Assembly (NCBI GenBank): GCA_021162815.1
Contig: JAGGXW010000003.1
Location: 3,542 to 67,541 of the forward strand
Direction: 5' to 3'
DNA: 64,000 nucleotides
DNA from: Thermoplasmata archaeon
Lineage (GTDB): Archaea > Thermoplasmatota > E2 > UBA202 > JdFR-43
The notes under the pieces are model-generated. The model saw only the letters and a program-made list of their open reading frames with translations, did not search any database and had not been told where the DNA came from. Shown here one piece after another: positions 1-64,000 of this stretch (the first letter of the stretch is position 1; each line of letters starts with the position of its first letter). A program made the translations under genes and the position numbers.

Positions 1-125
1 TTTATTGATATCGCCTTTGAACCGACAGCCGTTGCCATTGAATTGGCAACATCGTTGGAGCCGATGTTCCATGCCATGTAAAGTCCGGCAAAAATGACTA
101 TCGCTAGTATAGCGAGGGAAATCAT
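1..125 (-). CDS. Inorganic phosphate transporter, PiT family (N-terminal fragment, runs off window start)
   Basis: Reverse strand from the ATG at 125..123 reads MISLAILAIVIFAGLYMAWNIGSNDVANSMATAVGSKAISI. This is the conserved N-terminus (GxNDxAN region) of PiT phosphate permeases. The ORF is truncated by the window edge and absent from the ORF track. Confidence 0.6.
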   Translation of the reverse strand, partial: MISLAILAIVIFAGLYMAWNIGSNDVANSMATAVGSKAISI

Positions 126-173
126 GAAAAGAAATGAGGAAAATGTTAAAATATCTTTCTCACTACATTACCC

Positions 174-1412
174 ATGGATATAACAATCATAGGAGGAGGA
201 TATGTGGGGCTTACCACAGCGGTTGCATTTGCCAGTCTTGGTAACAATGTTAGAATAATAGATGTTGACGAGGAAAAGGTAAGAAAGATAAATGATGGCA
301 TTGCCCCCATATATGAGGAAGGGCTGCAGGAGATGATGAATGAAAACATGCACAGAATAAAGGCAACCTCTTCATATGATGAGATTGATGATGTTGTTTT
401 CATATGCGTTGGCACCCCATCCATGCCGGATGGCTCCATCAATCTTGATTATGTCATGAAGGCTGTTGATATGGTTTCTGATAGAATGGAGAGTGGATTG
501 ATCATAATAAAAAGCACCGTTTTTCCAGGAACGACTGAAAGGTTGCTTTATCCGATGGTAGAGAAGAAGGGCAAGGATATAAGCATGGCGATGAATCCTG
601 AATTTCTGAGAGAGGGAGTGGCACTCCATGATTTTCTCTATCCTGATAGAATTGTCATAGGTGTGATGGATGAAAGAGGGGAAAAGGTGCTTAAAGAACT
701 TTATTCCCCAATAGACGCTCCTGTTCTTGTAACAACTCCAACAACTGCAGAAATGATAAAGTATGCAAGCAACGCATTGCTTGCAACAAAAATAAGCTTT
801 GCCAATGAAGTGGGCAATCTCTCCAAAATGCTCGGAATAGATGTTTACGAGGTTATGAAAGGCGTTACAATGGACCACAGAATCTCTCCCTATTTTCTCA
901 ATGCTGGCGCTGGCTTCGGCGGCTCCTGCTTCCCCAAGGATTTGAGGGCTTTGCGGGAGGGGGCAAAGAAGATGGGATATGAGATGAGGATAGTTAATGC
1001 TGTGCTTGAAGTTAATGAGAGGCAGCCTTTGAAAATGATAGAATTGCTTGAAAAGTATGTTGAGGCGAGGGGAAGCAGCATAGCGGTTCTTGGTTTGGCA
1101 TTCAAGGCGAATACGGATGATATAAGGGAATCGAGGAGCATACCACTGATAAGAGAGCTTCTGAAGAAGGGCGCAAATGTAAAAGCATATGATCCCATGG
1201 CGATGGATAACATGAAGAAGATATTTCCTGAAATTGAGTATTGCAACAGCGTTGATGATGCCCTTAAAGATGCTGATGCCTGCCTCATAATGACTGACTG
1301 GAATGAATTCAAAAACATTGATTTCAGTGGAATGAAAAGAAAGATTGTAATAGAGGGAAGGAGAATTCTTGAGAACAAGGAAGGAATAATATACGAGGGA
1401 ATATGCTGGTGA
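174..1412 (+). CDS. UDP-glucose/GDP-mannose 6-dehydrogenase family (nucleotide-sugar dehydrogenase)
   Basis: 412 aa. N-terminal Rossmann motif IIGGGYVGL, catalytic-Cys motif GAGFGGSCFPKD and a C-terminal UDP-binding domain pattern. Confidence 0.85.
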   Translation: MDITIIGGGYVGLTTAVAFASLGNNVRIIDVDEEKVRKINDGIAPIYEEGLQEMMNENMHRIKATSSYDEIDDVVFICVGTPSMPDGSINLDYVMKAVDMVSDRMESGLIIIKSTVFPGTTERLLYPMVEKKGKDISMAMNPEFLREGVALHDFLYPDRIVIGVMDERGEKVLKELYSPIDAPVLVTTPTTAEMIKYASNALLATKISFANEVGNLSKMLGIDVYEVMKGVTMDHRISPYFLNAGAGFGGSCFPKDLRALREGAKKMGYEMRIVNAVLEVNERQPLKMIELLEKYVEARGSSIAVLGLAFKANTDDIRESRSIPLIRELLKKGANVKAYDPMAMDNMKKIFPEIEYCNSVDDALKDADACLIMTDWNEFKNIDFSGMKRKIVIEGRRILENKEGIIYEGICW

Positions 1413-1452
1413 AATAGGTCAAATTTTTAATTCTCATCTCTCTTTATAAATG

Positions 1453-1525
1453 GGGCCTGTAGCCTAGCGGAGAAGGCGGCAGCCTTCGGAGCTGCAGATC
1501 GAGGGTTCGAATCCCTCCAGGCCCG
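1453..1525 (+). tRNA. tRNA-Arg (anticodon TCG)
   Basis: 73-nt cloverleaf folded by hand. Acceptor GGGCCTG pairs with CAGGCCC and discriminator G. D stem GCCT/AGGC. Anticodon stem GCAGC/GCTGC with loop CTTCGGA (U33, anticodon TCG, G37). T arm GAGGG-TTCGAAT-CCCTC. CCA is not encoded. Confidence 0.75.
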
Positions 1526-1695
1526 TAAAATTCTTAAGATAAGCTTTTGCCAAGACCCTCCGATTTTTGGGGGGTGTTGATTTCTCCTCTTAGGCTTGAG
1601 TTTTAATGGGTCTTCAAGATCTGGATTTTCCACGGCTTTTATACACGAAATTTTAATCTTCAAAAAATTGATATTTATTCAAACTATTTAAATTA

Positions 1696-2238
1696 ATGAT
1701 TAAGAAAATCATTGTTGTTGCTCTTGTATTTTGTATGCTGACTCCCTTAATTTCAACAGCATTCTATGATGATATAAACAATGCTGGTGGGGATGGCATT
1801 CATGCTATGGGTGATATGGAAAATCATAAATGTCTTGTGTTGGGAATAGGGTATTTTATTGATTTAAGTTCTGTTGGGCACAGGATCGTAAATTTCACCC
1901 TTTTTATACTGGAACACTTTATCTATATAACAGATGTGGTTCTCTGGACTGTTTTAGTGATTTATCTCTTCATTTCAAATATTCTCCCTGGAATGAAAAT
2001 ACCTCATCAGAAGTTTATGGTTACTTATTACTCAGCGGGTTATGTATGGGCATATGGAAAAGAGGAGAAATGGATGGTATCCTCTGAAGGGGATGAAGGG
2101 CCATTCGCCATGGGAATGAGAAACTTTACAGGGATATGGTTGCAATTGCCGATAATAATAAACCCCATAAAATATCCTCCAATATGTATGGATGTTTTTG
2201 CAGGATATGCCGATGATATTTATATATGGCGTGAATGA
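1696..2238 (+). CDS. Hypothetical protein with N-terminal signal/TM segment
   Basis: 180-aa ORF directly downstream of the tRNA with a hydrophobic N-terminus. Composition is Ile/Tyr/Asn-rich and I recognise no family. Confidence 0.35.
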   Translation: MIKKIIVVALVFCMLTPLISTAFYDDINNAGGDGIHAMGDMENHKCLVLGIGYFIDLSSVGHRIVNFTLFILEHFIYITDVVLWTVLVIYLFISNILPGMKIPHQKFMVTYYSAGYVWAYGKEEKWMVSSEGDEGPFAMGMRNFTGIWLQLPIIINPIKYPPICMDVFAGYADDIYIWRE

Positions 2239-3623
2239 GTGATGGGTGTAAAAAAGAAATTAAGCTAGGTGTAAAACAGGAATATATTATGTTGCAATTT
2301 CCAATGCTGGAGTTGGATATAAATAAAAAATATCAGAATATCTCAAAAATTTTTTTATCTCATTATGGTTGTATTTCCATGGAAGAAGACGAACCAACTG
2401 GAGCGGACAATGAATTTTCCGATGAATTCTATGGTGACTATGAAGATAAAATTGAAGAGAATCTCCAGATGGAAGGGAAAAAGAAGGAAAGAAAAAGGAG
2501 AATAAGGGAAGTTAATGTTAAAAGCTCATCCCTCACCTTTGTTGCTGGAGTTATGTCCTTGATAGCCTTCTCCATGTTTTTGTATGCATTTCCTTCTGGA
2601 ATTGATGTTGCACCTGTGCATTCCATACTGCATGAGGGAGAGTTCGCATTTTATGGTGCCATTTATGGAAACGGAAACATAGAGCTTTATGGAGAAAACT
2701 GCACATTGTATGTGGAAAATGGAACATTCAATGTTGATGAAGTGAAGATAGTTGGGGTGGCATTATATAATATCTCCTATGCATATTACAACTCAAGCGG
2801 AGCCAGATTTCATGAGATCTTTCTGAAGGGAAATGTTACAATCATGTCCCGTGAAATATATTACTCGGGCTATGTAAATGGAAAAATCAATGGCAACATG
2901 TCAGCAAGATTTGGGGGAGAGATAGAAATGAAGGGTGCAAAATATGTTGACAGTTATGTTTATGAAGAAAAGCCATTTCTCAAAATAGTTCCCGTAGCCA
3001 TGGATAAGATATTCATTCTTGAGGATGGTTATACTGAGATAGAGGGAACGAGCATAAATGCCAGCAAGCTTTATACAAGAGGAGAAGGAAAGTTGATGGG
3101 TGAGGGGCTGAGCATAAAAAGCCATATTGAATTTGTTGATAGTAAATTTTACACCACGGAAAAGTCATTCTATATCATCCCATACAAAATCATATTTATA
3201 TGGATTGCAGCCATAATTATATTCATTGCATCTCTCTTTGTTAAAGGTGGGCAGAGAGATATGGATAAAAAACTTTATGGGACAAGCGTGATTCTGGGCA
3301 TATTTTTCTTTGCCATTTCACTATTTCTCTGGATAAAGCAGGCTGAGGTGATATTTGGAAAAAGCATTGCTTTATCCCTCACCCTTTCAAGCATTGTTAC
3401 GATAACATTCTTCCTGCTCCCATATATAGTTGCAGTTGCCATAATAGGATTTCCCATCAAAACAGCCATAACATCAGCCATGAGCATGCTCGGCATGACC
3501 AATCTTGGCAAGGCAATAGGAAGGCCCGCTGGCTTCATTGCCTCCTTCTGGCTTGGCATTGTGCTGCTTCCGTGCATACTGAACATGATAATTGTTCCTT
3601 TCATAAGGTTGTTTTCGGGTTAA
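2235..3623 (+). CDS. Hypothetical membrane glycoprotein (extracellular Asn/Tyr-rich domain plus C-terminal multi-TM region)
   Basis: 462 aa, overlapping the upstream stop (ATGA). Central region has many N-x-S/T sequons (NCT, NGT, NIS, NSS, NVT, NMS, NAS). The C-terminal ~150 aa forms four or more hydrophobic helices. The real start may lie downstream of the charged N-terminus. Confidence 0.45.
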   Translation: MSDGCKKEIKLGVKQEYIMLQFPMLELDINKKYQNISKIFLSHYGCISMEEDEPTGADNEFSDEFYGDYEDKIEENLQMEGKKKERKRRIREVNVKSSSLTFVAGVMSLIAFSMFLYAFPSGIDVAPVHSILHEGEFAFYGAIYGNGNIELYGENCTLYVENGTFNVDEVKIVGVALYNISYAYYNSSGARFHEIFLKGNVTIMSREIYYSGYVNGKINGNMSARFGGEIEMKGAKYVDSYVYEEKPFLKIVPVAMDKIFILEDGYTEIEGTSINASKLYTRGEGKLMGEGLSIKSHIEFVDSKFYTTEKSFYIIPYKIIFIWIAAIIIFIASLFVKGGQRDMDKKLYGTSVILGIFFFAISLFLWIKQAEVIFGKSIALSLTLSSIVTITFFLLPYIVAVAIIGFPIKTAITSAMSMLGMTNLGKAIGRPAGFIASFWLGIVLLPCILNMIIVPFIRLFSG

Positions 3624-3624
3624 A

Positions 3625-4398
3625 ATGAATCTGCAGCCAGTTTATGGTGAACGAGCTCTTTACTGGAAAGATGAGAATGCCATCATTGTGGCTGATCTGC
3701 ATATCGGAATGGAATTTGAATTTAGAGAGCATGGAATAAACATTCCCTTCCAGACTGACAGGATGGTGGAGAGATGTGAGAGGCTTATAGAGAGCACGGG
3801 GGCAGAGAGGATTATAATACTTGGAGATTTGAAGCATATGATAGCTGGCAAAGAACAGCTCATGGAGGAGAGAAAGCATGTTTCAATTTTTCTCAAAAGG
3901 CTGTCTGAAAAAGTTGAGATAGTGCTTGTAAAGGGAAATCATGATGGGAGCATAAGAAGCAGGAGAATGAAAATATATGGTCCAAGGGGAATAAAGATTG
4001 GAGAGGTTTTCCTCTTTCACGGTCATGCTTGGCCGGGAAAGGAAATTGCTGATGTATCCATTGCCATTGCCTCTCATCTCCATCCCCATGTAAAGATTGT
4101 AAACGAGCTGGGTTATTCGTACATTCAGCCATGCTGGGTGAGAGGAAAAATGAAAAAGGAAATTATGAAAAAGAGATACGGAAGGGAAAAGAAAATGGAA
4201 TTCATAATAATGCCGGCATTCAATGAAATTGCTGGAGGTGTTGCAATAAATGAGAGCATGCCTGAAAAGGTGTTTTCCATGATGGATATGGATAATGCAA
4301 ATGTTTTCTCTCTTGAGGGAATAAATTTTGGAAGGATAAGAAATTTAAGGTATACGCATATTATGCATGGTGAGAAAAATGAAGGTGCTGATAACTGA
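3625..4398 (+). CDS. Calcineurin-like metallophosphoesterase (ICC/COG1407-like)
   Basis: 257 aa with the ordered phosphoesterase motifs ADLHIG ... ILGDLKH ... GNHD ... GHAWP. Confidence 0.6.
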   Translation: MNLQPVYGERALYWKDENAIIVADLHIGMEFEFREHGINIPFQTDRMVERCERLIESTGAERIIILGDLKHMIAGKEQLMEERKHVSIFLKRLSEKVEIVLVKGNHDGSIRSRRMKIYGPRGIKIGEVFLFHGHAWPGKEIADVSIAIASHLHPHVKIVNELGYSYIQPCWVRGKMKKEIMKKRYGREKKMEFIIMPAFNEIAGGVAINESMPEKVFSMMDMDNANVFSLEGINFGRIRNLRYTHIMHGEKNEGADN

Positions 4399-5311
4399 TG
4401 AGGTTGCTGAGGAAGCAATCAATAAGCTTAAAGAAAAGCATGAGGTTGTTTATAAGGAGCTGAGAGGAGAGGAACTTGCCAAGGAAATTCCAGAGTATGA
4501 TGCTTTGATGGTGAGGAGTGGCACAAAGGTGACAGCAGATATAATTGAAAAGGCTGAAAAACTGAAGGTAATAGGAAGAGCAGGCATAGGAGTGGATAAT
4601 ATTGATGTGGAGGCAGCAAGCAGGAAAGGAATATATGTTGTTAACGCTCCATCTGGCTCAACCATAAGTGTTGCAGAACTCGTCATAGGGCATATGCTCT
4701 CTCTTGCCAGACACCTTCCAAAGGCTGATTATACACTGAAGCACGGAGAATGGGCAAAGAAAAAGCTCAAGGGCATAGAGATTTATGGGAAAACCCTTGG
4801 CATAATAGGGCTGGGCAGAATAGGCAGGGCTGTTGCTGAAAGAGCAAAGGCAATGGGAATGAATGTGATAGGCTATGATCCATACATAAAGGAATGCGAG
4901 GTTGCAGAGATGATGCCTTTTGAGGAGGTGTTAAAAAAAGCAGATTTTGTAACAATACATGTTCCTCTGACGGAGGAAACAAGACATATCATCGGAAGCA
5001 GAGAGCTGGAGATGATGAAAAATACAGCGTATCTCATAAATTGTGCGAGAGGAGGAGTCGTTGATGAGAATGCATTGTACGAAGCCCTTGCCAATGGAAA
5101 AATAGCGGGCGCCGCCCTGGATGTTTTTGAAAAGGAACCTCCAGAGGGAAGCAAACTGCTTGAGCTTGGTAACATTGTTGTGTCCCCCCACATTGGTGCA
5201 TCAACCAAGGAAGGGCAGATAAGGGCAGGGGTGATATGCGCGGAGCAGATAATGAAAGTTCTTGATGGAGTGGAGCCAGATTTCTGGGTAAACAGGAACA
5301 TGATGAAATGA
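4367..5311 (+). CDS. D-isomer-specific 2-hydroxyacid dehydrogenase (D-3-phosphoglycerate dehydrogenase-like, no ACT domain)
   Basis: NAD-binding motif GIIGLGRIGRAVAERA and a catalytic-domain pattern with a conserved RGG and a His in the PHIGAST region. The likely true start is the ATG at 4379 (MKVLITDE). Confidence 0.8.
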   Translation: MVRKMKVLITDEVAEEAINKLKEKHEVVYKELRGEELAKEIPEYDALMVRSGTKVTADIIEKAEKLKVIGRAGIGVDNIDVEAASRKGIYVVNAPSGSTISVAELVIGHMLSLARHLPKADYTLKHGEWAKKKLKGIEIYGKTLGIIGLGRIGRAVAERAKAMGMNVIGYDPYIKECEVAEMMPFEEVLKKADFVTIHVPLTEETRHIIGSRELEMMKNTAYLINCARGGVVDENALYEALANGKIAGAALDVFEKEPPEGSKLLELGNIVVSPHIGASTKEGQIRAGVICAEQIMKVLDGVEPDFWVNRNMMK

Positions 5312-6981
5312 AATTTGAGGTAAAGAGCAGGTGCTGCTTTACTAGGAAGGGCATACTCAGCATTTTCGAGAGGGAGGTGGAAACCCCTGCCATATTCTGG
5401 TATGCCTCCAAGAGAATAAAGGCTCCGGAATGGGCCGAGGTGAGGCTTGGAGAGGATATAAAAGCAGGAGGAAGTTTTTTCTATCCTGCAGAAGGAGACA
5501 TGCCCTCTCCATTGATTTATCCTCACTTTTTTCCAGAAGAATTCCATGAATTCATGCTTTCCACTGGTGGCTCAGACACTTTTCAGATTGTGAGCGGGAA
5601 GATAAAGAAAAGGTATGGTGGGGAGAAGATATACATTCTTGCAAATTCAATGGAACTTTACTCCAACCCAAGAAATTTTGTTAATGCCATTGTGAATGTT
5701 AGGAATAGCATAGGCTACTCGCCATTATACGCTCCAGCAATAGCATTGCCATACAATATTCCTGTGCTTGCATACATGGGCATAGATATCTTTGATTCTC
5801 TTGCCACAATAATGATGAGCAGAGAGGGCTATCTCCTTTCATCAGAGCACTTTGTCCCGTCGGAATTGCCTTTCGAGGAAGTGCTGATGCACAATTACAA
5901 AGTCATGGAGGAGGAGCTAAGAAAAACAAGGCATGCCATCCAGCACGGATGGCTCCGCAGCCTGGCGGAAAGCAGGGCGATGCTTTATCCGGAACTTGCT
6001 TCCATGATAAGGCTTTTTGATGAGGAGCATTATGAATTTGCGGAGAAAAGATGGCCGGTGAATGGTGGCCAGATTAAGGCAACATGTATGTCCCTCAATA
6101 GAGCAGATATAAGGAGGTTTAGAGAGCGGGTCATATCAAGGTACAGGAAGCCAGAAAGTGCAAAAATTCTTCTCCTGCTTCCATGTTCTGCCAGAAAGCC
6201 GTATTCTGCGTCAAAGTCCCACAGGTTATTCAGAAAGGTTATCAATGAGTCTGCAAACAAGAATGTGATTCATGAGGTTATTCTTACTTCCCCTCTCGGA
6301 ATAGTTCCAAGAGAGCTTGAGAATTTTTATCCTGCTATGCACTATGATATCTCTGTCACAGGAAAATGGAGTGAGGATGAAAAGAAAATGCTTCTTGACA
6401 TGCTGAATGAGTATCTGAGAATAAATGATTATGATGTGATAATAAACCATCTTCCTCCAGAGATGGATTTTGTGGATATTGGAAGGAGAACAGCCAAGAA
6501 ACATGTCACAAGTGAGGAGAGCCTGAAAATGCTCCAGGATGCTTTGAGAGTGTCGGAGGAATATGAATATGTTCACCATGGAAAGAGAAGATACGACAAT
6601 GCTCATTCCATGCTTCTATTCCAGTTTGGAAAGAGCTTTATTGAAGGATGCAATGTTAAGGGCAGATTCCCGGGTTATAGAATTTTCTGTGATGACAAGC
6701 AAATTGCAGCCTATGTTCAGTCCAGAGGAATGTTTTCATTGACCCTTGCGGGAGCGGATAGAATAAAGGATAGTTACTGGGTTGAAATTGATGACTTCAT
6801 TCCAAAGGGAAGTGTTTTTGCAGCGGGAATAAAGAATGCAAGTGATGAAATAAGGTCTGGAGATGAGGTTGTTGTAATTCACAATGAAGAGATAAGGGCT
6901 GTTGGTGTGGCGGTAATGAATGGCGAGGAGATGGTGAGGAGCAGGAGAGGGGAAGCGATAAAAACAAGACATCACATATAG
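5308..6981 (+). CDS. arcS: Archaeosine synthase ArcS (TGT-like N-domain, PCx3KPY motif, C-terminal PUA domain)
   Basis: 557 aa. The motif LPCSARKPYS matches the ArcS signature PC-x3-KPY. The C-terminal ~80 aa have a PUA-like pattern (VVVIHNEEIRAVGVAVMNGEEM). Start overlaps the upstream stop (ATGA). Confidence 0.7.
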   Translation: MKFEVKSRCCFTRKGILSIFEREVETPAIFWYASKRIKAPEWAEVRLGEDIKAGGSFFYPAEGDMPSPLIYPHFFPEEFHEFMLSTGGSDTFQIVSGKIKKRYGGEKIYILANSMELYSNPRNFVNAIVNVRNSIGYSPLYAPAIALPYNIPVLAYMGIDIFDSLATIMMSREGYLLSSEHFVPSELPFEEVLMHNYKVMEEELRKTRHAIQHGWLRSLAESRAMLYPELASMIRLFDEEHYEFAEKRWPVNGGQIKATCMSLNRADIRRFRERVISRYRKPESAKILLLLPCSARKPYSASKSHRLFRKVINESANKNVIHEVILTSPLGIVPRELENFYPAMHYDISVTGKWSEDEKKMLLDMLNEYLRINDYDVIINHLPPEMDFVDIGRRTAKKHVTSEESLKMLQDALRVSEEYEYVHHGKRRYDNAHSMLLFQFGKSFIEGCNVKGRFPGYRIFCDDKQIAAYVQSRGMFSLTLAGADRIKDSYWVEIDDFIPKGSVFAAGIKNASDEIRSGDEVVVIHNEEIRAVGVAVMNGEEMVRSRRGEAIKTRHHI

Positions 6982-7550
6982 CCGACCATCTCTATTTTTC
7001 CATTATCTATGAGTACATAGTCCCCTCGCCTTCCAACACTGCAGTTTATGACATATGTTTTATTGTAAAGTGTATAACCCGGATTTTCATGAACATGCCC
7101 GCATAGCAGGTATAAAGGCTTTTTTCTTTCAATTAGTTCAAGCAACCACTTATTTCCAATATGCCATCCAAGAAATGATTTGTCCTGCAGCCTGTAAGGA
7201 GGAACATGGGAAACAATGATATCAAACTCAGTCTCCTCAATAGGTATTCTTTCTCCATTCAATGTGAGATATTCCCTTTCAGGATTTTCTCCGCCAAAAC
7301 CGGCAATTTTCATTCCACCGTATTCAAAAATTTCTCCATCTATCATCTTTATTCTTTCAAATTTCAATCTTCCATCCATATTGCCATGCACTGCCAGAAT
7401 TGTGGCATTATCTGGAACAACGCTTTCATCTATGTTTCCTATATCTCCTGCTATTATTGCCAGCTCCGGCTCAAGCTCCTTTATGGCATTAAAAAATTTG
7501 GTGTATCTTTCCCTTCTACCATGAAAATCAGCAGAGCATACTATTTTCAT
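6972..7550 (-). CDS. Metallophosphoesterase (YfcE/MJ0936-like)
   Basis: 192 aa with motifs DFHG ... AGDIGN ... HGNMD ... GHVHE. Confidence 0.7.
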   Translation of the reverse strand: MKIVCSADFHGRRERYTKFFNAIKELEPELAIIAGDIGNIDESVVPDNATILAVHGNMDGRLKFERIKMIDGEIFEYGGMKIAGFGGENPEREYLTLNGERIPIEETEFDIIVSHVPPYRLQDKSFLGWHIGNKWLLELIERKKPLYLLCGHVHENPGYTLYNKTYVINCSVGRRGDYVLIDNGKIEMVGYM

Positions 7551-7768
7551 TTCTGCTGCTTGTATTTCCAGTTTATTGCCCTGTTGAGCTTTATATATAT
7601 CTCTGCTCCCTTATCAATAACCTTTGTTTCCTCAACAACATTTATTGCCTCCTCTGCTAAAATATGAAGTATTTTTCTTATCTCCTCTCTATTCTTATCA
7701 AGCAGTCCATGAAGCTCCTTTATAATCTCATTTAGGTCTTCACCTTCTATTGTTACCTGAATCTTCAT
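7547..7768 (-). CDS. Hypothetical small protein (73 aa), co-oriented with the RHH gene upstream
   Basis: ORF with ATGA start/stop overlap to the downstream phosphoesterase gene. Charged, helical composition and no recognisable family. Confidence 0.4.
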   Translation of the reverse strand: MKIQVTIEGEDLNEIIKELHGLLDKNREEIRKILHILAEEAINVVEETKVIDKGAEIYIKLNRAINWKYKQQK

Positions 7769-7772
7769 GATC

Positions 7773-8018
7773 TTACCTCCTTTTCTTCTTTATTTTTTCA
7801 TCAAGAAGCATCAGAAGCTCCTCTATTTCATCCTCGCTCACATAGCTCTCTCTCTGCTCCATTTTTATCTCAAATAATCTCAGTCTTATTGCCTCCTTGC
7901 ATAATTCAGCGACACTGGTATAACCCAGCTCGGGATTTTTTGTTATAAGCTTTTCAATTTCCTCGTGAAGCTCCTTCGGTATTGAAATGGTGCTGTACTT
8001 GAGTTTCTTCTCTTCCAT
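7773..8018 (-). CDS. Ribbon-helix-helix (CopG/Arc/MetJ-like) DNA-binding protein
   Basis: 81 aa. The N-terminus KYSTISIPKELHEEIEKL fits the RHH beta-strand and first helix. It is a clear paralog of the ORF at 8999..9226. Confidence 0.6.
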   Translation of the reverse strand: MEEKKLKYSTISIPKELHEEIEKLITKNPELGYTSVAELCKEAIRLRLFEIKMEQRESYVSEDEIEELLMLLDEKIKKKRR

Positions 8019-8065
8019 AAAGCCTAATGTATATATTGATATATTTATTTTACTATTGTTTTGAG
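8019..8065. promoter_or_regulatory. Bidirectional AT-rich promoter region with a palindromic TATA-like element between the RHH gene and the AGT-EndoV gene
   Basis: TGTATATATTGATATATTTATTTT lies about 25 to 35 nt upstream of the ATG at 8066, and on the other strand upstream of the ATG at 8018. This fits archaeal TATA spacing for leaderless transcripts. Confidence 0.3.
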
Positions 8066-8968
8066 ATGGGTGTTAATATTCCAGATTTATATGAAGAAAC
8101 TTACATGCTAACAAAGCAGATTCCGAGGGGCGAGGTATCAACCTACGGCGCAATAGCCAGGGCGCTGGGCGATGTGATTGCGGCCCGAGCAGTTGGAAAG
8201 ATGCTGCATGAGAATCCATATAAGGAGGTGCCATGCTATCGTGTCATTCATTCTGATGGCAGGGTTGGAGGCTATGCTGGAGGTGTGGAGAAGAAAATTG
8301 AGATGCTTAAAAGAGATGGAATTGAGATAATAAATGGAAAAATTGATCTGAACAAATACCTGTTTGATGATTTTGTTACGGACATGCCATTAAAGAGGCT
8401 GAGAGAGGAGCAGGTGAGGGTAGCATCCATGGTAAAGCAGGATGGAGAACTGGAATGGAAGATAATAGGGGGGATGGATGTTTCGTACGGCAACTACGCC
8501 CACGGAGCATATGTTGAGATGGACAGTAATGGCAGGATAATAAGAGGTTATACTGTTTCAATGAAGATAAGATTTCCCTATATTCCCACATATCTTGCAT
8601 TCAGAGAGCTTCCCGTTCTGGAGAGGCTGTATGAAAAGGCAGAGGCGGATATAATAATGGTGGATGGAAATGGTATTCTCCATCCCTTAATGGCGGGTCT
8701 TGCAAGCCATTTTGGTGTTGTTATGGATGTGCCAACCATAGGTGTTGCAAAGAAATTACTCCTCGGAGAGATTTTGAATGATAGCATCATATTTAATGGA
8801 AAGGTTGTTGGAAAAAAGGTTGGCAGGGTTTACATCTCTCCAGGACATAAAATTGGTGTTGAAAGTGCGGCAAAAATTGCAAAAAATTTTATGAAATACT
8901 CCATTCCAGAGCCAGTAAGGCAGGCTCACATTCTTGCCAATAAGGAGAGGAGAAAGAGAGAGGGATAA
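8066..8968 (+). CDS. nfi: Bifunctional O6-alkylguanine-DNA alkyltransferase (C-terminal AGT domain) fused to endonuclease V
   Basis: N-terminal ~90 aa show the AGT DNA-binding and active-site pattern (STYGAIARALG ... AARAVGKMLHENP ... VPCYRVI ... GGYAGG). The remainder carries EndoV motifs (GMDVSY, YIPTYLAFRELP, VDGNGILHP, GVAKK). The ORF track starts at 8027, but its first 13 aa read like translated promoter sequence, so the start used here is the ATG at 8066. Confidence 0.8.
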   Translation: MGVNIPDLYEETYMLTKQIPRGEVSTYGAIARALGDVIAARAVGKMLHENPYKEVPCYRVIHSDGRVGGYAGGVEKKIEMLKRDGIEIINGKIDLNKYLFDDFVTDMPLKRLREEQVRVASMVKQDGELEWKIIGGMDVSYGNYAHGAYVEMDSNGRIIRGYTVSMKIRFPYIPTYLAFRELPVLERLYEKAEADIIMVDGNGILHPLMAGLASHFGVVMDVPTIGVAKKLLLGEILNDSIIFNGKVVGKKVGRVYISPGHKIGVESAAKIAKNFMKYSIPEPVRQAHILANKERRKREG

Positions 8969-8980
8969 ATTATATATTTC
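8966..8980 (+). promoter_or_regulatory. TATA-like box upstream of the second RHH gene
   Basis: AAATTATATATTT lies about 20 to 30 nt upstream of the ATG at 8999. Confidence 0.3.
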
Positions 8981-8998
8981 CCTCATGATTTAGTGAGC

Positions 8999-9226
8999 AT
9001 GGTAAAATACAGTACCGTCTCCATACCAAAAGAACTCCACGAGGAGATAAGAAGGACTGTTCTCGCTGACCCGAGGTTCAAATACAGGAGTGTGGCTGAA
9101 TTTTCTATAGAGGCCATACTTATAAGACTGGATGAAATAAGAAGAGAACTTGAAAAGGAGAAAAGAAATAGAAAAAAAAGACTGGCAAAAATTGTCCAGG
9201 ACATTAAAAAGGAGCTGAAGCTGTAG
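8999..9226 (+). CDS. Ribbon-helix-helix DNA-binding protein (paralog of 7773..8018), first gene of the ten-gene operon
   Basis: MVKYSTVSIPKELHEEIRR aligns with KYSTISIPKELHEEIEK of the other RHH gene. The ORF track opens at 8993 with a GTG, and the ATG at 8999 is more plausible. Confidence 0.6.
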   Translation: MVKYSTVSIPKELHEEIRRTVLADPRFKYRSVAEFSIEAILIRLDEIRRELEKEKRNRKKRLAKIVQDIKKELKL

Positions 9227-9271
9227 TAGAAAAGTTTATATATTTGTTGCTATATATGCAAAATGGTGATT

Positions 9272-9317
9272 TAATATGCCATGGGGTTATGGATTTGGTA
9301 GAGGATGGAGAATGGGA
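9272..9317 (+). repeat. Direct repeat, copy 1 (about 42 nt spanning RBS/start of micro-protein A)
   Basis: TAATATGCCATGGGGTTATGGATTTGGTAGAGGATGG recurs at 9489..9535 with one mismatch plus a 1-nt indel. Confidence 0.7.
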
Positions 9318-9491
9318 AGAGGAAGAGGATTTGGAGCCACACTTGGTTACTGTCCATATACAGGCTTACCAAGAGGCTGGAGATGGTTTATGCCTTATGG
9401 AAACGCAGGGGCGTATGGATACAGAGTGCCGTACACATACTACACACCTTATACACCATATTACAGGCCATACTATCCATGGTGGTGGTAA
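9276..9491 (+). CDS. Gly/Tyr/Trp-rich low-complexity micro-protein A (71 aa)
   Basis: MPWGYGFGRGWRMGRGRGFG ... YYRPYYPWWW. It shares its first 11 aa and about 42 nt with the next ORF, and its stop lies 2 nt before the next ATG. Confidence 0.45.
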   Translation: MPWGYGFGRGWRMGRGRGFGATLGYCPYTGLPRGWRWFMPYGNAGAYGYRVPYTYYTPYTPYYRPYYPWWW

Positions 9492-9535
9492 TAATGCCAT
9501 GGGGTTATGGATTTGGTAGAGGATGGGGAATGGGA
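9489..9535 (+). repeat. Direct repeat, copy 2
   Basis: See copy 1. Confidence 0.7.
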
Positions 9536-9706
9536 TGGCAGTACGGCATGCCATGGCAGCAGTATGGACAGTCATACATGCCTTATCAGCCATACCAGCC
9601 AAGTGTTGAGCAGGAACTTTATATGATTGAGCAGGAATTGAATGCCATAGAGGCAAATCTCGCAAACATAAAGAGAAGGCTTGAGGAGCTGAAAAGAAAT
9701 AAATAG
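9494..9706 (+). CDS. Gly/aromatic-rich micro-protein B with C-terminal coiled coil (DUF5320-like architecture)
   Basis: MPWGYGFGRGWGMGWQYGMPWQQYG ... followed by the heptad-like EQELYMIEQELNAIEANLANIKRRLEELKRNK. The ORF track merges it into the longer, implausible ORF at 9305. Confidence 0.5.
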   Translation: MPWGYGFGRGWGMGWQYGMPWQQYGQSYMPYQPYQPSVEQELYMIEQELNAIEANLANIKRRLEELKRNK

Positions 9707-9722
9707 GGATAGGGTTTAAGGG

Positions 9723-10229
9723 TTGATTAATATGAGAATACTTGTAGCGACAAATTCAGGTGGACTGGATGACATGGTATCATCGGTTTTTGCAAGAAGC
9801 CCCACATTTACTATAATAGAGGCTGATGGGCAGGAAATAAAGGATGTTAAGGTTATACCGAATCAGTTTGCAAACGCCGTACATGGAGCGGGAATACAGG
9901 CAGGCCAGTTTGTGGTGAGCCAGGGAATAGATGTGGCAGTTGCAGGCAATTTTGGGCCCAATGTTTCCTCCATACTTGCCCAGGCAGGGGTGAAGGCAAT
10001 TCCCGCCCAGGGAGTGGTGAAAGATGTCGTCAATGACATACTCTCTGGAAACATGCAGGCTCAATCATTGGCAACTCCAGCACCATCCTATCCTTCTCCG
10101 CAGCAGTATGCACCACCACCCTCCATAAATCCAGATGAAAAAATAGATGAGATGGAGGAGAAGATAGCAAGAATAGAGGCGATGATAAAGGAAATAAAGG
10201 ATATGCTGAAGCATCTCAGGGAGGAATAA
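9723..10229 (+). CDS. NifX/NafY-like dinitrogenase FeMo-cofactor family domain protein (PF02579-like) with Pro/Gln linker and coiled-coil tail
   Basis: MRILVATNSGGLDDMVSSVFARSPTFTIIE ... GAGIQAGQFVVSQGIDVAVAGNFGPNV ... AGVKAI fits the NifX-like fold. The C-terminus PQQYAPPPS ... EKIARIEAMIKEIKDMLKHLREE resembles the tail of micro-protein B. Confidence 0.75.
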   Translation: MINMRILVATNSGGLDDMVSSVFARSPTFTIIEADGQEIKDVKVIPNQFANAVHGAGIQAGQFVVSQGIDVAVAGNFGPNVSSILAQAGVKAIPAQGVVKDVVNDILSGNMQAQSLATPAPSYPSPQQYAPPPSINPDEKIDEMEEKIARIEAMIKEIKDMLKHLREE

Positions 10230-10230
10230 A

Positions 10231-10461
10231 ATGGCAATGGGCATGGGCAGAGGAGCAGGCGCAGGCAGCGGCAAAGGAAGAGGAGCCGGAGGCGGAGCAG
10301 GCGGCGGCTACGGCGGTAGAGGCAGAGGCGGAGGAAGAGGAGCAGGGCCAGGTGGAGAGTGCAGGTGCCCTGCTTGTGGCTATACCATGCCTCATCAGCC
10401 AGGTGTGCCATGCTTTCAGCTTACCTGCCCCAAGTGCGGGGCAAAGATGATAAGAGTTTAA
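10231..10461 (+). CDS. Gly/Arg-rich micro-protein with C-terminal C4 zinc ribbon
   Basis: GRGAGAGSGKGRGAGGGAGGGYGGRGRGGGRGAGPGG followed by CRCPAC ... CPKC, four Cys in ribbon spacing. Its ATG is 2 nt after the upstream stop, and its stop abuts the next ATG. Confidence 0.5.
   Translation: MAMGMGRGAGAGSGKGRGAGGGAGGGYGGRGRGGGRGAGPGGECRCPACGYTMPHQPGVPCFQLTCPKCGAKMIRV
10240..10355 (+). repeat. GC-rich (GGN)n simple-sequence tract inside the micro-protein gene
   Basis: About 115 nt of GGC/GGA/AGA/GCA repeats in an otherwise AT-rich window. Confidence 0.6.
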
Positions 10462-11298
10462 ATGATAATAGCTGTTGCAAGCGGAAAGGGGGGCACAGGC
10501 AAAACAACCGTTGCGACAAATCTGGCCATCTCCATAGGAAAAGCCCGCATACTTGATTGCGATGTTGAGGAGCCAAATGCCAACATTTTCCTTAAATTTG
10601 ACATGGAAAAGAAGGAGGATGTGAATGTTCTCATTCCATCCATAGATAAGCAGAAGTGCACACTCTGCGGGGATTGTGTGAATGCATGCAGATATAATGC
10701 CCTCGCAATGTTGCCAAAGGATATTCTTCTTTTTCCAGAGCTTTGCCATGGATGCGGGCTATGCAGCATGGTTTGCAAATATGATGCAATAACCGAGGTG
10801 CCGAGAAAGATAGGTGAGATACTATATGGAAAAAATGAGGAAATAGAACTGTATCAGGGTCTCCTCAACATTGGAGAGGCGATGGCAACACCCATAATAA
10901 AGGAGTTGAAGAAATATTCCAATGATATGACAATAATAGATGCTCCTCCAGGAAATGCATGCCCCACCATGGAGGCGATAATAGATTCAGATTTCGTCAT
11001 TCTTGTTACAGAGCCAACTCCATTTGGCCTTCATGATTTGAAGATTGCTGTAAGCATTGTGAGAAAATTTGGAATACCTTTTGGAGTGATAATAAACAAG
11101 TATGGAATAGGTGATGATGGAGTGGAAAAATACTGCGAGCAGGAGGGGATAAGGATTATGATGAAAATACCCCACAGCAGGGAAATAGCAAATCTTTACT
11201 CCAAGGGCATACCCTTCGTTGAAAAAATGGAGGGATGGAAGGAAAGATTTATTGAGCTTTATGAGGAGATAAAAAATGAAACAGGTGGCAATAGCTAG
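10462..11298 (+). CDS. MinD/ParA-family P-loop ATPase with inserted 2x[4Fe-4S] ferredoxin domain
   Basis: Deviant Walker A SGKGGTGKTT. Two ferredoxin-type Cys clusters (CTLCGDCVNAC and CHGCGLCSMVC) are inserted after the P-loop. Confidence 0.85.
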   Translation: MIIAVASGKGGTGKTTVATNLAISIGKARILDCDVEEPNANIFLKFDMEKKEDVNVLIPSIDKQKCTLCGDCVNACRYNALAMLPKDILLFPELCHGCGLCSMVCKYDAITEVPRKIGEILYGKNEEIELYQGLLNIGEAMATPIIKELKKYSNDMTIIDAPPGNACPTMEAIIDSDFVILVTEPTPFGLHDLKIAVSIVRKFGIPFGVIINKYGIGDDGVEKYCEQEGIRIMMKIPHSREIANLYSKGIPFVEKMEGWKERFIELYEEIKNETGGNS

Positions 11299-12133
11299 TG
11301 GAAAGGGTGGAACAGGAAAGACAACCCTCACTGCATCATTTGCATCTCTGGCAAAAGATAATACTGTATTTGCAGATTGCGATGTGGATGCATCAAATCT
11401 CCATTTAATTTTTGATCCCGTTGTTAAGGAAAAGGAGGATTTCTACGGCATGGAGCTGGCTGTTGTTGACAAGGAGAAATGCATAATGTGCATGGAGTGT
11501 AAGAAGGCATGCAGGTTCGATGCTATAACAGAGAATATTGACATAATAGCGGAGAGATGCGAGGGATGTGGTGTATGCGAATATGTATGCCCCGTCAAGG
11601 CAATAGAAATGAAGCCAAGGAAATCGGGAGAGGTTTTTGTCTCGGAATCAAGATTTGGATGGCTTGTTCATGCAAGGCTCAATATCGGTGAGGAAACAAG
11701 CGGGAAGCTGGTGGCGGCGGTGAGGAATAAAGCCAAAGAGGTGGCAGAGAAGAATGGTAAAGATATGATAATAATAGACGCTCCGCCAGGCGTTGGATGC
11801 CCCGTTATTGCTTCCATAAGTGGCGTTAATCTCGTTGTTATTGTTGTTGAACCCACGTCTGCTGCAATTCATGATATGAAGAGGGTTAAGGAGGTTGCAG
11901 ATCACTTTAAGGTGCCATGTGCTGTGTGCATAAATAAATATGATATAAATGAGGAGAAGGCAAAGGAGATTGAGGAGTATTGCAGGGAGAATGGAATTGA
12001 GATTGTTGGCAAGATTCCCTATGATACAGTTATCACAGATGCGATGGTGAATGGCAAGAGTGTTGTTGAATACAATAAGAAAGTGGCAAATATTATGAAA
12101 GATATATGGATAAATGTCAAAAATAAATTATAA
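11276..12133 (+). CDS. MinD/ParA-family P-loop ATPase with inserted 2x[4Fe-4S] ferredoxin domain (paralog)
   Basis: SGKGGTGKTT with CIMCMECKKAC and CEGCGVCEYVC. Overlaps the upstream gene by 23 nt. Confidence 0.85.
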   Translation: MKQVAIASGKGGTGKTTLTASFASLAKDNTVFADCDVDASNLHLIFDPVVKEKEDFYGMELAVVDKEKCIMCMECKKACRFDAITENIDIIAERCEGCGVCEYVCPVKAIEMKPRKSGEVFVSESRFGWLVHARLNIGEETSGKLVAAVRNKAKEVAEKNGKDMIIIDAPPGVGCPVIASISGVNLVVIVVEPTSAAIHDMKRVKEVADHFKVPCAVCINKYDINEEKAKEIEEYCRENGIEIVGKIPYDTVITDAMVNGKSVVEYNKKVANIMKDIWINVKNKL

Positions 12134-12620
12134 GGTGCTGAAAAGGATAAAGCTCGTGATTACAGTTATTATAATTGCTGGAGTTATAATTGACACCACC
12201 CTTGTTTACATGGCTGCAAGTTCTCTCAAAATAAATGGAGAGAGAATAAACGGAATATATCCTGAAAATGTTGTTAAGGGCTATTATGAGGTTAAATTTG
12301 AGTTGCAGATTGAAAATCCACAGGACAAGAGCATAGAGGTTGATTACATAAGTTACAACGTTTATATAAACAATGAATTTGTGGGAAAGGGAGCAAAACC
12401 TGCTTTTTCAATTCCTCACGGGGTGCATAACTACACATTCAGCTTGACATTCAACATTTACAATCTCTCTTCATCAACTTCTTCCATAATAATGAATCAG
12501 GGAAACGTGGATGTTAAAATTAAAGGGGATGTTATTGTTCCATTGAAATTTCTTGGCTTATTCACATGGAGGTATATAAAATTGCCATATGAGAAGACTG
12601 AGAATGTGAGAATAAAATGA
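12114..12620 (+). CDS. LEA14/WHy-like (LEA-2 family) membrane-anchored protein
   Basis: N-terminal TM helix followed by a beta-rich domain whose pattern (VKGYYEVKFELQIENPQDKSIEVDYISYNVYINN) is typical of LEA-2/NDR1-like folds. Overlaps the upstream gene. Confidence 0.45.
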   Translation: MSKINYKVLKRIKLVITVIIIAGVIIDTTLVYMAASSLKINGERINGIYPENVVKGYYEVKFELQIENPQDKSIEVDYISYNVYINNEFVGKGAKPAFSIPHGVHNYTFSLTFNIYNLSSSTSSIIMNQGNVDVKIKGDVIVPLKFLGLFTWRYIKLPYEKTENVRIK

Positions 12621-13846
12621 AAAAGGAATTGCTCAAAGCAGGATATAAAAGTGCGTTTTATGTTCTCATAGCCACTTTTGCCCTCTCCATATTCAAACTT
12701 GCTGCAGGTATAATCTCAAACACTCTTGTTGTGGTTGTTGATGGTATGCATTCAATGGTTGATATGGTTGTTCTGATGGTGGCATACATTGGAATAAGAA
12801 TATCATGCAAGGAACCTGATAGAAAATTTCAGTATGGGTATTACAAGGCGGAGAGCATAGCCTCTCTTTTCATTTCTTTATTCATTTTTATTGTTGCATT
12901 TAAATTCATGTACGAAGGCTATATGGCTCTTTTTAAAGAGCCTGAGAGCAAAATGCCATATCTTGCAATATTTGCAACAATCGTTTCCATAATCTCCTCA
13001 TATCTCATGTCTGTTTATCTTCTCAAAGCGGGAAAGAAAACAAAGATGCACTCCCTCATAGCCACATCAAATGAAAGAAAAATGGACATGCTTTCCTCCC
13101 TGATTGTCATTATTGCAATAGTGCTTGGTATGTACCACATAAGATATGTTGAGGGGATAATAACCATGGGCATAGCAGCAATAATACTGAAGACAGGCAT
13201 TCTGAGCTTAAGAGATGCCATAGCCTCTCTCATGGATGTGAGCCCGAGAGATGCTGAGGAGAGAGTAAGAAAAATACTGGAAAATGCCAGAATAAGAGGA
13301 TACAAGGATTTAAAGCTTAGAAAGGCAGGGCCCTTCATATTCGGAGAGGTGAAAATTCTGCTCGATGCATCAATGGATATCCAGTCAGCCCATGATATTG
13401 CAGATGAAATTGAAGAAAAGGTAAAGAAAATAGGGAATGTTGATGGTTTCATAACCCATATCGAGCCATATTCTGGAGATGAGGTTAAGATGGCAATACC
13501 TGTGGAGAAAAGAAGCGGTGATGCAAACATAAGCAGAATATTCGGAAGATCCAGATATTTCATGCTCGTTTATATTGATACAAAGAATAAGGGCATAAAG
13601 AAACTATTCTTTGAGGACAATCCCCATCACGCAAAGGAAAAGCACGCTGGATTGGCGGCCGCCAGCATGCTTGCGGAGACGGGCGTGAGGTGCGTGGTGG
13701 TGAATAAGATAGGGGAGATAGCGTATTATGCTTTGAAAAATAAGGGAATCAGGATTTTTGAGTATGATGGCAGGGCTCTGGAGGCTGTGGATGAGTATAT
13801 GAAAGGGAAGCTTAAGGTGTTGAAAGAGCCAAAGAAGGTGGAATGA
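12617..13846 (+). CDS. Cation diffusion facilitator (CDF) metal transporter fused to a C-terminal NifX-like (PF02579-like) domain
   Basis: Six TM helices with the CDF signature (VVDGMHSMVDM, HxxxD sites). These are followed by the usual cytoplasmic CDF C-terminal domain and then an extra ~100 aa (RIFGRSRYFMLVYIDTKNKGIKKLFFEDNP ... LAETGVRCVVVNKIGEIAYYALKNKGIRIFE) matching the NifX-like fold. Confidence 0.8.
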   Translation: MKKELLKAGYKSAFYVLIATFALSIFKLAAGIISNTLVVVVDGMHSMVDMVVLMVAYIGIRISCKEPDRKFQYGYYKAESIASLFISLFIFIVAFKFMYEGYMALFKEPESKMPYLAIFATIVSIISSYLMSVYLLKAGKKTKMHSLIATSNERKMDMLSSLIVIIAIVLGMYHIRYVEGIITMGIAAIILKTGILSLRDAIASLMDVSPRDAEERVRKILENARIRGYKDLKLRKAGPFIFGEVKILLDASMDIQSAHDIADEIEEKVKKIGNVDGFITHIEPYSGDEVKMAIPVEKRSGDANISRIFGRSRYFMLVYIDTKNKGIKKLFFEDNPHHAKEKHAGLAAASMLAETGVRCVVVNKIGEIAYYALKNKGIRIFEYDGRALEAVDEYMKGKLKVLKEPKKVE

Positions 13847-14427
13847 TGTCATATGAGGATTTTTATGCAACGGACTTCGGAAGGTTTGTTCTTATGAATG
13901 AGGCAGGATATGTGGCAAAGAAAATGCACGGTCTGTTGTTAAGTGTTGGATGCGGTACGGGTATAATAGAAAGGGAGATAGCAAAGGAGGGAAATGAAAT
14001 AATATGTCTTGAGCCATCTGAGGAGATGGTAAAGCTTGCCAGGAGCAGGGTTGAGGTGGTGGAGGGTTATGCAGAGAATATGCCTTTCAGAGATGGAATG
14101 TTTGATGGCGTGTTTTTCATAACCTCCCTCGAGTTTGTTAACGATTATAAGAAAGCCATTGAAGAAGCCCACAGGGTTCTCAAGGAAAATGGAGTGTTTC
14201 TTGCCATGATGCTCAATTTCTCATCCGATTACTTTGCAAGAGCCTATGAAAAGGAGGGCTACATAAGAAGAAATATAAAGCACATGAATAATGAAATGAT
14301 AAAGAAGCATGCTGAAGAATTTTTTGATACCCGGCATTCTCTCTTTCTTTGCGAGGATATGGGCAGTGAATGCGATGATAAAAACAAACTTCTTTATGTG
14401 GTGGAGGGAATAAAGCTCTTACCATGA
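13843..14427 (+). CDS. Class I SAM-dependent methyltransferase
   Basis: Motif I LSVGCGTGII and a post-I acidic residue, a Methyltransf_11-like pattern. ATGA overlap with the upstream gene. Confidence 0.75.
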   Translation: MMSYEDFYATDFGRFVLMNEAGYVAKKMHGLLLSVGCGTGIIEREIAKEGNEIICLEPSEEMVKLARSRVEVVEGYAENMPFRDGMFDGVFFITSLEFVNDYKKAIEEAHRVLKENGVFLAMMLNFSSDYFARAYEKEGYIRRNIKHMNNEMIKKHAEEFFDTRHSLFLCEDMGSECDDKNKLLYVVEGIKLLP

Positions 14428-14844
14428 TTTTAACCTTTCCAGAATTATGGAGGGATTTATTTCCAGCACTCCCTCCATGCTCTTTATTTTATCAAGCAAT
14501 CTGTTCATCTCCCTGCTATCCTTTGCCCATATATCGGCCATTATCATATGTCCTCCCGATGTTATCGCCACACATTTAACATTTTCCATCTCCGTAAGCC
14601 TGCATGCGATTTTCAGAAATGCATTTGTATCTGTATTTATGCCCACATGAGCCACTATTTTGTATCCAATTTTTTCAGGATTTATCTTAAGTGTGTATCC
14701 CTCTATTATTCCATTTTCCTCCAGTTTCTTTATTCTCTTCCTCACCGCCGTCTCGGATATACCCAGCCTTCTGGCTATCTTTATGTAAGGCGTCCTTGCA
14801 TTCTTTGAAAGCATTTCCAGTATTATTTCATCCTTTTCGTCCAT
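14419..14844 (-). CDS. Lrp/AsnC-family transcriptional regulator
   Basis: N-terminal HTH (ILEMLSKNARTPYIKIARRLGISETAVRKRIKKLEENGII) and a C-terminal RAM domain. Confidence 0.85.
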   Translation of the reverse strand: MDEKDEIILEMLSKNARTPYIKIARRLGISETAVRKRIKKLEENGIIEGYTLKINPEKIGYKIVAHVGINTDTNAFLKIACRLTEMENVKCVAITSGGHMIMADIWAKDSREMNRLLDKIKSMEGVLEINPSIILERLKSW

Positions 14845-14904
14845 TCTGGTTCGGAATTTAAACCAAATGGTTATATATTCGCTCTTTATAACTCTTCTGA
14901 TATC
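14845..14904. promoter_or_regulatory. Divergent promoter region between the Lrp-family regulator and the Mbx/Mbs-like operon
   Basis: 60-nt AT-rich spacer containing TTATATA-like elements on both strands. Confidence 0.3.
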
Positions 14905-15417
14905 ATGGAGGAGGGAAAATTTGCATATGTCGCAGTAGTTTTAACCATTATATGGATTGCCCTGATATACAGCCCGGGCATATCAATGGAAGCTTTTCTC
15001 CAGGAGTTTATTGCAGGGGTTGTTGTTGCAGTGGCCATAGCTGCCATAACAGCAGGGAATTTTGAGGATGCTGGATTGAGATATTTTCATCCGAGAAGGG
15101 TGGCATATTTCATAGCATTTCTGTTCATATTTCTCATTGAGATGATAAAGGCAAATCTCAACATGGCAAGAATTGTCCTCTCGCCAAAACCTCCTGTGAA
15201 GCCAGGTATAGTTGAGATAGAAACAGAGCTAAAACAGCCATCTGCAAGGCTTTTCCTGGGGAATGCAATAACTCTAACTCCTGGAACAATGACCCTCGAT
15301 TATAAAGATAACAAGGCATATATTCACTGGGTTTATGTTGAAAGCGAAGACAGCAAAAAGGCGGGAGAGATAATAAAGGGAAAGTTTGAGAAATTCCTGA
15401 AGGAGGTGTACTCATGA
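14905..15417 (+). CDS. Mrp antiporter-like subunit E (MbsA/MbxA-like)
   Basis: Hydrophobic N-terminus and the MnhE-type motif ITLTPGTMTLD. Confidence 0.65.
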   Translation: MEEGKFAYVAVVLTIIWIALIYSPGISMEAFLQEFIAGVVVAVAIAAITAGNFEDAGLRYFHPRRVAYFIAFLFIFLIEMIKANLNMARIVLSPKPPVKPGIVEIETELKQPSARLFLGNAITLTPGTMTLDYKDNKAYIHWVYVESEDSKKAGEIIKGKFEKFLKEVYS

Positions 15418-15674
15418 ATCTGTATTTCTTTTATTTGATAATATCAATTCTTGCTCTTGCCATAGCTCTCTCCGCATACAGGCTGATAAAGGGACCAAGC
15501 TCTGCTGACAGGGCTGTGGCTCTTGATGCCCTCACAAACATAACAACGGCTCTTCTTGCATTAATAGCTGTAATTTCCGCAAGATTCATCTATCTTGATG
15601 TCGCCCTTGTTTATGCCATACTTGCTTTCATAGGTGTTATTGCCATAGCAAGATATCTGGAGGGGGGAATATGA
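15414..15674 (+). CDS. Mrp subunit F-like (MbsB-like)
   Basis: 86 aa with the MnhF motif GPSSADRAVALDALTN. ATGA overlap. Confidence 0.65.
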   Translation: MNLYFFYLIISILALAIALSAYRLIKGPSSADRAVALDALTNITTALLALIAVISARFIYLDVALVYAILAFIGVIAIARYLEGGI

Positions 15675-16006
15675 CGGAAATATTGAATTACCTCGGCATG
15701 CTATTTGTTTTCATCGGAGCCCTGTTTTTCCTCTTCGGCTCCATAGGGTTGATAAGAATGCCAGATTTATACAACAGAATGCAGGCATCAACAAAAACCA
15801 CAACATTGGGGGTGCTATCCTTCCTATTTGGCCTGGGTTTGATGGACCTGCAGTGGATGATTAAATTACTTGTAATAGCTCTCTTCATCGTTCTCACAGC
15901 ACCCGTGGGAGCGAGCGCTCTCGCCAGAGCGGCGTACAAGCATGGTATAAAGCTATGGGAAAACAGCGTTGTTGATAAGTATAGGGGAGGTAAGAAAAAT
16001 GATTGA
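15671..16006 (+). CDS. Mrp subunit G-like (MbsC-like)
   Basis: MnhG motif GLIRMPDLYNRMQASTKTTTLG. Confidence 0.7.
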   Translation: MTEILNYLGMLFVFIGALFFLFGSIGLIRMPDLYNRMQASTKTTTLGVLSFLFGLGLMDLQWMIKLLVIALFIVLTAPVGASALARAAYKHGIKLWENSVVDKYRGGKKND

Positions 16007-16247
16007 GTTCACCATAATGGCATGGATACTTGCATTGCTGGCTGCTGCAGCCGCCATATATGCTGTTGAGACAAAAGATTTGATTTCATCTGCCATAGCA
16101 ATGGGGGTTGCAAGCCTGGTTGTATCAATAATGTTTCTTCTGCTTCAGGCTCCAGATGTGGCGATAACGGAGGCTAGTATAGGGGCTGGAATTACAATGG
16201 CCGTGTTTGTGTATGCAATAGGAAAGACAGGGAGGTGGGAAGAATGA
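15969..16247 (+). CDS. MrpB N-terminal-domain-like small membrane subunit (DUF4040/MbhD-like)
   Basis: Two or three TM helices containing APDVAITEASIGAGI. Confidence 0.55.
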   Translation: MLISIGEVRKMIEFTIMAWILALLAAAAAIYAVETKDLISSAIAMGVASLVVSIMFLLLQAPDVAITEASIGAGITMAVFVYAIGKTGRWEE

Positions 16248-16969
16248 GAAAGCTGGCAGGAATTGTCATAGCAGGAATATTCTTCATTTCAATGATGATG
16301 CTATTTTACCACCTTCCAGCCTCTCATGACTTATCTTCAAATGAGTATTATTACAGGAATCCAATAAATGGAAGCGTTGCCAACGAAAGCATTCCGGAGC
16401 ATTATATAAAATATACAAAGAATGAGACAGGAGCTGTCAATGCAGTTACAGCAATAGTTGTTGAGTACAGAGGTTTTGATACCCTTGGAGAGGTGACGGT
16501 TCTATTCACGGCAGCAACAGGTGTTTCCTTTTTACTTTCCCTTGCCGTGAGAGGAAGGAAAAGGGAGGAAGCAAATCTCATTCTTAAAGAGGGTTCAAAA
16601 CTTGTTCTTCCATTCATACTGCTTACTGGTGCATACATATTCATTCATGGGCATTTAACACCAGGAGGAGGATTTCCAGGAGGGAGTGTTGTTGCCTCTG
16701 GTTTCCTACTCATGATGCTTGCCTATCCGAAGTTCTTCATGAAGGATAGAATATCATGGTTTGAAAGCGCCGCAGGCACCGCATTTGTTGTTATTGGATT
16801 ACTCGGCCTTGTTCTTGCCACCTCATTTCTGCAGAATTTCATTCCTGTTGGCACGCCGGGACAGCTTGTAAGTGCTGGAATAATTCCTCTCATCTACATA
16901 GCCATAGGATTTAAAGTTGGCTCTGAGTTGAGTGCAATAGTTAATAAAATGAAGGAGGTGCAGGGATGA
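16235..16969 (+). CDS. MrpB-like membrane subunit (MbhE-like)
   Basis: MnhB-domain motif NAVTAIVVEYRGFDTLGEVTVLF. Confidence 0.65.
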   Translation: MGRMRKLAGIVIAGIFFISMMMLFYHLPASHDLSSNEYYYRNPINGSVANESIPEHYIKYTKNETGAVNAVTAIVVEYRGFDTLGEVTVLFTAATGVSFLLSLAVRGRKREEANLILKEGSKLVLPFILLTGAYIFIHGHLTPGGGFPGGSVVASGFLLMMLAYPKFFMKDRISWFESAAGTAFVVIGLLGLVLATSFLQNFIPVGTPGQLVSAGIIPLIYIAIGFKVGSELSAIVNKMKEVQG

Positions 16970-17298
16970 TATGGGCAATGTATTTTGCGGTTGCAGTGCT
17001 TCTGACAGCAGGACTTTATGGGGTAATAACAAAGAAGAATCTGATGAAGGTGTTCATTTCACTTTCAATAATGGAGACAGGAGTAAATCTCCTGCTCATA
17101 ACCATAGGCTATATACCTGGAGGAACGGCTCCAATTGAGAATGGTAACTTTGCGAAATATGTTGATCCAGTTCCTCAGGCTCTCGTTCTCACAGCCATAG
17201 TCATAGGTGTTTCCGTTACGGCCCTTGCATTATCACTTCTCATAATGTATCATTCAAAGGCAGGAACACTAGAATATAAGGAGGGGATGAAATGGTAA
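16966..17298 (+). CDS. MrpC/NuoK-like membrane subunit
   Basis: 110 aa with three TM helices and a NuoK/MnhC-like pattern (LSIMETGVNLLLITIGY). Confidence 0.65.
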   Translation: MIWAMYFAVAVLLTAGLYGVITKKNLMKVFISLSIMETGVNLLLITIGYIPGGTAPIENGNFAKYVDPVPQALVLTAIVIGVSVTALALSLLIMYHSKAGTLEYKEGMKW

Positions 17299-18644
17299 TG
17301 CATCCTGTATTGCTTATAGCCATTCCATTGCTTGTTGCCTTCATTATACCACTCTTCAAAAAATATGGTCCCAGCATAGCTCTTGGTGCCCTTGCTCTGA
17401 ATACCGGCATATCCATAGCTTTATTCTCTGTTGTCTACTCCACAGGAACAGTTCATGAAATCATAGCAGGATTTGCTCCTCCCATAGGCATATTTCTTGC
17501 AGTCGACAGTCTCTCTGCCCTCCTTGCAATGATAATCAATTTATTTGCTCTGATAAACTTCATGGCGATAGGGAAGGCAAGCGAATACAAATTTTCAATG
17601 CTTTACCTTCTCGCAGTCGCTGGCTCCACGGGAATAGTGATAACGGGAGACATATTCAACATGTTTGTATTCTTTGAGATAACTGCAGTTGCTTCCTATG
17701 CTCTTGTGGCATCCAGAAAGGATAAGAAGTCAATGGAGGGAGCCATAAAATACATGATTCTCGGCTCTCTGGGCTCAATATTCATACTCATCGGTATAGC
17801 CCTAATATACAGCCAGCTTAAGAGCCTGAATATATATGATATAGCAAGCAGAATCTCAACAATGGATGCAAAAATAAAGTGGGCATCCGTTGCCATGCTG
17901 CTTACAGGAATAGGTGTGGAGGCGGAGATATTCCCTCTCAATGGATGGGTTCCGGATGCATATCAGGGTGCTTCTGGTGGTGTTGCATCTCTCCTTTCTT
18001 TTGGACCTTCGAAGGCAGCCATATATGCAATAGCGAGAATAATGCTTGTGATATTTCCTCTTCAGAAGGTTTATTACCTTGTGCTTACCATTGGAGTTAT
18101 CACCCTGCTGATAGGTGAGCTGGCTGCTCTGAAGCAGGAGAATGTTAAAAGAATGCTGGCATACTCCTCCATAGGACAGATGGGGCTTATAACAATAGCC
18201 ATAGCCATGGGCATGAATGAGAAGAATGCAATACTGGCAATATTCTTTTTAATGGTGAGCCATGCATCATCGAAAGCATCTCTCTTCTTGCTTTCCGACT
18301 CCAGTGGAATGGGAAGCGCGGCGACCAAATATACTGGCATTGTCTCTGTGCTGGGCATTGTTGGAATGCCTCCATTTGCCGGATTCTGGGGCAAATGGTA
18401 TCTTTTGATGGCTGCCATAAATGGTAATATGCTCTGGGTGATAGTACTCATATTCTTCTCCGGCATAGTTGAGGCAGCATACTTTGCAAGATATCTGCAC
18501 AGATATTATGGCAATGAGGAGAGTTTCTCGAGGCTTACAAAATACTCAATGGCAGTGCTTGCCACAATGAGCCTGATATTTGGATTACTCCCGCTAATAT
18601 ATGAAATGGGTTTAAAAACACTATTTGGAATGGGAGGTGTGTGA
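17292..18644 (+). CDS. MrpD/NuoN-like antiporter-type membrane subunit (MbsH-like)
   Basis: 450 aa, polytopic, with the NuoL/M/N-family proton-pumping fold pattern. Confidence 0.75.
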   Translation: MVMHPVLLIAIPLLVAFIIPLFKKYGPSIALGALALNTGISIALFSVVYSTGTVHEIIAGFAPPIGIFLAVDSLSALLAMIINLFALINFMAIGKASEYKFSMLYLLAVAGSTGIVITGDIFNMFVFFEITAVASYALVASRKDKKSMEGAIKYMILGSLGSIFILIGIALIYSQLKSLNIYDIASRISTMDAKIKWASVAMLLTGIGVEAEIFPLNGWVPDAYQGASGGVASLLSFGPSKAAIYAIARIMLVIFPLQKVYYLVLTIGVITLLIGELAALKQENVKRMLAYSSIGQMGLITIAIAMGMNEKNAILAIFFLMVSHASSKASLFLLSDSSGMGSAATKYTGIVSVLGIVGMPPFAGFWGKWYLLMAAINGNMLWVIVLIFFSGIVEAAYFARYLHRYYGNEESFSRLTKYSMAVLATMSLIFGLLPLIYEMGLKTLFGMGGV

Positions 18645-20475
18645 AATGCTTGATATAATACTTGCCGAAATACTGGTGGCTGCCATAATAACATTTTTTG
18701 TGGGGAGAAAGTTAGCAGCCATTATAGCCATGGCCGTTTCAATTCTCCCTTTAATCGCTCTGCTTGACTGGGCATCTCTGTATGGGTTTAATATCATACA
18801 TCTTGGAATTGAAAAAAGCATTTCCATACCAATTGCTGGCGTTTCGCTGAATCTCGCCATAACTCCCTTAGGATGGTTCTTTGCTCTGATGATTATTCCA
18901 TTATTCCCGGCAATAATGCTTTTTTCCTACTCCTTCTACAAGAAAAATGATGGTTTCTATCCATTTATGCTGCTTGCACTTCTCTCCAGCATAGGCATAA
19001 TAATGGCAAAGGACATGCTCACATTCTTTTTATTCTGGGAGATGATGTCATGGTCGTCCTTCCTTCTCGTTTACAGAAGCCGGGATAAGGAGGCGGTGAT
19101 GAGTTATTTCATATTCTCTTCTCTCTCAGCATTTCTGATATTCCTGGGCATACTCATAATATATCAGCAGAACGCCTCTCTCCTCCTTTCAAGTATAAAC
19201 ATTGAGAGCAATGCCTATGGAGTTGTTGCAATCATTTCACTCATTGCAGGGTTTGCAATAAAAAGCGTTCTCATGCCACTGCATGCATGGGCACCCTATG
19301 TTTACTCTAAGTCAGATGAACCATTTGTTGCTTTTCTTGCAGGAGGCCTGAGCAAACTTGGCTATTACGGAATGTTTCTCATTCTTTTCATTCTTGCAGG
19401 AGCAAAGGTTCTTGAAACTTACTTTACAAATCTCTCTCCAAATTACATTCTGGCTGTGTTCGGCGCTTTATCTGCGTTCATAGCAACTTTAATAGCCTTC
19501 ATGCAGGATGATATGAGGAAGCTTCTGGCTTACTCCTCCATAGGTCAGCTTGGATACATAGCCATTGGATTTGGAATAGGCACTCCTCTGGCAGTATCTG
19601 GAGCATTATTCCAGGCATTCAATCATGCTTTCTTCAAGGCTGTGCTTTTCCTGGCTGCTGGGGCTGTGGCATATCGCACAGGCAAGTGGAAGATAAGTGA
19701 GCTTGGAGGAGTTGGATACAGAATGCCTTTCACATTCATGGCTACCTTATTTGCCATATTTACTCTCGCTGCAATACCTATAACCAGTGGATTTGCAGCA
19801 AAATGGTTGCTTTATGAATCTGCCATAGATGCCAAATACATATTTGTGGCTCCAATCATGCTCATAGCAGGTGTGGGAGCATTTCTCTATTCTTTTAGAA
19901 TACTGTATGGCGTCTTTCTCGGAGAGAACCGTTATCCCAACATAAAGGAGGCGCCAAAGAGCATGGTTGCAGCAATGTTCATTCTTGTCATGCCTCTCCT
20001 GATATTTCTCATCTTTCCTGGCTACATGCTTGATATGATGCATGATGCACTCATATCGGGCAATATAGCCACGCTGAATCATAACGCGTTTGTCATAGAA
20101 ACATCTCTTGCATCCTACAACACCATTGCTGTGATAGTGGCATTGATGATTGCCCTCATTCCAGCCATACTCATATATAAGACGAGAAAGCATAGAGTTG
20201 TTGATTTCATGGATAATTATCTTGCTGGAGAGCTTCCAGAGCTATATGATAATAAGATATCAATGCATGCAGCAAGCAGGTTCTACAAGCCCATAGAGGA
20301 GATAATAGGGCCGTATTTTGAGCCAGGAACAATGAGTTACTATATGGCTATCTATAGAGGTCTTAAAGCAATATCAGATGCTGTAAGGAAGATTTATACT
20401 GGTAAGGCGGGTGATTATGCAATATATGTCACTCTCTTCCTTCTCATAATAATGGGGTGGTTTATATGGATGTGA
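18625..20475 (+). CDS. MrpA/D / NuoL-like antiporter-type membrane subunit (MbsH-prime-like)
   Basis: 616 aa, polytopic, second antiporter-like paralog. Overlaps both neighbouring genes. Confidence 0.75.
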   Translation: MEWEVCEMLDIILAEILVAAIITFFVGRKLAAIIAMAVSILPLIALLDWASLYGFNIIHLGIEKSISIPIAGVSLNLAITPLGWFFALMIIPLFPAIMLFSYSFYKKNDGFYPFMLLALLSSIGIIMAKDMLTFFLFWEMMSWSSFLLVYRSRDKEAVMSYFIFSSLSAFLIFLGILIIYQQNASLLLSSINIESNAYGVVAIISLIAGFAIKSVLMPLHAWAPYVYSKSDEPFVAFLAGGLSKLGYYGMFLILFILAGAKVLETYFTNLSPNYILAVFGALSAFIATLIAFMQDDMRKLLAYSSIGQLGYIAIGFGIGTPLAVSGALFQAFNHAFFKAVLFLAAGAVAYRTGKWKISELGGVGYRMPFTFMATLFAIFTLAAIPITSGFAAKWLLYESAIDAKYIFVAPIMLIAGVGAFLYSFRILYGVFLGENRYPNIKEAPKSMVAAMFILVMPLLIFLIFPGYMLDMMHDALISGNIATLNHNAFVIETSLASYNTIAVIVALMIALIPAILIYKTRKHRVVDFMDNYLAGELPELYDNKISMHAASRFYKPIEEIIGPYFEPGTMSYYMAIYRGLKAISDAVRKIYTGKAGDYAIYVTLFLLIIMGWFIWM

Positions 20476-21422
20476 GCGCAATTATGATAAAATCTGCGGT
20501 TGTGATTGCATACGCTTTCATAGGAACATTTATTGGCTTGCTCTTCCTCGGTGTAGGAAGAAAAATTGTTGCAAGGGTGCATAATAGAGTTGGCCCTCCA
20601 TTCTATCAGGGTTTCATAGATGTTGCAAAACTGCTGAGTAAAAAAACCAACATAAGTCATGGATGGATATTTGACCTCGCTTTATTATTCTCCATATCCG
20701 GCATACTGCTTGCATTTGCATTCCTTCCTGTTGGAGGGATAAAGCTTCTCAGCACGGATGGTGATGCATTCCTTGTTCTTTATCTTCTTGCCATCCCTGC
20801 TCTGGGCTTTGCGCTGGGTGCAGGGGCTTCAGGTAATCCAAATGCCGGGATAGGGGTTATGAGGGCTCTTGTCATGATGCTTTCCTATGAACTGCCATTT
20901 GTGATAACCATGATAGCCCTTATGATATATTATGATACAACCTCCATAGCAAGAATTGTTGAATTGCAGAGTGTGAACGGAATAAGCAGCTGGGCAATAT
21001 TCATACCACCTTTCATGCTTGCAGCCGCAGTTGCTGACATGGCTCTTCAGGGTATGCTGATGGAGCAGCCATTTGATATTCCAGTAGCTCCTCATGAGAT
21101 AGCATCTGGCCCGATGGTGGAATTCGGTGGGAAGTATCTTGGAACTTTAATGCTTTACAAGGCCATAAGCATTGTTGTGGAGACAACGCTTTTTGTTGAC
21201 TTCTTCCTTGGAGGGGGTGTAATAATGCATGGTGGCATCGTTGCCAACATAGCAAATTTCATTGTCTGGTTTGTGCTCATATTTATTGTATTCACCCTCT
21301 CCCTGCTCATAAACACTGCATTTCCACGCTTCAGAATAGAGCAGGCTTTCACATTTTACTGGAAGTATGAGGCAATACTTGCAACAGTTGCCTTAATATG
21401 GGTTTACTGGATGGTGATATAA
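20457..21422 (+). CDS. NuoH-like membrane subunit (MbsM-like)
   Basis: NuoH signature region RVHNRVGPPFYQGFIDVAKLL. Confidence 0.75.
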   Translation: MVYMDVSAIMIKSAVVIAYAFIGTFIGLLFLGVGRKIVARVHNRVGPPFYQGFIDVAKLLSKKTNISHGWIFDLALLFSISGILLAFAFLPVGGIKLLSTDGDAFLVLYLLAIPALGFALGAGASGNPNAGIGVMRALVMMLSYELPFVITMIALMIYYDTTSIARIVELQSVNGISSWAIFIPPFMLAAAVADMALQGMLMEQPFDIPVAPHEIASGPMVEFGGKYLGTLMLYKAISIVVETTLFVDFFLGGGVIMHGGIVANIANFIVWFVLIFIVFTLSLLINTAFPRFRIEQAFTFYWKYEAILATVALIWVYWMVI

Positions 21423-21423
21423 A

Positions 21424-21975
21424 ATGATGAGATATGAAGAATGGAGTGGAATAGCCAGGAAGGCAAGCAAGCGTTCATTGTGGATGGTTCATTTCTGCAC
21501 AGGGTGCGGAGCAATTGAGATGCCACCTGTTATGACATCCCGCTATGACATGGAAAGATTCGGCATAGCTTCCATGGCTACGCCCCGCCAGGCTGATGTT
21601 TTGCTCATAACCGGCTATCTCACCGTTAAAACATTAAAGAGAGTTGTACAGGTGTATGAGCAGATGCAGTCTCCAAAATATGTAATAGCCCTTGGCTCAT
21701 GTACCATGAATGGAGGTATGTACTGGGATTCATACAACACCATAAAAAGGCTGGATAAGTACATTCCTGTGGATATATATGTGGCGGGTTGCATGCCCAG
21801 GCCAGAAGGGATAATGAATGCATTCCTGAAATTAATGAAGCTCATCGATGAGGGAAAAGCCAGAGGATGGGAGAGATATAAAAAATATTATGAGAGGTAC
21901 AAGAAAAACCAGGAGATGGCATTCAATTTTGTGAAGAAGGAAGAAAAAGAGGAGGAGAAAAATGAAGGCGATTGA
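21424..21975 (+). CDS. NuoB-like [4Fe-4S] small subunit (MbsJ-like)
   Basis: Four-Cys pattern FCTGCG ... GSCTMNGG ... GCMPRP, typical of NuoB and the small subunits of group-4 hydrogenases. Confidence 0.8.
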   Translation: MMRYEEWSGIARKASKRSLWMVHFCTGCGAIEMPPVMTSRYDMERFGIASMATPRQADVLLITGYLTVKTLKRVVQVYEQMQSPKYVIALGSCTMNGGMYWDSYNTIKRLDKYIPVDIYVAGCMPRPEGIMNAFLKLMKLIDEGKARGWERYKKYYERYKKNQEMAFNFVKKEEKEEEKNEGD

Positions 21976-22432
21976 ACTGCTTGGAAAAGGGGAAGAGATG
22001 AATGGCAGGGCTTATGTGAAGATTGATAAAAGCGAGCTGGAAGAGGCGATTAAAACACTCAAGGAAAATGGTTACAATCATTTTGTCATGCTTTCATGTA
22101 TAGACTGGCTTGATGATGGAGAGTTTGAGTTAGTTTATCATCTATGGAGTTATGAGGAGAGAGAGCATGTTATGTTATCTGTTAGGGTGGCAAGAGATGG
22201 AGAGAGCATGCCATCCATGCATGAACTTTTCCCCCAAATAGAAACCTATGAGAGAGAGATACATGAAATGTATGGAATCAAATTTGAGGGCAATCCCAGA
22301 CTTACGCCTTTCTTCTTAGAGGGGTGGCGTGATATGCCCCCCATGAGGAAGGATTTTGATTCAAGAAAGTTCACCAAGGATGTGTTTGGAAACATATCCA
22401 CCATAGAGGAGGAAGAAGATGAAGGAATATGA
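21962..22432 (+). CDS. NuoC-like subunit (MbsK-like)
   Basis: 156 aa with the NuoC/30-kDa subunit pattern. Overlaps its neighbours. Confidence 0.7.
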   Translation: MKAIELLGKGEEMNGRAYVKIDKSELEEAIKTLKENGYNHFVMLSCIDWLDDGEFELVYHLWSYEEREHVMLSVRVARDGESMPSMHELFPQIETYEREIHEMYGIKFEGNPRLTPFFLEGWRDMPPMRKDFDSRKFTKDVFGNISTIEEEEDEGI

Positions 22433-23546
22433 ATTGTTTATAGGTCCGCAGCATCCTGGAATAACAGGAAACATGATGTATCATTTATGGGCAGAGGGAG
22501 ATACTGTTGTGAAGGCAGAGTGCAATGTCGGCTATCTCCACCGCGGATTTGAGAAATTGATGGAATCCCGTCTATGGATGCAGAATATCCCGCTTGTATG
22601 CAGAATATGCGTCCCCGAGCCAGATGTAAATGAAGCAGCATATTCTATGGCTGTTGAACAACTCATGGACTGGGAGGTGCCTGAGAGGGCAAGGTACATA
22701 AGAACCATTGTTCTGGAACTGGCGAGAATATCTGCATATCTCATGGCAATAGGGGGATATGCTGGCAGTATAGGAATTTACACACTCCCGCAGTGGATGA
22801 CAGGGGATAGAGATTACATACTTGACATATTTGAACAACTCACAGGGGCAAGAGTGTATCATATTTACATATGGCCTGGTGGTGTAAGATGGGATATGCC
22901 GGACAATTTGCCAGGTTTAATAGAAAGAACACTCAATTATATTGAGAAGAGGCTTGAACTTTATGATGATGTTCTTTTCAGAAACAGGATTTTCTTTGAT
23001 AGAGCCGTTGGCATTGGGAAAATTCCAAAAGAAAAGGCAATAGAATGGGGAGTTAGCGGTCCAAATCTGAGGGCATGTGGCTATGGATATGATGTGAGGA
23101 AACTCGAGCCTTATGCAGCTTATGATGAAATTGATTTTGATGTGGTTAAATATCCAGAACTCGGTAAATTTGAAGCTTTGTCAGATGGATGTGATGTGTA
23201 TACCAGAATGATAATAAGGAGACTTGAAATAGAGCAGAGCATAGACATAGTAAGGCAGGCCCTCAAAAAAATGCCTGAAGGGGATATCCTGCTCAAACAT
23301 CCAAACTGGCTGCGCTGGAAGGTGCCGGCAGGCTACGCATTTGCCAGAGTGGAGAGCAGCAAGGGAGAGTATGGTTATTTTGTTGTGAGTGATGGTGGTT
23401 TGAAACCTGTGAGGGTTCATGTTAGGGGCCCGAGCTATACGCATGGAATTAATGTTGCTGAAAGAATATTGAAGGGGGCAAATATAGCGGATGTATCCCA
23501 GATATTGTTCAGCCTTGATATTTGTCCACCGGATATAGAGAGGTGA
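22419..23546 (+). CDS. NuoD-like large subunit lacking the complete [NiFe] ligand set (Mbx/Mbs-L-like, not a hydrogenase)
   Basis: LHRGFEKL and an N-terminal CxxC (VCRIC) are present. The C-terminus ends DICPPDIER, with a single Cys where [NiFe] hydrogenases have DPCxxCxxH. Confidence 0.8.
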   Translation: MKEYELFIGPQHPGITGNMMYHLWAEGDTVVKAECNVGYLHRGFEKLMESRLWMQNIPLVCRICVPEPDVNEAAYSMAVEQLMDWEVPERARYIRTIVLELARISAYLMAIGGYAGSIGIYTLPQWMTGDRDYILDIFEQLTGARVYHIYIWPGGVRWDMPDNLPGLIERTLNYIEKRLELYDDVLFRNRIFFDRAVGIGKIPKEKAIEWGVSGPNLRACGYGYDVRKLEPYAAYDEIDFDVVKYPELGKFEALSDGCDVYTRMIIRRLEIEQSIDIVRQALKKMPEGDILLKHPNWLRWKVPAGYAFARVESSKGEYGYFVVSDGGLKPVRVHVRGPSYTHGINVAERILKGANIADVSQILFSLDICPPDIER

Positions 23547-23549
23547 AAA

Positions 23550-24038
23550 ATGAGCGTGTTAAAGCCTTTAAAGGCATGGAAACATCTTGCAAGAAAGCCG
23601 CACACCATAAGGTATCCGAAGGAAGAGCATACGGACATGGATGGAAATAAATTACCTACGGACAGGCTGAGGGGATTCCATTCAAATGATCTGAGCAGAT
23701 GCATAGGATGCAAGCTGTGCGGCAGTATATGCATGAACGGTGCTATAACATATGAAGAAATACCTGAACTTAAGGGAAAAGAGGGCGTTAAGGGAATAAA
23801 CATCCGCCCTGTCATAGATTATGGAAGGTGCTGCTTCTGCGGTTTATGCACCGATATATGTCCGACCAAATCTCTGAAACTCACACCCAATTACAAACTC
23901 ATAAGCACGGACATAAATGACTTCAAGTTCATGCCAACCCAGCTTGTGGAAAAGAATGAAAATTTCGAAATGGACCTGAATGCAGTGATGTTCAGCGCAA
24001 AGGAGTATGCAGAAAAATTTGAGAAGGAAGAAGACTAA
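23550..24038 (+). CDS. NuoI-like 2x[4Fe-4S] ferredoxin subunit (MbsN-like)
   Basis: CIGCKLCGSIC and CCFCGLCTDICP motifs. Confidence 0.8.
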   Translation: MSVLKPLKAWKHLARKPHTIRYPKEEHTDMDGNKLPTDRLRGFHSNDLSRCIGCKLCGSICMNGAITYEEIPELKGKEGVKGINIRPVIDYGRCCFCGLCTDICPTKSLKLTPNYKLISTDINDFKFMPTQLVEKNENFEMDLNAVMFSAKEYAEKFEKEED

Positions 24039-24865
24039 TCCTCTTTCTCTTTTTTTCCTTTCATCAGGTCAAGCATTTTCTTCTGTATTTCCAGCTGCTG
24101 TCTCGCATATGGAGCAATTGTGTTGTCCTGCACAAGCTCTTCAAATAGCATTTTTATCTCTTTAAATGGATGAATCCCATGCAGTTCATAGTAGCTCCTT
24201 GCCCTTGGAGTGCTTATCTCCCTTCCAGCTGCGGCAAATCCGAAGAACTTTCCCTTTTTTTCCACTCCTGCTCCTCCACCTATGATTGCTTCATCATCTC
24301 CAAGCCCAAAGCCAGATTGAGTTATGGGTATGATATTTCCAAAATCAAATATTCTTCCCAATATGCCCTGCTCACTGCTCAGATCAGCTATTTTGTCATA
24401 TCTCAGGCTTCTCTCCTTCCTTATTATTATCCCTCCCCTGGTTATGAGACGGAAGTTTGTTATGATGTATTTGTGGCTTTTTCTATAGACCTCCACAATG
24501 AACAGTCCAAGAATGAAGACCAGAATTGTATATGCAGGTATAAACCATCTATAGTTGCTCCATAAATTATAATACCATAGCATTAATATTCCTGCTGCAG
24601 AAACTGCAGCATAGACGAGAAAAATCAGCCATCTTATGAAAAGAAACGAGAGCACTATGCCAAGCACAATCATGCCAGCAATCCATATCGTCAACCCCTT
24701 CATCATGTCAATGGAAGAGCTGCTCATGCCACCATAAAAATAAAGCATCACAGCACCCCATATTACTGGCAGGAGCCACAGCATGTGATATTTTAAAAAT
24801 GAAAGAGGATGGGGCACAAGCTCATTCAGTTTTTTCTCATTCTCAAGCAGTTTTTCCACATTCAC
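24035..24865 (-). CDS. Membrane protein with bacterial PH (bPH_2/YdbT-like) domain
   Basis: Four N-terminal TM helices followed by YIITNFRLITRGG ... RYDKIADL, typical of bPH domains. Confidence 0.5.
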   Translation of the reverse strand: MNVEKLLENEKKLNELVPHPLSFLKYHMLWLLPVIWGAVMLYFYGGMSSSSIDMMKGLTIWIAGMIVLGIVLSFLFIRWLIFLVYAAVSAAGILMLWYYNLWSNYRWFIPAYTILVFILGLFIVEVYRKSHKYIITNFRLITRGGIIIRKERSLRYDKIADLSSEQGILGRIFDFGNIIPITQSGFGLGDDEAIIGGGAGVEKKGKFFGFAAAGREISTPRARSYYELHGIHPFKEIKMLFEELVQDNTIAPYARQQLEIQKKMLDLMKGKKEKED

Positions 24866-24900
24866 TTAACACGAATGGATAATAAATTTTGTTATATTTC

Positions 24901-25557
24901 TCATCTGGATTGTTCGAGTAATTCCTTTATAGTTTTCTGTTTCTCCTCCGAAAGCTTTTTCATTCCATTTCTTAACATGTATGCGATATTTCTATCACTT
25001 TCCTCCGCCCATTTTTTAAGAATATGAAAAACAGATTCTTCATCCTTCTTTGTTATCTCTCTCAGAGCCCATGCAACGGCTTTTTTCACATCCATGCTCT
25101 CATCTTTCATAAGGCCATCAAGCAGATCAAGACATTTCCTGCTTTCCTCTTTCCTTGTTATTATATATGCTGGCAATGTTGCTGCTGCCAGCCTCCTCCT
25201 CCTCCACACATTTTTGGAATTGGTTTCTTTCTTCAGCATTGAAAAAATTTCATTCTCATCTATCAACGCGAGATTTGATACAACTCTCAACGCCATCTGA
25301 TCGCATATCTCCCAATCAGATATATCATCCATCGTATCCAGAGCAAATTTCTTTACCTTTCCATACTCTGCCCTGCTCAATTTTTGAAGTGCAGCAATGA
25401 CAATCAGCCTTCCTTCTCTTCCTCCTCTCTTCCACAGCTCCATCATTGCCTTCTCATTCCATCCTTTTTTTGCAGAAAGTTTTCCGACCTCATTGCCTAT
25501 GGAGTTCAGCATGGTTGTTTTTGTCAATTTCATCTTGCCTGTCTTTTCCTGCCTCAC
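24901..25557 (-). CDS. DNA alkylation repair protein (AlkC/AlkD-like HEAT-repeat glycosylase family)
   Basis: 218 aa, helical-repeat protein with a pattern that resembles the DNA_alkylation family (NVWRRRRLAAATL ... VKKAVAWALRE). Confidence 0.6.
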   Translation of the reverse strand: MRQEKTGKMKLTKTTMLNSIGNEVGKLSAKKGWNEKAMMELWKRGGREGRLIVIAALQKLSRAEYGKVKKFALDTMDDISDWEICDQMALRVVSNLALIDENEIFSMLKKETNSKNVWRRRRLAAATLPAYIITRKEESRKCLDLLDGLMKDESMDVKKAVAWALREITKKDEESVFHILKKWAEESDRNIAYMLRNGMKKLSEEKQKTIKELLEQSR

Positions 25558-25644
25558 CTTCTCAAAAATTATGGAAAGGCTGATTCAATATCATCATTTG
25601 CCATGCATTCATAAATTTCCCGTGCAATTTCCTTTTCATTCATT

Positions 25645-26139
25645 TCAATACTCCAGTCCCTCTATGGCATTTGTTCCTGAATCAAAATAGTGCTTCACAT
25701 TCCTCATTTCTGTTACCAGATCTGCGGCATTTATTATCCTTTCATGAGCATTTCTTCCCGTTATTATTAAATTTGTTTCTCCTCTCTCCTCAATCAATCT
25801 CATTGCATCATCTATGTTAACGAGTCCCATTGATATGGCAACATTGAGCTCATCGAGTATGAGAAGGAAGGGCTTTTCCTTTTTTATCAATTCTCTTGCA
25901 AAATCCATGCCCTCTCTGGCAAGTTTATAATCTTCTTCAGATGGCTTTATCACGAATTCCTCCCTTCCAAACTGATATACGGGAAATGGTATGGCTTTTA
26001 TCTCTCCATACTCTCCCTTCTTGAGAAATTGCACCATGAACACCTTTTTGCCGTGACCATGCGCCCTGCAGCCTGTGCCTATGGCTGCGGTGGTTTTTCC
26101 CTTGCCGTCTCCTGTGAAGACAAGTACCTTTCCCTTCAT
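25645..26139 (-). CDS. cobO: Cob(I)yrinic acid a,c-diamide / corrinoid adenosyltransferase (CobO/BtuR type)
   Basis: P-loop TGDGKGKTTAAIG and the LDE motif (LLILDELNVAI). Confidence 0.75.
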   Translation of the reverse strand: MKGKVLVFTGDGKGKTTAAIGTGCRAHGHGKKVFMVQFLKKGEYGEIKAIPFPVYQFGREEFVIKPSEEDYKLAREGMDFARELIKKEKPFLLILDELNVAISMGLVNIDDAMRLIEERGETNLIITGRNAHERIINAADLVTEMRNVKHYFDSGTNAIEGLEY

Positions 26140-27314
26140 TCGAATTTATCCTTTGTTATTATTCTTATTTCTGCAGGAAGCTTTGCCACCTCTCCCATGG
26201 TTGTTGCCACTATTTCCTTTACTCCATTCTCAAAGGCTGTGTCCACAAGGCGCTGTGTTATGACGCCATCAAAAACGATGGTGTGGGGCTTGCTTTTTTC
26301 AATGTTTTCAACCAGTTTGGCAGTTTCCACCCTCGAAATTTCGTTGCCTTCTTCATCAATCAGCACTGCAGTGTGATTTCCCTTAACAGAATCGTATATT
26401 CGCTTTATTTTCTCCATCTCGTCATCCAGTTCCTTTTTCTTCATTCCCATGCTTTCCATGTACTGCTCGGCAGGAATCTTGTTTTTCAGTGCCTTCATCA
26501 CAAGCTTGTATGGTAGCTCTTCAACTTCCCTTGTTGGAGGCGCTCTTGCAACAAAATCAATGTCAGCCACCTGAAGAAGCTCTCTCAAAACAAGTTCTCC
26601 CCCTCTGTCTCCATCAACAAAGGCTGTGGCTATCTTTTCATTGCACAGCTCTATGATTGTTTTGGGTATGTTTGTTCCCTCCACCGCTATTGCATTCTTT
26701 ATTCCATGCCTGAGAAGATTGACAACATCATTTCTTCCTTCCACAACTATTATGGCATCGCTTTTATCCACATTTGGTCCTGCTGGAAGATGTTCTGGGC
26801 CATAGTATGTTATCTCCTCCACCTGCACGGACTGCCGTATCTCATCCGCAAGATTCGGCATCTCCTCCTTGCCCTGCTTTATCATGTCCGCAAGAATCTG
26901 CTTTGCCCTCTCCACAAGTTTCTTTCTCTTTGCAACTCTTATATCCTCAACCTTCTCGACCTTTATCTCAGCCTTGCATGGTCCTATTCTGTCAACACTC
27001 TCTATTCCTGCTGCAATTATTGCAGTTTCCACCTTTTCTAAGGCGGAGGTTAGTGTTAAGCTCCCCTCGCTCTTTCCCTTGTTTGTCTTGAGTTCAACCT
27101 CTATTCTTCCTATCCTTGCAGATTTCTGAAGATCTCTTAAATCGAGCTCCTCTCCCATCAAACCTTCTGTCTGCCCGAAAAGAGCCCCTATAACATCGCT
27201 CTTATCAACTACTCCATCCACCTTTATTTTAGCCTTTATCAAATATTTTGCCGCTGAAGGATCCAATGACAATGATATCACCTCTTTTAAACCAAATGCC
27301 TTAATCACAAACAT
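26136..27314 (-). CDS. dnaG: Archaeal DnaG-type primase (Toprim domain)
   Basis: Toprim signature AIAVEGTN ... FVDGDRGGELV plus the N-terminal domain typical of archaeal DnaG. Confidence 0.85.
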   Translation of the reverse strand: MFVIKAFGLKEVISLSLDPSAAKYLIKAKIKVDGVVDKSDVIGALFGQTEGLMGEELDLRDLQKSARIGRIEVELKTNKGKSEGSLTLTSALEKVETAIIAAGIESVDRIGPCKAEIKVEKVEDIRVAKRKKLVERAKQILADMIKQGKEEMPNLADEIRQSVQVEEITYYGPEHLPAGPNVDKSDAIIVVEGRNDVVNLLRHGIKNAIAVEGTNIPKTIIELCNEKIATAFVDGDRGGELVLRELLQVADIDFVARAPPTREVEELPYKLVMKALKNKIPAEQYMESMGMKKKELDDEMEKIKRIYDSVKGNHTAVLIDEEGNEISRVETAKLVENIEKSKPHTIVFDGVITQRLVDTAFENGVKEIVATTMGEVAKLPAEIRIITKDKFE

Positions 27315-27782
27315 TATTAAAAGCTTGCGATGATGAGGTTTGTAGAATATCGGAAGAAATAATAATACCTGTCTCCGCTCTTCTTTATCTTTTTATTAAA
27401 ACCAGAATGTAGTTATCCAGAAGTAAAATATCAATCTAAATATCAAAATAATATTTCAGATAATATTCTCTCCGTATTTGGAATTATTTTCTGTATTTTT
27501 GATTGCCGCCATGACATTTACTCTGTGATACTTTAATTACATAATGGATTTGGCTACCTTCAAATCATTTGATATTGCTCTTCTGAATATAAAACCGTTT
27601 TCAGTTTATAAAGTGATACATAGACCCCACTGGAGCAATTTTGTTATCTGAGCTGCACAGAACACACCATAATATCCACTTATTTAAACTGTTCTTCTGC
27701 CTGATTCAGTTGTAAATATAGAACATTCCAGAGATGGTGGAAAAATTTATTTTATTTCAATTCATGTATCCATAGGAATTGT

Positions 27783-28916
27783 ATGAAAGTTGCAATGGTC
27801 ACAGAGTGGTTTGATGCGAGGGGTGGTGGAGTTTCCGTGCATGTAAGGTATCTTACTGAGTTCTTGAGTAAATATGGTGTTGAAGTTGAGATAATAACAA
27901 GTCGCTGGAATTATGAAGAGATGCCCGTAGATGTACCGGTGCATGTGATTAAAGGACCAAAAGATCCATTTTTTAGAGTCAACATATCTCCCTGGATGTC
28001 TAAAGATATGATAAAAATAATAAAAAATGGAAATTTCGATGTTATTCATGCGCATCATGCATTTGCAAGAATGCCTCTTAGTGCCATCAGCATTGCCAGA
28101 GAGCTTGGTGTGCGAAGTGTGCTCACCACGCATACAGTATCATTTATGCCAGATTACGAATACCTCTGGAAAACGGTAAGTTACAGTTATCCTCTATATA
28201 GAATGATGATATCAAAGGCTGATGAAATAATTGCAGTGAGCGAATCTGCCAGAATGTTCATTTCTTATTTTACTGATGTGCCTGTGATAGTTATACCCAA
28301 TGGGGTGGATACATACAAATTTAGAAATATTGATAAGCGTATGGCTCGAGAACTGTTGGGGTTTGGTGATGAGCCATTTTTCCTGTATGTTGGCAGACTT
28401 GTGAGCAAGAAAGGCCTTTTTACTCTATTATTGGCGTTTAAAAGTGTTTTGAAAGAGGTTCCAGAAGCAAAGTTGAGGATCGCAGGCAAGGGGAAACTAA
28501 AAACTGTTCTATCTTCTTTTGCAAAAGCGCTGGGGATTGATAAAAATGTGGAATTTTTAGGTTATGTTCAGGACAATCTTCTAAATCCTCTTTTTTCGTC
28601 TGCGGATGTATTTGTTTTGCCGTCGGCATTTGGGGAATCCTTTGGCATAGTTATCCTGGAAGCTATGGCGTCAGGTACTCCAGTGATTGGCACAAAGGTG
28701 GGTGGCATAGAAGAAATTCTCAGCAATGGTAATGGTGTATTGGTTCCACCCTCAGATCCATCAGCACTGGCGAATGCTATGATTTCTCTTATAAATGATG
28801 CGGATTTACAGAGAAAAATTGTAAGAAGGGCTTTAGAAAGTGTGAGAGAGAAGTACGACTGGAGATGTGTTGCAAAAAAGGTGATGAGTGTTTATGAGAA
28901 GTCTTATGTATCGTAG
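27783..28916 (+). CDS. GT4-family glycosyltransferase
   Basis: GT-B fold with the EAMASGTPVIGTKVGGIEE donor-binding motif (E-x7-E). Confidence 0.8.
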   Translation: MKVAMVTEWFDARGGGVSVHVRYLTEFLSKYGVEVEIITSRWNYEEMPVDVPVHVIKGPKDPFFRVNISPWMSKDMIKIIKNGNFDVIHAHHAFARMPLSAISIARELGVRSVLTTHTVSFMPDYEYLWKTVSYSYPLYRMMISKADEIIAVSESARMFISYFTDVPVIVIPNGVDTYKFRNIDKRMARELLGFGDEPFFLYVGRLVSKKGLFTLLLAFKSVLKEVPEAKLRIAGKGKLKTVLSSFAKALGIDKNVEFLGYVQDNLLNPLFSSADVFVLPSAFGESFGIVILEAMASGTPVIGTKVGGIEEILSNGNGVLVPPSDPSALANAMISLINDADLQRKIVRRALESVREKYDWRCVAKKVMSVYEKSYVS

Positions 28917-29212
28917 CTCAAAACTCTATACTTTGATGCTTCAAACTATTCATGGAAAGTATTTGGATCGAAGATATCGAGAAATTGCAAGTATTGTGAA
29001 CAATCGAAGAGTTTTTGGTATTGGATGTGGACCTGCATTACTGGGTGAATACATTGTGAATACATTGGAAAAGATAGATATGCTGGGATGGATTTAAATC
29101 AGAAATTCGTGTTGTATGCCAGAAAGAAGGGATATAACTGTACAGTTGGCGATATTTTCGAAGAAGAATCCCCTGTGGTGGATGTTGGTGTGGCAGTAGA
29201 TGTACATCACTG
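28888..29212 (+). pseudogene. Frameshifted and C-terminally truncated class I SAM methyltransferase remnant
   Basis: Frame 1 gives ...RRVFGIGCGPALLGEYIVNTLEKIDM then a stop at 29097. The +2 frame continues YAGMDLNQKFVLYARKKGYNCTVGDIFEEESPVVDVGVAVDVHH then stops. Together these span MTase motifs I and II only, about 110 aa against the ~200 aa expected. Confidence 0.5.
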
Positions 29213-29342
29213 AAAACCAATTTTAGCACTTTTCAAACGACCCAATTTTTGACATTCAGTTCTTTTTCTATGATTCGGTAAATCAAAACCATGATAATCT
29301 GTGAATAAGGCTCTATCTGCCGTTAAAATTATTCTTGCCATC

Positions 29343-30725
29343 TTAATCACCTTTCATCACAGAACTTGCCATCTTTATAGCGCTGGGAATCGCCCTTCTG
29401 AATATGAAGCCCTTTCTTAAGATTAAATCTTTGATGAGATACAACGGGCGTATGTAGAAGGATATATATGCTTTCTGCAACAGTTTTGTTATTTGCTGGG
29501 AGGTGAAGTTTTTGAGTTTCATCACAGGATCCAAGGTTGTGTATTTTCTCCAGTTGAAACTCAGTATGAGGTTTTTCGATAAAGAATAATTCCACAATCT
29601 TGTTCCGGGATAGGGAGTGGCTATAGTGAACTGTGCATAATCCACTCCCACCCTTTTTGAAAATTTAATGGTTTTCTTTATATCTTTCTTTGTTTCATCA
29701 GGGAATCCAATAATGAATGCTCCTAAAGCACGGAGTTTATATTTTTTTGCTTTCTTAACTGCAGCAAGCGATTGCTCCGGTGTTATTCTTTTACCTATAA
29801 AATCCAGAGTACGTTTAGAACCGGATTCAATGCCAAAATACACGGTATGACATCCACCCCTTTTAAGAGATTGGGCAATTTCTTCATTAAAAAGATCAAC
29901 TCTGGAAGAGGCTGTCCACGAAATATCAAGTCCTTCCTCCACAATTCTTTTTGTTATCCTTATCGCTCTTGGTCTGTTAAGAGTAAAGGTATCATCTAAA
30001 AACTCTATTTCATGAATCCTGTATTTTTCATGAAGGTATTTCAATTCTTCAATTACCCTTGAATCGCTGTGCCCGCGCCACCTCTTTCCAAATTGAAGAG
30101 AAGAAGAGCAGAATGCGCAATTAAACGGGCATCCTCTGCTCGTCATTACAGTTCCAAATCTGACTCCATCTACCTGATATTTTTCCATTGGAAGTAAATC
30201 GTAGGAGGGCATGGGAATTGTATCAACATCCTTTATAAGAGGGCGCGGAGGATTATTCTTTATTTTACCGCCCATATTTATGCTTAACCCCAAAATATTT
30301 GAGACATCTCTATTTTTTTCTAAGGCATCAATAAGCTGTTTGAATGTTATTTCTCCTTCTCCCCTCACTATAAAATCTATGCATGGACATTCTTTGAATG
30401 TTTTTTCGGGAACAAATGTTACATGCGGTCCTCCTATTACGATTTTCACATTTTCATTATGTTTTTTTGCCATTTTTGCGACAGTATATGCATCAGGAAT
30501 CATGGATGTGGTTGAGGTGATACCAATAACATCGGGGTCATAACTCCTTATTATTCTATCAACATCCTCGTATGTATAATCTTCTGCCAGAGAATCAACT
30601 ATGTGAATATCATGTCCATCTCTCACCATGGAAGCCAGATATGCCAAACCGAGAGGTGGACCTGTTGTTCCGACAATTGCTTTAATTGCACTTATAGTTG
30701 GGGGAGAGAGTAGCAGAATTTTCAT
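29343..30725 (-). CDS. B12-binding domain / radical SAM protein (class B radical SAM)
   Basis: N-terminal cobalamin-binding Rossmann-like domain and the radical SAM motif RGCPFNCAFCSS. Confidence 0.8.
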   Translation of the reverse strand: MKILLLSPPTISAIKAIVGTTGPPLGLAYLASMVRDGHDIHIVDSLAEDYTYEDVDRIIRSYDPDVIGITSTTSMIPDAYTVAKMAKKHNENVKIVIGGPHVTFVPEKTFKECPCIDFIVRGEGEITFKQLIDALEKNRDVSNILGLSINMGGKIKNNPPRPLIKDVDTIPMPSYDLLPMEKYQVDGVRFGTVMTSRGCPFNCAFCSSSLQFGKRWRGHSDSRVIEELKYLHEKYRIHEIEFLDDTFTLNRPRAIRITKRIVEEGLDISWTASSRVDLFNEEIAQSLKRGGCHTVYFGIESGSKRTLDFIGKRITPEQSLAAVKKAKKYKLRALGAFIIGFPDETKKDIKKTIKFSKRVGVDYAQFTIATPYPGTRLWNYSLSKNLILSFNWRKYTTLDPVMKLKNFTSQQITKLLQKAYISFYIRPLYLIKDLILRKGFIFRRAIPSAIKMASSVMKGD

Positions 30726-32309
30726 TTAGCTCACCTCTATTTTTTCTATCTTTATATCCATCGGTTCCAGGGGCTTATCAACATCAACACCTTTCCTGAT
30801 TGCCCATTTTCTTATGCTTTGAACAATCAATCTTGAACCGAACTTTGCAAGTGGCATGAATACCAGTAAATTTGGATTCCCTTTAGTTACTCTCTTTAAA
30901 CCGTGGTCTACCTCCCATGCGAGATGTCTCCATGCATGATAAATATGCAGAATTCTTCCTTTGGTAAGATGCTCCTCAACATTAAAGAATTCCTTCTCCT
31001 TCAAACTGGCCATGGGAACAAAACCCAATGGAGTTACAGAGAAATGTGCTTTCTCACCCAGTTTTTCATATAATTTATTCTCCATTGTAACAATCAGCCT
31101 TGCTGTATCTATCTCATCTTCATCTGTCTCCCAGGGCAGGCCAACTATAGTTGTATATGCCGGAAACCAGTAGAATTTATTGAATGCGTATGTTCCGTTT
31201 AGCAGAACCCAGGGCCATTCATCAGCGCTGAATGGTTTCATCTTGTTGTTTGCTATCTTTTTTATCAACTCTGGAGAGGCTGTCTCAAACCCAACCTGGA
31301 TGCCAATCCATTTATTCAAATTTGCGTGGTCCAGCTCAGCAACCCTTTTAAGTATCCGTGGCGCAGCAAGAGCGCCTGCCACAGTGCCATGAGTGGGATT
31401 TGCGAAATCAGCTTTACTTAAAACCTCTTCAAATAAATTGATTACAGCATCTTCATTTGGATAAAAATTTCTCCTGTCCTCTACCATATAATTAAATATG
31501 TCCTCGCTGTGCAACCATGCCGTCCTCTGCCCGGCACCCAGATTTATATCCACTTCTTTCAATATTTTTTCTAAAGGATAAAATCTTGCCCTTCTCAAAT
31601 TTGGAGAACAAAATCTGCACCCTCTGCCACATCCACGCATAACCTCTATCATTCCTTTATAGGTGGGATTTACAACTGTGGGAATATCCTCAATCTTTGG
31701 CCAGTTTTTAATCTTTATAAAATTATCTGCTCCTTCATTTTCTATATCTCTGAAAATATCTCCTATGACGTGCTCGGTTTCTCCCCATATTACATGGTCT
31801 ATGCCTAACTCTTCCGTCAGATCCTGCTTCAATTCAAACTGCCATCCCGCCTGGCTTCCAACAACTATCTTGAATTTATATCCCTTTCTTTCTCTGTAAT
31901 CCCTTAATCTTCTTATAAAGGAAGTAAAAAGATATTTTGAATAGGATGTTTTCTTACCTCCCTCAGTAAACATTAAAGTTACGGGCCCCAAACCATAAGG
32001 GTCCATTGTGTTCACTCCAACTATCGTTGTTTTCTCATCTATAAATTTTTCAATCTTTTTTGGATGAGCGACTATGATATCCTCTCTCTTAAAGCCATCT
32101 TTTATAAGTGCTGCCTCCACCTTTCTTATTGCATATGGGGCCTGGATTAACATACCCCCCCTGTCTGGAAGCTGGGTGTCCAGAATTTTGTATATAAACT
32201 TTGGCACAGTTTCAACGGGTGCACATGGTAAAAAATCGAGAAGAGGTATATTCCTAAATGTGGATGTCAAGCTTGGGTCAGAGGTTAGGACTATTCTCAT
32301 TCTAATCAC
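30726..32309 (-). CDS. B12-binding-like domain / radical SAM protein (second paralog)
   Basis: A ~220-aa N-terminal Rossmann-like domain, then MRGCGRGCRFCSP. Its stop directly abuts the downstream gene. Confidence 0.7.
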   Translation of the reverse strand: MIRMRIVLTSDPSLTSTFRNIPLLDFLPCAPVETVPKFIYKILDTQLPDRGGMLIQAPYAIRKVEAALIKDGFKREDIIVAHPKKIEKFIDEKTTIVGVNTMDPYGLGPVTLMFTEGGKKTSYSKYLFTSFIRRLRDYRERKGYKFKIVVGSQAGWQFELKQDLTEELGIDHVIWGETEHVIGDIFRDIENEGADNFIKIKNWPKIEDIPTVVNPTYKGMIEVMRGCGRGCRFCSPNLRRARFYPLEKILKEVDINLGAGQRTAWLHSEDIFNYMVEDRRNFYPNEDAVINLFEEVLSKADFANPTHGTVAGALAAPRILKRVAELDHANLNKWIGIQVGFETASPELIKKIANNKMKPFSADEWPWVLLNGTYAFNKFYWFPAYTTIVGLPWETDEDEIDTARLIVTMENKLYEKLGEKAHFSVTPLGFVPMASLKEKEFFNVEEHLTKGRILHIYHAWRHLAWEVDHGLKRVTKGNPNLLVFMPLAKFGSRLIVQSIRKWAIRKGVDVDKPLEPMDIKIEKIEVS

Positions 32310-33787
32310 TTATCTGGAAGAGTTTGAGTTATCTTTTTCCACTCTTTTTCCATTATTATACATCCCGGATCTGGAGAAAGAATATCTCCGTAATAGGCAT
32401 ATGCCCTTGCCCTGCATCCTCCGCAAACATATCTGAATGAGCAGGTGTGGCACGCGTAATTTTCTGCATCTCTGTCTCTCAATTTGTTGAATACTTCACT
32501 GTTTTTCCATACATTTGTAAATCCATCTTTTAGAACATTACCTACTTTTATTGGAAGGAATACACACGGTTGGATATCTCCATTATGCTCTATTGAACAG
32601 TAAATTCTTCCTGCTCCGCATCCTCCAATGAATTCTGTTAAAGCCTTGGCGGCGCCACCAAATTCTGCAGGTATTTCCATTTCAGCAAAATGAGTTGGTG
32701 ATACCTTATCTCCTGTGCCTTTATCCATTGCAGTTATTGATATTCTTGCATATGCAGGACATGTGGAAAAAATCTGCATTTTTCCTTTTTCCCATTCATC
32801 ATATAAATACTTCATAAGTTTTTCTCTTTCAATGGGGCTGAGATCTTCTTTCACTATCTCCTTTCCTCTCCCGGTTGGTATGAAATTGAAAACAATAAAT
32901 CTATCCACCATTAACTTTCTGGCAAGCTCTATCATTTCTGGGAGGATATCCAGATTATAGTGAGTTATGGTGGTGGCTATACCTGTGGATAAACCGGCAT
33001 CTCTTGCATTTTTTATACCCCTTACTGCCCTCTCAAATGCATTCTTAACTCCTCTAAACTCATCATGAATTTCAGAATTCGGGCCATCCAAGCTAACTTC
33101 AACATATCTTATTCCAGTCTCCTTCAATCTTTTTGCAATATTCTCTGTTATCAGTGTCCCATTTGTCGCAATCGAAATATAAAATCCTTTTGAAGCGGCG
33201 TATTCTGCAACTTTCCAGAAATCTTTATTCATCAACGGCTCTCCTCCTGAGAAAGATATTGCTGCCACACCTGCCTCATCCAGTTGGTCAACAACATTTA
33301 ATTTTTCTTCTAAAGTAAGTTCATCAGGTGCCGGATATGGCGTTGCATTGGCGTAGCAATGCTTGCATTTGAGATTGCATTGCTTTGTAAAATCCCATAC
33401 AACCATAAAAGGGGCAATTAATCTCTGGGGTTTTGTAATCCCGTATTCGGCAATACTCCTTATTACTACTGCAAAACCTTTTCTCATATAGGGATCTTTA
33501 AGAAATTTTTTAATTGCATCTGGTTCTGCACCAAATTTTTCAGCACCTTTTTCAAGTGTACTTCCTACAATCTTGGCATGAAGACCTTCTCTAACATCTT
33601 CTGGCTCTTCAACACCTGCATATATCGCAAATGATTTCTCCAATTTTTTCACTTCGGTCATTTTTTTCAGAATGAAATTTATAAATTTATGATCCATAAT
33701 TTTGTGGAGATATTCTATGATCTCCCCTTCATTCATGTTATTTTTCATGTTATTTTTCTCACTCATTGCTACCCACCTCTTCATCAA
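32306..33787 (-). CDS. Radical SAM protein with C-terminal SPASM/twitch-type auxiliary cluster domain
   Basis: CNLKCKHC (Cx3Cx2C) about 130 aa from the N-terminus. C-terminal Cys-rich region CGAGRIYCS ... CHTCSFRYVCGGCRARAY. Confidence 0.8.
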   Translation of the reverse strand: MMKRWVAMSEKNNMKNNMNEGEIIEYLHKIMDHKFINFILKKMTEVKKLEKSFAIYAGVEEPEDVREGLHAKIVGSTLEKGAEKFGAEPDAIKKFLKDPYMRKGFAVVIRSIAEYGITKPQRLIAPFMVVWDFTKQCNLKCKHCYANATPYPAPDELTLEEKLNVVDQLDEAGVAAISFSGGEPLMNKDFWKVAEYAASKGFYISIATNGTLITENIAKRLKETGIRYVEVSLDGPNSEIHDEFRGVKNAFERAVRGIKNARDAGLSTGIATTITHYNLDILPEMIELARKLMVDRFIVFNFIPTGRGKEIVKEDLSPIEREKLMKYLYDEWEKGKMQIFSTCPAYARISITAMDKGTGDKVSPTHFAEMEIPAEFGGAAKALTEFIGGCGAGRIYCSIEHNGDIQPCVFLPIKVGNVLKDGFTNVWKNSEVFNKLRDRDAENYACHTCSFRYVCGGCRARAYAYYGDILSPDPGCIIMEKEWKKITQTLPDK

Positions 33788-34199
33788 TCTTTCCCAGATA
33801 TCTCAAACCATCTTCTATATGCTTAATTAATTCTCTATATTTATCTTTTTTATTTTCAAGAGATTCCCTCGCCTCGGTAAGAAATTTTATGACTCTTCTT
33901 CTTTCATTAGTTATTATTTTTACAAAATCAATAACTGCTCTGTAAGCGTAACATTTGCCCTTTTTATCTCTCTCTACAAGTTCATACCTCCTTAAATGAT
34001 TTAGAGCATTGACCACAGAACTATATGCATAGTCTATTTCTTGAGATATCTCCTTAGCACTCATGGGGGTGTTTTTAATTGCAAGTAAGGCGTATATTGT
34101 TGCTTCAATATCTCCCAAACCCCAGTGTGCCATTACTTTTTTTAAAGTGCGAAATGCTGCATGGTTTATAATATTTCTCATGTATTTGAGATATATCAT
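33759..34199 (-). CDS. Winged helix-turn-helix transcriptional regulator
   Basis: MSAKEISQEIDYAYSSVVNALNHLRRYELVERDKKGKCYAYRAV gives an HTH plus wing pattern. Overlaps the start of the radical SAM gene. Confidence 0.55.
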   Translation of the reverse strand: MIYLKYMRNIINHAAFRTLKKVMAHWGLGDIEATIYALLAIKNTPMSAKEISQEIDYAYSSVVNALNHLRRYELVERDKKGKCYAYRAVIDFVKIITNERRRVIKFLTEARESLENKKDKYRELIKHIEDGLRYLGKIDEEVGSNE

Positions 34200-34470
34200 A
34201 ATGATATATAAATATTCCTCCTATTTTTAACCAGCTCTTCATTATATTTTCTTTACCCCTTCCAAAGAATGGAAAAAAGAAAAGAATAAAATTTGCTATT
34301 CGTTCAACAAAGCAGTTATATGTATAACTCAGGCATCATCAAAACAAAATGAACAAATTTATTCATCATCACACATTCATTTTCATTTGATTTTTCATCT
34401 GTTAAATTAAACTTTAACGGGGTTAAAATTCTTTTTAGGTAGTGTTTATTTATATGCCTAATTTTAAGGT
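34200..34470. promoter_or_regulatory. Divergent intergenic region between the wHTH/radical-SAM operon and the LuxE-like/transglutaminase-like pair
   Basis: 271-nt AT-rich spacer. GGAGG sits 17 nt before the regulator ATG. Confidence 0.3.
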
Positions 34471-35832
34471 TTGATGCAGAATAATGATTATCTACCGAAG
34501 TTCAATAAGTATGCGAAAGATTATGTCCCGCATGTTAATACTCCAGTGGAGAAGGCAGTTTATGAGCCAAAGAGCTTTTTCAGCATTCCCGACAGGGAGG
34601 CAAATGAGTACAAATTCAAGGCAATAAAGTATGCATTCAAACATCATTATGAGAACAATTCATTTTACAGGCAGATGTGCAAGGAGAAGGGTGTGACTCC
34701 AGATGATATAAAGAGTATAGATGATTTTGTTAAGATTCCTCTTGTGCCTCATGAATTTTTTAAAGGTTATCCATCCGGCAAGGAATTTGCCATGTGGCTT
34801 GTTAGCATAATGAGCATTGACCCTCCAAAAATAGTTGTTAAGGGTAAAAATCCAACATATGATGATGTTATCTCAGCCTTTGCAGATGCCGGCATAGTTG
34901 TTGCATACAGCAGCGGAACGACGGGCAGATTCACATTCATACCCAGAGATGAGAACACATACAAGATGGCGGAATATTCCATAGGAAAGAGTGCCATTGA
35001 CATGCTCCAGCACTGGTGGGATTATGATACCTATGCATATCTTCTATTCCCCGATCCCAGAACAACAAACATATATGTGGGAAAGGTTACAAGAATTCTC
35101 TTTGATGTTGTGAAGGATACGAGAGTTGCTATTGAAACGAAAATAACCACAGACCTGCTCCGCATTTCCATGGGAAACGTTAGAAATCTGAAGGAAAAGA
35201 TGTTGAGCAAGCTCATAGCAAGCAAAATGAAGAAGATGAATGACCAGATGGTAAATAAGATAATAAAATGGGCTGATGAAAGGAATAAGAACAAAGACAG
35301 GATATTCTTTGCAGGCGCTCCCTTCATACTCAACATGGTCATGGAAAAGATGGATGAGGATGGCATTCGGTATGATTTTGGAGAAAGAGGAGCGATACTC
35401 ACGGGCGGCGGCTGGAAGACGCAGGAGGACAAAAGATTGCCTGTTGAGGAGTTCAGAAAGAAGGTGGAGGAGTTTTTCGGCATACCTCCTGAGAATACTC
35501 TTGACTTATATGCCATGGTGGAGGGAAATGGATTCATTGTTCACTGTCCGGAGAGCCATTATCTGCATATTCCAAAAACATATTATCATCCCATTGTGCT
35601 TGATGAGAATGATGAGCCTGTAGCTCCAGGAGAGGAGGGCAGGTTTGCATTCCTTGATGCTATTCCAAAAAGTTATCCTGGTTTCATAAAGACGGGAGAT
35701 AAAGTGAAGCTTATCGATAGCTGCGATTGCGGAAGAGAGGGTTATGTTCTTGAGCCTGAGGTTAGCAGAATAAGGGGCGAGGAAATAAGAGGTTGTGCTG
35801 AGGAAATGAGAAGAATTTTGAGAGAGGGATAA
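34471..35832 (+). CDS. Adenylate-forming enzyme, LuxE acyl-protein synthetase / PaaK-like family
   Basis: AMP-binding motifs AYSSGTTGRFTFIP and ILTGGGWK. Overall length and pattern resemble LuxE/F390-synthetase-like enzymes. Confidence 0.6.
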   Translation: MMQNNDYLPKFNKYAKDYVPHVNTPVEKAVYEPKSFFSIPDREANEYKFKAIKYAFKHHYENNSFYRQMCKEKGVTPDDIKSIDDFVKIPLVPHEFFKGYPSGKEFAMWLVSIMSIDPPKIVVKGKNPTYDDVISAFADAGIVVAYSSGTTGRFTFIPRDENTYKMAEYSIGKSAIDMLQHWWDYDTYAYLLFPDPRTTNIYVGKVTRILFDVVKDTRVAIETKITTDLLRISMGNVRNLKEKMLSKLIASKMKKMNDQMVNKIIKWADERNKNKDRIFFAGAPFILNMVMEKMDEDGIRYDFGERGAILTGGGWKTQEDKRLPVEEFRKKVEEFFGIPPENTLDLYAMVEGNGFIVHCPESHYLHIPKTYYHPIVLDENDEPVAPGEEGRFAFLDAIPKSYPGFIKTGDKVKLIDSCDCGREGYVLEPEVSRIRGEEIRGCAEEMRRILREG

Positions 35833-35834
35833 AA

Positions 35835-36812
35835 ATGAGGAAGTTAAGAGAGATAAGGGAGAAGGGCCACATCATGCCCTGGAGAATGTTTAAGGTGACC
35901 ATGCGCGCCTTGCCACCACTGGTAAAGGCAATGGTAAAGCATCCTGTAATGATAATCAAGAGCAACATGAATGCAAAGAAAATGATGGCAGAGATGAAAT
36001 ATGAGCTGCCATATGAAATACCCGTGTATAAACCAGGTATGCCCTACTGCAAATCAAATAAGAGGTATCTCAGGCCAACCCATCTATGCAATCCTCATGC
36101 ACCTGAGATAGTAGCCCTTGCCAACGAACTTGGAGCATTCCAGCTTGATGATTATGAATATGCGGAGAATGTTTTCAACTTTGTCAAAAACAACATAAAA
36201 CTTGCATTTGTCGGGCTGGATAGAGAGGTGGATACTTTGAGAAGAGGAGCCGGAACATGCGTTCATCAGCTTTCATTGCTTATTGCACTTCTCAGAGCAG
36301 GATGTGTTCCAGCAAGATACAGGCTATACAGTCTTGCCGTGGTTGAATCTCTTTATGAAAATGAGGTGAAAGCATCTGAAGTGGTTAGAGAATGGTATGA
36401 TGCGATGGGGGCCTTCATGCTTCATGGCACTGGAGAGGTTTACATAGATGGTGAGTGGCTTACGGCTGACCCAACATTCACGCCAGCCTACGAAGCAGCC
36501 ATGGGATTGCCACTTGCAAAGTTTGGCGAGGATCCTGTTGGCGTGTGGAACTTCCCGGTTGAGGGAACAGTAATGAGACTGGAAGGTCTGCCTTATGGGG
36601 CTGGAGCAGCATGGAACATCCTTGCAAATTTCATTGCAAAGGGAGAGAGGCTTAAGATAGACATGAGTATGGAGAGGGCAAGGGAGGAAGGAAGAAGGAT
36701 ACTTGAAGAGATGGGAATGGAAGCATATGATGAGATGGTTAGGAGGAAATATAAGGCAAAGATACCAAAAATAACCCTGGAAAAATCTCCACAGCTTGTA
36801 TTCGTAGATTAA
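35835..36812 (+). CDS. Transglutaminase-like cysteine protease superfamily protein
   Basis: Core motif GAGTCVHQLSLLIALLRAGCVPARY with downstream His/Asp candidates. Translationally coupled to the upstream gene by a 2-nt gap. Confidence 0.6.
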   Translation: MRKLREIREKGHIMPWRMFKVTMRALPPLVKAMVKHPVMIIKSNMNAKKMMAEMKYELPYEIPVYKPGMPYCKSNKRYLRPTHLCNPHAPEIVALANELGAFQLDDYEYAENVFNFVKNNIKLAFVGLDREVDTLRRGAGTCVHQLSLLIALLRAGCVPARYRLYSLAVVESLYENEVKASEVVREWYDAMGAFMLHGTGEVYIDGEWLTADPTFTPAYEAAMGLPLAKFGEDPVGVWNFPVEGTVMRLEGLPYGAGAAWNILANFIAKGERLKIDMSMERAREEGRRILEEMGMEAYDEMVRRKYKAKIPKITLEKSPQLVFVD

Positions 36813-36872
36813 GGAAAGCCGAACAAAACGTATTTAAATTTATTCCCTTTTCCTATTTGGAGGTAAATAAAA

Positions 36873-38486
36873 ATGAAATCTAAAATGCTGGCAGTATTTG
36901 TGGTTGCTGCAATGCTTGCAGCGGGTTTTGTTTCTGCAATTAACATGCAGATAGAGAAGAAAGAAATAAGAATAACAGGTGTGGCATCAGGCAATAGCTT
37001 GAGTGTTGCAGTGCACAAAATAAAGCCAATGAATCTTGCCATGGAAGGAAAGGAGATAAAGAATGCATTTCATCCTGTGGCAAGAACCACGGATATACCT
37101 GTAGGAAATCAAGAAACGACGGAGATGCATCCTACCGTTGCTACAGATGGCAAGGTTTATTTTGCGGGATATACAAATTCAGAGGATATTCTCACACAGG
37201 ATATATATATGGCATATTCTCCAGATGGAACAAACTGGCAGCCAACAGGGTACTGGAACATAGATGGAGTTGAGGATTATCCATCCTTTGATTACTGGGG
37301 AAATGGAAAGTATTACGGAACATTCCAGCCTGATCCAAGCACTTCCTATCAGTATCTCATGAACGCATCTGACATAACTGATCCAAGCACATACAGTCTT
37401 GTTTACTGGGACTGGAGCAGCTATGGATGGTATGATTTTAAAGAGCCTGCCATAGCATGTGACGGCAGCCAGAATCCATGGGAATATGGATTTATAGCAA
37501 CAATAGCATCAACAACCTACACTGGTTATGAATGCACAAATGCTCCTCATATGTTCTTTGCAGACCCGGAGGATTCAAATAGAGGTTATATAAGCTGGTA
37601 TAACACATACAATAACACAATGCACTGCGATGTGGATATTGATACCTCAACTCATATGGGTTACGCAGTTTATGACTGGCTCAATGAAAGCAGCAGCAAG
37701 TGGACAATCCTTATCTGGGAGAGAAGCTTTGAAGATCCTTTAAATGGAGACAGCACAGTTATTGAACTGAACAGTCAGCACAATGACCAGGTTCCATCTG
37801 TTGGAGCGGCAGGTGGATATGTTTACATAGCATGCCAGGAGGATTATAATATACCCGGTAAGAATGACATAGTTTGCTATTACAGCCATGATGGTGGCGT
37901 CACCTGGGAGGAGAGCGTTATAGCAGGAGATCCTGCAAAGGATGAGATGTATCCAAAGATTATTGCCTATGGCGACAGCGCAGCCTGCATATATCTCATG
38001 GATGGTGATGTGTACTATTCATTTACCACAGATGGAGGAGCAACATGGAGCGAGCCTGAGAAGGTAAATGATAATGCTGGCTCTGTTGTAATGGAATACA
38101 GGTCTGCAATGCTTGCCAAGGGTGGAGCCGTAATGTGGACAGATAATCAGGCAGGAAATTATGACGTGTATTATGACAATGTTGGAGTGCCATCAGCTCT
38201 GATTACCATAGAGGGCATAAAGGGAGGATTTGGAGTAAGTGCAACCATAAAGAACATTGGAGGAGCAGCTGGAAAGAGCATACCATGGAGCATAAAGTTT
38301 GATGGACTTGTTTTCCTAAACAAGGAGAAGAGTGGAACAGTTGATATAGCTCCTGGAGAGGAGAAGACAATCAGCACAGGATTTGCCCTTGGAATAGGCC
38401 CTGTCACAGTAACAGTAACAGCAGGAAGTGATACAGCAACTGCCAAAGGATTCATGCTTGGTCCCCTTGTGCTGGGACTCAAGTAA
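36873..38486 (+). CDS. Secreted BNR-repeat (sialidase-like beta-propeller) protein with C-terminal CARDB-like domain
   Basis: Signal peptide. BNR motifs YSHDGGVTWEES and FTTDGGATWSEP. C-terminal beta-sandwich pattern. Confidence 0.6.
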   Translation: MKSKMLAVFVVAAMLAAGFVSAINMQIEKKEIRITGVASGNSLSVAVHKIKPMNLAMEGKEIKNAFHPVARTTDIPVGNQETTEMHPTVATDGKVYFAGYTNSEDILTQDIYMAYSPDGTNWQPTGYWNIDGVEDYPSFDYWGNGKYYGTFQPDPSTSYQYLMNASDITDPSTYSLVYWDWSSYGWYDFKEPAIACDGSQNPWEYGFIATIASTTYTGYECTNAPHMFFADPEDSNRGYISWYNTYNNTMHCDVDIDTSTHMGYAVYDWLNESSSKWTILIWERSFEDPLNGDSTVIELNSQHNDQVPSVGAAGGYVYIACQEDYNIPGKNDIVCYYSHDGGVTWEESVIAGDPAKDEMYPKIIAYGDSAACIYLMDGDVYYSFTTDGGATWSEPEKVNDNAGSVVMEYRSAMLAKGGAVMWTDNQAGNYDVYYDNVGVPSALITIEGIKGGFGVSATIKNIGGAAGKSIPWSIKFDGLVFLNKEKSGTVDIAPGEEKTISTGFALGIGPVTVTVTAGSDTATAKGFMLGPLVLGLK

Positions 38487-38575
38487 TCTTTTCCCCTCTT
38501 TTTTGATTTTTAATGGCTTTTTTGAAATATCTCCCAAATCTTAAAAATGTTTATTAACTTCATTCATTTTCTTGC

Positions 38576-40306
38576 TTGATGTACATTCGACAGCCAATTG
38601 TAGCAGTCCTCGGTCATGTTGACCATGGAAAAACAACATTGTTAGATTACATAAGAGGCTCTGCCATAGCTGCAAGGGAGGCAGGCGCCATTACGCAGCA
38701 TATTGGCGCCACTGAAGTACCGCTTGATGCTATAGAAAAGATTTGCGGAAACCTGCTCAAAGGAAAGAAGTTTAAGATTCCGGGGCTGCTATTTATCGAC
38801 ACCCCAGGACATTTTGCATTCATGACTTTGAGGGCGAGAGGTGGTGCTCTTGCTGATATAGCTGTGCTGGTTGTTGATATAAACGAAGGTATACTTGATC
38901 AGACTGAAGAATCGATAAAAATACTTAAGAAGTACAAAACCCCCTTTGTTGTTGCTGCCAATAAAATAGATGCCATACCGGGATGGAGAAAGGTTGATGG
39001 AATCATTTCAAAAAGAATTGAACAGCAAAATGATATGGCGAAGAAAGAGTTTGAGGAGCGATTGTATAAACTCATAGGAGGACTGTATGATAGGGGTTTT
39101 TCATCCGAGAGGTATGACAAAATAAGGGATTTTACAAGAAACATTGCTGTTGTTCCCATCTCTGCAAAAACAGGGGAGGGCATACCTGAATTGCTTATGA
39201 TACTCATAGGACTGGCACAGAGATATCTTGAAAAGAATCTGGAGAGCGAGGATAAGGCAGGAGAGGGGACAATACTGGAGGTTAAGGAAGAGAGAGGACT
39301 TGGAACGACGGTGGATGTTATTGTTTACAATGGGACCATAAAAGCAGGTGATAAGATTGTTGTTGGTGGGAGAGATGGTGCATTCATAACGCAGGTTAGA
39401 GCATTGCTTAAGCCCAAGCCACTGGATGAAATAAGGGATCCAACTGACAAATTCCAAAATGTTAAGGAATGCATAGCAGCATGCGGAATAAAGATTGTTG
39501 CTCCAGAGCTTGAGAGAGCGTTTGCGGGCGCCCCCATAAAGGTGCTTGAGAATGAGGAAGAGGATATCAGGAAGATAGAGAAGGAGATGAGAGCAGATAT
39601 TAAAACAGATGATGAGGGAATAATTGTAAAGGCTGATGCCCTCGGCTCTCTGGAGGCTCTTTCATTTTTACTCAGGGACAAGGGAATAAAGATAAGAAAG
39701 GCTGAGGTGGGGGATATTTCGAAGAGGGACATAATGGAGGCAACCACAAATGCAGACAGACTTAATAAAGTAATACTGGGATTCAATGTCAGAGTTCTTG
39801 AGGAAGAGCATGAGGATGTGGAAATAATTGTTGATAGAATAATATACAAACTTCTTGAGAAATTTGAGGAGTGGAGAGAGAATAAGAAGAAGGAAATAGA
39901 GGAGGAGAGGAGAAAGGAGATAACATATCCCGGAATGATTTTGCTTTTGCCTGACTATGTATTCAGGGTGAGCAAGCCAGCCATAGTTGGGGTGAGGGTG
40001 GTTGCGGGAGAAATAAGAACGGGGCAAAAGCTCATAAGAGATGATGGCAAGCAGGTGGGGAGAATAAAGAGCATTCAATCTGACAAGAGAAGCGTTCAGG
40101 TGGCAAAGCAGGGAATGGAGGTTGCCGTTGCCATAGAGGGAGCAACAGTTGGAAGACAGATAAAGCCAGGGCAGACGCTGTTTGTGGACATTTCTCAGGA
40201 AGAGGCAAGAAAGTTGCAGGAAATGGAACTCTCTCCAGATGAGGCAGATGTGCTCGACAAACTAATAAAAATAAAAAGAAAGGAGAACAAATTATGGGGG
40301 GCATAG
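38576..40306 (+). CDS. infB: Translation initiation factor aIF5B (IF2 homolog)
   Basis: GTPase motifs GHVDHGKTTLLD, DTPGH and NKID, plus the characteristic C-terminal beta-barrels. Confidence 0.9.
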   Translation: MMYIRQPIVAVLGHVDHGKTTLLDYIRGSAIAAREAGAITQHIGATEVPLDAIEKICGNLLKGKKFKIPGLLFIDTPGHFAFMTLRARGGALADIAVLVVDINEGILDQTEESIKILKKYKTPFVVAANKIDAIPGWRKVDGIISKRIEQQNDMAKKEFEERLYKLIGGLYDRGFSSERYDKIRDFTRNIAVVPISAKTGEGIPELLMILIGLAQRYLEKNLESEDKAGEGTILEVKEERGLGTTVDVIVYNGTIKAGDKIVVGGRDGAFITQVRALLKPKPLDEIRDPTDKFQNVKECIAACGIKIVAPELERAFAGAPIKVLENEEEDIRKIEKEMRADIKTDDEGIIVKADALGSLEALSFLLRDKGIKIRKAEVGDISKRDIMEATTNADRLNKVILGFNVRVLEEEHEDVEIIVDRIIYKLLEKFEEWRENKKKEIEEERRKEITYPGMILLLPDYVFRVSKPAIVGVRVVAGEIRTGQKLIRDDGKQVGRIKSIQSDKRSVQVAKQGMEVAVAIEGATVGRQIKPGQTLFVDISQEEARKLQEMELSPDEADVLDKLIKIKRKENKLWGA

Positions 40307-42159
40307 ATATATTCCCCTATGAGCCGAGAGAAAACCAGATAAAAATAATGGAGGATATACTCTCTGCCCTATCAAATAAAGAAAATTTTATATTCAACGC
40401 TCCTGCAGGCAGCGGAAAAACAGCATGCGTTTTGTCCTCCTCCTTAAAATTTGCACTGGAGAATGGCAGGAGAATAATATATCTCACAAGAACAAATTCT
40501 CAGCAGAGACAGGCCATAAAGGAATTGAGGGCAATTTCCAGAAAAATTGATTTCAAGGCCATTGCAATCCAGGGAAAGGCGAACATGTGTTTGCTCATAG
40601 AGCAGATGCCATCCATGAAGGAGGGCAGCAATGAGGATATATCACGACTATGCAATGCCAGAAAGAAAAAGAGCATAGAGCATCTTAGAGGCATAAAGCA
40701 TGAGAATAGATGCACCTTCTTTGAAAATTTCATAATGAACAGGGAAAAACTGATTTTTTCTGGCATACTCTCAGCGGAGGAGATGATGGAGTATGGGAGA
40801 AAGCATGGAATATGCGCCTATGAGATAAATAAATTGAATATATCAGATGCAGATGTTGTTGTGGCGCCATACACATACATATTTGATCCATCTTTGAGAG
40901 AGAAATTCATATCGTGGTATGGTGGTAGATTTGATGACACAATACTCATAGTTGATGAGGCTCACAACCTTCCTGATTTTGCAAGGGAAGTGATGAGTGT
41001 TTCTTTATCCATCGGCACCGTAAAAAATGCGATGAAGGAGTATGAGGAGTATAACATTTCGGATGAGATTATATTTGAAGTCCTTGTCCTGCTTGCAGAA
41101 CTCATGGAGGGAATGGAAGAGGAACTTAAATTTTCAGAAACGGATGACATGCTCATTGAGGGCAGAATTGAAAGGGAGATGAAGGAAAGGGGTTTTGGAA
41201 GGGATAACCTAAAAAAGGTGGCTGAAGGCATGATGGTATATGGTGATGTTGTATCTGATATGAAGGAGAGCCAGAACATGTTGCCCCGCTCATATCTCAG
41301 AAGTACGGGAAATTTCATTGATATGTGGCTGGATACAGATGCCAAGTGGGTTAAGATAGCGGAAATGGGGACGAGAGGGACAAGAATAGAGGCATACTGC
41401 ATGGAGCCTTCTGTGGCCACATCCGTCATCAATAATTTTTACTCCAGCATTCACATGTCCGGCACATTGGAGCCAGTGGAGGAGTATGTGATGAGCATAG
41501 GAATAGAGGGAAAGATTGCCAGATATGGCTCTCCTTTTCCGGAAGAAAACAGAAAGGTTGTTTATGTTAAGGGGGTCACAACAAAATACTATATGGGCGA
41601 TGAAATGCTGTCCAGAATAGCTGAAATGGTTGTTAACACAGTCAATAAAGCGGGAAAAAATACACTCATATTCTTTCCCTCCTACTCTATAATGGAGAGA
41701 TTTTTATCCCTGCATCCAGAATTCAATTTAAAGGTTTTTGTGGAGAGAAAAAACGAAAAGCATGTTCAGCTTATCAAAAAAATAGATAGTTTTCGTAAGC
41801 ATGGGGGTGTTTTTCTTTCCGTGATGGGCGGCAGGCTGGCGGAGGGAGTGGATTTTCCGTCGGATGAGCTTGAGATGGTGATAATATTCGGCATACCATA
41901 TCCTCCTCCCTCCTCAAAGATGTTTGCACTGCAGCATTACTACGATAGAAAATTCGGGAATGGATGGAAATATGTTGTTGAGGCAAAGGCTGTGAGAAGA
42001 ATCCTGCAGGCTGTTGGAAGGTTGATAAGGAGTGAGAATGACAGGGGCATTGCCATAATAATGGATGAGCGGGCAAAAAGATTCACAAAATACATTGAAA
42101 TGGAAGAGGTTTCCTCTCCTGCAGAGGTTGTAATGGAGTTTTTCCAAAAAATAAAATAA
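40294..42159 (+). CDS. xpd: XPD/Rad3-family 5-prime to 3-prime DNA helicase with FeS domain
   Basis: Walker A APAGSGKT, DEAH-box-like VDEAHN, and four Cys in the insertion (MCL, LCN, RCT, ICAYE) consistent with the XPD 4Fe-4S domain. Confidence 0.8.
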   Translation: MGGIDIFPYEPRENQIKIMEDILSALSNKENFIFNAPAGSGKTACVLSSSLKFALENGRRIIYLTRTNSQQRQAIKELRAISRKIDFKAIAIQGKANMCLLIEQMPSMKEGSNEDISRLCNARKKKSIEHLRGIKHENRCTFFENFIMNREKLIFSGILSAEEMMEYGRKHGICAYEINKLNISDADVVVAPYTYIFDPSLREKFISWYGGRFDDTILIVDEAHNLPDFAREVMSVSLSIGTVKNAMKEYEEYNISDEIIFEVLVLLAELMEGMEEELKFSETDDMLIEGRIEREMKERGFGRDNLKKVAEGMMVYGDVVSDMKESQNMLPRSYLRSTGNFIDMWLDTDAKWVKIAEMGTRGTRIEAYCMEPSVATSVINNFYSSIHMSGTLEPVEEYVMSIGIEGKIARYGSPFPEENRKVVYVKGVTTKYYMGDEMLSRIAEMVVNTVNKAGKNTLIFFPSYSIMERFLSLHPEFNLKVFVERKNEKHVQLIKKIDSFRKHGGVFLSVMGGRLAEGVDFPSDELEMVIIFGIPYPPPSSKMFALQHYYDRKFGNGWKYVVEAKAVRRILQAVGRLIRSENDRGIAIIMDERAKRFTKYIEMEEVSSPAEVVMEFFQKIK

Positions 42160-42179
42160 TGAATGCATGATATTGTTGC

Positions 42180-43508
42180 ATGATATGTCCTCTTGACTTT
42201 AGATATGGCAGGGATGAAATAAAAAATATTTTCAGTGAGGAGAGCCGGCTGCAGTACTGGCTGAGGGTGGAGGCAACACTTGCCAAGGCTCATGCGCATG
42301 TGGGAAATATTCCCAAGGAAGCTGCAGAGGAGATAGAAAAGAAGGCAAATCTGAAGTATGTTAAGATTGAAAGAGTTAAGGAGATAGAGAAGGAGATAAG
42401 GCATGATGTCATGGCAATGGTGAAGGCTCTTGCCGAGCAGTGTGAGTACGGAAAATATATACACCTGGGAGCAACATCCTATGATATAGTGGATACATCA
42501 AATGCTCTTCAGATGAGAGATGCTCTGAACATAATTGAGGATGAAATGAAAAAACTGCTGAAAACCCTCCTCTCCCTTGCAAAAAAATATAGAAACACTG
42601 TCATGATTGGAAGAACTCATGGACAGTTCGCTCTTCCCATAACATTTGGTCTGAAGATGGCCGTTTTTGCATCCGAGGTGGGAAGGCATATAATGAGGTT
42701 GAGGGAAGTAAGAGAGGAAATATCAGTGGGAAAAATGTCAGGTGCTGTTGGTACAGGAGCTGCCTTCGGAGAAAAATTCTTTGAAATACAGGATTTTGTC
42801 ATGAAGGAGCTGGGTTTGAAGGCAGAGATTCCCGCAACCCAGATTGTTGGTAGAGATAGATACATATCTCTTTTCAGCCTTCTTTCAAATATCGCTGCCT
42901 CCATGGAAAAGTTTGCCACAGAAATAAGAAATCTTCAGAGAAGCGAGATAGGAGAGGTGGAGGAATTCTTTGAAAGCAGCAAGCAGGTTGGCTCCTCAAC
43001 AATGCCTCATAAAAGAAATCCAATAGTGTGCGAGCAGATAAGCGGGCTTTCCAGAGTTATAAGAAGCAATCTTATCCCCGCCTGGGAGAACGCTATACAG
43101 TGGCATGAGAGGGATTTAGCAAATTCGTCATCAGAGAGATTCATAATTCCCCATGCTCTTGTGCTGACTGACTGGGTGGTATATCAGATGAACAGGGTAT
43201 TCTCAAACATCGTTGTGAATGAGGACAGAATGAAGGAGAATATAGAGAAAAGCATGGGCCTGCCGATGGCGGAGGCTGTCATGATAAAGCTGGTGGAAAA
43301 AGGAATGAGCAGACAGGATGCTCATGAGCTCTTGAGACAGTGTTCAATGGAAGCAAGGGAGAGAAAAGTGCATTTGAGGGAGGTTCTTAAAGATCACGGA
43401 ATTGATAAAAAGATTGATGTGGATGAATTGTTCAGGCCTGAGAATTATACTGGAAAGGCTGGAGAGATTGTGGATATGGTTGTTGAGAAATTATCCAAAG
43501 AAATCTGA
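42180..43508 (+). CDS. purB: Adenylosuccinate lyase
   Basis: Fumarate-lyase signature region (GSSTMPHKRNP) and a PurB-like N-terminus. Confidence 0.9.
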   Translation: MICPLDFRYGRDEIKNIFSEESRLQYWLRVEATLAKAHAHVGNIPKEAAEEIEKKANLKYVKIERVKEIEKEIRHDVMAMVKALAEQCEYGKYIHLGATSYDIVDTSNALQMRDALNIIEDEMKKLLKTLLSLAKKYRNTVMIGRTHGQFALPITFGLKMAVFASEVGRHIMRLREVREEISVGKMSGAVGTGAAFGEKFFEIQDFVMKELGLKAEIPATQIVGRDRYISLFSLLSNIAASMEKFATEIRNLQRSEIGEVEEFFESSKQVGSSTMPHKRNPIVCEQISGLSRVIRSNLIPAWENAIQWHERDLANSSSERFIIPHALVLTDWVVYQMNRVFSNIVVNEDRMKENIEKSMGLPMAEAVMIKLVEKGMSRQDAHELLRQCSMEARERKVHLREVLKDHGIDKKIDVDELFRPENYTGKAGEIVDMVVEKLSKEI

Positions 43509-44843
43509 TATATCGAAATCAAGCTTATTGAGCATGTTTATAACCCTGCTGTCCCCTCTGAATTCATAATTATTCATGAAAAATGATATTCCTCCCATCA
43601 TGAATCCCCCAGAAAATGCTCCATGCCTGAATTTATTCATTCCATCTACATCTATGAGGGCGGAGACACCCATGAACGGGGCTGATGCCTGAGAATAGCT
43701 TCCCGCCTTGTATATATCATTTCCTATGAAATCTATTATTGCTGCAAATCCCATTTTTCCTGCATATCCCTGAGAATTATCTCCTGCCTGATAGTAGTCA
43801 TCTCCTTCCATGTTGAGAAGAATTGCAACTCCTTTGTTATTGCTCCCTGTTGCAAATGCCTGAGATGCATTTCTGGCAAGAAACATGTCATTTCCGGAAA
43901 GATCTATGAGAGCTGAAACCCCATCGAAAGAGCTTGCCTGCGAGAAATTTTTTGCATCGTATATGTCATCTCCCGATACATCAATCAAAATGGAGAAAGA
44001 CGACTCGGAATAACACTGCGTTCTCTCATTTCCTTTGTAGATATCACATCCAGATGCATCAAATAGCAAGGCAAGGCTGTTGTTATAGGAGGAGCATATG
44101 CTTCCATTGTATCTGTCATTTCCGTTCAGGTCCATGGTGAGGGCAAAGCCGTTACTGGCAGTGCATGTGTTAAGATAATTATCATTGCCTTCCTCATCAT
44201 ATATTACACAGCTTCCGTTTATGGAGTCAATATTTCTGTATTTATCATTACCCATGGAATCAAAAATGAAGGAGTTGTTCATATTTCTGTAAATATCATC
44301 TCCACCTGTTTCTATTATGAATCCGGGAGATGTATAAACATCATTTTCCTTTCCGCCTATCACAAACAGGCCATATGGCCCTCTCACTGTGGATGAATTT
44401 ATTTTTTCAATTATTGGAGCAGTTTCTCTTATTGCATTTATTATTCTGAACATGGAATTCATGTTATTCTCATTTGCCGTTTGAATATAGGAGTAGATGA
44501 GAAGGGCTATTGCCGCTCTCTGCTCCTCAGTTAATGATAAGGAATTTACAAACTGCTCTACCTCTGTGCCGTTGTACTCCATTCCCGTAAAATTGTAGTA
44601 GTCCTTCATTGCCTTTGATAACCAGTTGTTGCTGTCTTCTCCATTTATCACTATTAAATCCTCATATATGTTACCAGAGGAAAAGAAATTATTTTTTATT
44701 GCCATGCCAAAAGAGTGAACAAATCCTGTTATGTCCTCCTTGCTTGGTAGATCCTCTATATTAATATCGCTCTTTTCATAACCATGGGATGGCTGGTCAA
44801 CCAGCAGGACAATTAATATGAGGAAAGGAATAATCTTTTTCAC
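43491..44843 (-). CDS. Secreted protein with about nine tandem ~22-aa repeats (predicted beta-helix/beta-roll)
   Basis: Signal peptide, then the recurring unit [aliphatic]-[aliphatic]-D-x-S/G-G-N/D-D-x-Y-x4-SQA-x5. Confidence 0.55.
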   Translation of the reverse strand: MKKIIPFLILIVLLVDQPSHGYEKSDINIEDLPSKEDITGFVHSFGMAIKNNFFSSGNIYEDLIVINGEDSNNWLSKAMKDYYNFTGMEYNGTEVEQFVNSLSLTEEQRAAIALLIYSYIQTANENNMNSMFRIINAIRETAPIIEKINSSTVRGPYGLFVIGGKENDVYTSPGFIIETGGDDIYRNMNNSFIFDSMGNDKYRNIDSINGSCVIYDEEGNDNYLNTCTASNGFALTMDLNGNDRYNGSICSSYNNSLALLFDASGCDIYKGNERTQCYSESSFSILIDVSGDDIYDAKNFSQASSFDGVSALIDLSGNDMFLARNASQAFATGSNNKGVAILLNMEGDDYYQAGDNSQGYAGKMGFAAIIDFIGNDIYKAGSYSQASAPFMGVSALIDVDGMNKFRHGAFSGGFMMGGISFFMNNYEFRGDSRVINMLNKLDFDISDFFG

Positions 44844-44874
44844 TTTCTATTAAAACATCAATCCTATATATTCT

Positions 44875-45102
44875 TTATGAAAGATGCTTCAATTCTTCCA
44901 GCTCTTCTTCCAGTTTCTTTATCTTTTCCTTTATCTTCTCAAGCTTTTTCTCATATTTCTCCATCAGCTTATTGTATTTCTTTTCGTTTATCTCGTGCTT
45001 TCTCTTCTTCAAATCCTTTATATCCTCTCTTATCATCGCCCTTATTGAGTTCAGATCTTCAATCTTATCCTGGATTTTCTCCTTTCTCTTGTTTGCATCC
45101 AT
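44875..45102 (-). CDS. Hypothetical K/E-rich coiled-coil micro-protein
   Basis: 75 aa with continuous heptad character. The mirror ORF on the + strand is Leu/Ser/Pro-rich and implausible. Confidence 0.3.
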   Translation of the reverse strand: MDANKRKEKIQDKIEDLNSIRAMIREDIKDLKKRKHEINEKKYNKLMEKYEKKLEKIKEKIKKLEEELEELKHLS

Positions 45103-45140
45103 GATAGTAATATAAATCTATAAAAAAAGCTTTATGATTT

Positions 45141-45779
45141 ATGAAAGTTAAAAGATTACTTGGTTATGGAATGGAATCAAATGTTTATCTGATACTTGAC
45201 GAAAAAGTTGTTATGATTGATACCGGAACAGGATTTGAACATGAAGAATTGATGGAAGAGGTGAAAGAAATTGTTTCACCAGATAAAATAGATTATGTGA
45301 TAATAACCCATGAGCATTTTGATCATTGCGGGGGTGTGAAGAAAATTAAGGAGGAAACCATGGCGGAGATAATGATGCATGAAATTGCCGCTGAAATTGT
45401 GGAGAGCGGAAATTCAATATATGCATCCTTTTTTGGAGCAAGCCAGGAAAAATGCAGTGTTGATGTTAAATTCAGAGGAGGGGAAGTGCTGAATATTGGA
45501 GAAGGAAAACTCAAAATAATATATACGCCAGGGCATTCTCCGGGTAGCATATCCATATATGAGGAAAGAAGCAGAACATTATTCTCGGGAGATACAGTTT
45601 TTTCGGGGGGCTATGTTGGAAGAACTGATTTTTATGGTGGTGATATCAATGCTCTTGGAAAATCCATCTTGAAACTGGCGGAACTGAATGTTGAAACCCT
45701 CTGTCCCGGACATGGAGAAATGGTGGAGAATGGCGGAGAGCATATAAGAATGGCTCTTTTCTATCTCAATCTTCTATGA
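45141..45779 (+). CDS. MBL-fold metallo-hydrolase
   Basis: HEHFDHCGG motif plus downstream His/Asp ligands. Confidence 0.8.
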   Translation: MKVKRLLGYGMESNVYLILDEKVVMIDTGTGFEHEELMEEVKEIVSPDKIDYVIITHEHFDHCGGVKKIKEETMAEIMMHEIAAEIVESGNSIYASFFGASQEKCSVDVKFRGGEVLNIGEGKLKIIYTPGHSPGSISIYEERSRTLFSGDTVFSGGYVGRTDFYGGDINALGKSILKLAELNVETLCPGHGEMVENGGEHIRMALFYLNLL

Positions 45780-46143
45780 TTGGTTTATATGAAGAGATTT
45801 TATCTATTGCCTCCTCTATATTCTCCACCTTTGTTACAAGATAATATGATATCTTTTCCTCTCCTCCCTCTATTCTGCTTACCTTCATTATATATCCATC
45901 CTTGCCTTCATAGATTATCTCCTTTTTCACTTTCTCCTGACTTTTTTCCGGGTTTTTCTCGGTCATTTTGTTCTCCAGTCCCTCATCAATGAGTCTCTCT
46001 ATTTCCTTTAAGCTCTCCTTTGCTCTCTTTTCCCATGTCTTTTCCTTCAGTTTATCCTCCATACCAGAAAAGTATTCTTCCTCCATCTTCCTTTTCCTTT
46101 CATAAGGCAATGAGAATTCAGGCAGTACAAATTCCTTAACCAT
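45766..46143 (-). CDS. Hypothetical charged protein downstream of SRP54
   Basis: 125-aa Lys/Glu-rich ORF with no recognisable family. Confidence 0.35.
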   Translation of the reverse strand: MVKEFVLPEFSLPYERKRKMEEEYFSGMEDKLKEKTWEKRAKESLKEIERLIDEGLENKMTEKNPEKSQEKVKKEIIYEGKDGYIMKVSRIEGGEEKISYYLVTKVENIEEAIDKISSYKPIIED

Positions 46144-46171
46144 GAGAATTATTCAAGTAGCATTTAAAAAA

Positions 46172-47491
46172 TTAACTGAGTTTGAACTGCTTCATCAGTT
46201 TGCGCTGCATTTTTTTGTTTGAGAAACTCTTCATCATTTTCTTTGATATGTTGTATTGTTTGAGAAGCTCCTTTACATCCTTTGCCTCCACTCCTGCTCC
46301 TCTCGCTATCCTCTTTATTCTTGATGACTTTATTATGGACGGATTTTCAAGCTCTTCCTTCGTCATGGAATCCATTATCACCTTGAATTTTTTGAGCCTC
46401 TGCTGCGCTGCATATATATCATCATCTTTCATCTTCCCTCCGAAGGGGAGAAGTTCCATTATCTTGTTCAGGGGTCCCATTCCAGAAAGCATCTCCATCT
46501 GTTCGTACATGTCAATCAGTGTGAATCTGCCGCTCATCATCTTCTTTGCCTTCTCCTCCAGATCCTTCTCCTTCCCCTTTGCAACTTCTCTTGCCCTCTC
46601 CATCAGCGTTTCCAGATCCCCCATGCCCAGCAGACGGGAGAGAAAACGGGCCGCATTGAATTTCTCCAGGTCATCCATATGCTCTCCAGTTCCCACATAT
46701 ATTATCGGCGCTCCTGTCTCAGCCACAGCGGAGAGGGCGCCGCCGCCCTTTGCGGTGCCGTCCATTTTGGTGAGTATCACGCCTGTTATTCCTATGGCCT
46801 CGTTGAAAGCCTTTGCCTGCTTTCCTGCCTGCTGGCCCACTGAAGCATCTATGACGAGGATTTTTTCATCGGGTTTGGCAATGGATGCTATTCTCTTCAT
46901 TTCATCTATTAAATCGTCTTCAAGGGAGTGTCTTCCTGCCGTGTCTATTATTATTACATCATATCTGGAGAATTTTTCCAGGCCTTCCTTTACTATCTCT
47001 TCAGCTTTCCTGCCCTCTATGCCTCCATGAACCGGAACATTTATTCTCTCTGCTATTGTGGCAAGCTGCTCATATGCTGCGGGTCTGTGAATATCGGCTG
47101 CTATGAGAGCCACTTTCATCCCTCTTTTCTGGAACTTTCTTGCCAGTTTTCCGCAGGTTGTTGTTTTTCCCTGGCCATATAATCCAACCATCATTATTCT
47201 CTGCCTTTTCAATGGCAGCTCCCTTCCCTCTCCAAGTATTGATGAAAGCTCTTCATAAAGAATTTTGAGAACATGCTCTCTGTTGCTCATTCCCTTTGGA
47301 GGTTTTTCCTCAAGAGCCCTCTTTTCAATCTTTTTTGAAACCTTTAAGACAAGGGAAACATTCACATCCCCCATTATCAATGCTCTTTGAATATCCCTAA
47401 CAACTTCCTTTACGAGGGATTTATCCACAAATGGAGCATTTGCAACCTTTTTGAAAGCGCTTTTTAAAGCCTCACCAAAATTTTTCAGCAT
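46172..47491 (-). CDS. srp54: Signal recognition particle protein SRP54
   Basis: N, G and M domains. GTPase motifs GLYGQGKTTT, DTAGR and TKMDG, and a Met-rich C-terminus. Confidence 0.9.
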   Translation of the reverse strand: MLKNFGEALKSAFKKVANAPFVDKSLVKEVVRDIQRALIMGDVNVSLVLKVSKKIEKRALEEKPPKGMSNREHVLKILYEELSSILGEGRELPLKRQRIMMVGLYGQGKTTTCGKLARKFQKRGMKVALIAADIHRPAAYEQLATIAERINVPVHGGIEGRKAEEIVKEGLEKFSRYDVIIIDTAGRHSLEDDLIDEMKRIASIAKPDEKILVIDASVGQQAGKQAKAFNEAIGITGVILTKMDGTAKGGGALSAVAETGAPIIYVGTGEHMDDLEKFNAARFLSRLLGMGDLETLMERAREVAKGKEKDLEEKAKKMMSGRFTLIDMYEQMEMLSGMGPLNKIMELLPFGGKMKDDDIYAAQQRLKKFKVIMDSMTKEELENPSIIKSSRIKRIARGAGVEAKDVKELLKQYNISKKMMKSFSNKKMQRKLMKQFKLS

Positions 47492-47539
47492 CTTAAAATG
47501 AAAAAAAATGTTGTTAATATATTTTGGGATATGGGCTGC

Positions 47540-47695
47540 TTAACTATACTTCTTGAAGCCCATTTCCTCTGCTACTTCTCTGAAGCACTGTCTGCAGAGA
47601 TGCATTCCATATCTTCTTATTATTCCTCTTTTCCTTCCGCATCTCTCACATCCTTCTATTCTTCCATACTTCTTCTTTTTCTCCTTTATCTTCAC
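47540..47695 (-). CDS. rps14: Ribosomal protein uS14 (zinc-ribbon type, S14p/S29e), GTG start, not in the ORF track
   Basis: Reverse strand reads [51 protein letters not shown], which shows the conserved C-x2-C ... C-x2-C pattern and the [14 protein letters not shown] box. The GTG overlaps the L5 stop (GTGA) and a GGAGGTGA Shine-Dalgarno sits upstream. Confidence 0.8.
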
Positions 47696-48204
47696 TCTAT
47701 CACCTCCACATTAAACTCCTTCTTCATGAATTCCATTGTTTCCTCTTTCTTAACTCTATGCTTTGCTGGCAATTTTCTCTTTTCTATTCTTCTCTTCTTT
47801 ATTCTGTATCCCGGCTTTTCCATCGTAACGCATATGTCCATTCCGAATATGCCCACCTCAGGATCGTACTTCATGTCCTTGAATTCTGTGTGGTCTGTTA
47901 TTCCAAATGCAAAATTTCCCTCTTCATCAAATGACCATGCTGGCAATTTATAATTTCTTACCCACAAAGCTTCCTTCAGGAATTTTATTGCCTTCTCCTT
48001 CCTCAGTGTTACCTTGCAGCCTATGGGCATGCCTTTTCTTATGCCAAAATCTCTGTTGGTCATCTTGGATATTGTCCTCACGGGTTTCTGTCCTGTAAGT
48101 TCTTCCAGTAATTTTTCAGCCTTCCTCAGCCTCTCTCCGCCTTCTCCAACACCAATATTTACGGTAACCTTCTCTATCCTAACATTCTGCATCGGGTTAC
48201 TCAT
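47692..48204 (-). CDS. rpl5: Ribosomal protein uL5
   Basis: Typical L5 pattern ([14 protein letters not shown] ... [16 protein letters not shown]). Confidence 0.9.
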
Positions 48205-48904
48205 AGATATCCACCTTCGGCAACTCTACAACCGGTTTATCCTTTCCAACAGGAAATACATATGGTTTGATTGTGGAAAAGTTCTTCATCTTTACAATAT
48301 TTGGCATACTGCTTCTTGTTATTATTTCCTCATCAATTTCATCAATCTCTCCAGCATGCTCTCCTCCAGTTATTAGGGCAAGGTATCCCTTTTTGAACGG
48401 AATTTCATCAATTATCTCCTGCTCCGGAACCTTTATTTTGAGTACATCTCCTGTTTTGTATTTATCTTCATCCACGATCAAATTCCTTCCATCATGCATA
48501 TTGAGCTGTATTTTTCCTCCTCTCACCATTGTTTTGTTGTTTATTCTGCTCAGTTTCCATGTTGCCTCCTCTTCAGTTATCTTAACCAACCTCAGTCTTC
48601 CCTTGGTATCCATCATCATGCGATAATGTTCATTCATTTTCGGTATTGAAACAACATCCATCAGCCCGCACGGATATTTGTGGTCCCTCCTCGCCTTTCC
48701 ATCCACAAGTATTTCTCTACCTGCAATTATCTTCTTTGCCTCCCTTCCTGTATCCGCTATTTTGAGGTAATCCCTCACCACAACAAGCAGGGGGAGACTT
48801 CTATCAGCTGGATGGGGGCCAGGTGATGGTTTCACTGCCCACTTTTTGACTTTCCTCTCAACTCTCCATGTTTCCGGAGCACTAAATCTTTTCAGATGCG
48901 CCAT
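48197..48904 (-). CDS. rps4e: Ribosomal protein eS4
   Basis: [13 protein letters not shown] ... and a KOW-like region typical of S4e. Confidence 0.9.
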
Positions 48905-48940
48905 ATTCTCTGCCTGTAACTATTTTCTTATTAAAATATT

Positions 48941-50272
48941 TTACTGTTGAAATTTCATCAATTTTTTTACAACCTGCTCTGGATTTTTACCGAAGACCAG
49001 AATCATTGGTTCCTTTCCCACATCTCCCTCATGGTATATCATGTCAGGAAACTTTTTGACCTTTTTAATTGCAGTCTCCACTCCCCATGGCAGAGTTGCT
49101 CCCTCCTTTGCCTTTATTTCATCAGGCTCCTCTCTTCTATCATAGCTTGAAACGGTGAAGATTTTCTCCGCCCTCTTTATAATTTTTCTGTCAAATTTTA
49201 TGTTTATAACGCTTCTCTGTTCCTCATCATACTCCATTGCTTTCAGAAGAACTCTTGCAAGATGACGGGATGCACCAAATCTTATGCTGCCAGCCATTAT
49301 CATACCATCCATGCCTTTAGAAATTCTTCCATCTATTGCTGCTATGCCTCCAATACCCTTTGCATACTCCTTTGGCAGGGAATAGGCAAAATTTGTTCCC
49401 ACCTCGGGAATCATTTTATGGAAGGAATTCATTTTTTTGAGTTTATTTATTGCTCTTTCAAGAGATTCAACAGCATGCCATTTCATTGCAGGAATCATGG
49501 AATACGACATGTGATTTACAGGACAGTGACATTTGCCAATATTTGTCCCATACTGTATTGCCATGGTTATGAATTCCTTTGCAATTTTGACAGAGTTATA
49601 GACATTCTTTCCTTTTGCCATATTTGCTGTTATTGCAGCAGAGAAGCTGCATCCAATTCCATGTGTGCATCCTTCCTTTCTCAATGCTTTGTATTCCTTA
49701 ACCTTCCCATTGTGATACAGAATATCTGTGGCATACTTTCCACCGAAATGTCCTCCCTTAATTAAAACATATCTTGCTCCCATATCTGAAATTTCCTCAG
49801 CAGCTTTTATGGCATCCTCTTTACTTTCTATTTTCATGCCTGCAAGTTTTTCAGCCTCCATTCTGTTTGGTGTTATTACATCTGCCAGAGGAACAATGTA
49901 TTTTATGAATGCAGATATGGCGGAATCAGCAAGCAACTTATCCCCTGTTTTGGATATCATGACAGGATCCGAGACGAGAGGAATCTCATATTCCCTTATT
50001 GCTGATGCCACTCTCCTTACTATGTTTGCATTCATTAGCATGCCCGTTTTTGCAGCATCTATTCCTGTATCCTCTGCCACCGATACAATCTGTTTGTAAA
50101 CAACTTCTGCAGGAATGGCATGGATGGCAGAGATGCTGCACGTGTTTTGGGCTGTAACAGCCGTTATGGCAGCCATGCCGTGAACATTGAATGTCGAAAA
50201 TACCTTCAAATCAGCCTCTATGCCAGCGCCGCCGCCGCTGTCGCTGCCTGCTATGGTGAGTGCTTTTTTCAT
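48941..50272 (-). CDS. thiDN: Bifunctional ThiD (HMP/HMP-P kinase) - ThiN (thiamine-phosphate synthase) fusion, archaeal ThiDN
   Basis: N-terminal ThiD ribokinase-fold motifs (IAGSDSGGGAGIEADLK ... GCTHG) plus a ~170-aa C-terminal ThiN-like domain. Confidence 0.8.
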   Translation of the reverse strand: MKKALTIAGSDSGGGAGIEADLKVFSTFNVHGMAAITAVTAQNTCSISAIHAIPAEVVYKQIVSVAEDTGIDAAKTGMLMNANIVRRVASAIREYEIPLVSDPVMISKTGDKLLADSAISAFIKYIVPLADVITPNRMEAEKLAGMKIESKEDAIKAAEEISDMGARYVLIKGGHFGGKYATDILYHNGKVKEYKALRKEGCTHGIGCSFSAAITANMAKGKNVYNSVKIAKEFITMAIQYGTNIGKCHCPVNHMSYSMIPAMKWHAVESLERAINKLKKMNSFHKMIPEVGTNFAYSLPKEYAKGIGGIAAIDGRISKGMDGMIMAGSIRFGASRHLARVLLKAMEYDEEQRSVINIKFDRKIIKRAEKIFTVSSYDRREEPDEIKAKEGATLPWGVETAIKKVKKFPDMIYHEGDVGKEPMILVFGKNPEQVVKKLMKFQQ

Positions 50273-50354
50273 GTTTAATGCATTTGGTTTTGTATATTAA
50301 ATTTTTCAGTGGTTTTGTTAAAAAACATTTTAAATGGAACTGCATTGAATTATC

Positions 50355-51263
50355 ATGAAGGCTCTATTTGTTTCATTAATTGTTGTTGCTTCCTCATTTG
50401 CTATGGCGTTGCCTGCAGGAATATGGGTAAATATAGATGGGCCGGAGAACAATTCTCTTCTTCATTACAGGCATATCTATGTGAACGGCTCCGTTACGGC
50501 ATGCTGCAATGATAAGATAGTTAAATGGGGCTGGACACACTTCTGGAATGGAGGGAATGAGAGCAGAGAATATGAAGTGGAGTCAACTGTTCTCGTGAAC
50601 TTTTCAATAAAGATGGATTTGTGGCCTGGCAAAAATGAGATAACGGTGTATGGAGTTGCCATGTCGGGAAGCAAGGGATACAAGACCATAAATCTTTACT
50701 ATGATGGTCCTGTGGTCATTATAAATGGAAGTTATTCAGCAAAATCTGGAGAGAAAATTGATTTTAAAGGATATGCTTATGGAGGAACCAGGCCATATAA
50801 CTACACATGGCATTTTGGAGATGGAAGCGTTGCATATGGAAGCAACGTAAGCCATATATATTCAGATAAGGGTACTTACACTGTAACATTTGTTGTTAGA
50901 GATGCCAGTGGATATTATGATGAAGCCACAACAACAGTGGTGATTTATGAAGGGGAAGCACAGCCTCCGGAGATAAGCATATTGAAACCCATGCATGGTT
51001 TATACATAAATGACAGGAAAATACTGCCTCTTCCTGTATCTCTAATTGTGGGGGATATAACCATCGAAATAGATGCAAAAGATGAGCAATCTGGAGTTAA
51101 GATGGTCTCTCTTTACATAGATGACAGGCTCGTTGAGAATATTACAGAGCAGCCCTATGAGTATGCATATTCTCCCTCCTTGGGTCTTCATGCCATCTCC
51201 GCCATTGCCTATGATTATGCAGGAAATTATGCTCAGGCGGATTCTGTAATCTTTGCCATATAA
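50355..51263 (+). CDS. Secreted protein with PKD domain and C-terminal shared Ig-like domain
   Basis: Signal peptide. PKD motif YNYTWHFGDGSVAYGSNVSHIYSDKGTYTVTFVVRDASG. The C-terminal ~100 aa are homologous to the C-termini of 54441..55475 and 60183..62348. Confidence 0.65.
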   Translation: MKALFVSLIVVASSFAMALPAGIWVNIDGPENNSLLHYRHIYVNGSVTACCNDKIVKWGWTHFWNGGNESREYEVESTVLVNFSIKMDLWPGKNEITVYGVAMSGSKGYKTINLYYDGPVVIINGSYSAKSGEKIDFKGYAYGGTRPYNYTWHFGDGSVAYGSNVSHIYSDKGTYTVTFVVRDASGYYDEATTTVVIYEGEAQPPEISILKPMHGLYINDRKILPLPVSLIVGDITIEIDAKDEQSGVKMVSLYIDDRLVENITEQPYEYAYSPSLGLHAISAIAYDYAGNYAQADSVIFAI

Positions 51264-51300
51264 CCCGTAATCATTAAAATGATGTTGTGAATACAGGAAC

Positions 51301-52203
51301 ATGAAGCTGGTTGAATGTGTGCCAAATTTTAGTGAGGGGAGGAGAAAGGAGGTTATAGATGCCATAGTTGGAGAGCTCAATAACTACAAAGTCAAGGTGC
51401 TGAACATACATGCTGATGCTGATCATAACAGGACGGATGTAACATTCATAGGAGAGCCTGAAGAGGTGAAGAAGGCTGCGCTTGCCATGGCGCTGAAGGC
51501 TGTGGAGCTTATAGACATGAATAAGCATAAGGGAGAGCATCCCAGAATGGGAGCTATGGATGTCGTTCCATTCATACCCGTTGCAAATGTTACAATGGAA
51601 GAATGTGTTGAACTTGCACATGAATTTGCGAAGGAATTTTCAGAAAAGACTGGGGTGCCATGTTTCATGTATGAGGAGGCTGCTACGAGGGAGGATAGAA
51701 GAAATCTTGCAGATGTGAGGAGAGGAGAGTATGAAGGGCTAAAGGAGGAGATAGGTAAAAATCCTGATAAAACACCAGATTACGGGCCCAATAAGATGCA
51801 TCCCACAGCGGGAGCAACTGCAGTTGGAGCGAGGGAATTTCTCATAGCATTCAATGTTAATTTAGCAACCAATGATATTCAGATTGCAAAGAATATTGCA
51901 AGGGCAGTAAGGCACAGCAGCGGAGGCTACAGATATGTCAAGGCAATGGGCTTTGAAATCAAGGAGAGGGGAATAGTGCAGGTGTCAATGAATATGACAA
52001 ATTACAGAAAAACCCCTCTCTTCAGAGTGTTTGAAACCATAAAGAGAGAGGCGGAAAGGTATGGCACAAGGGTTCTATCAAGCGAGATAGTCGGAATGCT
52101 TCCAATGGAAGCCATGGCAGACATAGCATCATTTTATCTCCAACTGGAAGGATTTGACATCCAGCAGGTAATAGAAAAACGCCTCCTGGAGGAATTGCTA
52201 TGA
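51301..52203 (+). CDS. ftcD: Glutamate formimidoyltransferase (FtcD N-terminal transferase domain)
   Basis: VECVPNFSEGR N-terminus and the formiminotransferase-domain pattern. Confidence 0.8.
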   Translation: MKLVECVPNFSEGRRKEVIDAIVGELNNYKVKVLNIHADADHNRTDVTFIGEPEEVKKAALAMALKAVELIDMNKHKGEHPRMGAMDVVPFIPVANVTMEECVELAHEFAKEFSEKTGVPCFMYEEAATREDRRNLADVRRGEYEGLKEEIGKNPDKTPDYGPNKMHPTAGATAVGAREFLIAFNVNLATNDIQIAKNIARAVRHSSGGYRYVKAMGFEIKERGIVQVSMNMTNYRKTPLFRVFETIKREAERYGTRVLSSEIVGMLPMEAMADIASFYLQLEGFDIQQVIEKRLLEELL

Positions 52204-52799
52204 TGGTGGAGCAGCCATTCATCAATATCCTGGAAAAAATCGCCTCAAAAAGCCCCACGCCTGGCGGGGGGAGCGTGGCCGCCATGGCGGGAGCGATAGC
52301 GTGCAGTCTTGCAGAGATGGTATGCAACCTTACCATTGGAAAGAAGAAGTATGCTGATGTGGAAGATGATATGAAAGAGTATGCATCGAGGATGAAAGAG
52401 GCGAGGAAAAGATTTGAAGAGCTGGTGGATGAGGATGCCAGAGCTTTTGATGAGGTTATGAATGCCTATAAAAGCAATGATAAGGGAAAGATTGAGAATG
52501 CAATGAAGAAGGCTGCAGAAACGCCACTCAACACTGCAATGCTGTGCAGGGAGATTGCTGGTACGCTTGTAGAAATAGCCAGAAAGGGGAACAAAAATGC
52601 CATAACGGATGCTGGAGTTGCGGCATACATGATGTATACATGCTTTAACTCTGCTGTTTTCAATGTGAGAATAAATCTGAAGTATATTGAGGATGAGAAT
52701 TTTAAGGAAATCACAGTTCAGAAACTGAATGAGGCTGAGAAGGAAATAAAAGAATCTTTTGATTTGATTATTGAGGAAGTGGAGAGAGAATTAAAGTAA
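52200..52799 (+). CDS. Formimidoyltetrahydrofolate cyclodeaminase / methenyl-THF cyclohydrolase-like
   Basis: SPTPGGGSVAAMAGA motif of the cyclodeaminase domain. ATGA overlap. Confidence 0.75.
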   Translation: MMVEQPFINILEKIASKSPTPGGGSVAAMAGAIACSLAEMVCNLTIGKKKYADVEDDMKEYASRMKEARKRFEELVDEDARAFDEVMNAYKSNDKGKIENAMKKAAETPLNTAMLCREIAGTLVEIARKGNKNAITDAGVAAYMMYTCFNSAVFNVRINLKYIEDENFKEITVQKLNEAEKEIKESFDLIIEEVERELK

Positions 52800-52830
52800 A
52801 AAACTTTAATGACAAAGCGATAACATTGGC

Positions 52831-54444
52831 ATGAGGGAGATACAGGAAGTTGCAGCATCACTTGGATTGAAGGCAGAGGATATAATACCCTATGGAAGGT
52901 ACAAGGCGAAGGTAAGCATTGATGTGTTGAAGAGAGCGAATAAGAAAGGAAAGGTAATTCTGGTAACAACCATAAACCCCACACCTGGGGGAGAGGGAAA
53001 AACAACGGTCACAATAGGAATAGCACAGGCTCTTGCAAAGCTTGGTAAAAAGGCAACCCTTGCGATAAGAGAGCCCAGCATCGGACCCACCATGGGAATA
53101 AAGGGAGGAGGTACAGGAGGAGGAAAAAGCATGGTGGTTCCTTCAGATGACATAAATCTTCATTTTAATGGGGATATGCATGCTGTGAGCATGGCTCACA
53201 ATCTTCTTGCTGCAATGGTGGATAATCACATATATCATGGAAATGAATTCAACATAGATCCCAGGTATGTGGTATGGCCACATGTGGTTGATATGAATGA
53301 TAGAAGCCTGAGAAACATTGTTATCGGTCTTGGAAGCCCCAGGGATGGCATGCCCAGGCAGGATAGATTCTCCATAACGGCGGCATCAGAAATAATGGCC
53401 ATATTGTGCCTCTCAAAAAATATGGATGAGTTGAAGAAAAGATTGGCAAGGATAATAACCTCCTACTCTTACAATGATAAACCCATAACGGCTGGGGAGT
53501 TAAATGCTGTTGGCGCAATGGCAGCACTTCTGAAAGATGCCATAAATCCGAATCTTGTTCAGACGAGTGAGGGAGTTCCTGCCCTTGTTCATGGTGGTCC
53601 ATTCGCAAACATAGCTCACGGAACAAGCAGCATACTGGCTGCCATGATTGGCAGAGGATTTGCCGATTATTTTGTTACCGAAGCAGGATTTGGGAGCGAT
53701 CTGGGAGCAGAGAAATTCATTAACATTGTTTCCAGGCATGGTATAAAGCCGGATGCTATTGTGCTTGTTGTTTCAATAAAAGCCCTGAGATGGCATGGGG
53801 GAGGAGATATTTCAAAGAAAAGCATCAGAGCGGTTAAGAAGGGATTGAAAAATCTTGAAAAGCATGTAGAAAACATATCCATGTTTGGCATTCCATTCAT
53901 TGTTGCACTGAATAAATTCAAGGGAGATGGGGAGAATGAGATAAAAATTGTTGAAAATTTCTGCATGGAGAATGACATACCCTTTGCTGTTGCAGAGCCT
54001 TATGAGCATGGCGGAGAGGGATGCATTGAACTTGCAGGCAAACTTGTTGATATTCTCAACAACAGAAAGGCAAAATTGAAGTATCTTTACTCTCTGGAGG
54101 CGGGAGTCAAGGAAAAAATAGAAAGAATAGCCACTTCCATTTATGGGGCAGGAAGAGTGGTATATAGCGTTGCTGCAGAGGATGATATAAGAATAATTGA
54201 TAAACTCGAGCTTAACGAACTTCCAATATGCATGGCCAAAACTCCTTACAGCCTTTCAGATGATCCATCATTGAGAGGGAGGCCCAGAAATTTCAAAATA
54301 ACCATAAAGGAAATTCGCATCTCTGCAGGAGCTGGCTTTCTCGTTCCCATAACGGGCAAAATAACCACCATGCCAGGCCTGCCGAAGCATCCCAATGCCG
54401 TTAAAATAGATGTGGATAAGAGGGGAAGGATAATAGGGATTTAA
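52831..54444 (+). CDS. fhs: Formate--tetrahydrofolate ligase
   Basis: TINPTPGGEGKTT P-loop and full-length FTHFS pattern. Confidence 0.9.
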   Translation: MREIQEVAASLGLKAEDIIPYGRYKAKVSIDVLKRANKKGKVILVTTINPTPGGEGKTTVTIGIAQALAKLGKKATLAIREPSIGPTMGIKGGGTGGGKSMVVPSDDINLHFNGDMHAVSMAHNLLAAMVDNHIYHGNEFNIDPRYVVWPHVVDMNDRSLRNIVIGLGSPRDGMPRQDRFSITAASEIMAILCLSKNMDELKKRLARIITSYSYNDKPITAGELNAVGAMAALLKDAINPNLVQTSEGVPALVHGGPFANIAHGTSSILAAMIGRGFADYFVTEAGFGSDLGAEKFINIVSRHGIKPDAIVLVVSIKALRWHGGGDISKKSIRAVKKGLKNLEKHVENISMFGIPFIVALNKFKGDGENEIKIVENFCMENDIPFAVAEPYEHGGEGCIELAGKLVDILNNRKAKLKYLYSLEAGVKEKIERIATSIYGAGRVVYSVAAEDDIRIIDKLELNELPICMAKTPYSLSDDPSLRGRPRNFKITIKEIRISAGAGFLVPITGKITTMPGLPKHPNAVKIDVDKRGRIIGI

Positions 54445-55475
54445 AGAAGAACAGCGCTTATCATGTCTTCAGAGTACATTCCTGTATTATCATATGCTAT
54501 GGCTGTTAGAGAATGTCTTCCCGGAGAATGCCATCTGAATGCTCCATTGTAGTTCATCAATTTTTCGCTGTCCTGGTACAACTCTATTCTATTTATCCCG
54601 CTCTCATCGTAGCTGTATATGTTTACATCCACTCCACCAATTATGAGGGTATATGGCGTTGTGAGTATCTCCCTGCCAAATATGTAAAGTCGATTCTGCT
54701 TTGGAGATAATATGCTCACAGTAGGCGGTGTGTTTGAGGATATGAAAATACTTGCTGCATCTGCATAATATGCCTTGAAAGAATTTGTTTCATTTCCTGC
54801 ATTTTTTTCATGTGGCGTGCTGTTAAAAACTGCTGCTATGACGGCCAGATTATTCACATCATCCTGATCAATGTCCGGGAAGTTTATTTTTGAATCCCAG
54901 CTTACTGGTATCAACACTTCATCATGTGGGGCTATACTTATATTGCCAGTGTAAGCAAATTCCAGAAACCCAAAATGATACTGCATGGCATTGCAGTCAT
55001 CATATCTTGAGTTATACTCTGCAATATAAATTCTCAGAATGCCATTGTATTCTGTATTCCTCGCATTTTTTATTGTGGTTGTTATAAACAAACCTCTCTG
55101 GCACGGACATTCTATCCATGTTGCATTCACATTTATGTCGATGTTACTGCTTAACTTACTGCATTTATCTATTTTATTCGATATGTCTGAAACGTTGCTT
55201 CCTGTGCTTATCTCATACCCGCCGTTAAAAAATATCTCGGGATATGAATTGAAGTTATAATCATTTTTTATTCTGTTATGTGCAAATTCGTTCTTATCTT
55301 CAATCATTGTTACGTAAACAAAATCCCTCCGGCTGTTGTAGAGTGCGAAAAGCTCTTCATTAACTCTTGCTGAACCCTCATCCGAAGAATTTGATGCCAC
55401 TTCCAGAATAACTGACGCATTGGATAATGGAAGAACCAAAATAACCAGAATGGCAATCCCGCCCGCTATTTTCAT
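54441..55475 (-). CDS. Secreted protein with C-terminal shared Ig-like domain
   Basis: Signal peptide and many N-x-S/T sequons. The C-terminal ~100 aa (PPTVSILSP ... TAIAYDNTGMYSE) are homologous to the other two family members. Confidence 0.55.
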   Translation of the reverse strand: MKIAGGIAILVILVLPLSNASVILEVASNSSDEGSARVNEELFALYNSRRDFVYVTMIEDKNEFAHNRIKNDYNFNSYPEIFFNGGYEISTGSNVSDISNKIDKCSKLSSNIDINVNATWIECPCQRGLFITTTIKNARNTEYNGILRIYIAEYNSRYDDCNAMQYHFGFLEFAYTGNISIAPHDEVLIPVSWDSKINFPDIDQDDVNNLAVIAAVFNSTPHEKNAGNETNSFKAYYADAASIFISSNTPPTVSILSPKQNRLYIFGREILTTPYTLIIGGVDVNIYSYDESGINRIELYQDSEKLMNYNGAFRWHSPGRHSLTAIAYDNTGMYSEDMISAVLL

Positions 55476-55520
55476 AAATTATAAGGATATATCTATATAT
55501 AAAAGTTTTCAGCCTATATT

Positions 55521-57149
55521 TTATTTATTTTTCTGGTAAAACTTTATTTCCCTGCATCTGTTTAGGGCGGCAATAACCTCATATTTTCTTGGTTCTGCAT
55601 ATATGCCTTTAGGAGGAAGTAAGGAAAGAAATCCCTTCTGTTCCATTTCATTGACGACATCTCTCATCAATCCATTTTTCTTCAGCACAAGCTTTATTAT
55701 CTCTCCTATCGCATTTGATTGATAAGATTCTGCAATCTGCTCCACTTTCGATACATCTATTCTCCATCTTCCTATTCTTATCTCCTTCATACTTCCCTTA
55801 ACCTTTTCATTTGCCTCAACTCTTCCACTTGCCATTCTGTATGAAATGTTGAACTCTCTCGGCTCTTCTCTTATCCTATTGCTCTTTATTCTTTCAGCAA
55901 CTCTTTTTGCATCACTGCTCACATCTCTGGCCACATAGGAATCCATCATTATGACGCTGTCTGCAACATCAAAATATTCTCCAATTCCCCCGGCAACCAT
56001 TATTATTGAAACGCCAGTTTTTTTAAGCACTGGAATCATGTCTATAAACGGAGTTATGGGCTCCTTTTCTTTTGGAACGAGCTCCTGCATCTTTCTATCT
56101 CTTATCATTAGATTTGTGGCAGATGTGTCCTCATCAATCAGAAGCAATTTTGAACACGCTTCTACTGCCTCTGCTATGGCGGCGGCCTGCGAGGTGCTTC
56201 CCGATGCATTGGATGTGGTGAATTTTGATGTATCCTCTCCGTTTGGAAGGTGAGAGATGAAAGAGGAGATATTCACATTTCCTACAGTCCTTCCATCCTC
56301 TGCCCTTATTTTTACAGCATCTCTCCTTGTTATGACAAACTCTCTTCCATCATCGGGTATGTGGTTATACACTCCAGCGGATATTGCATCAAGCAGGGTT
56401 GATTTTCCGTGATATGCCCCTCCTACAATGAGAGTCATGCCTTCCTTTATCCCCATTCCCTCGTGCTTTCCATTGGGTGCATCAAATTCAACAAACATTG
56501 TTTCAGGAGATATGAAAGGCACTGCATTTTTCAACGGTTTCTCGCTTATGCCACTCTCCCTTGGAAGAATGGAGCCATTTTTAATGAACGAGACAATTCC
56601 CATTTTTTTCATCTTTTCTCTTATGAATTCTGCATCCTCATAGGTTGATACATGTTTTCTCACGATTTCATAGTCCTTATTGTCATAAACCATGGATTTC
56701 ATGGCTGCGGGAATGTCATTGAAAAAGATTCTAATGGCATTTTTTGAGATTATTCTCCTCCCATGAGCAGGGAGAGACACAAAGAATCTTATGATCAGCT
56801 CGTTTCCATGCAACTCCACAGAACTTCTTTTCAAAATTTTCTGGGAAGGTTTTATTATTTCAATATATCCTCTTTCTCTATTTCTTGGAGAGACAGTGAA
56901 CTCAAAAAATCTTCTGTTTATGTAGTCCTCAAATGCTACTTTCCTTATCCCTTCATAGAACTCTGCAGGATATGAAAGCCTGTCCATACTTACTGTTATG
57001 CTTACAGAGGAGGGAGGGGCAAACGGGTCAGGCTGGACATGATGAATGGTAAGCAAAAAATCTCCAAAATTGTATTTTCCTTCTATGCTTTTATATGCCT
57101 TGTATCCTCTGCCATCTATGCTCTTTAATTTTTTTATTAATTCGTTCAT
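55521..57149 (-). CDS. Predicted ATPase of the ABC class (COG3044-like)
   Basis: Walker A GGAYHGKSTLLDAI and Walker B LLLIDEDTSATN in the C-terminal half of a 542-aa soluble protein. Confidence 0.7.
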   Translation of the reverse strand: MNELIKKLKSIDGRGYKAYKSIEGKYNFGDFLLTIHHVQPDPFAPPSSVSITVSMDRLSYPAEFYEGIRKVAFEDYINRRFFEFTVSPRNRERGYIEIIKPSQKILKRSSVELHGNELIIRFFVSLPAHGRRIISKNAIRIFFNDIPAAMKSMVYDNKDYEIVRKHVSTYEDAEFIREKMKKMGIVSFIKNGSILPRESGISEKPLKNAVPFISPETMFVEFDAPNGKHEGMGIKEGMTLIVGGAYHGKSTLLDAISAGVYNHIPDDGREFVITRRDAVKIRAEDGRTVGNVNISSFISHLPNGEDTSKFTTSNASGSTSQAAAIAEAVEACSKLLLIDEDTSATNLMIRDRKMQELVPKEKEPITPFIDMIPVLKKTGVSIIMVAGGIGEYFDVADSVIMMDSYVARDVSSDAKRVAERIKSNRIREEPREFNISYRMASGRVEANEKVKGSMKEIRIGRWRIDVSKVEQIAESYQSNAIGEIIKLVLKKNGLMRDVVNEMEQKGFLSLLPPKGIYAEPRKYEVIAALNRCREIKFYQKNK

Positions 57150-57204
57150 TTTTCGTTTAATCGGCCGTGGTTTTAAAATGGTTTGGTAAGAAAGATTTTA
57201 TTGC

Positions 57205-57600
57205 ATGGTGCATTTAACAAATGTGAAAATAAGGGGTATAGAAAGGGAATGCCTTGATACCATAAAGGAAGGGGCAAAGTCGGTTCATCCAAGGGAGTTC
57301 ATAGCTTTGCTGTCTGTGGGGGATGATAAAAGCATAATATCTGAAATTGTTATGTTGCCACAAATGATGTCAGGAAAAAGGCATGCCACATTCAACATCT
57401 ACATGGCCCCCATAGATTTTTCAATTGTTGGCACCGTGCATTCTCATCCTTCTGGCAATCCAACACCATCAGATGAAGATTTGATATCCTTCAGCAAGAA
57501 TGGAATTGTTCATATAATAATTGGATATCCCTATGAGGATGATACATGGAGGGCCTATGATTATAACGGTAAGGAAATAGAGCTTGAGGTGATTGATTGA
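57205..57600 (+). CDS. JAMM/MPN+ metalloprotease
   Basis: JAMM motif HSHPSGNPTPSDED (H-x-H-x7-S-x2-D) with an upstream Glu. Confidence 0.75.
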   Translation: MVHLTNVKIRGIERECLDTIKEGAKSVHPREFIALLSVGDDKSIISEIVMLPQMMSGKRHATFNIYMAPIDFSIVGTVHSHPSGNPTPSDEDLISFSKNGIVHIIIGYPYEDDTWRAYDYNGKEIELEVID

Positions 57601-58694
57601 TGGATGAAATTAAAAAAGAGATTGAAGATGCTTTTAAAGAGGACTTACAATTTTCATCAGGAAGAATTTTAGGTTCGATGTGTACATCTCCTCATCCATA
57701 TGCAAAAGAGGCGTATATAAAATTCATTGAATCCAATCTCGGTGATCCGGAGCTGTTTAGGGGGAGTAAAAGGCTTGAGGAAAGAGCCATAAATTTTGTT
57801 GCAAAAATGCTTCATGCTCCAGATGGCTATGCAGGCATAATGACCTCTGGCGGGACGGAGAGCAACATAACTGCCATGTGGATATGCAGGGAGCTTATGA
57901 AAACAAAAAAAGCAATAGTGCCAAAGCATGCCCATTTCTCATTTGAAAAGGCCCTATCCATGCTGGGGATGAAAGCAGTTGTGGCAGATGGGAAGTACAG
58001 GATTACTCTGAAGGATGTGAAGCATGCTTATACGGGCAATGAAAAATGTGTTGTGGCAATAGCAGGGAACACCACATTTGGCTATATAGATGAAATAGAT
58101 GCCATATCTGACTTCTGCAGAGATGAGCATCTCTTCCTGCATGTTGACGCTGCATTCGGAGGCTTTGTTATACCCTTCCTCGATAACATGCCAGCCTTTG
58201 ATTTCCTGAATGATGGAGTGAGCAGCATTGCTGTGGATGCACATAAAATGGGAATGTCAGTGATACCATCTGGCTTTTTAATAATGCGCGAAAACTGGTT
58301 CGAAAAAATAAAGGTGAGGAGCAGATGCACTCACACAAGATACCAGTTCACCATGCTCGGTACCCGCCCTGGCGCTGCCGCTGCCGCATCCTTTGCCGTG
58401 ATGCATCATCTTGGAAAAGAAGGCTATAGAAAGGTTGTGAGGGCGTGCATGGATGTTACAGAGCATCTGGTCAGATTGCTTGAGAAGAATGATATCGAAT
58501 ATGTCAAGCCAGTGCTGAATGTCGTGGCCATTAAGGTGGAAGATGCTATTGAGGTTGCGGAGAAGTTGAAAAAAATGGGATGGATGGTTGGATATGACGA
58601 GGATAATGGGGTTATAAGAATCGTTGTGATGCCGCACGTCAAGAAAAAATTTATAGATGCTTTTGTTGAGGATTTGAAAAAGGTGGTGCAATGA
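57597..58694 (+). CDS. mfnA: PLP-dependent L-tyrosine/L-aspartate decarboxylase (MfnA family)
   Basis: Group II decarboxylase pattern with the PLP-lysine region SIAVDAHKMG. ATGA overlap. Confidence 0.8.
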   Translation: MMDEIKKEIEDAFKEDLQFSSGRILGSMCTSPHPYAKEAYIKFIESNLGDPELFRGSKRLEERAINFVAKMLHAPDGYAGIMTSGGTESNITAMWICRELMKTKKAIVPKHAHFSFEKALSMLGMKAVVADGKYRITLKDVKHAYTGNEKCVVAIAGNTTFGYIDEIDAISDFCRDEHLFLHVDAAFGGFVIPFLDNMPAFDFLNDGVSSIAVDAHKMGMSVIPSGFLIMRENWFEKIKVRSRCTHTRYQFTMLGTRPGAAAAASFAVMHHLGKEGYRKVVRACMDVTEHLVRLLEKNDIEYVKPVLNVVAIKVEDAIEVAEKLKKMGWMVGYDEDNGVIRIVVMPHVKKKFIDAFVEDLKKVVQ

Positions 58695-59236
58695 AGGTTG
58701 AGGAATGGATGAAAAAATCGCCCGTGGTGGATAAGAACGGATACAGATATGTTATACATCCCATCACCGATGGCATTCCGTATATAGAGCCGGAGATGCT
58801 TGAGGAGGTTGTTGAATGGATTGAGAAGGAAATGCCGGAATGCGAGCTTATTGTAACTATGGAGGCAATGGGCATCCCAATTGCAACAGCCCTTTCATTA
58901 AAGACAGGAATACCATTCAACATAATAAGGAAGAGAAAGTATGGGCTGGAGGGTGAGATTGAGGTTCTGCAGAAAACGGGTTATTCAGAAAAGAAGCTAT
59001 ACATCAATGGAATAGAAAAGGGGAGCAAAATCATTATCGTGGATGATGTCGTTAGTACAGGAGGGACATTAAAGGCTGTTGTTAATGCCTTGAAAAAGAT
59101 AGCTGATATAAGAGGAATATTCATAGCGGTGGGAAAGGGAGAGAGGGAAAAACTGGAGGAAGAAATTGGAATGAAAATCAGAACATATGTGGACATAGTG
59201 GTGGATGATGAGATTAAAATATTACGAAGTGAGTGA
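58691..59236 (+). CDS. Phosphoribosyltransferase-family protein (purine PRTase-like)
   Basis: PRPP-binding motif IIIVDDVVSTGGT. Confidence 0.7.
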   Translation: MKVEEWMKKSPVVDKNGYRYVIHPITDGIPYIEPEMLEEVVEWIEKEMPECELIVTMEAMGIPIATALSLKTGIPFNIIRKRKYGLEGEIEVLQKTGYSEKKLYINGIEKGSKIIIVDDVVSTGGTLKAVVNALKKIADIRGIFIAVGKGEREKLEEEIGMKIRTYVDIVVDDEIKILRSE

Positions 59237-60188
59237 GGAGGAGATTCTTAAAGCCGTAGAGGGGAGAAAAAGAATTTTGCTGAGAATGCCGGAGGGGCTG
59301 ATGTCCTATTCATCTAAAATTGCAAGCTTTTTGAAAGAAAATGGTGTTGAAGCAATCATAAATGCAGATGGATGTTTTGGAGCATGTGATTTCGTTGCCC
59401 CGCCGTCACTTCCAACATTATGCATAGGAGAGGCGGAGATGCCATATCTCAAAAAAACTTACAGAAATGTTGAATTCATTGAGGCAAGGTATCCTTTTGA
59501 TTGCTCCTTCATTGAGGAGCGTGCGGAAGAATTGCCGGAGAAACTTGGTATTGCAAGCATTACACCCTTCATTCAGGGCATTGATGAATGCAGGAGAATA
59601 CTGGAAAGGAATGGAAAGGAGGTTTTTATTGGAAAAAAGAGCAGGAGAACAAAATATGATGGTCAGTTGTTGGGATGCGATTTCTCATCTGCAATGCAGA
59701 TTTCCGGCCATGTGGATGCCTTTCTTTATATAGGGGATGGTATCTTTCATCCTCTTGGCCTGGCTATTTCCACAGGGAAGAAGGTCTATGTTGCTGATCC
59801 CATTGAAAGGAAGGTGGATTCTTCTGCCATCTCTGATGAGGTTAACAGAGTGATGAAAAAGAGATATGCTGTAATTAGCAGAGCCATGGGGAGAAAAACT
59901 GCGGGAATAATACTCTCCAGCAAAATCGGGCAGCGCCGCCCGCTGCTGGCAAGGGAGATGATAAAGCTTGCGGAAAAGGCGGGCATTGATGCGCATATGA
60001 TAGAAATGAACAATGTTAATGAAACCATAGATTACCTTCCATTTGACTTTTATGTTTCCACAGCATGCCCGAGAGTGGCGATAGATGATGCAACAAAATT
60101 CAGAAAACCTGTCCTCACGCCGATAGAATTTGAAATAATTGTGGGGGAAAGAGAATGGGAGAGTTACGAATTTGACCAGATTTTATAG
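59205..60188 (+). CDS. dph2: 2-(3-amino-3-carboxypropyl)histidine synthase Dph2 (diphthamide biosynthesis)
   Basis: Three-domain pattern with conserved Cys (DGCFGACD and two further domain Cys). The length is typical of archaeal Dph2. Confidence 0.85.
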   Translation: MMRLKYYEVSEEEILKAVEGRKRILLRMPEGLMSYSSKIASFLKENGVEAIINADGCFGACDFVAPPSLPTLCIGEAEMPYLKKTYRNVEFIEARYPFDCSFIEERAEELPEKLGIASITPFIQGIDECRRILERNGKEVFIGKKSRRTKYDGQLLGCDFSSAMQISGHVDAFLYIGDGIFHPLGLAISTGKKVYVADPIERKVDSSAISDEVNRVMKKRYAVISRAMGRKTAGIILSSKIGQRRPLLAREMIKLAEKAGIDAHMIEMNNVNETIDYLPFDFYVSTACPRVAIDDATKFRKPVLTPIEFEIIVGEREWESYEFDQIL

Positions 60189-62348
60189 GTTGAGACAGAG
60201 TATTTTTTCAATATTGTATGATGCTGAATTTCCAGCATTGTCGTATGCTGTAACGTTCAATGAATGCACTCCCAGGTCAGGATTCCATGTCCATGTGTAT
60301 GGCTTTTCATACATGTGATACATGTCCTTTCCGTCTGATGAAATTATTATCTGCTGCACTCCCGAATGAGCATCGCCTGCCTCTATTCCAACCGTTATCC
60401 TGCCTATCACCACTGCATCATATGGCAGCCCTATCAATGGAAGGGGAGGTATTATCTCTCTGCCAAATATGTTGATGTAGATATATCCTTTCATCGGTTT
60501 GTATATATTCACTGCAGGCGGTGTCTTATCAATTGTGAAGTTTGAGGTTATTCCTGTGCCAACATTACCAGCATCATCTATTGCAACAACCTTTATCCTA
60601 TATGTCCCATCGTCCCAGTCCTTTGCATTCACAGGCTGATTTCCATCATTGTTTGTTTTATTGACTATATTCTTCCATTCTCCATTTCCGTTGTACTCAA
60701 AATAAATGTATATGCTCCCATCCAGGTTTTCGTCAATATCATCGGCTGCTTCCCATGCTATGTCTATTATTATGTTTCCATTGCTATCCTTTCCGAAGGC
60801 TTCACCTCCTTTCGGAAATGTTACCGTTACCACCGGAGGGAGATTATCAAGAGTGAACATGGGTGATGTTCCTGTGCCAACATTACCAGCATCATCTATT
60901 GCAACAATCTTTATTAACGCCTTGGCAGAGTCGGTAAATGGATATGTATTCCAGCTGTAATTGCCCGTGTTATTCAGGCCCTCCTTAACAAGCACCCATG
61001 TTGTGCCATTATCTGAGGAATAGTATATTGAGATGTTTCCACTCAGATTTTCATCAATGTTATCTGATGCATTGTATATTATATAACACAATTTTTTGAC
61101 AAATCCGCCATCAGGCTTTATCACATTTATCTCCGGTGGAGATGTATCTTTCTTAAGGCTTATATTTTCAATTGCAACATTCCCTGCCATATCAACTGCC
61201 TTAAAATATATCTCATGTATTCCATCTGGCACTATGGGATAGCCCTCATATGGATACCATGCATCATCATCTATTCTGTAATACAATTCATCGAGATAAT
61301 CATCTGTTGCGGATAGAGTTATTTCCACATTGCTCACATACCACCCATTCTTTCCATCTGGGGAAGAAGGAGACAGTGAATAATGTATGGCAGGGGGAGT
61401 TGAATCTTTTTTGACAGTGCAGTTTTGAATTTCTCCTCTATTTCCTTTTTCATCAATTCCATAGAAGTATATTACATGAATGCCATCATCTGTTATGTTA
61501 AAGCTTCCATCATATATGCTCCAGTTATTCATGTCAAAGGAATAGTAAATGGTGGCATTCTCATCAGCATTTAATGTTACGGATACATTGCTTATGAACC
61601 ATCCATTCTCCCCTGCAGTTCCATTAAAGGAGCAGGTTATTGAGGGTGGAAAGATGTCGTAAGGGGAAATTAAAGGATACTCATCCTTATTTCCGTTTCC
61701 AGGTATGGAATAATTTTCATCTCCTATTCCATCTCCATTGCTATCGTTGCCGGAATAATCACTCCAGTAATTTCCCTCTCCATTGTCATACCATGTATTT
61801 ATTCCGGCATCAAAAGCACTGTTGGTGTTATTTATGAAATTGTTGTGATATATTTTATTTCCATCTCCCTGGCTGTATATTCCATAGTTGTTGCTATAGA
61901 ATCCATTCTGAAATATTATGTTATTCCCTCCATTTAATTCAATTCCCATATTGGCACCGTTTATTATATTGTGGCATATTGTACAGTAACTTCCGTTCAA
62001 TACTATACCGCTGCTTGATATAATGCAGTCTCTTACAATGCTATTATTTTTTTCTATCACCACGCCCTCAACAGAAAGATTAACAAGGGTAACATTTGTT
62101 GCATTTATTCTTATAATTCCCTTTATCACACTGCTTCCTTTATCTCCCACTATGCTTATGCTCTTGTTTATCCATAGATTTTCGTTGTGAGTGCCATGAA
62201 CATATATGGTATCGCCATTTCCAGCGGCATTTATAACAGCCTGTACGCTCTCTCCGTCATCCACATTGAAATTTATTGCAATGGTGTAAATACCTGCCAT
62301 TAATACAATCACAGTAAGTAATACAGCCTTCCTCATTTTTTCACGCAA
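60183..62348 (-). CDS. Secreted protein with right-handed parallel beta-helix (NosD/PbH1-like) followed by four or more tandem Ig-like domains
   Basis: Signal peptide. PbH1-like repeats (NNSIVRDCIISSSGIVLNGSYCTICHNIINGANMGIELNGGNNII). Four ~100-aa repeats each begin D-x-T/S-PP and end AIDDAGN/AYDNAGN. The last repeat equals the shared C-terminal domain of the other two family members. Confidence 0.7.
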   Translation of the reverse strand: MREKMRKAVLLTVIVLMAGIYTIAINFNVDDGESVQAVINAAGNGDTIYVHGTHNENLWINKSISIVGDKGSSVIKGIIRINATNVTLVNLSVEGVVIEKNNSIVRDCIISSSGIVLNGSYCTICHNIINGANMGIELNGGNNIIFQNGFYSNNYGIYSQGDGNKIYHNNFINNTNSAFDAGINTWYDNGEGNYWSDYSGNDSNGDGIGDENYSIPGNGNKDEYPLISPYDIFPPSITCSFNGTAGENGWFISNVSVTLNADENATIYYSFDMNNWSIYDGSFNITDDGIHVIYFYGIDEKGNRGEIQNCTVKKDSTPPAIHYSLSPSSPDGKNGWYVSNVEITLSATDDYLDELYYRIDDDAWYPYEGYPIVPDGIHEIYFKAVDMAGNVAIENISLKKDTSPPEINVIKPDGGFVKKLCYIIYNASDNIDENLSGNISIYYSSDNGTTWVLVKEGLNNTGNYSWNTYPFTDSAKALIKIVAIDDAGNVGTGTSPMFTLDNLPPVVTVTFPKGGEAFGKDSNGNIIIDIAWEAADDIDENLDGSIYIYFEYNGNGEWKNIVNKTNNDGNQPVNAKDWDDGTYRIKVVAIDDAGNVGTGITSNFTIDKTPPAVNIYKPMKGYIYINIFGREIIPPLPLIGLPYDAVVIGRITVGIEAGDAHSGVQQIIISSDGKDMYHMYEKPYTWTWNPDLGVHSLNVTAYDNAGNSASYNIEKILCLNL

Positions 62349-62387
62349 CTTAAATATTTCCTCATTTAAAATATTTTCCTGAATTGT

Positions 62388-63857
62388 TCATCTGAATGCA
62401 TATACCTCTCTGTATATTGGAGAGGAGATTATCTCATCCTTCTTTTCCCTGAATTTTATTACCCTTTCCTTTGCTTCCCTTGATTTTTCCTGCAATTCCT
62501 TCTCTTTTTCTCCTTTAACTCTGTGTATTTTGAGGAACCTATCTCTGTGAATATCTGGAAATACATTATACGTGCAGAATGGTATGATTCTTCTGCCTGC
62601 TGCATAATGGATGCTGCATCTCTGCACTCGATTAACATCATAATTGTAGTAATCCTGAAAATGCATCATTCCAAAGAACAGGAAGTAGTTATGGAACATT
62701 CCGAGAGACTTATAATCACCCTTCTCAAAAATTGCATCAAGTATTGCAGAGAGTTTATTTCCATTTGGCAACTCATCCTGAATTATGTATGTGCCGAGTT
62801 TTTTGGCCAGCGCCTTTCTTATTCCTCCATGAACTATTGCTCCTGGAATCAGTTTTGCTCCAAATACAGCCTTTTTAAGCTTGCTTCCGTGCATCTCATC
62901 TATCTCCTTTAGAAATCTATCAACATCAATAAATTCTGTTATTGGAATTAGTTTCTTCCTTTCTCTGTCCACATATGCATATGTCGCTATGCCGCACTTC
63001 TCATTGTTATAAAAATGAACATGCGGCTCATTTCCTATCACATCTGCCAGCGAAGCCACAGCAGGCACAGGGTACCAGGCTTCCATTCCAACTCCAAAAT
63101 GCTTCTTCATCTCATCTACTATGTCTGATTGCACTACCCTGAGTTTATCCCTATCTCCCTTCTTTATGTATCCAACAAGTGAGATGGGCTGAAAGTTTAC
63201 ACCTTTTATACCCTTATCCACATTATGCATTGCGAATCTTGCTATGTCTGGTGTTTCATGCAGATTGAGCTGACTAACCGTCGGCACTAAGACAATACTC
63301 CTTACTCCTCCTTCTCTATAAGCCTCAAGGGCAAAAGGAATTTCATAATGATTTTTTATATTACTCTTTGCATCTGCAGTCAATCCATCAAAGCTTGTGT
63401 ATATTGTATTAAGCCCTGCCTCTTTCCACTTCTTAACCTTTTCCACGGTTTTTTCTTTATTCTCGTAATAATCTATGCCCAGCGAGACGGAATTTGTATT
63501 CAGTTGGACATGCGGGGAGCCCATATCCTTTATCATTTTTATTATTACATCAAGGTCATCTCTTAGTGATGGCTCTCCTCCCGTAAGCTGCACTGGAGGA
63601 GTGTAACCGTTCATTTTCTTCGCAACTTCAAGCTCTTCTCTTATCTCCTCTATGCTTGGCTCATACACAAATCCTGCCTTTTCTTCATAAAAAAAGCAGT
63701 ACCAGCATCTCAAATCGCATCTGTTTGTGAGAACTATGTTTAGAAGGGCTGTTGTGTTCTTGTGCTCATTGCACAATCCGCAGCTTGCAATATCTCTCTT
63801 ATGCTTTATGTTTGTATTTATCTTTGCAACAAATTCTTCTGTAGCCTTGAATTTCAT
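62388..63857 (-). CDS. Radical SAM protein with N-terminal CxxC and long C-terminal extension (MJ0619/Tes-like, putative). The reading frame stays open to the window end.
   Basis: CDLRCWYCF (Cx3Cx2C) preceded by SCGLC. About 300 aa follow the rSAM core with further Cys (EKCGIATY, RCSIHYAAGRRIIPFCTY). No stop in this frame between 63858 and 64000, so the true N-terminus may lie beyond the window. Confidence 0.55.
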   Translation of the reverse strand: MKFKATEEFVAKINTNIKHKRDIASCGLCNEHKNTTALLNIVLTNRCDLRCWYCFFYEEKAGFVYEPSIEEIREELEVAKKMNGYTPPVQLTGGEPSLRDDLDVIIKMIKDMGSPHVQLNTNSVSLGIDYYENKEKTVEKVKKWKEAGLNTIYTSFDGLTADAKSNIKNHYEIPFALEAYREGGVRSIVLVPTVSQLNLHETPDIARFAMHNVDKGIKGVNFQPISLVGYIKKGDRDKLRVVQSDIVDEMKKHFGVGMEAWYPVPAVASLADVIGNEPHVHFYNNEKCGIATYAYVDRERKKLIPITEFIDVDRFLKEIDEMHGSKLKKAVFGAKLIPGAIVHGGIRKALAKKLGTYIIQDELPNGNKLSAILDAIFEKGDYKSLGMFHNYFLFFGMMHFQDYYNYDVNRVQRCSIHYAAGRRIIPFCTYNVFPDIHRDRFLKIHRVKGEKEKELQEKSREAKERVIKFREKKDEIISSPIYREVYAFR

Positions 63858-64000
63858 TATTTTATCCCAGTATTCTTTTGTTCCGATCCTCTCTATTGTT
63901 CCATTTTTTTTCAGAAGATATACGGTGCCATCTTTTTCAATATATGCAGCATCTATGGTTTCCGGTATTCTTCCGTTTCCGATAGTATTTTCATCAACAC

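Follow-up and report, generated by a model that had tools for sequence, protein, structure and literature searches.

A conserved gene pair of a LuxE-like adenylating enzyme and a transglutaminase-fold protein in Thermoplasmatota: a candidate acyl relay independent of coenzyme A

Two adjacent genes in the window, a 64,000-nucleotide stretch of DNA from a Thermoplasmata archaeon, encode a LuxE-like enzyme predicted to activate carboxylic acids and a transglutaminase-like (TG-like) protein with a Cys-His-Asp core. The two genes form a conserved cassette whose pairing is not a product of chance, and the cassette probably passes an acid on into an amide bond without coenzyme A (CoA) or a carrier protein. 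No description of a LuxE-transglutaminase pairing was found in the literature on LuxE (PF04443), acyl-protein synthetases, transglutaminase-like proteins and TglA, in keeping with the initial annotation, which had not recognised the pair as a described one.

The first ORF opens with TTG-ATG, and the 100% identical public protein from a Thermoplasmata MAG (P0001) is 452 aa long; the true start is therefore probably the ATG at 34474 (Table 1). The protein scores 95 bits against the Pfam LuxE family PF04443 (gathering score 24.9), its best PDB sequence match is LuxE (7xc6_E, 1.2e-23), and a word-indexed search returned more than 1000 homologues. An N-terminal domain with the PaaK-type ANL fold is followed by a short cysteine-bearing tail where the C-terminal subdomain would otherwise stand, and the protein is predicted to be soluble and cytoplasmic. 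Both motifs described initially, AYSSGTTGRFTF and ILTGGGWK, are present, and residues S147, S148, G149, T150 and G152 of the P-loop are invariant. In LuxE itself, Lys238 is essential for adenylation and thioesterification, Cys364 is the acyl-accepting cysteine, Lys238, Arg355 and Cys364 are all functional, and self-acylation is independent of CoA (PMC9157457). The aligned residues K316, R433 and C442 show no variation among family members (69/69) or locus-derived sequences (likewise 69/69), and the [KR]GC tail is retained in all 20 distant relatives read. By likeness to LuxE, the window protein may carry out ATP-dependent self-acylation at C442. The structural model (pLDDT 89.6) assigns low confidence to the C-terminal tail that bears this cysteine, which is consistent with a mobile arm.

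An ordinary phenylacetate-CoA ligase, which the initial annotation had named as the reading that would undo its own, is ruled out by both family scores and architecture. Against the two PaaK equivalogs the protein reaches 52.9 and 40.2 bits, where the cut-offs are 700 and 646, and only about 29 residues follow its CxCGR motif, compared with 116 in BT_0428. As in LuxE, the C-terminal subdomain of the CoA ligases is absent, and thus the protein is not PaaK. PaaK-type ligases (2y27, 4r1l) are the best structural matches for its large domain (TM about 0.58; Foldseek against PaaK1, TM 0.58 over the large domain only) and have the N-terminal microdomain and the CxCGR region in common with it, but they differ in possessing the C-terminal subdomain of ~100 residues that is replaced here by the LuxE Cys tail. 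Since the PaaK scores are low and this subdomain is absent, the automated “PaaK-like” annotations that some sources attach to archaeal LuxE-like proteins are misleading; true PaaK-type ligases are present in the same lineages (PMC10581246). The protein is not a LuxE orthologue either, as it scores 96.3 bits against the LuxE equivalog NCBIfam NF052244, for which the cut-off is 550. It differs from LuxE in being about 80 residues longer, archaeal and located outside any lux operon, and no LuxC was found among the window neighbours scanned, the gene 3' of the LuxE-like gene being the TG-like gene.

Table 1. Coordinates of the LuxE-like/TG-like pair, its sequence features and the flanking elements in the window.
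Feature	Position	Strand	Remarks
AT-rich divergent spacer, wHTH gene to LuxE-like gene	34200-34470	.	271 nt
LuxE-family acyl-protein synthetase ORF	34471-35832	+	453 aa counted from TTG; Pfam LuxE PF04443
Adenylation P-loop AYSSGTTGRFTF	34903-34938	+	Residues 145-156 of LuxE-like protein
ILTGGGWK motif	35395-35418	+	Residues 309-316; K316 corresponds to LuxE Lys238 by alignment
C-terminal tail of LuxE-like protein	35767-35829	+	Residues 433-453; R433 corresponds to LuxE Arg355 by alignment
C442, in motif RGCAEEMRR	35794-35796	+	Aligns to LuxE Cys364
Gene junction GAGGGA-TAA-AA-ATG	35820-35837	+	2-nt gap; purine-rich stretch within end of LuxE-like gene
Transglutaminase-fold Cys-His-Asp protein	35835-36812	+	325 aa; Transglut_core PF01841
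Subfamily signature YLRPTHLC	36066-36089	+	Before core; Y78, L79 and R80 invariant, C85 nearly so
GTCVHQLSLLIALLRAGCVPARY in TG-like protein	36252-36320	+	Residues 140-162
Catalytic Cys142, in GTC	36258-36260	+	Invariant in all TG-like partners examined
Catalytic His197, in MLHG	36423-36425	+	Conserved
Catalytic Asp212, in TADPTF	36468-36470	+	Conserved
BNR ORF 3' of TG-like gene	36873-38486		Signal-peptide-like N-terminus, KD19 maximum 2.52

The second gene begins 2 nt downstream of the first, as initially reported, and encodes a member of the transglutaminase superfamily (38.8 bits against Transglut_core PF01841, threshold 23) in which the expected Cys142-His197-Asp212 triad is intact. It is predicted to be a soluble, cytoplasmic protein with no TM segment. 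A core of ~145 residues is flanked by helices specific to the subfamily, N-terminal (residues 2-53) and C-terminal (residues 258-317). A PDB sequence search gave no match; the structural neighbours that Foldseek returned for the model (pLDDT 94.2) are 3isr (2e-5), TglA, TG2/TG3/FXIII and NATs, all of which match only the ~145-residue core, with TM 0.33 or below. The NAT N-acyltransferases (7qi3, 4guz, 2pfr) are weak matches (E about 0.03); their presence among the neighbours was counted in favour of an amide-forming relay. “Cysteine protease” is a label for the fold of the TG-like protein, and its activity as a transamidase or protease is putative. Elsewhere, in 23 TG-like paralogues, the His and the acid exchange positions (E197/H212). 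A word-indexed search returned 62 homologues; with many homologues and high-confidence models for both proteins, the two ORFs are real genes.

The pairing was followed in both directions. The TG-like gene lies directly 3' of the LuxE-like gene in 75 of the 77 usable loci from species-representative genomes, and a metagenome scan, which used a TG alignment as the query, placed a LuxE-like gene directly 5' of the TG-like gene at 44/46 loci. The exceptions are two LuxE-like loci with no downstream TG (L068, L072) and two TG loci with no LuxE (L127, L142). The two families are thus linked almost obligatorily, the reverse of the lack of co-occurrence that the initial annotation had named as counter-evidence, and its reading of a carboxylate activator and a Cys-His-Asp acyl-transfer or hydrolase enzyme as a coupled functional pair is borne out by the two-way adjacency. 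In relatives, too, the genes are tightly spaced, with −8 to +33 nt between them. The distance matrices of the two proteins are correlated (r=0.79, Mantel 0/999), LuxE clade 1 maps onto TG clade 1 in 23/23 cases, and the pair occurs twice in tandem at one locus; on the sequence evidence, the pair is one that has duplicated and diverged as a unit. Pairing is kept in deeply diverged LuxE-like proteins (P0201, P0210, P0221, P0333), and in P0195, whose TG-like partner shows 31% identity over 263 aa, the pair has been rearranged to a divergent orientation. An exhaustive profile search of 1.84 billion representatives gave no natural LuxE-TG fusion among the best 150 matches, the longest of which was 548 aa. 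One apparent TG fusion, at locus L042, joins a truncated TG core to a papain C1 peptidase ORF and is probably an artefact.

The LuxE-like family is large: it comprises more than 1000 clusters at 90% identity, and 258 stretches come from species-representative genomes. The TG-paired LuxE-like proteins group as one clade in a rough NJ tree. Three further LuxE-like lineages have LuxC (PF05893) encoded immediately 3'. Next to some related copies of the pair lies a gene for an MFS transporter, for a polytopic membrane protein of no assigned class (c5, for which no match was found in Pfam or PDB sequences) or for an NMT1-type ABC importer; at L144 and L154, NMT1-type binding proteins are encoded beside the pair. 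These transporters point to an imported small molecule; no transporter is adjacent to the window copy.

Upstream, a TATA-like element, TTTATTTATAT, lies at 34445-34455 within the divergent spacer, about 20 nt 5' of the LuxE-like start codon, and its position suggests a near-leaderless archaeal transcript of the LuxE-like gene. The spacer holds no Rfam riboswitch, the only matches being snoRNA-like and below threshold, and a scan for bacterial-type promoters and terminators gave nothing above shuffled expectation.

LuxC is the known thiol acyl acceptor of LuxE, and because it occupies the same downstream slot in sister clades we infer that the TG-like protein takes part in an acyl relay. We propose a two-protein, ATP-driven relay that would use neither CoA nor a carrier protein, and assign this reading a probability of about 0.5. 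Initially, a carboxylic acid would be adenylated by the LuxE-type enzyme through its P-loop, K316 and R433. The acyl group would then be moved from AMP onto the enzyme's own C-terminal Cys442 on the mobile tail, as with LuxE Cys364, and Cys142 of the TG-fold partner would receive the acyl thioester from this tail, comparable to the transfer from LuxE to the active-site cysteine of LuxC. Finally, acyl-Cys142 would be resolved by a nucleophile, with an amine the likeliest candidate, to yield an N-acyl (amide) product in a ping-pong reaction. Three parts of this scheme are deduced: the transfer from Cys442 to Cys142, the amide outcome, and the idea that an imported small molecule serves as the substrate or the acceptor.

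Among the closest known systems is LuxE-LuxC, the fatty acid reductase pair of bacterial bioluminescence (PMC9157457). Its LuxE belongs to the same Pfam family and has the same P-loop, TGGGWK lysine, Arg and tail Cys; the ANL C-terminal subdomain is absent from both enzymes, and the CoA-independent chemistry of LuxE would apply to the window protein as well. In both systems, the directly downstream gene encodes a protein with an active-site cysteine. They differ in the nature of this partner, which is a TGase-fold Cys-His-Asp enzyme here and an NADPH-dependent aldehyde-dehydrogenase-like protein in LuxC, and the expected outcome is therefore amide-forming acyl transfer, not reduction to an aldehyde.

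Amide formation of this kind has precedents. NAT-family amide synthases such as RifF carry out the same kind of acyl transfer from thioester to amine. CtaG, AsbE and BtrH, which are Cys-His-Asp ligases with a protease fold, take a thioester-bound acyl group onto their own cysteine and pass it on to amines (PMC12865890). They resemble the proposed system in the ping-pong relay of the acyl group to an amine and in the use of an adenylating enzyme to load the donor, and differ from it in that a carrier protein holds their donor thioester on its phosphopantetheine arm, a role for which the LuxE-type tail cysteine would serve here. No carrier protein, on which assignment to the CtaG type depends, was found either among the neighbours in the window or in the clusters of conserved neighbours, and CtaG-type structures are absent from the top 50 Foldseek hits of the TG-like model. 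In view of this lack of detectable homology, the comparison is one of analogy only.

A further comparison is offered by the conserved prokaryotic neighbourhood of ATP-grasp, alpha-E, transglutaminase-like and Anbu genes (Iyer et al. 2009, as cited in PMC6376114). There, an ATP-dependent carboxylate activator is likewise combined with a transglutaminase-like protein in a system predicted to make or modify amide bonds. That system is bacterial, has a different TG subfamily context and relies on an ATP-grasp enzyme acting through an acyl-phosphate, whereas an ANL/LuxE enzyme would act here through an acyl-adenylate and a thioester. Neither the surroundings of the pair in the window nor the clusters of conserved neighbours contain ATP-grasp, alpha-E or Anbu genes.

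The transglutaminase fold also includes hydrolases, among them proteases, amidases and PNGase, and hydrolysis instead of transfer is therefore a possible, if unlikely, activity of the TG-like protein. As a cysteine hydrolase, it might cleave an imported amide or peptide conjugate and free an acid that the LuxE-like enzyme would activate for a partner encoded elsewhere, or it might hydrolyse or edit the acyl-Cys442 thioester. Its closest structural match, 3isr, carries the annotation of a putative cysteine protease, and protease activity is assumed for many Transglut_core proteins. The transporters beside related copies would fit the catabolism of imported conjugates, and Thermoplasmata of this kind are described as protein degraders (PMC9123169). 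Against this, the only release route of a LuxE-type enzyme is a thiol or nucleophile partner (PMC9157457), and the sole conserved partner is the TG-like protein, no other candidate acceptor being present among the conserved neighbours. Breaking down a thioester made at the expense of ATP would, moreover, be futile, and the slot in question is filled in sister clades by a true acyl acceptor, LuxC.

It is quite improbable that the two proteins constitute a split acyl-CoA synthetase, in which the TG-like protein, working as a NAT in reverse, would pass the acyl group from Cys442/Cys142 to CoA or a small thiol, so that the pair would jointly make an acyl-thioester metabolite. Enzymes of the NAT family shuttle acyl groups between CoA and a Cys of their own, and members occur among the structural neighbours found for the TG-like model, at the weak E values given above. 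The LuxE-like protein does lack the ANL subdomain that normally performs CoA thioesterification, and it belongs to a group annotated in some sources as PaaK-like, but no CoA-binding features were identified, and the arrangement would be less parsimonious than the one-protein CoA ligases that the same lineages already possess (PMC10581246).

That the pair belongs to one pathway with the divergent wHTH and radical SAM operon, such as peptide, cofactor or lipid maturation, is very improbable. The two units have the 271-nt spacer in common, its extent being as first described, and wHTH and SPASM radical SAM genes lie near TG in three arrangements (the window, L009 and L127), all three genes being co-directional in L127. 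Against this, such arrangements make up only 3 of ~145 loci, and neither of the trio's other two radical SAM genes is seen again with the pair. The usual neighbours of the orthologue class are different ones, namely SerRS, a Mut7-C protein, an AsnC-type regulator and a different B12-radical SAM protein at about 30% identity, and other paralogue classes of the pair have unrelated neighbours. When all window neighbours were compared by BLAST with 143 related loci, a homologous SPASM radical SAM gene with wHTH was found near the pair at one of 80 genome loci (L009) and at the solo-TG metagenome locus L127, and the trio and its wHTH were rejected as conserved partners and as meaningful context. 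The proximity of wHTH and SPASM radical SAM genes to TG stands as a minor unexplained recurrence. Least tenable is the view that two unrelated genes merely lie side by side, which is effectively refuted by the two-way linkage, tight spacing, co-duplication and persistence of the pair over deep divergence, rearrangement and many flanking contexts.

The BNR ORF that follows the pair was similarly rejected as its target. The initial annotation had called its product a secreted BNR protein; the N-terminus is indeed signal-peptide-like, but the BNR matches fall under the Pfam cut-offs (BNR_2, 29.4 vs 31.4). The ORF has its own TATA-like, promoter-like and SD-like signals, and it adjoins the pair only in a few close relatives (L004; in L014 and L094 it lies upstream, on the other strand). 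The conserved neighbours include no precursor peptide or carrier protein. The surface protein or lipid suggested in the initial annotation is a hypothetical target; both proteins of the pair are predicted to be soluble and cytoplasmic. An anti-phage defence system was ruled out by the absence of PADLOC model matches for the LuxE-like, TG-like and BNR ORFs.

If the proposed acyl relay is true, two proteins would be enough to make amide bonds, and CoA, carrier proteins and condensation domains of the NRPS type could all be dispensed with: ATP would activate the acid, a cysteine arm built into the first enzyme would carry it, and a ligase of protease fold would join it. Such a minimal route would be of interest to enzymology and biocatalysis. 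More tentatively, the cassette may be a widespread archaeal amide-forming system, an ancient sister of LuxE-LuxC, in which the LuxE Cys tail replaces the phosphopantetheine arm and hands the ATP-activated acyl group to a TG-fold ligase; each Thermoplasmatota genome may hold at least two specialised copies, serving to make N-acyl metabolites from imported compounds or to acylate proteins. The relay would also account for what many Thermoplasmatota genes now listed as hypothetical, or misannotated as “PaaK-like”, do. As the LuxE-like genes belong to abundant, uncultured sediment archaea of this phylum, the PaaK label could distort metabolic reconstructions, for example of phenylacetate degradation. 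The exchange of LuxC for TG as partner would, finally, make the LuxE family a general acyl-loading module whose output is set by the partner.

Two co-directional genes in the window, separated by 2 nt (junction GAGGGA-TAA-AA-ATG), encode a LuxE-like and a transglutaminase-like (TG-like) protein, with the coordinates and all three motifs reported in the initial annotation (see table). The LuxE-like protein is 100% identical to a Thermoplasmata MAG protein, so the source is an uncultured archaeon of that group; aIF5B and XPD are encoded close by. A 271-nt spacer does separate the LuxE-like gene from the divergent wHTH gene, which forms a minus-strand four-gene operon with the radical SAM (rSAM) trio (wHTH, SPASM rSAM, a poorly matched rSAM and a B12-rSAM). 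Within the spacer, weak C/D-box snoRNA-like Rfam matches (22.8 bits, where the gathering score is 39; E ~0.7) cover a stretch with two TGATGA boxes, CTGA and atypical C'-to-D spacing, and are probably due to chance. The downstream product, described as a secreted BNR protein, carries a signal peptide, but its BNR matches are sub-threshold. Its gene is probably transcribed separately from the pair, since it has its own promoter-like and ribosome-binding-like signals; the pair has a homologue as its neighbour in L004 alone (67% identity), with opposite-strand copies in L014 and L094 (46-49%).

Features of the window and of related loci (L-numbers)
Feature	Locus	Position	Strand	Remarks
LuxE-like gene	window	34471-35832	+	453 aa from TTG; public protein starts at ATG 34474
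TG-like gene	window	35835-36812	+	325 aa
Motif AYSSGTTGRFTF	LuxE-like protein	residues 145-156
Motif ILTGGGWK	LuxE-like protein	residues 309-316
Motif GTCVHQLSLLIALLRAGCVPARY	TG-like protein	residues 140-162
Downstream secreted protein region	window	36813-38486		TATA-like TTTAAAT and GGAGGT ahead of ATG
snoRNA-like stretch	window	34320-34376	-	inside the spacer
wHTH and SPASM rSAM genes	window	32306-34199	-
Other two rSAM genes	window	29343-32309	-	uncharacterised; neither recurs with the pair
wHTH and SPASM rSAM near TG-like gene	L009	6166-8018
wHTH and SPASM rSAM near TG-like gene	L127	4987-6965
LuxE-TG-LuxE-TG tandem	L148	3626-8313
LuxE-like gene, then LuxC	L145	6001-9013
LuxE-like gene, then LuxC	L153	5001-7864
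LuxE-like gene, then LuxC	L157	5001-7867
LuxE-like genes, TG-like gene, importer	L154	676-8340
LuxE-like gene in importer operon	L144	3809-9044
Polytopic membrane protein and signal-peptide protein genes (c5/c6)	L053	9459-14264		also in ~20 other loci
Polytopic membrane protein and signal-peptide protein genes (c5/c6)	L158	2538-5798
Isoprenoid genes upstream of pair	L155	2875-7302

Searched with a LuxE-like profile, a set with one genome for each GTDB species gave 258 relatives, of which the best 80 loci were examined; all are from Thermoplasmat(ot)a MAGs, 16 of which hold two loci each. The ORF immediately downstream is TG-like in 75 of these 80, or 75/77 when three loci ending at a contig end are set aside. 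In the reverse test, with a TG-like profile against metagenome contigs, a LuxE-like gene was found directly upstream on the same strand in 44 of the 46 loci whose upstream sequence extends for 300 nt or more, at gaps of -8 to +33 nt. The possibility raised at the outset, that the families never co-occur across genomes, is clearly contradicted by these counts. The pairwise distance matrices for LuxE-like and TG-like proteins are correlated (r=0.79, reached by 0/999 permutations) and 23/23 members of the window LuxE clade go with the same TG clade; the pair has thus duplicated and diverged as a unit. The two genes also occur in LuxE-TG-LuxE-TG tandem on one contig; in the first of its TG copies the catalytic His is gone and Glu replaces Asp, so that copy may be degenerate or regulatory. 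Flanks vary widely by clade (SerRS with a Mut7-C protein and an AsnC-type regulator; AsxRS with PFK; secreted peptidases; transporters), and the sole constant is the two-gene unit itself. By several independent tests, the pairing is real.

The LuxE-like protein matches Pfam LuxE (PF04443) at 95 bits (cut-off 24.9), and its closest solved relative by sequence is LuxE of the LuxC-LuxE fatty acid reductase (7xc6_E, 1.2e-23); sequence matches to PaaK-type ligases are weak, and the large domain of the predicted model (pLDDT 89.6) has a PaaK-like fold (TM ~0.58). LuxE is without the C-terminal subdomain of adenylate-forming enzymes and has instead a ~20-residue tail bearing the motif TRxxKGCxLS; adenylation and the subsequent CoA-free thioesterification onto Cys364 are both driven by Lys238 and Arg355, and the mobile tail carries the acyl group to the LuxC active-site cysteine, as described by cryo-EM of LuxC-LuxE (PMC9157457). 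These three residues align with K316 (TGGGWK), R433 and C442 (RGCAEE). K316, R433, G441 and C442 are invariant in 69/69 homologues and in 69/69 sequences from genomic loci, 29 residues follow the CxCGR motif compared with 116 in the CoA ligase BT_0428, and a [KR]GC tail is kept in 20/20 distant relatives inspected. The invariant LuxE residues, the missing CoA-ligase subdomain and the retained [KR]GC tail identify the protein, on sequence grounds, as a LuxE-type acyl-protein synthetase. It is not PaaK (40-53 bits against cut-offs of 646-700), nor is it a conventional CoA ligase complete with its CoA-binding domain. LuxE orthology was likewise ruled out (96 bits; equivalog cut-off 550).

The TG-like protein matches Transglut_core (PF01841) at 38.8 bits (cut-off 23). 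Its predicted model (pLDDT 94.2) contains a TGase core of ~145 residues that matches the putative cysteine protease 3isr (2e-5), TglA and animal transglutaminases, with weaker similarity to arylamine N-acyltransferases; helices at residues 2-53 (N-terminal) and 258-317 (C-terminal) had no structural match in this comparison and are specific to the subfamily. The Cys-His-Asp core first noticed in the sequence is present, and its conserved Cys142, His197 and Asp212 mark it as an active-type enzyme. Sequence prediction found no membrane-like segment or signal peptide in either protein. In 23 paralogous TG-like proteins the His and Asp positions are exchanged (H197 to E, D212 to H; 'FMLEGEGE...VAHVGP') and Cys142 is invariant, which looks like a natural migration of catalytic residues. 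These ORFs lie directly downstream of LuxE-like genes (L036, L041, L047, L048, L050-L055, L058-L062, L064-L067, L071, L075, L076, L078), mostly preceding an MFS transporter or the c5/c6 membrane and surface proteins of one paralogue class; the window copy has the canonical triad.

Nine deeply diverged LuxE-like lineages were sampled from an exhaustive profile search. Five have a TG-like neighbour, directly downstream in P0201, P0210, P0221 and P0333 and in a rearranged, divergent position in P0195 (31% identity in a 263-aa match that extends into the C-terminal region specific to the subfamily); three have LuxC (PF05893) as neighbour (P0399, P0225, P0249), and in the ninth the contig ends beside the LuxE-like gene. 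A rough neighbour-joining tree unites all TG-paired proteins in a single clade that excludes the LuxC-paired proteins. Biochemistry has established that acyl-LuxE has LuxC as its thiol acceptor. Because a cysteine enzyme fills LuxC's tightly coupled downstream slot in a sister clade, the TG-like protein would receive the acyl group, and this shared slot is the strongest argument for that role. In L145, L153 and L157, distant LuxE-likes of 425-445 aa directly precede LuxC away from any lux setting, among genes for TetR, nitroreductase, ferredoxin-like or acetyltransferase proteins; such pairs look like acid-to-aldehyde reductases that stand alone.

The most likely mechanism, to which we assign a probability of about 0.5, is a four-step acyl relay. 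A carboxylic acid and ATP would yield acyl-AMP; the acyl group would move onto Cys442 in the mobile tail of the LuxE-like protein; trans-thioesterification would transfer it to Cys142 of the TG-like protein; and a nucleophile, most plausibly an amine, would attack acyl-Cys142 to give an N-acyl product. LuxE family membership and the fully conserved catalytic set point to the first two steps; the third and fourth we infer. Acyl-cysteine intermediates occur in NAT and transglutaminase enzymes. As a precedent for this chemistry, the protease-fold ligases CtaG, AsbE and BtrH pass a thioester-bound acyl group to the cysteine of a Cys-His-Asp triad and then to an amine by a ping-pong route (PMC12865890). 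Unlike these systems, the pair has no carrier protein gene nearby, and the LuxE tail cysteine would therefore serve as the swinging arm. The pair would work as LuxE-LuxC does until the acyl group is handed over, and from there on as CtaG- or NAT-type ligases do. It lies within the LuxE Pfam family and the TGase-like superfamily but outside the lux, PaaK, CtaG and Anbu-operon systems. A hydrolase-first or editing role for the TG-like protein is unlikely; a split acyl-CoA synthetase is improbable.

Still less probable is a pathway shared with the radical SAM operon. Homologues of its wHTH and SPASM rSAM genes lie near a TG-like gene in three arrangements (window, L009, L127), but recurrence in 3 of ~145 loci is too rare for a partnership, and neither of the remaining rSAM genes is seen again with the pair. 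In L127 a solo TG-like gene is followed by wHTH and rSAM genes, all co-directional, with no LuxE-like gene. We treat this as a minor recurrence and place the operon outside the system. The TrmB-like wHTH gene overlaps that of the AhbD/NirJ-like SPASM rSAM, which is extended at its N-terminus by ~125 residues and reaches 319 bits with the heme b synthase model (500-bit cut-off); the 527-aa rSAM has a marginal Radical_SAM match (35 bits), and the B12-binding rSAM is BchE-, HpnJ- and ApyD-like (245 bits, below those cut-offs). In the orthologue class of the pair, a different B12-rSAM (~30% identity, with DUF4070) lies ~1 kb downstream. Chance adjacency of the LuxE-like and TG-like genes is scarcely credible.

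Transporter contexts of related copies suggest that an imported small molecule is involved, because the pair is directly followed by an unclassified polytopic membrane protein and a large surface protein in ~20 related loci, by an MFS transporter in others, and adjoins an NMT1-type ABC importer in L144 and L154; the window copy has no such neighbour. The polytopic protein (~490 aa) has no match in Pfam or PDB and, in our reading, an NRAMP-like N-terminal motif with GQGQ for DPGN; the gene after it encodes a signal-peptide protein of ~1090 aa that combines CarboxypepD_reg-like repeats with TM segments at the C-terminus. In L154, three tandem LuxE-likes and one shared TG-like precede the genes for the importer's binding protein, permease and ATPase; the importer operon of L144 contains the LuxE-like gene itself, and the TG-like gene there is divergent. 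A single case in a distant lineage, L155, with UbiA prenyltransferase and polyprenyl synthase genes directly upstream and co-directional, hints at an isoprenoid-linked substrate.

Full-text literature searches found no published description of this pairing, in keeping with the initial impression that it was not a described one, and public annotations call the proteins 'hypothetical', 'PaaK-like' or 'transglutaminase family protein'. The binding proteins of the L144 and L154 importers could reveal the substrate. The pair represents a large, conserved and mis-annotated archaeal gene pair with a specific, testable proposed mechanism.
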